Of a stretch of DNA of 24,000 nt, positions 1 to 24,000 are shown piece by piece. Location of the stretch: assembly GCA_016182845.1 (NCBI GenBank), contig JACPFT010000018.1, positions 10,617 through 34,616 on the forward strand, written 5' to 3'. Below the pieces are notes generated by a model, which had not been told where the DNA came from, ran no database searches, and saw only the letters and a program-made list of their open reading frames with translations. Numbering within the stretch: the stretch's first letter is position 1; each line of letters begins with the position of its first letter. The stretch is from Gammaproteobacteria bacterium (GTDB lineage Bacteria; Pseudomonadota; Gammaproteobacteria; Enterobacterales; Permianibacteraceae). The translations under genes were made by a program, and so were the position numbers.

Positions 1-24
1 AAGAAAGCCAAAAAGGAGTGTCCC

Positions 25-1578
25 ATGCCCAAGTCACGCCTATCCGTCCTGCAGCACGCCATCCTGTCCTCCCTGTTCTGCCTGCCCATCGCCGTGGCGA
101 ATGCCGCGCCGCCCGACGCCGGGCGCTATATCGTGCATTTCAAGACCGATTTCGCTAGCGGTAAGGCCCTGCTCAAGAGCCAGGGCCTCAAGACCGAGCG
201 GGAGCTGCCGCGCCACAATGCCGTGGCCCTGCACCTCTCCCCCGGCCAGCTCAAGAACCTGTCCGGTCATGCCAAGGTAGCCGGGGTCGAGCCGGATGCG
301 ATCCGCGTCCCCCTGACCCATACCCCGCCGCCGCCCGAGGTCCTGCCCTATGGCATCGCCGCCGTGCAGGCCGATCTGGTCAGCGACGCCGGCAGCGCGA
401 ACCGCATGGTCTGCGTCATCGACACCGGCTACGATCTGGGTCACGAGGATCTGCCGGGCCTGGACAAGGTCAGCGGCAGCGACGACATCGGCGGCGCCGG
501 CCCCTGGGCCCATGACGGCTATGGTCATGGCACTCACGTGGCCGGCACCATCGCCGCCCTGGGCGGCAATGGCAAGGGCGTGATCGGCGTCCTGCCGGGC
601 AACCAGCTGCGCCTGCATATTGTGCGCGTGTTCGGCGACAACGGCGACTGGGCCTATTCCTCCACCCTGGTGGCGGCCCTGGAACGCTGCCAGGACGCGG
701 GCGCCCACGTGGTCAACATGAGCCTGGGCGGCGATAGGCCCACGGCCCTGGAAAACGAGGCCTTCCGCAAGGCCGAGAAGGCCGGGATCGTGAGCGTCGC
801 CGCGGCCGGCAACGACGGCGACGGCGGCTGGGATCGCATGCTCTATCCGGCCTCCTACGAGAGCGTGATCTCGGTGGGCGCCGTGGACGAGAACCTGCAA
901 GTCGCCGCCTTCTCCCAGGAGAACACCCAGGTCGACCTGGCCGCGCCGGGCGTGCGCGTCCTGTCCACGGTCCCGACCGGCAGCGGTCTGGAAGGCTATG
1001 CCCAGAGCGCCAGCACGACCTATGACGGCATCCCCATGGCTGGCTCGCCCCAAGCCACGGTGAACGCCAACCTGGAATTCTGCGGTCTGGGCCGGGAGGC
1101 GGACGCCTGTGCGCCGGCCGGTAAGCACTGCCTGATCCAGCGCGGCGAAATCACCTTCGCCGAGAAGGTGCAGCGCTGCGAGGCGCGGGGCGGCGTGGGC
1201 GCCATCATCTACAACCACAGTCCGGGCGCTCTATCGGGAACCCTGGGCGGCGCGGTCACCCACATCCCCTCCTTGGGCGTGACCATGGCCGACGGCGAGG
1301 CGCTCAAGCTGGAGGCCGGACCCGTGACCCTGAGCGTCGGCCTGTCCGGCTACGACTATGCCTATTTCAACGGCACGTCCATGGCGACACCCCACGTGGC
1401 CGGCGTCGCGGCCCTGGTATGGAGCCATTACCCGCAATGCTCCAACAGCCAGATCCGCGATGCCTTGTTCGCCAGCGCCAAGGATCTGGGCAAGCCCGGC
1501 CCCGACCACACCTACGGCATGGGCCTGGTGCAGGCCAAGGCGGCGGTGGACTGGCTCAGCACCCATCCCTGTCAGTGA
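25..1578 (+). CDS. Secreted subtilisin-like serine protease (peptidase S8) with a PA-domain insert
   Basis: 517-aa ORF with AGGAG 6 nt upstream of the ATG. Signal-peptide-like N-terminus (LFCLPIAVANA). S8 triad motifs are present: VCVIDTGYD (Asp), HGTHVAGTIAA (His), NMSLGG (oxyanion Asn) and GTSMATPHVAGVAAL (Ser). A PA-like insert (CLIQRGEITFAEKV...GGVGAIIYN) lies between the His and Ser blocks. Confidence 0.9.
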   Translation: MPKSRLSVLQHAILSSLFCLPIAVANAAPPDAGRYIVHFKTDFASGKALLKSQGLKTERELPRHNAVALHLSPGQLKNLSGHAKVAGVEPDAIRVPLTHTPPPPEVLPYGIAAVQADLVSDAGSANRMVCVIDTGYDLGHEDLPGLDKVSGSDDIGGAGPWAHDGYGHGTHVAGTIAALGGNGKGVIGVLPGNQLRLHIVRVFGDNGDWAYSSTLVAALERCQDAGAHVVNMSLGGDRPTALENEAFRKAEKAGIVSVAAAGNDGDGGWDRMLYPASYESVISVGAVDENLQVAAFSQENTQVDLAAPGVRVLSTVPTGSGLEGYAQSASTTYDGIPMAGSPQATVNANLEFCGLGREADACAPAGKHCLIQRGEITFAEKVQRCEARGGVGAIIYNHSPGALSGTLGGAVTHIPSLGVTMADGEALKLEAGPVTLSVGLSGYDYAYFNGTSMATPHVAGVAALVWSHYPQCSNSQIRDALFASAKDLGKPGPDHTYGMGLVQAKAAVDWLSTHPCQ

Positions 1579-1593
1579 GCCGCTAGGCGAGAA

Positions 1594-1655
1594 CAAATAA
1601 GCCCGCGCCCGTCGCGTAATGCCGGTCAGTTAAGCCGTTCGTGGTGAGCCTGTCG
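1594..1655 (-). repeat. REP-like extragenic element (left copy), homologous to 8464-8533 in inverted orientation
   Basis: The reverse complement reads cgacaggctcaccacgaacggcttaactgaccggcattacgcgacgggcgcgggcttatttg. Against 8464-8533 it matches 19/22 in block 1 and 19/20 in block 2 (ttaactga[c/t]cggcattacgc), plus cgcgggctt.tttg. Confidence 0.65.
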
Positions 1656-1778
1656 TGTGGGGAGGCGATCATTTCTGGACATCTTCGCAACCATCTAGAC
1701 ACGAACAAAAACAAAACAAAATCAGTCGCTTGGTGTGTTATTTATCCGGAATGTTGCGCTGAGAAAATATGAGAGTTT

Positions 1779-2251
1779 TTGAGCGGGAAATGAGATTTTT
1801 TGCAACTATTCTGGACGGGAATGATAGCGGATTGAGCGGGAAATGTTCAGGCGCGGCGCGGCCTTGGCGGCAATCTGGCCTTCCGAACCGTTTGCTTTAA
1901 GTTGGGAACGAGTAAGCAAAAAAGTTCGGAACTGCATGCGAACTAAGTGCGAACTCACAACGCATTGAAAGATAAGGTAATTGTCCGTGCGGCATCTGCT
2001 AACCGGGCCGCGCAGTTGCCAAAGAGTAAGCAAAGAGTAGCGAACGAAGTGCGAACGGTTTTAGGGCCTGTCGGCGCGTCTAGTCCGGTCTGTCGGCAGG
2101 GTCTGTCTAGGGCTTCCGGGCGACAGTTCCGGCCTCCCCAAGTGTCACCGTGAGGCGGTCCGTGCAGTCCGCATGATGCGAACCGCTAAGCTATTGATAG
2201 TCGCTGAATTTGTCAAAGTGAGGTGGCCGCCGGTCTCTGGCAAGTGTCACC
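1779..2251 (+). repeat. Iteron-like direct-repeat array at the island's left edge
   Basis: All on the + strand. TTGAGCGGGAAATG occurs twice exactly (1779-1792, 1832-1845), with a degenerate GACGGGAATGA at 1814. GAGTAAGCAAA occurs twice (1910, 2024). GCGAAC occurs at 1938, 1949, 2040, 2051 and 2178, with variants CGGAAC at 1927 and CCGAAC at 1883. Tandem members are 11 bp apart. GGTCTGTC occurs twice (about 2088, 2100). CAAGTGTCACC occurs twice (2139, 2241). Confidence 0.6.
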
Positions 2252-3283
2252 TCAACTGTCGCTCCGGCGGCGGGTGGCAAGGCTCTCCGGGAGCGTCAGC
2301 AGGGCGGCCCAGTCCTTCAGGTTCAACAAGAGGTGACCGGCGATCGCTTGGCGTAGTTGCTCGGCGGTGTCGGCGTCGGGTGTGTAGCGGGCCGGGCCGG
2401 TGGCGTCCAGCAGTCGCGACCAGCGCCTATCCTGCGCCCGCTTTTCCCAGCCGCGCCGGGTCTGGGGCGTGTCGGGCCAACCGGCCAGCAGACTAAGCAG
2501 TTCGCCGATGGTCTGACCCTCCGCCAAGTCGAGGGTCTGCGCATAGCGCGCCCTGGCGGCGTCGAAATCGGCCTCCAGCGCCTGGAGAGCCGCCCAGCGA
2601 GCGTCCAGGCGGTCGAGGAACGCGGTCAAGGGGGCTTGCGTCTCCGGCGCTTGCGGCTCCAGGGCGGCCAGTTGGCGGACCTGGGCCGTGGTCAGCAGGT
2701 AGTCGCACAGATGACGGCCTCGCCCGCTGGGGCCGAGCTTCGATTTGGGCAGCAGCAGGAAGCCGCGCCCGTCGCGGCCTGGGATGCGCATGCCCTGGCG
2801 GTTGCGGTAGTCCAGCCAATTGGCGAACCGGCGGCCCGACTGGAACCAGCCGTGCAGGCTGTAGGCGCTTATATAGAAGGACGAGGCGTCGCGCCGCCGG
2901 ACCAAGCGGACCTCTGCCGGGCAGGGCTGGGGAGCCAGGGGCGCGAGGTAGTCCGCCAGGCCGGGGCCTGGAGCGGGGTTGCGTAGCGCCTTGGCCTGCC
3001 GGTCCAGGGTCTTGAGGGCATCGAGGGCGGCGGCGGTGCCCTTGTCCCACAGGAAGCGCCGCGTCCGCGCCAGGGTCCAATGCTCCGGGACCAGTTCCCC
3101 GGTCGGGACGGACTCAAAGAGATTCACCCGCCGATAGCCCTCGCGCCAGCCGATCCGCCAGTTCTCGCCGATGGCGTACAGGACTTCGGCGACGTAGACG
3201 CACGGATAGCGCGTGGTCCCGCTTTCCCGGTACCAGACGCTCAGCCCCTGGGGGTGGGGCAAGTCACGCTCAAGACGCGGCAC
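2252..3283 (-). CDS. Hypothetical protein (343 aa, Trp/Arg-rich, no motif recognised)
   Basis: Long ORF with a GTG start that overlaps the stop of the upstream AntA-domain gene by 14 nt, giving an operon-like arrangement. Third-position GC bias is consistent with coding. No family was recognised by eye. Confidence 0.5.
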   Translation of the reverse strand: MPRLERDLPHPQGLSVWYRESGTTRYPCVYVAEVLYAIGENWRIGWREGYRRVNLFESVPTGELVPEHWTLARTRRFLWDKGTAAALDALKTLDRQAKALRNPAPGPGLADYLAPLAPQPCPAEVRLVRRRDASSFYISAYSLHGWFQSGRRFANWLDYRNRQGMRIPGRDGRGFLLLPKSKLGPSGRGRHLCDYLLTTAQVRQLAALEPQAPETQAPLTAFLDRLDARWAALQALEADFDAARARYAQTLDLAEGQTIGELLSLLAGWPDTPQTRRGWEKRAQDRRWSRLLDATGPARYTPDADTAEQLRQAIAGHLLLNLKDWAALLTLPESLATRRRSDS

Positions 3284-4031
3284 GGCGGCCCCTCCCGATG
3301 GGCTTGCCGCACTTGGTCGGCAGCGGGGCCAGGGGTTCGGCGGGCGCGGGGTCCGGGAGCAGCGTCAATTGCTCCACCGGCTTCGGGCGGATGGGCTCGG
3401 CCTTGCGTTGCTGCTTGTAGGGGCCGGCGATCTTCGGCTCCGCCAGTTGCGCGGCCAGGGCGGCGAACGCGGCGGGCACCAGCTCGCAGGCGGCCAGGTC
3501 GGCCAGGGCCTGGGCGGTGCGCCGGGCGGTCTGGTTGACCAATACGGCGATCTCCAAGGGGTTCAGGCCGAGGCGCTGATAGCGGACGATGTTCTGATAG
3601 AGGCGGTTGGCGGCCAATAGCTCCACCTGGAGGCGGAACACCAGCACGCCGGAGGCGGTGCCGGGCAGGCTGACGGCCTGGGGGCGCTGTTCGTGTAAGC
3701 GCCGCTCGCAGTCGATGAAGTAGCGACGGACTTGCCGCCCGCGCTCCGTGCCTTCGACCATGGCCAGCTCCTTGGCGGCGTCCAGGCTCAGGCGGTATTC
3801 CTGTACGGGCCGGCCTCCTTTGGGGTTTTCAATAGGTTTATCGAAAACCTCGTAGTCCATGCCTTCTGCGAATCCGTAACGGCGGATGCGGGCCTTGATC
3901 CAGTTGCTGAAATCCTGCCGGCTCTCCAATGCCTGATGCAGTTCGCGGGCATCGACGGTGAGCAGTTCGACGCCGCCGATCTGGCCGGGTTGGGCGACGA
4001 CGGCGGGCGCAGCGTGGTTGTGGGAGTCCAT
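3270..4031 (-). CDS. AntA/AntB antirepressor-domain phage protein
   Basis: The N-terminal 110 aa (LLTVDARELHQALESRQDFSNWIKARIRRYGFAEGMDYEVF...YRLSLDAAKELAMVEGTERGRQVRRYFIDCERRL) fits the AntA/AntB antirepressor domain pattern. I chose the ATG at 4031 because GGAGG lies 8 nt upstream. The ORF stays open to 4262 through a Pro-rich stretch, so a longer product is not excluded. Confidence 0.7.
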   Translation of the reverse strand: MDSHNHAAPAVVAQPGQIGGVELLTVDARELHQALESRQDFSNWIKARIRRYGFAEGMDYEVFDKPIENPKGGRPVQEYRLSLDAAKELAMVEGTERGRQVRRYFIDCERRLHEQRPQAVSLPGTASGVLVFRLQVELLAANRLYQNIVRYQRLGLNPLEIAVLVNQTARRTAQALADLAACELVPAAFAALAAQLAEPKIAGPYKQQRKAEPIRPKPVEQLTLLPDPAPAEPLAPLPTKCGKPIGRGRRAAS

Positions 4032-4271
4032 GGGCTGTGCCTCCAGGGCGGTGGTGGGTGGTTTGGGGTCGGTGGGCGGGTTGTCGGGGAGGATGCGGGC
4101 GGGCCTCGCCGCTCGCCGGCCCGCTTTTGGGCGCGGGCCGGAAAGCGGGCAGCGCGGAACAACCGGCGCAGGTCGTTTGGTCGAGGCGGCGGGCGCGTCA
4201 AGGACGGGCGGGACGGGCACTCCGCCGCCCGCCCTGCCGGGACTGACGCAAACGCTCGGCATAGCCGCGCC

Positions 4272-4496
4272 CTAGTGCGCCAGCAACTGGTCCAGCTTGG
4301 TTTCGATGCGCTGCAAGGTGTCCAGCAGCGGGTTGGCGGCCTGGTTCCGGCGTTCCTTGCGGATGATGTCGGAAAGCAGGTTGGTGATGTCGGCAACGTG
4401 CCGCCCGGAGGACGGGGGCGTCAGCTTGGCCGGAAACGGGAAGGGAATGATGACGGCACAGGGCTGGCCGTGCTCGCCTGAGTGAATGCCTGCCAT
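4272..4496 (-). CDS. Small hypothetical protein (74 aa), first gene of the leftward operon
   Basis: ATG preceded by GAGGAG (complement of 4503-4508). GC3-rich codons. No recognisable domain. Confidence 0.55.
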   Translation of the reverse strand: MAGIHSGEHGQPCAVIIPFPFPAKLTPPSSGRHVADITNLLSDIIRKERRNQAANPLLDTLQRIETKLDQLLAH

Positions 4497-4505
4497 GACT
4501 GGCTC

Positions 4506-4697
4506 CTCTGTGTCTTACTAGGACGATGGTGTCGGGAGCTAGTAACCGCACAGAGACGGCCGGCGTATTCCCCTTGCGGGTATTGTATTAGCCGACTCCC
4601 GACATAAATCGCGGACGAGGATAGCCTAACCGCAGGCATAAAAATACCGCAAGCTGTCGGGCGCGGATAGACCGCTCTGTGTGGAGTTACTAGCTCC
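4506..4697. promoter_or_regulatory. Three copies of an operator-like motif CTCTGTG-N(2-5)-TTACTAG
   Basis: Copy 1 at 4506-4521 (ctctgtgtcttactag). Copy 2 at 4539-4555 is inverted (ctagtaaccgcacagag). Copy 3 at 4675-4693 (ctctgtgtggagttactag). Copies 2 and 3 also share the flanking ...TTACTAGCTCC. Copy 1 overlaps the SD of the 74-aa gene. Confidence 0.45.
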
Positions 4698-4704
4698 GTA
4701 TCCT

Positions 4705-5040
4705 GATGTTAATCACGTCCGCGCCATTTAACAAGTCCGTTTAACCATTCTTCCCTCCCGGTTTCGGTTCGCCCGCCTGAGCGGCCCGCCAAGGCGGCTT
4801 AGGTGCCTGGGCGCGGCATGGGTATGTCTCGCGGGGTCTTCCAGGTTTTTAACAGTGGATTAACAGGCTTGCCGCCGCGTTCGCCGGGGCGGCGGGGCGT
4901 TAAAGCGCGCTCGGTTATTTGTCGGGGTGAATTTAACGGCGCGACTGTTCAATGCGGGGCGTTAATTTATCGGCCTTTCCTTATCGGAATAATTCAGGCG
5001 GTTCCGTCGCCTATTAAATCGCACAAATGCGTTTAACAAA
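4705..5040. promoter_or_regulatory. Divergent control region with clustered TTAA(C)-core sites
   Basis: TTTAAC at 4727, 4740, 4848, 4932 and 5032. TTAACAG twice, 11 bp apart (4849, 4860). GTTAAT/GTTAAA at 4708, 4899 and 4961. GCGGGGCGTTAA direct repeat at 4892 and 4954. The region lies between the leftward operon (start 4496) and the rightward mor-like gene (start 5150). Confidence 0.4.
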
Positions 5041-5149
5041 TTACCTGTTCCATCACCGGCGAAAACCCACTGAAGCCCTGCACTGTGCCGCCCGTATCAC
5101 AACCTGTGCATCATGCAAACCTGACAGGCTTCAGTGGAAAAGGTGAAAA

Positions 5150-5605
5150 ATGGCAGCGGATTACAGCATCCTTCCCGAACAGGCACAGGATCTAATTCGG
5201 CTAATAGGCCTGGCTCCGGCCATGGCCTTGGTTCGCGAGCTTGGCGGGACGACGTTTATGGTTCCTAAGGGGAAAACGTCCCAGGGCCAAGCCGCGCTTG
5301 AGCGACTGGCAGAAATCATCGGGGACGATAAAGCCGACATATTGGCGTTCGAGTACGGCTCAACCTCCCTCTACGTTCCGCGTTGCTGGGACGCCTTGAT
5401 GAGGTTCAGAAACATCGAAATCAGCCGGGAATTTGAACGACGCTGTCGCCACGAAGCCGCCAACCATCTTGTTGCCGAGTTGGCAAGGCGTTACCGACTC
5501 AGCGATCGGCGCATTTTTAGCATCCTCAAGCAAACCGACTCGAACTATTCCAGCCCGGTGCTGGGCGCACTGTCAGAGCCCGCATGCAGCGAGGTGGCGG
5601 AATGA
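5150..5605 (+). CDS. Mor-family (phage Mu middle operon regulator-like) transcriptional activator
   Basis: The pattern YGSTSLYVPRC...RNIEISREF...LARRYRLSDRRIFSILKQ parallels Mu Mor GGGQVYIPRG...RDLRIWNDF...LTTRYGVTFNTVYKAI, ending in a C-terminal HTH. An N-terminal repeat of the first block is also present (LGGTTFMVPKG). Confidence 0.7.
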   Translation: MAADYSILPEQAQDLIRLIGLAPAMALVRELGGTTFMVPKGKTSQGQAALERLAEIIGDDKADILAFEYGSTSLYVPRCWDALMRFRNIEISREFERRCRHEAANHLVAELARRYRLSDRRIFSILKQTDSNYSSPVLGALSEPACSEVAE

Positions 5606-6189
5606 GCAACGGCAATCACCGTCTGTTCCAGATTTTCCGCGCCGGCAGGCAAACGGCCATGTCGGGCGCGACACTGGATTTCACCGAGGCGCAGCTTACC
5701 GCCTGCGCCCACGTCTACAACCGCGCCTTGCGTGCCGCGCCGCTGGTCCTGGGACACCCGGAGGACAACCGCCCGGCCTTTGGCGAAGTCCTTGGGCTGT
5801 TTTGCAAGAACGGAGGGCTGTACGCACAAGCCAAGGTCAGCGACGGGCTGGTGCAGGCGGTGCGCGCCGGGCATTACAAGAAGGTTTCCGCGTCGTTCCA
5901 TATGCCGTTCAGCCAGGACAACCCGGTCTCCGGCGCGTTCTATCTGCGTCATGTCGGTTTTCTCGGGGCAATGCCGCCTGCGGTGAAGCGGCTTGAAGCC
6001 CTGGTTTTCGGCGAAGGCGAGGCGCTTGGCTTTTCGGAGGAGGCAAACGAACCGGAGTTTTTCACAACATTACCCGTCGCAGGCGAGCGTCTCGCCCTTC
6101 ATCAAGCCGCGCAGCATTACCGGGCGGTTTGCCCCGCGCTGTCCTACGCCGAGGCGGTTGGCCTCGCCGAATCCATCATCACGTTCTAG
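5602..6189 (+). CDS. Phage capsid scaffold / prohead-protease-like protein (P2 GpO- or Mu gpI-like N-terminal fold)
   Basis: The start ATG overlaps the mor-like stop (ATGA at 5602-5605), with GAGG 7 nt upstream. The layout FQIFRAG...G.TLDFTEAQL...VLGHPEDNRPAFGEV..L....GGLYA...V.D.L..AVR.G.YKKVSASF....G.YLRHVGFLGAMPPA follows that of GpO-type scaffold/protease N-domains. The family assignment is by eye only. Confidence 0.5.
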   Translation: MSNGNHRLFQIFRAGRQTAMSGATLDFTEAQLTACAHVYNRALRAAPLVLGHPEDNRPAFGEVLGLFCKNGGLYAQAKVSDGLVQAVRAGHYKKVSASFHMPFSQDNPVSGAFYLRHVGFLGAMPPAVKRLEALVFGEGEALGFSEEANEPEFFTTLPVAGERLALHQAAQHYRAVCPALSYAEAVGLAESIITF

Positions 6190-6200
6190 AGGAGCACGCC

Positions 6201-6365
6201 ATGCGCTACCGCGTCATTACGCCCATTCTGCATAACACCATCAGCTTGCCAATCGGGGAAATCGTCGAGTTCACCGACCTGGAGGCGGCTCGTCTGATAA
6301 AGGCCAAAGCCAGCCAGCGCGCCGCGCTGCATCAGCAACTCGCCGCGGCGGGCTTGCAAGCCTGA
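6201..6365 (+). CDS. Small phage-associated hypothetical protein (54 aa)
   Basis: AGGAG lies 6 nt upstream of the ATG at 6201, right after the preceding stop at 6187-6189. The ...HN.ISLPIGEIVEFTD.EAARLI... pattern resembles small proteins found in phage head modules. Confidence 0.45.
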   Translation: MRYRVITPILHNTISLPIGEIVEFTDLEAARLIKAKASQRAALHQQLAAAGLQA

Positions 6366-6420
6366 GCGCGCTACCAGCCCCACCCCGATACCCGCTTACC
6401 CCAGCCAACCGAGAAACATC

Positions 6421-6987
6421 ATGGACATTGCCAAGAACCTGAAAGTCGCCCTTTCCACCATCAACGGCACGCTGTCGCAGCTCAAGAACGAGTTGGCCAG
6501 TACCAACAGCCAGATCGGCAGCATCAACGCGCGCATCGCCGAGCTGCAAGCCATGCCCGTCAGCCTCGCGGACTATGGCGCGCTCCTGAAGGGGCGCATC
6601 GAGAGTTACGCCGGGGAGCACGCGGACTACCTGGAATTTGAATGGTTCCGGAATGCCCCGTCGATGGGCTGCACGCCGTTCAACAAGATCCCGTTCAACC
6701 ATCTCGCCCCCAATGGCGAACTTGCGATGTTCCCCCCCGCCCTGTTTGGCCCTAGTGGTCTAACGCCGCGCGCCGCCTGTTTCTTCTTCGGCGACCAGAT
6801 TTATGAAAGCCTCATGAAGCGCGCGCAAGCCAAGTTCGGCAAGCGCTGGGGCAATGAGGAACTGCCGACGGTGGAGGAGCGCCGCAAGACCATCGCGGAA
6901 CTTGAGGCACAGGGCGCGGCCCTGGCACAACGGCGGGCCGAGCTGGAGGCGCAAATCGACGAGATCGCGGGGGCGCTAGCCGGATAA
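6421..6987 (+). CDS. Hypothetical protein with N- and C-terminal coiled-coil-like segments (188 aa)
   Basis: Clean ORF with heptad-like stretches at both ends (LSQLKNELASTNSQIGSINARIAELQ and RRKTIAELEAQGAALAQRRAELEAQIDEI). No family recognised. Confidence 0.55.
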   Translation: MDIAKNLKVALSTINGTLSQLKNELASTNSQIGSINARIAELQAMPVSLADYGALLKGRIESYAGEHADYLEFEWFRNAPSMGCTPFNKIPFNHLAPNGELAMFPPALFGPSGLTPRAACFFFGDQIYESLMKRAQAKFGKRWGNEELPTVEERRKTIAELEAQGAALAQRRAELEAQIDEIAGALAG

Positions 6988-7117
6988 CATCGGCGGCAAT
7001 CCCGAACGCCCCTGTAGGCCGGTCAGCTCGTGGCCGGCTTCCCGTCCCTCTGCCCTCCCGTCCCGGTCAACCCCAGCCGCGCCACACGGGCGCGGCCCTT
7101 ACCACAGGTTCTTGAAC

Positions 7118-8296
7118 ATGCGCCAAGGCATCTACATTTCCCCCGACGAGTTCGTCCAGTTCGGCGAACCCAGCAAGCGCCTGTCCGAGCAGATCGCCAC
7201 GCGCTCGCGCTCCACCGACTTCAACGGCCTGGGGTCCTACCTGCCGAACCCCGATCCGGTGCTCAAGAAGCTGGGGCGGGACATTCAGGTTTATCGAGAC
7301 CTGCGGGCCGATCCGGCGGTCGGCGGCGCCGTTCGCCGCCGTAAGGCGGCGGTAAAGGCCATGGAATGGGGCTTGGACCGCGAGCGGGCCGGCAGTCCGG
7401 TTGCCGAAACCGTTGCCGGCATCTTGGCGGACCTGGACCTTGAGCGCATCATCGGCGAGATGCTGGACGCGGTGCTGTACGGCTATCAGCCCATGGAGAT
7501 CCTATGGGCCAAGGTCGGGTCGCTGATCGTCCCGGCGGACATCATCAGCAAGCCGCCGGAGTGGTTCCTGTTCGGCCAGGACAACGCCTTGCGCTTCCGT
7601 TCAATTGACGAGCCGGTGAATGGCGAGACCCTGCCGCCCAACAAGTTCCTGCTGCCGCGCCAGGATGCCACGTTCGATAGCCCTTACGGCTTCCCGGACC
7701 TGTCCATGTGCTTCTGGCCGGTAACCTTCAAGAAGGGCGGGCTGAAGTTCTGGGTGAGCTTTACCGAGCGCTACGGCACGCCCTGGCTGATTGGCAAACA
7801 GCCGCGCGGCAGCGGGCCGGGCGAGACGGCGGCGCTCTTGGACAGCCTGGAAGCGATGGTGCAAGATGCCGTGGCCGTCATTCCCGATGATGCGAGCATC
7901 GAAATCCATGAGGCCGGCGGCAAGGGCGCGAGCGCCGAACTGTATGAGCGGCTGCTGATGTATTGCCGTTCAGAAATCAGCATCGCCCTACTCGGGCAGA
8001 ACCAGACCACCGAAGCCGAAAGCAACCGGGCATCGGCGCAAGCCGGCTTCAAGGTTACCCGCGACATACGCGACGGGGACGCCGGCATCGTGGCCAGCGC
8101 CTTGAACACGCTCATTCGCTGGGTCTGCGAGTTGAACTTTGGCGAAGTCGAGCGCCCGGTGTTCTCCCTCTGGGAGCAAGAGGACGTGGACAAGACCCTG
8201 GCCGAGCGCGACGAGACCTTAGCCAAGGCCGGGGCACGCTTCAGCAAGGGCTACTTCGAGCGGGTGTATGGGCTTCAGGATGGGGACTTGGTGTAG
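7118..8296 (+). CDS. Phage portal protein, Mu gp29 / DUF935 type (possibly C-terminally short)
   Basis: The N-terminus (...LPNPDPVLKKLGRDIQVYRDLRADPAVGGAVRRRKAAVKAMEWGLD...MLDAVLYGYQPMEILW) matches the DUF935 portal pattern. An in-frame TTG lies at 7112 and the ATG at 7118. At 392 aa it is shorter than Mu gp29-type portals (about 500 aa). Confidence 0.7.
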   Translation: MRQGIYISPDEFVQFGEPSKRLSEQIATRSRSTDFNGLGSYLPNPDPVLKKLGRDIQVYRDLRADPAVGGAVRRRKAAVKAMEWGLDRERAGSPVAETVAGILADLDLERIIGEMLDAVLYGYQPMEILWAKVGSLIVPADIISKPPEWFLFGQDNALRFRSIDEPVNGETLPPNKFLLPRQDATFDSPYGFPDLSMCFWPVTFKKGGLKFWVSFTERYGTPWLIGKQPRGSGPGETAALLDSLEAMVQDAVAVIPDDASIEIHEAGGKGASAELYERLLMYCRSEISIALLGQNQTTEAESNRASAQAGFKVTRDIRDGDAGIVASALNTLIRWVCELNFGEVERPVFSLWEQEDVDKTLAERDETLAKAGARFSKGYFERVYGLQDGDLV

Positions 8297-8412
8297 GCTG
8301 TAGACCAACAGTCATACCGGGTGGATGAGGGGCGTTTTTTGGGCCTATAGTGCGGGATCTGGAAGTCCAAAATAGCGCGCGAAGGTGTCCAGAATCTCCC
8401 GCCGCCTTACAT

Positions 8413-8533
8413 GTCGAACCATGAACGGCGTGGCAACCACGGAGAAAATGGCCATTCATCCTTCGACAAGCTCAGGACGAACGGCCATTTTCTCCTTAAC
8501 TGATCGGCATTACGCCCGTCGCGGGCTTTTTTG
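8413..8533 (+). repeat. REP-like element (right copy) with a partial tandem unit and a 13-bp perfect hairpin
   Basis: 8464-8533 is homologous to the reverse complement of 1594-1655. A partial unit gtcgaaccatgaacggc lies at 8413-8429. A perfect IR, ggagaaaatggcc (8441-8453) / ggccattttctcc (8483-8495), encloses the first block. It ends in gcccgtcgcgggc + TTTTTT, which is terminator-like on the + strand. Confidence 0.65.
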
Positions 8534-8634
8534 CGCCGTTTGCTCACGCGCAAGCGGACGAGAGGATTCGTGGCATTACAATGCGCTCATCAGGCCATGG
8601 CCTATGCTCACAGAATCAAGGGGAGGGACATCGT

Positions 8635-8952
8635 ATGAATGTGCGCCTGGATCACCAGAACCTGCGCATCCGCCTGTCGGCGGAGGAATTTGCCGAACTG
8701 CGCGCCGGCAAGCGCGTGCACATGACCACGCGCATGCCGGGCCTGCGTTTTCGCGCCGAAGTGGAGCAGGGCGAGGAGGCGCATGTGCGTTTCGGCCACT
8801 TTGCCGACGGCTTCCTGCTGGTCGCGCCCAGCGCCGAGCTGACGGCCTTGGCGGCACGCCTACCCAGCAAGGAAGGCCTGGAATGGCGGGTAGCGGTGGA
8901 TGCCCAGAACGCGCTCCTGGTCAGCCTGGAAGTGGACGCGGGGTTTTGCTGA
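8635..8952 (+). CDS. Hypothetical protein (105 aa)
   Basis: ATG at 8635 with GGGGAGGG upstream. Strong GC3 bias. No motif recognised. Confidence 0.55.
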   Translation: MNVRLDHQNLRIRLSAEEFAELRAGKRVHMTTRMPGLRFRAEVEQGEEAHVRFGHFADGFLLVAPSAELTALAARLPSKEGLEWRVAVDAQNALLVSLEVDAGFC

Positions 8953-8973
8953 AGCGGGAAGCAGAGAGATTGG

Positions 8974-9144
8974 CCACAAAGAACACGAAGAACACAAAGA
9001 ATGAATGTTGTGAGAGTTAGACCTAGCCTGGACCTTTCCTGGAGTCTGGTGAGGGTTACGCTGTGCTAACGCGCCAAACTGCTACGACGCTTACTGCTAA
9101 CCCGACAAGCTGCTCTTCCTTTGTGTTCTTCGTGTTCTTTGTGG
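8974..9144. repeat. MITE-like element bounded by a perfect 26-bp inverted repeat
   Basis: ccacaaagaacacgaagaacacaaag (8974-8999) is the exact reverse complement of 9119-9144. The 119-bp spacer contains a disrupted copy of the gggttacgctg.gctaac...ctaacccgac REP seen at 10554-10579. Confidence 0.8.
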
Positions 9145-9160
9145 CAAATTCTTCTTGGTC

Positions 9161-9643
9161 TTAGCGCAGCTTGTTCTTCATCACCCGCGCTTTTTCCTTG
9201 TTCCACTCGCGTTCGCGCTCGGTTTCGCGCTTGTCGTGGGACTGCTTGCCCTTGGCCAGGCCGATCTCGCACTTGACCCGGTTGTTCTTCCAGTACAGCG
9301 ACAGCGGGACCAGGGTATAGCCCTTCTGCTGCACTTCCCGGAACAGCTTGGACAGCTCGTTGTTCTTGAGCAGCAGCTTGCGCGTCCGGGTGTTCTCCGG
9401 GACGATGTGGGTCGAGACCGTGGACAGGGCGGTGATGTGGGAGCCCAGGAGCCAGGCCTCGCCGTCCTTGAGCAGCACATAGGCGTCGGTGAGATTGACC
9501 CGGCCCTCGCGCAGGGATTTGACCTCCCAGCCGAGCAGGACCATGCCCGCCTCGTAGCGCTCTTCGATGAAGTAGTCGTGGCGGGCTTTCTTGTTGAGGG
9601 CGATGGTCCCGGTATGGGAACCCTTGTCTTTCTTCTTGTTCAT
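9161..9643 (-). CDS. smpB: SsrA-binding protein SmpB
   Basis: 160-aa ORF whose ...[43 protein letters not shown]...[31 protein letters not shown]... is a full-length SmpB pattern. Confidence 0.95.
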
Positions 9644-9724
9644 GGCGGGCGATTATACGGACCTGCTGGCAGCTTGGATATTGCGGCGGTTATGATCCTG
9701 GGCAACCTAGCCTGAAATGAGTCC

Positions 9725-10174
9725 ATGAAGCGCATACAGAAGTCGGCCCTGGTGCCCTATACCGCCCAGGAAATGTTCGAGCTGGTCAACGACTCGGCCC
9801 GCTACCCGGAATTCCTGCCCTGGTGCACCGGCGCGCGCGTGCTCAAGGACGAGGCCGGCGAACGCACCGCCAGCCTGGACCTGCACAAGGCCGGCATCGC
9901 CAAGTCCTTCACTACCATCAACCGCCTGTTCCCGGGCGAGCGCATCGAGATGCGCCTGGCCGAGGGACCGTTCAAGCATCTGGCAGGCGCCTGGCGCTTC
10001 ACGCCCTTGGTCATGGATGGCCGCGAGGCGGGTTGCAAGGTGGAGCTGGATCTCAGCTTCGAATTCGCCAACGGCCTGGTGTCCATGGCCTTCGGCTCGG
10101 TGTTCAGCCAGATCGCCGGCACCCTGGTGGACGCTTTCCAACAACGGGCGAGGACCGTTTATGGCCGACGCTGA
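9725..10174 (+). CDS. ratA: SRPBCC-family RatA/YfjG-like (Coq10-type START domain) protein
   Basis: 149 aa. Carries SALVPYTAQEMFELVNDSARYPEFLPWC...LAEGPFKHLAGAWRF.P. Divergent from smpB and followed by rnfH, as in E. coli and Pseudomonas. Confidence 0.85.
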   Translation: MKRIQKSALVPYTAQEMFELVNDSARYPEFLPWCTGARVLKDEAGERTASLDLHKAGIAKSFTTINRLFPGERIEMRLAEGPFKHLAGAWRFTPLVMDGREAGCKVELDLSFEFANGLVSMAFGSVFSQIAGTLVDAFQQRARTVYGRR

Positions 10175-10460
10175 AACCATTGCCATCGAGGTGGCGTACG
10201 CGCTGCCGGAGCGCCAGCGCATCGTCGTCCTGCACGTGCCGGCGGGCACCCGCGCGGCCCAGGCCCTGGAGCTGTCGGGCCTATTGCGGGAGTTTCCGGA
10301 GATCGAAGCGGGCACGGCGCGCTTGGGTATTTTCGGGCGATTATGCGCGGGCGGCGAGACGCTGCGGGCAGGGGATAGGCTGGAGATCTACCGGCCCCTG
10401 ATCGCCGATCCCAAGGAGGCGCGGCGGGCGCGGGTGGCCAAGGCCAGGGGCGAGGGCTGA
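10161..10460 (+). CDS. rnfH: RnfH-family (YfjF/RatB-like) ubiquitin-fold protein
   Basis: The ATG at 10161 overlaps the ratA end by 14 nt. IEVAYALPERQ....L.V..G.T...A...SGL...FPEI......LGIFG......L..GDRLEIYRPL..DPKE.RR is the RnfH pattern. Confidence 0.85.
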   Translation: MADAETIAIEVAYALPERQRIVVLHVPAGTRAAQALELSGLLREFPEIEAGTARLGIFGRLCAGGETLRAGDRLEIYRPLIADPKEARRARVAKARGEG

Positions 10461-10498
10461 GCGAAAAGAGCCCTGATGGTGGCGCAAAAAGGCTATTC

Positions 10499-10584
10499 GT
10501 AGGTCCCGCTTCAGCGGGACAGGACTAGTCAGACTAAAGGCTCCAAGCGGAGTGTCGGGTTACGCTGCGCTAACCCGACCTACG
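10499..10584. repeat. Two REP-type hairpins in the rnfH/bamE convergent spacer
   Basis: gtcccgc-ttca-gcgggac at 10503-10520 (7-bp stem). gtcgggtta-cgctgcgc-taacccgac at 10554-10579 (9-bp stem), flanked by gtag...ctac-type sequence. Confidence 0.65.
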
Positions 10585-10597
10585 AGGAGTGAGGGCA

Positions 10598-10966
10598 TCA
10601 ATTCTGGCTGGGCGCCAGTTCCAGGGCGGCCGTGGCGGCGCTGGGCTTGAGGTTCCCGGACATGGCGCTGAGCTTGTCGTCGCGGAAGAACACCGAGAAG
10701 CGCTGTTCCTTAGTGATTTCGCCGCCGATGGCGACGCGGTAGACGTAGTCCCAGCGGTCGGGGTTGAAGGTGTCGACCACGAGCGGCGTGCCCAGGATGA
10801 AGTTCACCTGGCTCTTGCTCATGCCCACGCGCAGCTGGTCCACCTGTTTCTGTTCCACCAGGTTGCCCTGTTGGATCGGTACCTTGTACACCAACCAATC
10901 GACGGCGGAACAAGCACTTAGATTGAGCGCGACCGCGAGGGCCGGTAGAATGAGACTTCTTTGCAT
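10598..10966 (-). CDS. bamE: Outer membrane protein assembly factor BamE (OmlA/SmpA)
   Basis: 122 aa. Lipoprotein signal with lipobox LNLSAC. YKVPIQQGNLVEQKQVDQLRVGMSKSQVNFILGTPLVVDTFNPDRWDYVY is the BamE pattern. Divergent from fur, as in Pseudomonas omlA-fur. Only the 3' 369 nt of track ORF 10598..11464 are used. Confidence 0.9.
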   Translation of the reverse strand: MQRSLILPALAVALNLSACSAVDWLVYKVPIQQGNLVEQKQVDQLRVGMSKSQVNFILGTPLVVDTFNPDRWDYVYRVAIGGEITKEQRFSVFFRDDKLSAMSGNLKPSAATAALELAPSQN

Positions 10967-11050
10967 CGACGACGGTCTTCCACTAAGGTGTACATCTTGG
11001 GAGGCCTCAAGGTCTGCATCCCGCCGGCCATCATAGCGGAGGATACTCGC

Positions 11051-11467
11051 TTGGAAAACCTGCAACTGAAAAAAGCCGGGCTGAAGGTCACCCTCCCGCG
11101 CGTTAAGATCCTGCAAATCCTGGAAAGTTCCACGACTCATCATCTGAGCGCGGAAGATGTCTACAAGACCCTGTTGGATCAGGGCGAGGACGTGGGCCTG
11201 GCCACGGTCTATCGCGTATTGACCCAGTTCGAGGCCGCCGGCCTCGTGACCCGTCATCATTTCGAAGGCGGCCACTCGATTTTCGAGGTGAATCAGGGTG
11301 ACCACCACGATCACCTGGTCTGCCTCAAGTGCAACAAGGTCATCGAGTTCGTCGATCCCATCATCGAGGAGCGTCAGCGTGCCATCGCCGAGACCCATGG
11401 CTTCACGCTCACCGACCACAATCTCTACCTGTACGGCATCTGCAAGGACTGCGGCTCGCGCCATTGA
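11051..11467 (+). CDS. fur: Ferric uptake regulator Fur
   Basis: LKKAGLKVTLPRVKILQILE....HHLSAEDVYK.L...GEDVGLATVYRVLTQFEAAGLVTRHHFEGGHSIFE....HHDHLVCLKCNKVIEF is near-colinear with E. coli Fur. I chose the TTG at 11051 because GGAGGA lies 7 nt upstream and the length then matches Fur. The track ORF begins at 10961, inside bamE. Confidence 0.9.
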   Translation: MENLQLKKAGLKVTLPRVKILQILESSTTHHLSAEDVYKTLLDQGEDVGLATVYRVLTQFEAAGLVTRHHFEGGHSIFEVNQGDHHDHLVCLKCNKVIEFVDPIIEERQRAIAETHGFTLTDHNLYLYGICKDCGSRH

Positions 11468-11608
11468 GAGCCTGTGTACGATCTCGCTGAAGGGCGCATC
11501 GCGGCGTTAAAACTGAACTCAAAATGCTCACATACTACGTGTATGCTCCGCTTTTTCGTCCAGTTTTGCCTTGCGCTGCATCCCTTGATCGAGATCGTAC
11601 ACAGGCTC
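11468..11608. repeat. About 140-bp imperfect palindrome with 19-bp perfect termini, immediately after the fur stop
   Basis: gagcctgtgtacgatctcg (11468-11486) is the exact reverse complement of 11590-11608. Arm similarity continues inward imperfectly (...gaaggg / cccttgat...; gttaaaactgaac / gtccagttttgcc). Confidence 0.75.
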
Positions 11609-11617
11609 CAAGTTCCC

Positions 11618-11663
11618 CCGAAATGAACAACGGGCTCCCTTGGGAGCCCGTTGTTCATTTCGG
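11618..11663. terminator. 22-bp perfect palindrome between convergent fur and the protease gene (bidirectional terminator-like hairpin)
   Basis: ccgaaatgaacaacgggctccc (11618-11639) / gggagcccgttgttcatttcgg (11642-11663). There is no U-tract on either side, so an intrinsic-terminator function is not assured. Confidence 0.5.
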
Positions 11664-11673
11664 CTACTCAGGC

Positions 11674-12477
11674 TCAATGCTCGTGATCGGCGCCCGGCAG
11701 GGTGTACACGTGGTGGATGGTCAGACTGCCGTCTTTCTCGGCATAGACCCAGGTCTCGTAGTGCTTGGCCTTGTGCACCTTGGTGCCCAGGTGCTGGCCC
11801 TTCTCGTCGCCGCAGGCCGTGGAGCCATCGACGCAGAGCGTGCTGCCGGCGCCGAAGGCGGCCGCCACCGCGTAGCTGTTGTAGGTATCCACGTGGCTGT
11901 AGATGGACTGCAGCTGCTGGTAGTCGTGGTTATTGGGCCATTGGCTGGTGGGGCTGGAGGAGTAGTCCATGCAGGTGTTCTGGCTGCTGCCGTCCTCGCT
12001 GGTATGCCCCAGGCCGAAGACATGACCGGTCTCCTGGCACATGACATGGTTCATCTCTTCCGGCGTCCAGTAGGAGGAGTAACTGTCGTTCATCTTGGCC
12101 GTGCCCTGGCGGATATGGCCCTTGCTGTCCAGGTTGATGGAGGCCAGGCCCAGCCATCCGTTATTGCCGTAACTGGCATTGCAGACGCGCATCTCGCCGG
12201 ACACCATGGCGCAGCGCTTGCGGGCCTTGGTGCTGTCGTCGCGGGCGGCGATGCTGAAATTGAAGATCCCGGACTGGGCCCATTTCTGCAGCGAGGTATC
12301 GAACTCGCTCTGCCAGTTGGCGGTGACGCTGTCGACGGTTTGCAGGGTGAACGGATTGGCGGTGCGCGCCCAGTGGTAATTATTCCAGGAGTGGCTCGCC
12401 TGACTGGCCGTGGCGAAGCCCAGAGCGGCGGGAATGGCGAGGACTGTTACCGCTTTCGTGAGTGAACTGTTCATCAT
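11674..12477 (-). CDS. Secreted metzincin-like zinc metalloprotease homologue with a variant QExxHxxGxxH motif
   Basis: 267 aa. Signal peptide (AIPAALGFATASQA). Motif block NHVMCQETGHVFGLGHT followed by CMDY (Met-turn-like). The start could be the second ATG at 12474. Confidence 0.65.
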   Translation of the reverse strand: MMNSSLTKAVTVLAIPAALGFATASQASHSWNNYHWARTANPFTLQTVDSVTANWQSEFDTSLQKWAQSGIFNFSIAARDDSTKARKRCAMVSGEMRVCNASYGNNGWLGLASINLDSKGHIRQGTAKMNDSYSSYWTPEEMNHVMCQETGHVFGLGHTSEDGSSQNTCMDYSSSPTSQWPNNHDYQQLQSIYSHVDTYNSYAVAAAFGAGSTLCVDGSTACGDEKGQHLGTKVHKAKHYETWVYAEKDGSLTIHHVYTLPGADHEH

Positions 12478-12640
12478 GAACCTCTGTTCGTTGAAAACTC
12501 GTTGTTTTGGGTAAAAGAACGCTCCCGGTACTGCGAAATCGCTCCGGTATAAAAAGCGTAGCAGGGGGTAGAAGCTCTGCTAGGGCGTGGGGAGAGAAAC
12601 TGAACAGGATGGACCAGTTGGCGCAATAAACGCAGGACTT

Positions 12641-12916
12641 TTAATAGCGGAATTTTATTTGCAGGAGGTGGTAGCCAAACGAGGTCTTGATGGGGCCGTG
12701 CACCGGGCCTTCGGCGAGGGAAAACACGGCCTTGTCCATGGCCGGCACCAGCTGGCCGGGACGCACTTCCCCCAGCTCGCCGCCCTTCTTGCCGGAGGGG
12801 CAGATGGAGAACTCCTTGGCCAATTTTGCGAAGTCCTCGCCCCGATCCAGGCGGATCTTCAGGGCTTCGGCCTCGGGCTTGGTCTTGACCAGGATATGGC
12901 GGCAGATGGCGGGCAT
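12641..12916 (-). CDS. ppiC: Parvulin-type peptidyl-prolyl cis-trans isomerase PpiC
   Basis: 91 aa from the ATG at 12916. HILVK....A..........GEDFAKLAKEFSICPSGKKGGELGEVRPGQLVPAMDKAVFS....PVHGPIKTSFGYHLLQI is colinear with E. coli PpiC (Par10). Confidence 0.85.
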   Translation of the reverse strand: MPAICRHILVKTKPEAEALKIRLDRGEDFAKLAKEFSICPSGKKGGELGEVRPGQLVPAMDKAVFSLAEGPVHGPIKTSFGYHLLQIKFRY

Positions 12917-12944
12917 GGGGCTCTGGTGGTTTTTGGAATGAAAT

Positions 12945-13048
12945 CCCCCTCTCCCTAACCCTTTGTGAGGCGAATCCTTGCGCCTCACCCCTGCGGGGCT
13001 TGTGCGAAAAATCGCTCCAGGCGATTTTTTCCCACCAGGGGAGAGGGG
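12945..13048. repeat. Nested palindromic REP-type element in the thiC/ppiC spacer (terminator-like)
   Basis: Outer IR cccctctcc / ggagagggg (about 12946-12955 / 13039-13048). Inner hairpin gtgaggcg-N8-cgcctcac at 12965-12988. Inner hairpin gaaaaatcgc-tccag-gcgatttttt at 13006-13030. It sits directly downstream of the thiC stop at 13076. Confidence 0.55.
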
Positions 13049-13075
13049 ACAGGAGAGGGCGTCGATCGAGGGCGT

Positions 13076-14992
<1,917 letters not shown>

Positions 14993-15111
14993 TCATGCGG
15001 CGCGGTGGCCGGGCGGGCGGACTTTTTGTCCGTGGGGCAACGTGGCCGGAATTTTACGGGAGGGCCGATGCCTTGGCAAATCCGGCCTCCCCGGGAAAAC
15101 CCGCATGGATA

Positions 15112-18100
15112 CTAGGGTTTGGCCATTTTCCCCGGGCGGTCCTGCCATTCCAGCCAAGTCGCTTGCGGCTTCTTGTGCAGGGCAAAGATCGCGCCCTCGG
15201 CGGCCTCCGGACTGGCCTTTTGCTCGGCCTCGGGATTGGCGAAGGCGATACCGCCGGCCACTAGGGCTTCCAGGGATTCGCTGCGCAGTTGCACGCCGCT
15301 GAACAGGCCGGCGCTGACCTCGAGGCCGCTGGCCTGCCAGAAGCGGCTGCTCTGACGCACGAGGGCCGCGTGTTTGGCGGGCAGATGCACATAGACGCGC
15401 ACGAGAACGCCGCCCTCGGCCAGTTCCGTGCCGATGATCTCGCCGACTTTCAGCTGGCGGTAGAGCAGGGGATCGCCGACCTTGAGGGAGCCCAGGCCCG
15501 GGGTTTCCAGCACCAGGTTGCGCCCCTCCGGTCGGCTGTGCACAACCGGTTCCTCGTCGGCGACGGTAAAGCTGTAACGCTCGGCGCCGATCCCGGCGCG
15601 CAGGGCGAGATAGCTGCCGGAGACCAGGGTGTCCAGGTGTTCGGTGCGGGCCAGCCCCAGGCTGGGCTTGACCCGCCAGATCTGGCTACCGTCGCGCAGC
15701 AGCGGCCTTGCGGTGGGTTTGACCAGGGCCTCGGCCAGCACCGCGCCGGACTTCTCCTCCAGTCCGATGCGGGCCAGCTCGCCGATGTCCACGCCCTGGT
15801 AGCGCAGGGGCGTGCCCACGGCGAGGCCCTCGGCGCTGGTCAGGCGCAGCTTGACCGGGAAACCGGCCAGCTCGGCCTGGGCGTGGTCGGCATAGAGCTT
15901 GTAGCGCTCGCCGTTCCTGGCCTTGGGGCCCGGCTTTCCGGCCTCGAAACCGTCGAAGGCCACGCCGCCGGCGATGATGGCGGCCAGGGATTCGGTACGG
16001 ATCTTGAGGCCGGACACGCCGCCGCGCACGTCGACGCCGCCGGCGCTCCAGAAGCGGGTATGAGCGTTCACTGCGCCGGCATGGGCCGGCTGGATATGGA
16101 TATGGGCCTGCACGGTCTTGCCGTCGGCGGCCAGGCGCACGTCCTGGATGCTGCCCACGGTCAGCTTCTTGTGCAGCACCGGCGCGCCCACGGTCAGTGA
16201 GCCGGCATCCGGGGCTTCGAGCAGCAGATGCAGGCCCGGCTCGCTCTGGGGCAGGGGCGGCGGGCCGTTGTGCGCCAGGAATTCCGTGGCGGGCTTGCCC
16301 GCTCCCGGCTGGACGGCGATATAGCTGCCGCTGAACAGGGCGTCCAGGCCGCTGACCCGGCTGGCGTTGATCTCCGGACGCACCAGCCAGAACTGGCAAG
16401 CCGTGGTCAGCATATGCTCGGCGCCGGGATTGATTCCCACATAGGCTTCGACGGTGCGGAAATCCTTGGAGACGTCCACGCGGTCCACCAGGCCGATGGG
16501 CAGGCCCCGGTAGATGACCTGGGTCTGGCCGGCCGTGAGTCCTTCGGCGGAGACGAAGCGCACTCGGATCTGCCGGCGGGCGCGGGCCGAGGCCTCGTCG
16601 CGGAACAGGCTGAAGCGGAAACCGTTGCCGACGGGCGGGGCCTTCCCGTCGACCTTGGGCGTGTCGAAGGCGATGCCGCCGGCCAAGAGGGTGGCCAGGG
16701 ACTCGGTACGCAGGCGCACGCCGGACAGGCCGGCGTTGAGGGTCACGCCGCTGACGTTCCAGAAGCGCGTGGACTCGTTCACCAGGTCCCGGTACTCGGG
16801 CTTGATCAGTAGGTGCACGTCCACCTTGTCGCGCTCGCGGTCCAGGGTGTAGCTGACCACCTCGCCCACCTGGACCTGGCGGTAGTAGATCGGCGACCCC
16901 TGGTTCAGGGAGCCGAGCTCCCTGCTGGTGAGCAGCAGGTGCAGGCCCGGTTCCCGGTAGTCGAGCGGCGAGGGGCCGTCGGCAGCGACGAACTCGCGCA
17001 CGCTCTGGCCGCTGTTGTCCGGGCTGAAGCTGATGTAGGTGCCGGTCAGGAGGGCGTCGAGGCCCGATACGCCGGCCACGGACAGCTGGGGCTTGACCAG
17101 CCAGAAGCGCGCGGCATCGGTCATGAAGGGCTCGGTGCGCGGGTCCATGCCCACCGTGGCCACCACCATGTCGGTGTTCTCGTCGTAATCCAGTTTCAAG
17201 ACCTTGCCGGCGGGCATGCCCTTGTAGATGACCTTGGTGCTGCCGGCGGTGAGGCTGGCGCCGCTGGCGAAGCGGATCCGGATGCGCAGCCCGGCCTCGG
17301 CGGCGTCGTAGTCGGGGTATAGGGTGTAGCGGTCGCCGTTGGTGCTGGGCGGCGCGCCCTCGTCGTTGGTGGACAGGGCGATGCCGCCGGACACGAGGCT
17401 GGCCAGGGACTCGGTCTCCACCGACAGGCCGGACAGGTTGGCGGAGACCTTGAGCCCGCTGGCGTTCCAGAAGCGCGAGGTCTTGCGCACGCGCTTGGCG
17501 TGTTCGGGCAGGATGTGCACGTCCATGCGTACGCCCCGGCCGTCCTCGCTCATGGCCGTGGACTGCACGGCGCCGATGGGGATCTGCCGATAGTAGATGG
17601 GCGTGCCCGGGGCGATGGAGCCCAGGCGCTCGGCCTGGAGCTGGATGTGCAGGCCCGGCGTGCTGGTGGGCAGGGGCGGCGCGGCTTTCAGGGCGGTGAA
17701 GCTCGTGCCCTCCGGTTTCTCGGCATCGCCCAGCTGGATGGCGATGTAGTTGCCGGAGAGCAGGGTGTTGAGGCCGGTCACGCCCGCCGCCGAGATCTGG
17801 GGCTGAACCAGCCAGAACTGGGAGTCTTCGGGAATGGCCTCCACCTGCTTCTCGAACTGCACCTCGGCCACGACCCCGGTCAGGTCCTCGAGCACGGTGA
17901 GCTGGCGCACGACGCCGAGCGGAATGCCCTTGTAGCGCACCTGGGTCTGGTTGACGGCGATGCCCTCGGCATTGTCGAAGCGCAGCTCGATGCGCGGCCC
18001 GGTGTTCAACAGGCTGCGCCAGACCAGCCAGAGGCCCACGGCCAGGGCCACCAGGGGCAGGACCCAGATGGGCGCGATGCGCGGGCGGTGGCGGACGCGG

Positions 18101-18135
18101 ACCGGCGGGATGGGCGGATCGATCGTTTCAGGCAT
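15112..18135 (-). CDS. Multi-MCE-domain lipid-transport protein (PqiB/LetB family), 8 MCE modules
   Basis: 1007 aa. N-terminal TM helix (IAPIWVLPLVALAVGLWLVW), then eight MCE-like modules in four alternating pairs. Odd modules end ...FWLV.P and even modules carry GSPIYYRQ..VG.V...RFWN.SG. The start overlaps the upstream pqiA-like gene by 8 nt. Confidence 0.9.
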   Translation of the reverse strand: MPETIDPPIPPVRVRHRPRIAPIWVLPLVALAVGLWLVWRSLLNTGPRIELRFDNAEGIAVNQTQVRYKGIPLGVVRQLTVLEDLTGVVAEVQFEKQVEAIPEDSQFWLVQPQISAAGVTGLNTLLSGNYIAIQLGDAEKPEGTSFTALKAAPPLPTSTPGLHIQLQAERLGSIAPGTPIYYRQIPIGAVQSTAMSEDGRGVRMDVHILPEHAKRVRKTSRFWNASGLKVSANLSGLSVETESLASLVSGGIALSTNDEGAPPSTNGDRYTLYPDYDAAEAGLRIRIRFASGASLTAGSTKVIYKGMPAGKVLKLDYDENTDMVVATVGMDPRTEPFMTDAARFWLVKPQLSVAGVSGLDALLTGTYISFSPDNSGQSVREFVAADGPSPLDYREPGLHLLLTSRELGSLNQGSPIYYRQVQVGEVVSYTLDRERDKVDVHLLIKPEYRDLVNESTRFWNVSGVTLNAGLSGVRLRTESLATLLAGGIAFDTPKVDGKAPPVGNGFRFSLFRDEASARARRQIRVRFVSAEGLTAGQTQVIYRGLPIGLVDRVDVSKDFRTVEAYVGINPGAEHMLTTACQFWLVRPEINASRVSGLDALFSGSYIAVQPGAGKPATEFLAHNGPPPLPQSEPGLHLLLEAPDAGSLTVGAPVLHKKLTVGSIQDVRLAADGKTVQAHIHIQPAHAGAVNAHTRFWSAGGVDVRGGVSGLKIRTESLAAIIAGGVAFDGFEAGKPGPKARNGERYKLYADHAQAELAGFPVKLRLTSAEGLAVGTPLRYQGVDIGELARIGLEEKSGAVLAEALVKPTARPLLRDGSQIWRVKPSLGLARTEHLDTLVSGSYLALRAGIGAERYSFTVADEEPVVHSRPEGRNLVLETPGLGSLKVGDPLLYRQLKVGEIIGTELAEGGVLVRVYVHLPAKHAALVRQSSRFWQASGLEVSAGLFSGVQLRSESLEALVAGGIAFANPEAEQKASPEAAEGAIFALHKKPQATWLEWQDRPGKMAKP

Positions 18136-18796
18136 GGGGAGGCTTCTCGTCGGAGTCGTTGTCGTCGCATGCTTCGTCAGCGGAATGGGCGTCCCAGATC
18201 AGGCGCGGATCGAAACTCTGGGCGGCGAACAGGGTGATGATCACGGTGGCCACGAAGGCCAGGGCGCCGAGGCCGGGCAGGACCAGGGCCACCTGGCCCA
18301 GGTGCACCAGGCCCACCAGCAGGGTGACCACGAAGATGTCCAGCATGGACCAGCGGCCGAGGAAGTCCACCAGGCGGAACAAGCGCGTGCGGTTCAGGGG
18401 GCAGAGTTCGGTTTGGTAATGCACGGAATAGAGTAGCAGGCAGAGGCCGAAGAGCTTGGCCAGCGGCACGACCACGCTGGCCACGAAGACGATGGTGGCG
18501 ATGCCCCATAGCCCCTGGCTCCATAGCTTGGCCACGCCGCCCACGATGGTGGAGGGCTCGCCGCGGCCGAACTGGAGGATGGTCATGATGGGGTAGAGAT
18601 TGGCCGGGATCAGGAACAAGAAACCCAGGACCACGTAGTACCCGGTTCGGCGCAGGCTATGGGGCTTGCGCAGGGCCAGCGCCGCGCCGCAGCGCCGGCA
18701 GGCGACGCGCCGGCCGGGCGGGCAGGGCGTCAGGGCATGGCAGGCCAGGCAGAGCCCCAGGCCCTCGGCGGCGGCGGTGCGCGGGCCGGCGCTCAT
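18128..18796 (-). CDS. PqiA/LetA-family integral membrane protein, single-repeat half-size (second half)
   Basis: 222 aa. Zinc-ribbon-like CLACH...CRRCG followed by multiple TM segments (YYVVLGFLFLIPANLYPIMT...). 4-nt overlap with the upstream gene. Confidence 0.85.
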   Translation of the reverse strand: MSAGPRTAAAEGLGLCLACHALTPCPPGRRVACRRCGAALALRKPHSLRRTGYYVVLGFLFLIPANLYPIMTILQFGRGEPSTIVGGVAKLWSQGLWGIATIVFVASVVVPLAKLFGLCLLLYSVHYQTELCPLNRTRLFRLVDFLGRWSMLDIFVVTLLVGLVHLGQVALVLPGLGALAFVATVIITLFAAQSFDPRLIWDAHSADEACDDNDSDEKPPHA

Positions 18797-19428
18797 GGCC
18801 TGGCCTCGCCGCCCAGGGCCTGCCAGAAATCGTGCTCGTCCACGGCCGATTCCAGGAGCAGGGTGCAGAGCATGAGGCCGATGAAGCAGTAAAGACCTAG
18901 GCCCACCACCAGCTCGGACATGTCAGCCAGCTTGATGATGGACACCAGGATGCCCAGCAGGAAGACCTCCAGCATGGACCATTCGCGGATGCGGTGATTG
19001 AGGCGCAGCAAGCTGGGCAGGATGCGCGGCCGATAGCGGCGCTTGAGACTCCAGGACACGCCGAACATCAGCCAGAGGTTGAGAAAAGGCGCGATCAGCG
19101 CCGAAACCGCCACTACCGAGGCCACTTCCGGAAAGCCGGCCTGGAACAGGGCGATGATGGCCTCCGTCAGCGAGGCGTCCTCGTGCACGCCCAGGAGGGT
19201 CATGGACAGCAAGGGCAGGCCCATGGCCGGGGCGAACAGGGCGAGGCCGGCGCTCGAGATCCAGAAAGCCCGGTTCAGGCTGTCGGCGCGGCCGCTGCGC
19301 ACCACCTCGCCGCAACGCGGGCAGCAGGCGTCCTGACCCCGGTTCAGGGGTTGGGCGGCGAGCAGCAGATCGCAGGCCGGGCAGGCGTGCAACTGATCGA
19401 GCGGGGGCGTGGCGGGAGATGCGTCCAT
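18793..19428 (-). CDS. PqiA/LetA-family integral membrane protein, single-repeat half-size (first half)
   Basis: 211 aa. CPACD...CPRCG zinc-ribbon-like motif, then TM segments. It is the first gene of the three-gene operon. Confidence 0.85.
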   Translation of the reverse strand: MDASPATPPLDQLHACPACDLLLAAQPLNRGQDACCPRCGEVVRSGRADSLNRAFWISSAGLALFAPAMGLPLLSMTLLGVHEDASLTEAIIALFQAGFPEVASVVAVSALIAPFLNLWLMFGVSWSLKRRYRPRILPSLLRLNHRIREWSMLEVFLLGILVSIIKLADMSELVVGLGLYCFIGLMLCTLLLESAVDEHDFWQALGGEARP

Positions 19429-19565
19429 GACGAATAGTGTATGAAGATGTCCTTATTTTATCGGCGGATACCTGAACCGTGGGGTTTTCCTGCATCGGGC
19501 AAACTATTTTCCAATTCTGGGCGGCATGGGGAGTTCAGCAATCACGAGCACAAGGAACGCCGTCC

Positions 19566-19740
19566 ATGCCTGTTTCCCGCGCCCTCCTCGTCTCGGCGCT
19601 GTGCCTCCTGAGCATGGCTACCGCGCAAGCGGAAGTCCGCTTGAGCCGCGAGGCCTTGCAACAGGATCTGGATGCCTTGCGCGCCGGCATCGCCAGCACC
19701 CACCCGGAGCCCGGCTATACCGTGGCGGCGGAGAGGGCCA
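19566..19740 (+). pseudogene. Possible 5' remnant of a secreted protein gene (signal peptide plus an S41-peptidase-like N-terminal stretch)
   Basis: MPVSRALLVSALCLLSMATAQA-EVRLSREALQQDLDALRAGIASTHPEPGY looks like a genuine secreted-protein N-terminus. The frame then degenerates into Arg/Cys/Trp-rich sequence and stops at 19895. The remnant interpretation is weak. Confidence 0.3.
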
Positions 19741-19884
19741 GGCGCTGCTGCCGCCGGAGCTGGTCCTGGACGACGAGCCGGCGGCGCCGGGCAAGGCGGT
19801 GGCGGAGCTGCTGCTCCATGCGCGCGGCTCGGGCCAGGGGGCACGCGCGCGCTAGCGGCGCTTTGTGTTGGCCGCGCGCGGGGG

Positions 19885-21396
19885 ATGCTTGCTAGACTAG
19901 CGGCTTTTCCGCCAGTCCTATCTGCCGTGGCCGACACCGATTCCGACAAGCTCCAGACTTTCGCTCCCGATTCCGCGCACTACTGGCCGACCCGCTTGGG
20001 CTTAGGCCTGTTGCGCCTGACGGCGCGCCTGCCCTATCGCTGGCAGTACGGCCTGGGCGTGGCCTTGGGCGAGCTGATGTTTCGCTGCGCCCGGGGCCGG
20101 CGCGCCATCGCCGACACCAATCTGCGGATGTGCTTTCCCGAGCTCTCGGCGGGTCAGCGGCGCGAGCTGTTGCGCGAGAACATGCATGCCACGGGCATCG
20201 GCCTCGTGGAGGTGGGCACCAGTTGGTGGACGCCGGATGCGCGCCTGCGGCCGATCACGGAGATTCGTGGCCGGGAGCATCTGGACGCGGCCCTGGCGGG
20301 GGGCAAGGGCGCCATCCTGCTGTCCTATCATTTCACCAGCCTGGAGCTTTGCGGCCATCTGCTGGCGCGGGCCGTGGATCTGGTCGCCATGTACCGGCCT
20401 CACCCCAATCCGGTCTTCGACGCCCAGATGCTGGCCGGGCGCGAGCGCAGCGCCAAGCGCGCCATCCCCCGCGACGACGTGCGTGGGGCGGTCAAGGCCC
20501 TGAAGGGCAATCTGCCGCTCTGGTACGCCGCCGACCAGGACTACGGCCGCAAGCATTCCATCTTCGTGCCCTTCTTCGGCATCCCCGCCGCCACCATCAC
20601 CGCCACCAGCCGCTTCGCCCGGCTGTCGGGCGCGCCGGTCGTGCCCTTCACCCACCGCCGCCTGTCCGGCGGGCGCGGCTTCGTGCTGGAGCTGCATGCC
20701 CCGCTCACCGGCATGGGCCGGGGCGACGATGTGGCCGATGCGCGCGCCGTCAATGCCGTGCTGGAAGACTGGCTGCGCCGCTACCCGGCCGACTACCTGT
20801 GGCTGCACCGCCGTTTCAAGACCCGGCCCGAGGGCGAGGCGGGGGTCTATGGCGAGGATCGAAAGCATCGCGACCGCCTGTCCGCCAAGCGCCTGGACAA
20901 GTGGCTGGCCGGCGCCGAGCGCCTGCTGGCCCGGGAAGACTTCCAGTTGTACCGCCAGGCCGACGGTGGCTGGCTGGCCTTGCATCCGCGCCCCAGGGGC
21001 TGGCGCGCGCTCTTCGCCCGGCCGGCCGCCGCCCATGAGCGTGCCCAGGCGCGGCTCGAGGCCCTGGGGCTGCCGGTCCTCCCGGCCGATGATTTCCGCT
21101 TCTGCCCCAGCCGGAACTGCGATGTGCGCCTGCTGCCCGCCGAGGCCGGCGCCGCGCCCCTCCAGGGTGTGGCGGAGTCGCCGGAGGCTCTGCGAAGGCT
21201 GGACGAGTTCCTGCACTTGCTGGACCGCTCCGGGGTGTTCCTGCCGCCCGAGGCTTGGCTGCTCGACGGGATGGGGGCCTACCGCATCGCCCATCCGGCG
21301 GCCTGCCGGTTCGAGCAGACGGGGGTGTTGGCACGGCTGCTGGCGGCCCTGCCGGATGCGCTGCGCCTGGCCCTGAACGCCCGGGTGTCGCCATGA
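19885..21396 (+). CDS. lpxL: Lipid A biosynthesis lauroyl/myristoyl acyltransferase (LpxL/LpxM family) fused to an unassigned C-terminal domain of about 190 aa
   Basis: Residues FAPDSAHYWPTRLG...NLRMCFPELS...ILLSYHFTSLEL...MYRP..NP.FD...R......IPRDD.....KALKGN..LWYAADQDYG....FVPFFG..AAT.T...R.A.LSGAPVVPF...R...G.G...........YLWLHRRFKTRPEG are colinear with E. coli LpxL, which ends right after RFKTRPEG. Here the frame continues with high GC3 for about 190 more codons. The start is uncertain: ATG 19885, GTG 19927 or further upstream. Confidence 0.8.
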   Translation: MLARLAAFPPVLSAVADTDSDKLQTFAPDSAHYWPTRLGLGLLRLTARLPYRWQYGLGVALGELMFRCARGRRAIADTNLRMCFPELSAGQRRELLRENMHATGIGLVEVGTSWWTPDARLRPITEIRGREHLDAALAGGKGAILLSYHFTSLELCGHLLARAVDLVAMYRPHPNPVFDAQMLAGRERSAKRAIPRDDVRGAVKALKGNLPLWYAADQDYGRKHSIFVPFFGIPAATITATSRFARLSGAPVVPFTHRRLSGGRGFVLELHAPLTGMGRGDDVADARAVNAVLEDWLRRYPADYLWLHRRFKTRPEGEAGVYGEDRKHRDRLSAKRLDKWLAGAERLLAREDFQLYRQADGGWLALHPRPRGWRALFARPAAAHERAQARLEALGLPVLPADDFRFCPSRNCDVRLLPAEAGAAPLQGVAESPEALRRLDEFLHLLDRSGVFLPPEAWLLDGMGAYRIAHPAACRFEQTGVLARLLAALPDALRLALNARVSP

Positions 21397-22841
21397 GCCG
21401 GCTGCCTGCCTGGTGCACGCCGGGCCTGGCGGCCGTACTGGCCAGCGCGCTGCTCTCGGCCCTGGCCTGGCTTCTAGCCGGCGCGCCCAACGACGATGGC
21501 ATCCTTTACCTGTTGACCGCCCGGGAGTTCCCGCTCGGCGGCTGGCACGCGGCCTTCGAGGCCTATGGCTGGCCGTTCTATTCCGTGTTGCTGGCGGGCC
21601 TGAGCGGCCTGGGTCTGCCCCTGGAAACCGCGGGACAGCTGCTCAATCTGGGCAGCTTCGCCCTTCTGGCCTGGGCCTTTGTCGGCGTGGTGCGCGAGCT
21701 CTATCCCGAGCGACCGGCTTGGGCCTGGCTGGCCGTGCCCGTGGTGATCTTGCTGCCCGAACTCAATGCCCAGCGGGCCGATTTGATCCGCGACAATGCT
21801 TATCTGGCCTTCTGGTTGCTGTCCCTGTGGGCCTTGCTGCGCCTGGCCCGGCAACCCGGCCCGGGCCGCTTCGCCGCCTGGCTAGCTTGCCTGGCCCTGG
21901 CCCAGGCCTTCCGCCTGGAGGCGGTGGCCTTCGTGCTCTGCGGCGCCCTGGCCCTGGCGGCCCAGCCCCGGACCCGCCGCCTGGGCTTGGCCCTCGGCGT
22001 GGTTCTGCTCGTGATCCTGCCGCTCTTGGCCTGGATTCTGCCCCGCTTCATGCCGGCCAGCCGCCTGGCGGATTTCGGCCTGTGGTGGCAGGAGCTGCGC
22101 CACCAGGCCCCGGCCCAGTTCCTGGCCGCCAGCGAGCGCCTGGGGGCGGCGGTGCTGAATCAATATTCCCAGGGCTTCGAGCGGGAGGCCTATCTGGCCG
22201 TGCTGTTGACGGTCCTGGCGGGCAAGCTGCTCAAGATCTGGACACCGGTGCACGCGCTCTGCCTCTGGCTGGGGCGCCGGGGCCTGGCCTGGGCGTCGCT
22301 GCCGGCCGCCTGGCGCGGCTATGCCCTCGCGGCCCTGCTCCTGCCCCTGATTTTCGTGTTGTTCCGGCAGTTCCTGACGGCGCGCTTCCTCATGCCCCTG
22401 GTCCTCTGCCTGCTGCTGCTGGCGCCGCCGGTCCTGGCCGAGCTGGCGCGGCGGCTGGCGACCCGGCCGAGGCTGCTGTGCGTCCTGGCCCTGGGCCTGG
22501 GCCTGCTGTTCCTGGGCGGCAGCCTGCGCCAGCTGCGCGACGACGATCGGGCCCTGGTCGAGGCGGGGCGCTGGCTAGCGGCCCAGCCGGGCGACCTGTG
22601 GACCAATCACTCGGCGCTTAGCTATTACGCCGGGCGCAACACGGCGCAGCAGCATGTGCATGGCGCCTGGCGGGCCTGGCGCGAGCAAATGCCCGCCAAC
22701 ACGCGGCCGGGCTGGCGGGCCCTGGCCCTGAGCGGCAAGGAGCGCCGCGAGGCCGACGCCTGGCTGGCTCGCCTGGGCGGACGGGAAGTGCGCCGCTTCG
22801 AGGACGGCAAATACCTGGTCATCGTGACCCAGCGGGAATGA
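21393..22841 (+). CDS. GT-C fold membrane glycosyltransferase (family 39 / ArnT-PMT_2-like)
   Basis: 482 aa. About 11-12 hydrophobic segments. Acidic first-loop motif APNDDGILY. C-terminal soluble domain. The ATG overlaps the lpxL-like stop (ATGA at 21393-21396). Confidence 0.7.
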   Translation: MSRLPAWCTPGLAAVLASALLSALAWLLAGAPNDDGILYLLTAREFPLGGWHAAFEAYGWPFYSVLLAGLSGLGLPLETAGQLLNLGSFALLAWAFVGVVRELYPERPAWAWLAVPVVILLPELNAQRADLIRDNAYLAFWLLSLWALLRLARQPGPGRFAAWLACLALAQAFRLEAVAFVLCGALALAAQPRTRRLGLALGVVLLVILPLLAWILPRFMPASRLADFGLWWQELRHQAPAQFLAASERLGAAVLNQYSQGFEREAYLAVLLTVLAGKLLKIWTPVHALCLWLGRRGLAWASLPAAWRGYALAALLLPLIFVLFRQFLTARFLMPLVLCLLLLAPPVLAELARRLATRPRLLCVLALGLGLLFLGGSLRQLRDDDRALVEAGRWLAAQPGDLWTNHSALSYYAGRNTAQQHVHGAWRAWREQMPANTRPGWRALALSGKERREADAWLARLGGREVRRFEDGKYLVIVTQRE

Positions 22842-23746
22842 ACATGCCTTTTTTCTCCATCATCATCCCGGCCTATAACGCCGGCCGGTTCATCGACCGG
22901 GCCCTGGGGTCTTTGGCGGCGCAGGCATGCCAGGACTTCGAGACCATCGTGGTGGACGACGGTTCCGCCGACGACACTCTGATGCGTGTTCGAGGCTGGC
23001 AGGAGCGCCTGCCGGCGCTCAAGATCCTGTCCCAGGCCAACGCCGGGCCCGGCGCGGCGCGCAACGCGGGGCTGTCCAGGGCGACGGGCCGCTTCGTGCT
23101 GTTCCTGGATGCGGATGACGAGCTCCTGCCTGAGGGCTTGAGCGCCCTGCGCGCCGTGTGCGAGGCCAGTCCGGAAGCCCAGCTGGTCTATGCCAGCTAT
23201 GTCACCTGCAAGCCCGAGGGCAAGGAGAAGCTCCGCCTGGCCAGCGCGCCGCCGGCGGGCAGGGTCGCGCGCTTCGGCGCCTATCTGCGCCGACAGCTGA
23301 CCGGGGTCGGCAACAAGCACACGATCCTGCGGCGCGATGCGCTCGGCGGACTGCGCTTTCCCGAGGGTATACGCAACAACGAGGACCTGGTGTTCTACGC
23401 CCACGCCCTGGCGCGGATGGAGGCCCAGGTCTGCCCCAAAGCCGTGGCGCGCGTGCACCATCGGCCCGACAGCCTGCGCCATGACCTGCAATCGGCCATG
23501 GACGGGCTGGCGAAGGTCAGCGACCTGCTCTTCGACGCTAGCTGTCTGAGTCCCGAGTTCCTGAGTTTTCGGCGAGAGTTCGAGAGCGGGCGCCTCATGG
23601 CGCTGGGTGCGAGGCTGGCCAGCGGCGGGCTGCATCGGCAGGCGAGCGGCTGCTATCGGCGGGCCTTCCGGTTGTGGCCCGGCCTGTGGTGCCAGGGGAA
23701 GGCGCTGCGCCGCCTGTTGCGCAGCCTGGGACGGGGCGACCGCTAG
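22838..23746 (+). CDS. Family 2 glycosyltransferase
   Basis: FSIIIPAYNAGRFIDRALGSLAAQACQDFETIVVDDGSADDT...FLDADDEL is the classic GT2 (GT-A, DxD) N-terminus. The start ATG overlaps the preceding stop (ATGA at 22838-22841). Confidence 0.85.
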   Translation: MNMPFFSIIIPAYNAGRFIDRALGSLAAQACQDFETIVVDDGSADDTLMRVRGWQERLPALKILSQANAGPGAARNAGLSRATGRFVLFLDADDELLPEGLSALRAVCEASPEAQLVYASYVTCKPEGKEKLRLASAPPAGRVARFGAYLRRQLTGVGNKHTILRRDALGGLRFPEGIRNNEDLVFYAHALARMEAQVCPKAVARVHHRPDSLRHDLQSAMDGLAKVSDLLFDASCLSPEFLSFRREFESGRLMALGARLASGGLHRQASGCYRRAFRLWPGLWCQGKALRRLLRSLGRGDR

Positions 23747-23766
23747 GCCGCCGTATCACGGCGGCC
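23746..23766. terminator. Hairpin between convergent genes
   Basis: ggccgccg-tatca-cggcggcc (8-bp GC stem). No U-tract. Confidence 0.4.
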
Positions 23767-23774
23767 GCTGCCCT

Positions 23775-24000
23775 TCAGGCGGCATCGGCCGGCAGGCGCA
23801 GCAGGGCCATCAGCTCGTCTTCCAGTTCGAAGCGGCTGGCCAGCTGTTCGCCCAGGCGGGACAGGTCGGCGTCGAATTCCGCCCGGAGTTCCTGATCGCC
23901 GCGTTCGCCATAGCGCTCGTCGAAGGACAGGACCGCGTCGGTGGTGGCGATGATCGCCGGGTAGAGGCGGCCGGCCTCCTGGGAGGCCCGGCTATCCTGC
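23775..24000 (-). CDS. 3' end of an unidentified CDS running off the window
   Basis: Frame open from the window edge to the TGA (complement of 23775-23777). Translation: ...RLYPAIIATTDAVLSFDERYGERGDQELRAEFDADLSRLGEQLASRFELEDELMALLRLPADAA. GC3-rich. It is absent from the ORF track because no start codon lies in the window. Confidence 0.4.
   Translation of the reverse strand, partial: QDSRASQEAGRLYPAIIATTDAVLSFDERYGERGDQELRAEFDADLSRLGEQLASRFELEDELMALLRLPADAA

Follow-up and report, generated by a model that had tools for sequence, protein, structure and literature searches.

A Mu-type transposition product with a conserved late-gene cassette and no transposase gene: a candidate natural mini-Mu

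Laboratory mini-Mu elements are complemented and packaged by helper Mu. The island described here, found in a 24-kb stretch of gammaproteobacterial DNA (hereafter the window), resembles these engineered mini-Mu or Mud constructs, which keep both ends and lack A/B and the late genes, in having Mu-type termini and a length of a few kilobases, and a helper Mu would be expected to serve its transposition and headful packaging as well. Unlike them, the family to which the island belongs is natural, is kin to the BcepMu-like and Mu-like phages of Beta- and Gammaproteobacteria rather than to coliphage Mu, and has a conserved late cassette (Mor, a scaffold-less protease, DUF7210 and a 188-aa protein). 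With the phages themselves (BcepMu, its Ralstonia and Burkholderia relatives, and coliphage Mu) the island shares TG…CA termini, which are characteristic of BcepMu-type elements (PMC2628397), subterminal repeats, Mor, a gpI-type protease domain (49% identical to residues 2-141 of BcepMu gp32) and a gp29 portal (67% identity with the first 391 of 491 residues of its BcepMu counterpart, in an alignment that stops there), and the ends of its relatives are homologous to both the left and the right end of BcepMu. It differs from these phages in size (6.8 kb vs ~37 kb), in lacking A/B, lysis, terminase, capsid and tail genes, and in a protease without some 170 scaffold residues.

Phage satellites (P4, PICI/SaPI, cfPICI, PLE and PICMI) are similar in being small, in having an antirepressor or trans-activator and homologues of capsid-assembly proteins, and in having no full virion module. 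The SaPI proteins CpmB and Ccm, which are akin to helper scaffold and capsid proteins, are a parallel to the island's capsid-assembly homologues, and a TerS-like gene for the gp27 N-terminal domain, carried by several relatives and absent from the window, is a further satellite-like feature. Contrary to satellites, the island has no integrase, excisionase or att site; DDE transposition, 5- or 6-bp duplications and varied targets are the pattern here, replication depends on the element's own MuA/MuB in some relatives, and helper induction, packaging and capsid-size redirection would be putative. The analogy with P4 and PICI drawn in the original prediction fails on the integrase and, in this copy, also on packaging redirection. 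MITEs and other non-autonomous transposons keep their ends, have lost their transposase and are mobilised in trans, as in the island family, but the island has at least eight expressed-looking genes, the conserved phage-derived cassette among them, and probably also needs helper virions for cell-to-cell movement.

The island, initially placed at about 1660-8300, occupies exactly 1656-8411 of the window (6,756 bp; Table 1). Its termini are TG…CA, and the left repeat, which opens with TG, matches the reverse complement of the right one imperfectly, at 24 of 33 bases. Sites of the form T[CT]T[GA]GAC are repeated at both ends, and a perfect 5-bp target-site duplication, TGTCG, lies at 1651-1655 and 8412-8416. 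Among the 1,029 candidate pairs in the window, 1656/8411 is the sole TG..CA pair with a 5-bp direct repeat that scores above 20/33. The insertion interrupts a REP-like intergenic palindrome, with a subtilase gene on one side and a DUF7009 gene on the other: the left half contains the inverted-repeat arms I5, I9 and I12, which pair with 8464-8533, and excising the island in silico gives a single REP unit with its long hairpin restored (-127.9 kcal/mol). The neighbouring smpB gene was rejected as the target because the DUF7009 gene, which adjoins it, separates it from the island and the insertion lies within the palindrome; no tmRNA is present. Based on the TG…CA termini, the inverted repeats, the 5-bp duplication and the interrupted REP-like site, the island is the product of Mu-type transposition, without a transposase or integrase of its own.

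Table 1. Positions of the island's features and of its insertion site in the window
Feature	Position	Strand	Details
Left half of host REP-like palindrome (insertion target)	1594-1655	.	Holds left TGTCG copy
Left terminus and terminal inverted repeat	1656-1688	+	Begins TGTGGGGAGG; sequence TGTGGGGAGGCGATCATTTCTGGACATCTTCGC
AT-rich non-coding left-end region with short repeated motifs	1689-2251	+
343-aa ORF, near-orphan cargo gene	2252-3283	-
AntA-domain antirepressor-like protein	3270-4031	-	253 aa from Met78; longest ORF reaches 4262; Pfam AntA E 4.6e-24; PHROG 5817 'anti-repressor Ant' E 1.6e-39
74-aa ORF, first gene of minus-strand operon	4272-4496	-	Gene call in independent assemblies; weak PHROG 1103 match only
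sRNA-Xcc1-family RNA element	4522-4604	-	5' of the 74-aa / AntA / 343-aa operon; Rfam RF02221, full length, 70.9 bits (gathering score 53), E 8.5e-12
Mor-family transcription activator, 151 aa	5150-5605	+	Pfam Mor E 3.8e-14; PHROG 836 E 2.2e-34
Short prohead protease, 195 aa	5602-6189	+	PHROG 976, E 1.6e-44
54-aa DUF7210-like ORF	6201-6365	+	Pfam DUF7210 E 2.5e-4, 21 bits, below gathering score 27
188-aa all-helical coiled-coil protein, family hallmark	6421-6987	+
C-terminally truncated Mu-type portal gene (Portal_Mu/DUF935), 392 of ~490 aa	7118-8296	+	E 4.7e-95
Right terminal inverted repeat and terminus	8379-8411	+	Closes …GCCTTACA, CA end
Rest of host REP-like palindrome with right TGTCG copy (8412-8416)	8412-8533	.

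The gene content agrees with what had been read from the sequence at the outset. The AntA protein, Mor, the head-maturation-protease homologue and the Portal_Mu/DUF935 protein were each confirmed by Pfam or PHROG matches, and the four ORFs without clear function are those of 343, 74, 54 and 188 aa, none of which proved to be a recombinase. The predicted absence of integrase, MuA/MuB, terminase, capsid, tail and lysis genes was upheld by profile searches (Pfam, PHROGs, NCBIfam and PADLOC) and by tblastn with Mu and BcepMu proteins. A DDE transposase or AAA+ partner likewise gave no match by tblastn with Mu A/B and BcepMu gp8/gp9 or in Pfam, PHROGs and NCBIfam. No helper phage is visible within the 24-kb window.

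The plus strand carries a cassette of four genes, for Mor, the prohead protease, the DUF7210-like ORF and the coiled-coil protein, the protease start overlapping the Mor stop codon (ATGA). The short protease has two parts, an assemblin-fold protease domain and, at the C-terminus, a helical hairpin; the scaffold segment that gpI has in its centre is missing. The AlphaFold2 model of the protease (pLDDT 85.7) is matched by Foldseek to herpesvirus proteases with probability 1.0, residues His52, Ser96 and His117 are invariant, and its C-terminus aligns with that of full-length proteases at their very end (hhalign 95.7%). Homologues of the short form make up about 100 clusters of 181-250 aa, and protease lengths are bimodal, with a short class of ~180-207 aa (n ~23) and a long class of 300-460 aa (n=132). 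The following gene separates the two: of 14 testable loci with a short protease, 10 have the 188-aa gene next and none a capsid gene, whereas of 109 loci with a long one, 86 have a capsid gene next and none the 188-aa gene. A reading of the protease as a random fragment was rejected, since it belongs to a conserved class of ~200 aa.

Positional homologues of the 54-aa ORF in relatives L103 and L187 exceed the DUF7210 threshold, and the ORF matches a 57-aa ORF of L019 by BLASTP (E 1e-7); a DUF7210 gene occurs in one subtype of the family only. The 188-aa protein has homologues of 186-192 aa at 48-63% identity and a dN/dS of 0.13-0.19. Its AlphaFold2 model (pLDDT 85) has no match in the PDB, no homology to scaffold proteins could be detected, and a search of 50,697 deposited phage records did not find the gene in any of them. 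Across the cassette genes dN/dS is 0.08-0.22, and the cassette is under purifying selection.

The cassette recurs in more than 20 loci of Beta- and Gammaproteobacteria, with hosts that include C. violaceum, Vogesella, P. chlororaphis, Dechloromonas and MAGs of Zoogloeaceae and Thiobacillus, and also in IMG/VR and metagenome contigs. The reduced set of Mor, short protease and 188-aa protein is thus present in many unrelated taxa, a recurrence for which the original prediction had suggested looking, and the family of mini-Mu elements is widespread and apparently undescribed. The island shows the family gene order and a protease of ~200 aa with both the protease domain and the C-terminal hairpin. 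Some relatives (7.5-9 kb) carry repressor, ner, MuA and MuB genes; MuA/MuB are encoded in L103, which has inverted terminal repeats, in L187 and in the ERZ1426830 contig, and the island Mor is homologous to that of such elements. For P0155, an autonomous element with MuA/MuB, two or more distinct left junctions are seen. There are also complete phages in which the genes for Mor, protease and capsid follow one another in that order, and these are plausible ancestors or helpers of the mini-elements.

Relatives without a transposase have inserted independently at different sites. Six of these (5.8-9.4 kb) are bounded on the left and the right by BcepMu-type ends and sit in unrelated places, each with a perfect 6-bp duplication, and the Vogesella element splits phoD. 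In two pairs (L020 and L101, L008 and L018) the members are homologous from the left terminus onward but have unrelated flanks, a pattern that implies mobilisation in trans.

On this evidence we favor, with a probability of roughly 0.55, the reading that the island is a natural non-autonomous Mu-type element, a mini-Mu that relies on a full-size Mu-like helper; elements of the family probably need such a phage to move. The family (5.8-9.4 kb) would derive from BcepMu/Mu-like transposable phages through loss of the capsid, terminase, tail and lysis genes, and keeps both ends, regulatory genes and the late cassette with its protease lacking the scaffold segment. The island entered the REP-like palindrome by DDE transposition, leaving the 5-bp duplication. 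A co-resident or infecting full-size Mu-like phage would supply MuA/MuB, which would act on the element ends and replicate it by transposition, and the helper's headful machinery could then package it from the left end, as with laboratory mini-Mu. The Ant module and Mor would couple expression to the helper cycle. As the C-terminal hairpin is retained and is common to full-length gpI, we propose that the short protease enters helper procapsids through it, where the protease and the coiled-coil protein might affect how capsids are assembled, through a change in their size or through interference with assembly.

Against this, the element may have inserted autonomously and its transposase block may have been deleted in situ later. 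In its fuller form this alternative sees the island as an inert relic: a Mu-like element, complete or compact but autonomous, would have inserted, and internal deletions would since have removed its repressor/ner/A/B block together with most late genes, leaving an immobile remainder whose ends and duplication survive simply because no deletion reached them. The truncated portal of this copy speaks for such losses. The family rule is that the 188-aa gene comes last and that a terminator and the right terminus come within the next 90-130 bp or so; it holds in L008, L010, L017, L018, L020 and L102, and L021, with F and G genes there, is another exception. In the island, contrary to the rule, the truncated portal gene lies between the two. 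The cut at residue 391 is unique among 120 homologues, the 119 other best ones all being 483-506 aa, and homology to phage portals ends at about 8290, where the right-end segment follows. This one-off truncation means that at least one deletion occurred in this copy; it shows decay, and without the portal 3' end the copy may no longer be fully functional. The expectation that all retained ORFs would be intact was accordingly wrong for the portal.

Further points in favor of a relic are the order protease, 188-aa gene, portal, which is not colinear with Mu or BcepMu, and the visible disruption of relative L014 by an IS element. The junctions are also identical in all three samples that carry the island, with no alternative, and no sibling of the exact element was found at another site in these samples; the mobility of this copy is therefore unproven. 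Contrary to what a relic would lead one to expect, the island ORFs other than the portal are all open, and the four cassette genes have the order and the lengths usual in the family. The purifying selection on the family and the six transposase-less elements with both ends and duplications also weigh against it, and the two pairs that share a derived architecture at different sites make independent decay in place hard to invoke. We consider the relic unlikely. The same comparison led us to reject an ordinary cryptic Mu-like prophage, with random, non-recurrent and disrupted genes: the portal alone is disrupted, and the rest recurs across genera and is under purifying selection. Between a decayed prophage and a mini-Mu or satellite, the choice with which the original prediction began, the ends, the duplication, the recurring cassette and selection favor the mini-Mu, and the truncated portal does not.

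Less probable still is a domesticated anti-phage island, in which the host would keep the cassette because the Mor-activated scaffold-less protease, still targeting the capsid, and the coiled-coil protein poison the capsids that incoming Mu-like phages assemble; the Ant/sRNA module would act as sensor or regulator, and mobility would be incidental. The purifying selection on the cassette even in transposase-less elements, its stable position in C. violaceum strains, and the retention of the catalytic residues and C-terminal hairpin in the protease are consistent with such a role. However, no PADLOC defence model was matched. Moreover, the cassette is invariably enclosed by transposon ends and travels with MuA/MuB in autonomous relatives, which points to the element as the unit of selection. 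Satellites interfere with helpers too, so this alternative overlaps with the helper-dependent mini-Mu. An assembly artefact, a chimeric join at the repeated REP sequences, is very improbable: the source is a MAG, and Logan contigs from independent assemblies break at the left palindrome half or, where they bear smpB and the DUF7009 gene, stop at 8483, but a separate Logan assembly reproduces 1626-8441 of the window at 100% identity, including both termini and all internal junctions, and a matching 5-bp duplication at junctions that jointly give one REP unit is not expected of a chimera.

Returning to the element favored here, a helper-dependent mini-Mu, its left-end region contains the motifs TTCTGGACATC (1673), ATCTAGACACG (1692) and TTCTGGACGGG (1809), together with three that occur twice: TTGAGCGGGAAATG (1779, 1832), GCGAACnAAGTGCGAAC (1938, 2040) and AGTTGxxAAxGAGTAAGCAAA (1900, 2014). 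By comparison with the ends of Mu and BcepMu, these repeats are candidate transposase-binding or pac sites.

The minus-strand antirepressor module is of lambdoid type and is no hallmark of the mini-element family. The sRNA-Xcc1 stretch matches the antirepressor-adjacent region in more than 100 Stx/lambdoid phages, and the AntA gene is called at 253 aa in L005. The 343-aa ORF has no match in Pfam, PHROGs, PADLOC, NCBIfam or the PDB, nor by tblastn against the 50,697 phage records, and has 9 representatives only among 1.84 billion proteins.

The composition of the island is less uniform than the AT-richness first ascribed to it. Positions 1500-2250 and 4250-5500 are indeed AT-richer (52-60% GC), whereas 2250-4250 is host-like at ~70% GC; GC contents of 56-62% also occur in the core genes around smpB and fur.

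The island is a transposase-less Mu-type transposition unit. The phage gene island of the original prediction, placed at 1660-8300, proved to be bounded by an inverted repeat at 1656-1688 and 8379-8411 that starts with TG, ends with CA and matches at 24 of 33 bases, and this repeat is itself bordered by the pentamer TGTCG at 1651-1655 and 8412-8416. Of the 1,029 TG..CA pairs in the window that have a 5-bp direct repeat, it alone matches at more than 20 of 33 positions. The left terminus begins TGTGGGGAGG…, the right one finishes …GCCTTACA, and a matching helper would carry sites of the TTCTGGACA type in its own ends; the enclosed 6,756 bp include a portal gene fragment. A right terminus at 7069, proposed from clusters of the GGACGGGAA motif and leaving the portal outside, was superseded by the termini at 1656 and 8411 with their duplication. 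The original observation is partly confirmed, with its coordinates and the status of its portal corrected, and its supposed AT-richness holds in part: some of it is lower in GC, but segment 2250-4250 has ~70% GC, like the gammaproteobacterial source MAG. Window positions 1626-8441 were recovered at 100% identity in an independent Logan assembly, so the structure of the island is not a chimera of the MAG.

Features of the window and the transposase-less relatives with paired ends
Feature	Location	Coordinates or length	Strand	Target-site duplication	Remark
S8 subtilase gene	window	25-1578			host core gene
343-aa ORF	island		minus		no family match
AntA-domain protein	island		minus		
74-aa ORF	island		minus		
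Mor; head-maturation-protease homologue; 54-aa ORF; 188-aa coiled-coil ORF; Portal_Mu	island		plus		
DUF7009 gene	window	8635-8952			sits between island and smpB
smpB	window	9161-9643	minus		host core gene
L008	C. violaceum	7,959 bp		CGTGGA	
L010	Vogesella	5,780 bp		CGCAGC	phoD split
L020	P. chlororaphis	7,222 bp		CGAAGG	
L017	IMG/VR contig	6,306 bp		TTCAGC	
L018	IMG/VR contig	8,499 bp		CCAAGA	
L101	metagenome contig	9,395 bp		CTCGTC	

The island is one member of a widespread family: compact elements that share a conserved late cassette under selection. Full-length homologues of the 188-aa protein (186-192 aa, 48-63% identity) occur in Chromobacterium, Vogesella and metagenomes, and in these two genera the order is Mor, then a 201-202-aa protease homologue, then directly the 188-aa homologue. 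P. chlororaphis, MAGs of Dechloromonas and Zoogloeaceae, and contigs from IMG/VR and metagenomes also contain the trio of Mor, short protease and 188-aa protein, and this reduced gene set recurs across Beta- and Gammaproteobacterial genera as well as metagenomes. A scan of genome contigs with the 188-aa family returned three loci only. At one locus, in a Thiobacillus MAG (L014, 2693-3682), an IS4/IS5-type DDE transposase replaces Mor and the protease before the 188-aa gene, an IS-disrupted cassette.

The short protease family comprises ~100 clusters of 181-250 aa, covering 94-99% of the query. Over 171 loci, the length of the protease-homologue ORF is bimodal. The 188-aa gene comes next in 10 of the 14 testable loci of the short class (~180-207 aa, n~23), where a capsid gene never does; in the long class (300-460 aa, n=132), the next gene encodes the major capsid protein at 86 of 109 loci, and it is never the 188-aa gene. 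In unsaturated pairs, dN/dS was 0.08-0.22 (protease) and 0.13-0.19 (188-aa gene), and by this measure both cassette genes are under purifying selection.

In the AlphaFold2 model of the short protease (pLDDT 85.7), a disordered linker connects a beta-rich domain at the N-terminus to a confidently predicted helical hairpin at the C-terminus. In Foldseek, the first domain falls among the herpesvirus assemblin proteases (probability 1.0), with T4 gp21 lower in the list, and residues His52, Ser96 and His117, invariant in 34 sequences, presumably correspond to the Ser-His-His triad of the assemblin fold. The hairpin (…LALHQAAQHYRAVCPALSYAEAV…) corresponds in an hhalign comparison (95.7%, E 9e-9) to the very C-terminal end of full-length Mu-type proteases, and on this basis the short protease is gpI, the full-length Mu-type prohead protease, minus ~170 central scaffold residues. 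Many phages bind their capsid protein through a helix-turn-helix at the C-terminus of a scaffold or protease protein; from this we infer that the short protease can still enter procapsids. The model of the 188-aa protein is a long, helical coiled coil (pLDDT 85); no structure matched it, and profile comparison with the scaffold region detected no homology. Its identification as the detached scaffold half of gpI, which had come from tblastn read-through alignments, is not supported: profile comparison gave a probability of only 12%, and Foldseek returned generic coiled coils only. The 54-aa ORF is a weak DUF7210 match, and its positional homologues in relatives clear the Pfam threshold.

Six related loci (L008, L010, L017, L018, L020 and L102) have a terminator after the 188-aa gene and, ~90-130 bp beyond it, a terminus homologous to the right end of BcepMu (…TTTCGCGCCGCGCTTCA). 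The left ends of L008, L010, L020, L017, L018 and L101 were sought upstream through a matching duplication, which revealed in each of the six a left end of BcepMu type (TG…GTGAGATAAATCC…) and a perfect target-site duplication of 6 bp; no transposase match was found in any of them. Within the pairs L020/L101 and L008/L018, the left terminus marks the start of DNA homology, and the flanking sequences are unrelated. The two members of a pair nevertheless share one derived architecture: genes for a tail assembly chaperone and a tape measure adjoin the left end (in L020 and L101 after a short gp27-like gene), and Mor, the ~200-aa protease and, where the sequence extends that far, the 188-aa gene occupy the right side. 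The transposase-less relatives have inserted independently, and mobilisation in trans is the best explanation for independent insertions of one transposase-less architecture. The island is not linked to this BcepMu-end subgroup, whose duplications are 6 bp long as against 5 bp; its 5-bp duplication, Mor type and DUF7210 ORF group it with a MuA-type subgroup (L103, L019 and L187).

Individual insertions have features of their own. The 5.8-kb mini-element of Vogesella sp. XCS3 (CP085530; L010, 4762-4953 and 10629-12566) splits phoD and separates the Tat signal and the ~55 leading codons from the remainder, so that PhoD is probably inactivated in this strain. The 8.5-kb mini-element of L018 (77-2236 and 11390-13945) interrupts a cluster of P2/Mu-like tail genes, and Tail_P2_I and tail-fibre genes flank it left and right; here a mobile element has entered a different prophage or tailocin cluster. 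Several mini-elements keep one or two additional virion genes: a gpD-like baseplate hub in L017 (5987-7189), a tail assembly chaperone plus an 855-908-aa tape measure in L008 (2957-6141) and L020 (4729-7833), and F with G retained in a further relative, L021 (6005-7870). The tape-measure pair is conserved among C. violaceum, L018 and P. chlororaphis.

Other relatives are autonomous. L103 (~9.2 kb) encodes a repressor, ner, MuA, MuB, GemA, Rha, Mor, the short protease, DUF7210 and a 176-aa protein, and the left end mirrors a tandem array of three terminal sites found at the right. An ~8-kb element of the same layout, with host genes on either side, is present in a 38-kb metagenome contig, and the P0155 element (~7.5 kb) occurs in many samples with at least two truly different left junctions. 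In L187-L193, a MuA/MuB-bearing 7.5-kb element adjoins a 260-bp MITE-like repeat (CTAGGAGTCTGTCGGACTT…AAGTCCGACAGACTCCTAG), ~260 bp left of the terminus; the flanks past this repeat vary by assembly, perhaps because there were several insertions or because assemblies were joined across the repeat. The last gene of the element in L191 directly borders a gene for an IS1595 transposase. In some complete phages the genes run gp10-like, TnpA, TnpB … GemA, Mor, protease, capsid … tail, and the small elements are colinear with them minus the transposition block and virion genes. For a helper lineage with the terminal-repeat core of the island, TTCTGGACAYCTTCGC, the search of viral contigs gave 79 single matches, about the chance level, none of them Mu-like.

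We put at roughly one in three the probability that these elements form an unrecognised satellite class of Mu-like phages. Such satellites would borrow or carry MuA/MuB and use the headful packaging of the helper, and their Mor-driven pair, a prohead protease devoid of scaffold but still aimed at the capsid and a coiled-coil protein, would redirect helper heads to small size or sabotage assembly. Since DNA next to the element is included in Mu-type packaging, these satellites would in addition act as natural agents of 'mini-muduction' for host genes nearby. A full-size Mu-like phage would provide the transposase in trans, as a helper Mu does for laboratory mini-Mu elements, and would also provide virions, while the cassette would act on helper capsid assembly. 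Mu-like transposable phages are common in Proteobacteria. The helper-dependent mini-Mu reading of the original prediction is largely supported, at the level of the family only.

We regard these elements as a variant of non-autonomous transposons and phage satellites. To our knowledge, all described phage satellites integrate via tyrosine or serine recombinases, and no described Mu-type satellite or natural mini-Mu was found in the literature searched, itself incomplete. A natural mini-Mu family with intact ends and duplications would extend the concept of satellites and non-autonomous elements to transposable phages, and a conserved cassette built on a prohead protease with its scaffold removed would be a candidate new means of manipulating capsid assembly. 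The family would also offer a route for transduction of host genes adjacent to insertion sites and would explain many of the small 'Mu-like remnants' that pipelines annotate as defective prophages. Cultured carriers in which the idea is directly testable are Vogesella sp. XCS3, C. violaceum and P. chlororaphis (CP027656).

This particular copy may be an inert relic. The retained ORFs had been thought intact, but the portal is a fragment: it shares 67% identity with residues 1-391 of the 491-aa BcepMu portal and the ORF ends there, the match to phage portals stopping at ~8290, 121 bp short of the right terminus. Among the best 120 homologues from 5.8 billion proteins, a length of ~392 aa is seen only in the island's copy, the others having 483-506 aa and at most 72% identity; we treat the fragment as one-off decay. 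The protease-before-portal order agrees with neither BcepMu nor Mu. In L021, the 188-aa gene is followed by a 125-aa ORF with a weak resemblance to portal residues 392-489 (E 0.045), its alignment beginning right where the island's fragment ends, and then by F, G and a BcepMu-like right end. These arrangements hint, weakly, at an ancestor in which the cassette may have been followed by portal, F and G before differing deletions. The cassette may also have been retained as a host defence; a search of the island with defence-system and NCBIfam models gave no matches. An early picture of scrambled decay rested on portal residues 1-391, protease residues 2-141 of the 376-aa BcepMu gp32 and the odd order, and the corresponding reading of the whole island as a one-off decayed prophage with both head genes randomly truncated was dropped for the protease, whose ~200-aa class is conserved, and kept for the portal.

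The minus-strand module is not a hallmark of the family. Immediately 5' of its 74-aa/AntA/343-aa operon lies a full-length sRNA-Xcc1-family element (4522-4604, minus strand; Rfam 70.9 bits, gathering score 53), and this stretch is ~77% identical to DNA flanking antirepressor genes in more than 100 Stx/lambdoid phages. A member of the sRNA-Xcc1 family has been reported 5' of an ORF6N-domain protein in APSE phages (10.1101/2020.03.17.996009). Based on these two occurrences, the module is portable phage cargo, and the element may be a leader or sRNA travelling with ant modules. The equivalent region in relatives holds other antirepressor-like genes (Rha; a 237-aa protein). The 343-aa protein is almost an orphan, and tblastn of this and the 188-aa protein against deposited phage genomes gave no matches.

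The island is placed between the subtilase and DUF7009 genes, and the latter is host DNA outside the island, since it adjoins smpB in independent contigs too. Other core genes in the window are ratA, rnfH, bamE, fur, an M10-like protease gene, ppiC, thiC and pqiB; no tRNA or tmRNA was found in the 24 kb. In silico excision of 1656-8416 fuses the flanks into one REP-like unit (…GAGCCTGTCG|AACCATGAACGG…), and the island-free intergenic region folds as a long palindrome (-127.9 kcal/mol). Insertion within this palindrome explains both the inverted 'REP' arms on either side and the contig breaks. The target (1594-1655 and 8412-8533) is REP/MITE-like and translates to the familiar 'FVLSLSKDE / FDKLRTNG' artefact peptides, and the short-read contigs of three samples all end inside it. 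Exact-protein look-ups with SmpB, subtilase, Mor and portal yielded same-study contigs only, broken at the REP repeat, and gave no empty site or alternative junction. Further along, between fur and ppiC, the gene for a 267-aa secreted M10/matrixin-like metalloprotease (11674-12477, minus strand) has a lower GC of 56-60% and may be another acquisition in an otherwise core neighbourhood.

Follow-up and report, generated by a model that had tools for sequence, protein, structure and literature searches.

In several bacteria, Kdo must be phosphorylated before lipid A can undergo late acylation. The acceptor used by LpxL enzymes has to carry Kdo or phospho-Kdo, and in V. cholerae, H. influenzae and B. 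pertussis LpxL cannot function unless the kinase KdkA has phosphorylated Kdo (PMC3178793). Another LPS kinase of the protein-kinase-like superfamily, the heptose kinase WaaP of P. aeruginosa, has a RIO-like fold and is acyl-ACP-bound, with sub-domain II of its C-lobe binding acyl-ACP tightly (PMC6147952). The characterised late acyltransferases, such as E. coli LpxL and A. baumannii LpxM (PDB 5KN7), end about 15-35 residues beyond an HRRFK motif and carry no extra domain. Here we describe an LpxL-type protein, encoded in a 24,000-nucleotide stretch of gammaproteobacterial DNA (the window), which has their acyltransferase domain, as both HMM and fold indicate, but continues into a long C-terminal extension. 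We consider it likely, with a probability of about three in four, that this extension is a pseudokinase, a decayed KdkA/Bud32-like LPS kinase that was fused to LpxL in an ancestor and whose N-lobe now serves as a non-catalytic contact module. We found no published description of an LpxL with this kinase-derived tail.

The reading frame is open from position 19672, and the ATG at 19885 is the likely start (Table 1). As judged from sequence and predicted structure, residues 32-322 are a full, standard LpxL-type late acyltransferase domain, predicted to acylate Kdo-lipid IVA from acyl-ACP: Pfam Lip_A_acyltrans (PF03279) covers residues 32-313 with 230 bits (cut-off 22.3), and the NCBIfam LpxL/LpxP model TIGR02207 scores 325 bits over residues 32-322 against a cut-off of 297.8. 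The H-x4-D/E catalytic dyad is present as H-x4-E in the motif HFTSLE at H149, a histidine invariant in our 56-sequence alignment (A1), and AlphaFold gives the domain a GPAT/LPLAT fold at pLDDT >90, for which Foldseek matches LpxM 5KN7 (E 2.8e-16) and PatA. The original prediction had placed the natural end of LpxL at RFKTRPEG and counted about 190 added residues. This boundary lies too far upstream, because the C-termini of 142 tail-less relatives extend 15-35 residues beyond HRRFK; the long in-frame tail stands, with its true length corrected to about 170-180 residues, from about residue 325 to 503. Y322, within the ordinary LpxL end, is invariant both in A1 and in the alignment of 22 LpxL tails (A2).

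Table 1. Features of the tailed lpxL gene and its downstream neighbours, in window coordinates
Feature	Position	Strand	Basis or remark
LpxL-type late acyltransferase gene with C-terminal tail	19885..21396	+	503 aa and stop; ORF list, translation, sequence
LpxL/LpxP acyltransferase domain (predicted), residues 32-322	19978..20850	+	HMMs, alignment A1, AlphaFold, Foldseek
Ordinary LpxL C-terminal end and basic linker, residues 316-328	20830..20868	+	Ends of tail-less relatives; invariant Y322
Kinase N-lobe-like module, residues 329-421	20869..21147	+	Profile matches, AlphaFold
Probable kinase C-lobe vestige, residues 422-503	21148..21393	+	hhalign; low model confidence, pLDDT 31-60
Position of the lost catalytic loop, P455/E456	21247..21252	+	Alignment of kinases, G554 and tails; hhalign alignment
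ATGA stop/start overlap with downstream gene	21393..21396	+	Read from the sequence; TGA 21394-21396, ATG 21393
Multi-pass membrane protein, weak GT-C/PMT_2 match	21393..22841	+	Pfam PMT_2 E 0.0019, below threshold; context, outside the tail
GT2 glycosyltransferase, ATGA-coupled	22838..23746	+	Pfam Glycos_transf_2, 98 bits; context

When searched by itself, the window's tail matched no Pfam or NCBIfam family. A word-indexed search of 5.8 billion proteins returned the same 503-residue protein as its only match, phmmer against 1.84 billion representatives matched only the protein itself, and the tail gave noise-level matches only in 400 genomes of the order. Pfam found nothing in eight relatives' tails and then nothing in all 22 members of A2; PF06293 (Kdo/WaaP) and the KdkA model PRK01723 matched neither the window's tail nor any of the 22; and A2 found no match at E 10 when used as a profile against PDB sequences. 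Foldseek against PDB with the whole model listed only acyltransferases (LpxM and PatA), the list being filled by the acyltransferase domain. The tails were also compared by hhalign with WaaP and KdkA alignments built from relatives, with no significant result (probability <1%). The window's tail therefore falls below every curated threshold and has no significant direct profile match to KdkA or WaaP, and since this direct comparison fails, a single intermediate family is what connects the tails to the named kinases.

That family consists of stand-alone proteins of 216-259 aa, which turned up in 4 genomes when 400 of the class were searched with the tail profile (E 3e-8 to 9e-5). An hhalign comparison of A2 with an alignment of these kinases (A3, sequences L204-L208) reached 97% probability at E 1.2e-10 over 93-95 co-linear columns of the N-lobe, and 96.1% at E 3.5e-9 when the window's tail was left out of A2; the window's tail alone scored 69.5% at E 4e-5, its positions 67-133 aligning with kinase positions 69-138. 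In the reverse direction, the A3 profile did not match the tail in the window's own genome at E 0.01 and found nothing else there. That the window's tail belongs with the others is indicated by its match to a profile built from the other tails only (hhalign 95.7%, E 1e-8; hmmsearch 31 bits). The degenerate Kdo/WaaP-type kinase domain proposed by the original prediction is thus supported by way of the stand-alone family, whereas the direct tests against Pfam Kdo/WaaP and the WaaP and KdkA alignments did not bear it out; among known families the tail can be placed in a superfamily only, as curated models all fail to recognise it.

The stand-alone kinases keep invariant K47, LH131-132, F138/D140/H142/N145 and D158. 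Their best matches, all sub-threshold, are to KdkA, Bud32, RfaY, APH and Pkinase, and BLAST ties them to KdkA; one of them, L208, matched only itself in the 5.8-billion-protein index. They resemble the KdkA/Bud32/RIO/WaaY branch in these matches, in their similar size and in their LPS inner-core gene context. Of four genomes examined, three have these genes beside waaA or core genes, a placement that the original prediction had raised: three tandem copies directly follow waaA in G447, a 938-aa ORF separates the gene from a Wzy_C ligase and a GT4 gene a few kb away in G684, and one copy is divergent from waaA in G605. A further sampled genome, G554, encodes a 535-aa protein (L233:2691-4298) with the same domain order as the window's protein on one polypeptide, an LpxL domain (Pfam Lip_A_acyltrans, 234 bits) followed by a nearly intact kinase-like domain (A3 profile E 6.5e-38, weak Pkinase) that has Ser at the catalytic Asp position. 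The kinase profile also partly matched fifteen other ORFs, 455-536 aa long, which we rejected as further LpxL fusions because none (0/15) has an LpxL domain.

The predicted order of strands and helices in the tail agrees with that of a kinase N-lobe. In the AlphaFold model of the whole protein, built with an alignment, residues 330-420 form a confident strand-strand-strand-helix-strand-strand module (pLDDT 74-91), with strands at 345-349, 354-357 and 363-368, a helix at 380-393 and strands at 404-407 and 412-417. This order matches the N-lobe topology of three strands, helix C and two strands, as found in the KdkA/Bud32/RIO/WaaY branch. In the full module the strands are preceded by an N-terminal helix and accompanied by a CxxxxCD hairpin, and both elements are common to the stand-alone kinases, the G554 fusion and the tails in the combined alignment. 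Two motifs quoted in the original prediction also find their place, ERAQARLEALGLPVLP aligning with helix C through strand 4 and FLHLLDRSGVF with the helix that leads into the catalytic loop. The latter lies in the C-terminal part of the tail, where helix 433-448 matches the kinase helix preceding the catalytic loop and a co-linear hhalign extension runs up to kinase position 170 (93%, E 3.5e-7). Residues 420-503 combine low pLDDT with no independent statistical support, and the C-terminal part alone gives no significant match to the kinases by hhalign (E 0.03-0.06), its best match falling at the expected helix.

Kinase catalytic loops in general read HRD..N, and the stand-alone family described here has D..H..N. 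The roughly 13 residues that bear D140, H142 and N145 in these kinases are absent from the window's tail, as the earlier claim of missing H.D...N residues had it. The stand-alone kinases and the G554 fusion, whose N-lobe is homologous, keep K47, the LH motif, the metal-binding Asp and the H..N loop. Of these, the lysine, the LH motif and the loop are lost from the window's tail: by alignment the ATP-anchoring strand-3 lysine (K47) is replaced by Ala or Leu, and H132 by Asp. Most other tails have Tyr or other residues at the K47 position, and two short ones (L046 and L034) have Lys. Compared with the KdkA/Bud32/RIO/WaaY branch, the window's tail thus lacks the strand-3 lysine and the catalytic loop, has a truncated C-lobe and is fused to LpxL. 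These comparisons show, from sequence, that the tail is homologous to kinases and has lost their catalytic residues; with the lysine lost and the loop deleted, it cannot phosphorylate anything.

LpxL carries a tail of 95-241 aa at 13 of 80 genome loci and 4 of 79 metagenome loci, as well as in 8 of 40 sampled relatives. The tail family spans Permianibacter, Pleionea, Kangiellaceae and MAGs. Permianibacter tails have the full length of the kinase with every catalytic residue replaced, and those of Pleionea and Kangiellaceae are an N-lobe only, of about 95 residues. Relatives keep the linker motif Y..R....RLS.KRLDK.L, together with the module behind it, in the same frame, so a frameshift hiding a stop is unlikely. 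The relatives' tails are under purifying selection, with dN/dS of 0.14-0.20, similar to that of the LpxL domain, and 0.21 for the C-terminal part in Permianibacter; these values cover the tails of relatives, the window's genome having no close relative. One locus, L111, shares both the tail type and the downstream gene of the window; homologues of this downstream gene (21393..22841) also occur in 36 of 143 tail-less lpxL loci. The core kinase is WaaP in tailed Permianibacteraceae and KdkA in tailed Pleionea and Kangiellaceae, and we accordingly dropped the idea that the tail is tied to one core-kinase type. The window's genome has a WaaP orthologue on another contig, at C4:67546-68187.

Among the alternatives to a contact module, the tail could be a dead kinase that keeps ligand binding, either recognising the acceptor at its Kdo or phospho-sugar end or, through its C-lobe vestige, holding acyl-ACP as WaaP does and feeding it to the acyltransferase. 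Such roles would suit both the acceptor requirement of LpxL (PMC3178793) and the acyl-ACP site in WaaP sub-domain II (PMC6147952), as well as the basic character that the tails have in common with the stand-alone kinases and the C-lobe-length sequence held under selection in the long tails. Most tails, however, are an N-lobe only, and a lone N-lobe can form neither the cleft between the lobes nor the WaaP acyl tunnel, which sits in a C-lobe sub-domain lacking or lost in the tail. In the window, the C-terminal part is of low confidence, its loop region is lost and no profile similarity to WaaP is detectable. We therefore regard ligand binding as unlikely.

The failure of Pfam, NCBIfam, PDB and the WaaP and KdkA alignments to recognise the tail would also be expected of a new domain unrelated to kinases, matched to them by a chance likeness of small alpha/beta modules. 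This is very improbable given a match at E 1e-10 over 95 co-linear columns that holds without the window's sequence, the N-terminal helix and CxxxxCD hairpin common to tails and kinases, and the unmistakable kinase domain at the same LpxL position in G554. Small protein kinases are also over-represented among the viral-library matches that Foldseek gives for the whole model, taking 8 of the first 50 places, although these kinase matches have low TM-scores and are individually insignificant (E 0.03-1.2). With kinase homology in hand, the 'otherwise novel' domain that the original prediction allowed for is no longer needed.

We give slightly less credence still to the idea that all of the tail, or the final 80 residues at any rate, is functionless read-through, decaying sequence or an assembly error. 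Tail length does vary widely between lineages, pLDDT is <60 after residue 420, a GC content of 70% makes long chance ORFs frequent, and selection would have to be measured in a genome that has no close relative. On the other hand, the extension has GC of 0.81/0.52/0.89 at the three codon positions against 0.70/0.52/0.87 in the LpxL domain, the downstream genes follow the same pattern, and the coding-type GC3/GC2 signature is present in each of the four quarters of the tail. The precise stop/start overlap, the selection acting on the in-frame module in relatives (in Permianibacter including its C-terminal part) and the company of the same downstream gene in L111 point the same way, and the original claim of a real in-frame fusion holds. 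An active but unorthodox kinase can be practically discounted, for although D461 of the tail falls at the position of the metal-binding D158 (the DFG equivalent) in the MAFFT alignment, it is one column off in hhalign and lies in a low-confidence region, and the strand-3 lysine, H132 and the loop are gone.

The pseudokinase reading suggests the following course of events. A small LPS kinase would have joined the LpxL C-terminus in an ancestor. The two enzymes share an intermediate, Kdo-lipid IVA, on which they act on the cytoplasmic side of the inner membrane. The fused kinase would then have stayed nearly intact in some lineages (G554), died in Permianibacter and been reduced to its N-lobe in Pleionea and Kangiellaceae, and in the window's organism it appears to have retained the N-lobe fold while losing the ATP-binding lysine, about 13 catalytic-loop residues and all but a vestige of the C-lobe. 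The tail probably serves in docking or scaffolding, with no catalytic role as an enzyme. The surviving N-lobe may pack on the LpxL domain or dock LpxL to enzymes that finish the inner core, candidates being WaaA or the stand-alone core kinase (WaaP in the window's genome, KdkA in Pleionea); docking of this kind would physically couple late acylation to inner-core completion. A more specific and doubtful version is that the dead kinase is a regulatory reader or docking domain which gates late lipid A acylation, either through binding to WaaP, KdkA or WaaA or through recognition of the phosphorylated inner core.

The analysis defines two groups missed by current family libraries, an unannotated LpxL domain family and an unnamed family of small kinases encoded near waaA or another LPS-core gene. 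The recurrence of the fusion between LpxL and a Kdo-type kinase in intact, dead and trimmed forms argues for physical contact between the two activities as they work, and the series is a natural set for testing what a non-catalytic remnant still does. If the reader or docking role is true, the tail would be part of a physical checkpoint complex linking inner-core completion to lipid A maturation, and the passage from intact to dead to N-lobe-only forms would record an enzyme turning into a scaffold.

The original prediction gave the window's LpxL-type lipid A acyltransferase gene a real in-frame C-terminal extension of about 190 aa; the extension stands, and only its length needs correction. 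The lpxL frame is open from 19672 and, read from the ATG at 19885, gives a 503-aa product matching Pfam Lip_A_acyltrans at residues 32-313 (230 bits) and the NCBIfam LpxL/LpxP model TIGR02207 at residues 32-322 (325 bits, exceeding the cut-off of 297.8). Past ...LWLHRRFKTRPEGE, it stays open up to the TGA at 21394-21396, which overlaps the downstream gene's ATG at 21393. GC by codon position in the extension is 0.81/0.52/0.89, with a gene-like GC3 of 0.87-0.92 when each quarter is taken separately, and this pattern recurs in the LpxL domain (0.70/0.52/0.87) and the downstream genes. Since the C-terminus of tail-less LpxL relatives (n = 142) lies 15-35 residues beyond the HRRFK motif, the genuine addition is about 170-180 residues. 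Before 19885 the composition is non-coding (0.85/0.90/0.59), and the gene-type pattern begins at that ATG.

The surroundings of the gene were also inspected. Positions 19429-19884 contain an ORF start resembling a signal peptide at 19567, beyond which the composition is non-coding in all forward frames checked (GC3 0.59-0.64, GC2 0.87-0.90); the segment looks like a gene remnant between a pqiA-like gene and lpxL, and its composition argues for the lpxL start at 19885. The minus-strand genes at 15112-19428, directly upstream of lpxL, make up a PqiA/LetA-type operon for lipid transport that is split: PqiA-like proteins of 210 and 221 aa are encoded separately, alongside a 1006-aa protein with seven MlaD/MCE stretches (Pfam). 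The gene 3' of lpxL (21393-22841) encodes a multi-pass membrane protein with a weak PMT_2/GT-C match. Of 143 tail-less lpxL loci, 36 have a homologue within the flanks fetched, and another follows, at 1864-3282, the 204-aa-tailed lpxL of metagenome locus L111, which suggests that lpxL and this GT-C gene are a recurrent pair.

A whole-protein search of 40 related genomes found long C-terminal tails on many LpxL orthologues. Six of the nine genomes of the sister genus Permianibacter have tails, 122 to 241 aa long apart from one that a contig end truncates at 101 aa, and LpxL tails of 104 and 127 aa occur in two genomes from other families of the order. From public collections, pattern scans yielded a further 13 tailed loci among the 80 best genome matches (in Permianibacter, Pleionea, Kangiellaceae and a number of MAGs, with tails mostly of 110-117 aa) and four more among the 79 best usable metagenome matches. 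Common to all tails are a linker motif, Y..R....[RK].[ST]..R.....L..A, and a module of about 95 residues after it; most are basic, as are the stand-alone kinases described below. The relatives' tails are under purifying selection, with dN/dS values of 0.14-0.20 in three close pairs, close to those of the same genes' LpxL domain; in Permianibacter the N-terminal and C-terminal parts of the tail give 0.19 and 0.21. Against a profile built from the remaining 21 tails, the window's tail scored 95.7% (E 1e-8) by hhalign and 31 bits by hmmsearch, and by sequence it belongs to this LpxL tail family. The tail is a translated, conserved domain. The second LpxL-family paralogue of the window's genome is without such a module.

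Searched alone, the tail had no match in Pfam or NCBIfam, and its own protein was the sole match both in a word-indexed search of 5.8 billion proteins and in a full phmmer search over 1.84 billion cluster representatives. Matches in 400 genomes of the same order were at noise level only, and direct comparison with WaaP and KdkA alignments from relatives gave no significant match. No curated family covers the module, and no paper linking LpxL to a pseudokinase or to a Kdo-kinase fusion was found in the literature. By searching 400 genomes across the class with a profile of 22 tails, we recovered stand-alone proteins in four genomes (open frames of 221-265 aa, E 3e-8 to 9e-5). These have an invariant third-strand Lys, a catalytic loop LH..G[VI][YF]F.D.H..N and then an [IL]D[IL] motif, give repeated sub-threshold matches to KdkA, Bud32, RfaY/WaaY, APH, ABC1 and Pkinase, and are linked directly to KdkA by BLAST; judged by these features, they are plainly small kinases.

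Profile-profile comparison of tails and stand-alone kinases reached a probability of 97% (E 1.2e-10) across 95 co-linear columns, from the kinase N-terminal helix to strand 5, and 96.1% (E 3.5e-9) without the window's sequence. With long tails only and a looser alignment setting, the co-linear match extends as far as kinase position 170 (93%, E 3.5e-7). As a single sequence the window's tail aligns to kinase positions 69-138 (69.5%, E 4e-5). Most tails and two of the kinases share a CxxxxCD hairpin that lies between strand 4 and strand 5. The window tail's last 80 residues alone match the kinases at E 0.03-0.06, without independent support, the best local match falling where expected, at the helix that precedes the catalytic loop; a genome search with the stand-alone kinase profile missed the window's tail. 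AlphaFold, run on the whole protein with a 56-sequence alignment (mean pLDDT 82.7), predicts a helix, three strands, a long helix and two strands at residues 330-420 (pLDDT 74-91), with low confidence at 420-503. A whole-protein Foldseek search was dominated by the acyltransferase domain; among weak matches in a viral structure library, eight of the top 50 were small protein kinases, a share that is suggestive only. The sequence comparisons show homology between the first ~95 tail residues and the N-lobe of a family of small, LPS-associated kinases; the link to named kinases runs via this one unnamed intermediate family. Both parents of the protein, acyltransferase and kinase, are known superfamilies.

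By alignment, the window's tail has lost the residues needed for catalysis (see table). The early suggestion of a degenerate kinase-like domain is supported. Pleionea-type tails end directly after strand 5. A 535-aa protein in genome G554 joins an LpxL domain (Pfam, 234 bits) to a full-length kinase-like domain of the small-kinase family (profile E 6.5e-38), which retains the Lys, LH, H..N and metal-binding Asp and carries Ser in place of the catalytic Asp. The Permianibacter tail is as long as the G554 tail (241 aa from HRRFK), with all catalytic positions replaced.

Fate in the window's tail of residues that are invariant in the stand-alone kinases (numbering of that family)
Kinase position	State in the window's tail	Basis or remark
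K47 (strand-3 lysine)	Ala	kinase alignment
H132	Asp	kinase alignment
F138	Leu	kinase alignment
D140, H142, N145 (catalytic loop)	lost in a gap of ~13 residues that falls between P455 and E456	
D158 (metal-binding Asp)	D461 lies close by	alignment uncertain

Of 400 genomes sampled from the class, about 30 contain the small-kinase family, G554 among them, and the proposed check of its surroundings did place members beside LPS genes. In G447, three tandem copies directly follow waaA, the Kdo transferase gene (locus L209, contig C3, 4789-8145; 216, 232 and 243 aa, the first overlapping the waaA stop); for the middle copy, Pfam and NCBIfam gave no match, and it fits the kinase profile at E 1.8e-43. 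In G605 the kinase gene is divergent from waaA (L234, contig C12, 2602-3798, minus strand); this high-GC genome's protein has FRSLH instead of F.DLH, as in the G554 fusion, and the two may represent a sub-family whose catalytic Asp is replaced by Ser. In G684, a distance of a few kb that includes a 938-aa ORF separates the kinase gene from a GT4 gene and a Wzy_C-type ligase gene. ORFs of 455-536 aa in 15 genomes of the class (L235-L249) match the C-lobe part of the profile (E 1e-7 to 1e-12); being without an LpxL domain, they were rejected as further LpxL fusions, and they represent another kinase family.

KdkA and LpxL act successively on Kdo-lipid IVA. LpxL function requires Kdo phosphorylation in V. 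cholerae, H. influenzae and B. pertussis (PMC3178793). In the window's genome no KdkA was found; WaaP is encoded on another contig, with two weaker kinase-like matches at its side. The tailed Pleionea and Kangiellaceae have KdkA, and the tail's partner, if any, is therefore not fixed. The cluster (contig C4, 67546-69640), in which the two weaker Kdo-family matches come after the WaaP orthologue (RfaP model, 310 bits), resembles in arrangement the Pseudomonas core kinase cluster, and waaP lies 2-7 kb from lpxL in several Permianibacter genomes. Within the family, WaaP is present in all seven genomes with a tailed LpxL (the window's, G002, G004 and G006-G009), and the three with a tail-less one (G001, G003, G005) are without a strong Kdo-family kinase; because these genomes are close kin, the association is only a hint and not statistical.

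A role in holding acyl-ACP, as the C-lobe sub-domain of WaaP does (PMC6147952), is an unlikely possibility for the long tails. An N-lobe alone cannot form a nucleotide or acceptor cleft, and the conserved function is therefore more likely protein contact. An ancestral LpxL-kinase fusion like that of G554 would have given rise to the window's tail, which would persist as a non-catalytic contact module, its partner being either the LpxL domain of its own chain or a core enzyme.
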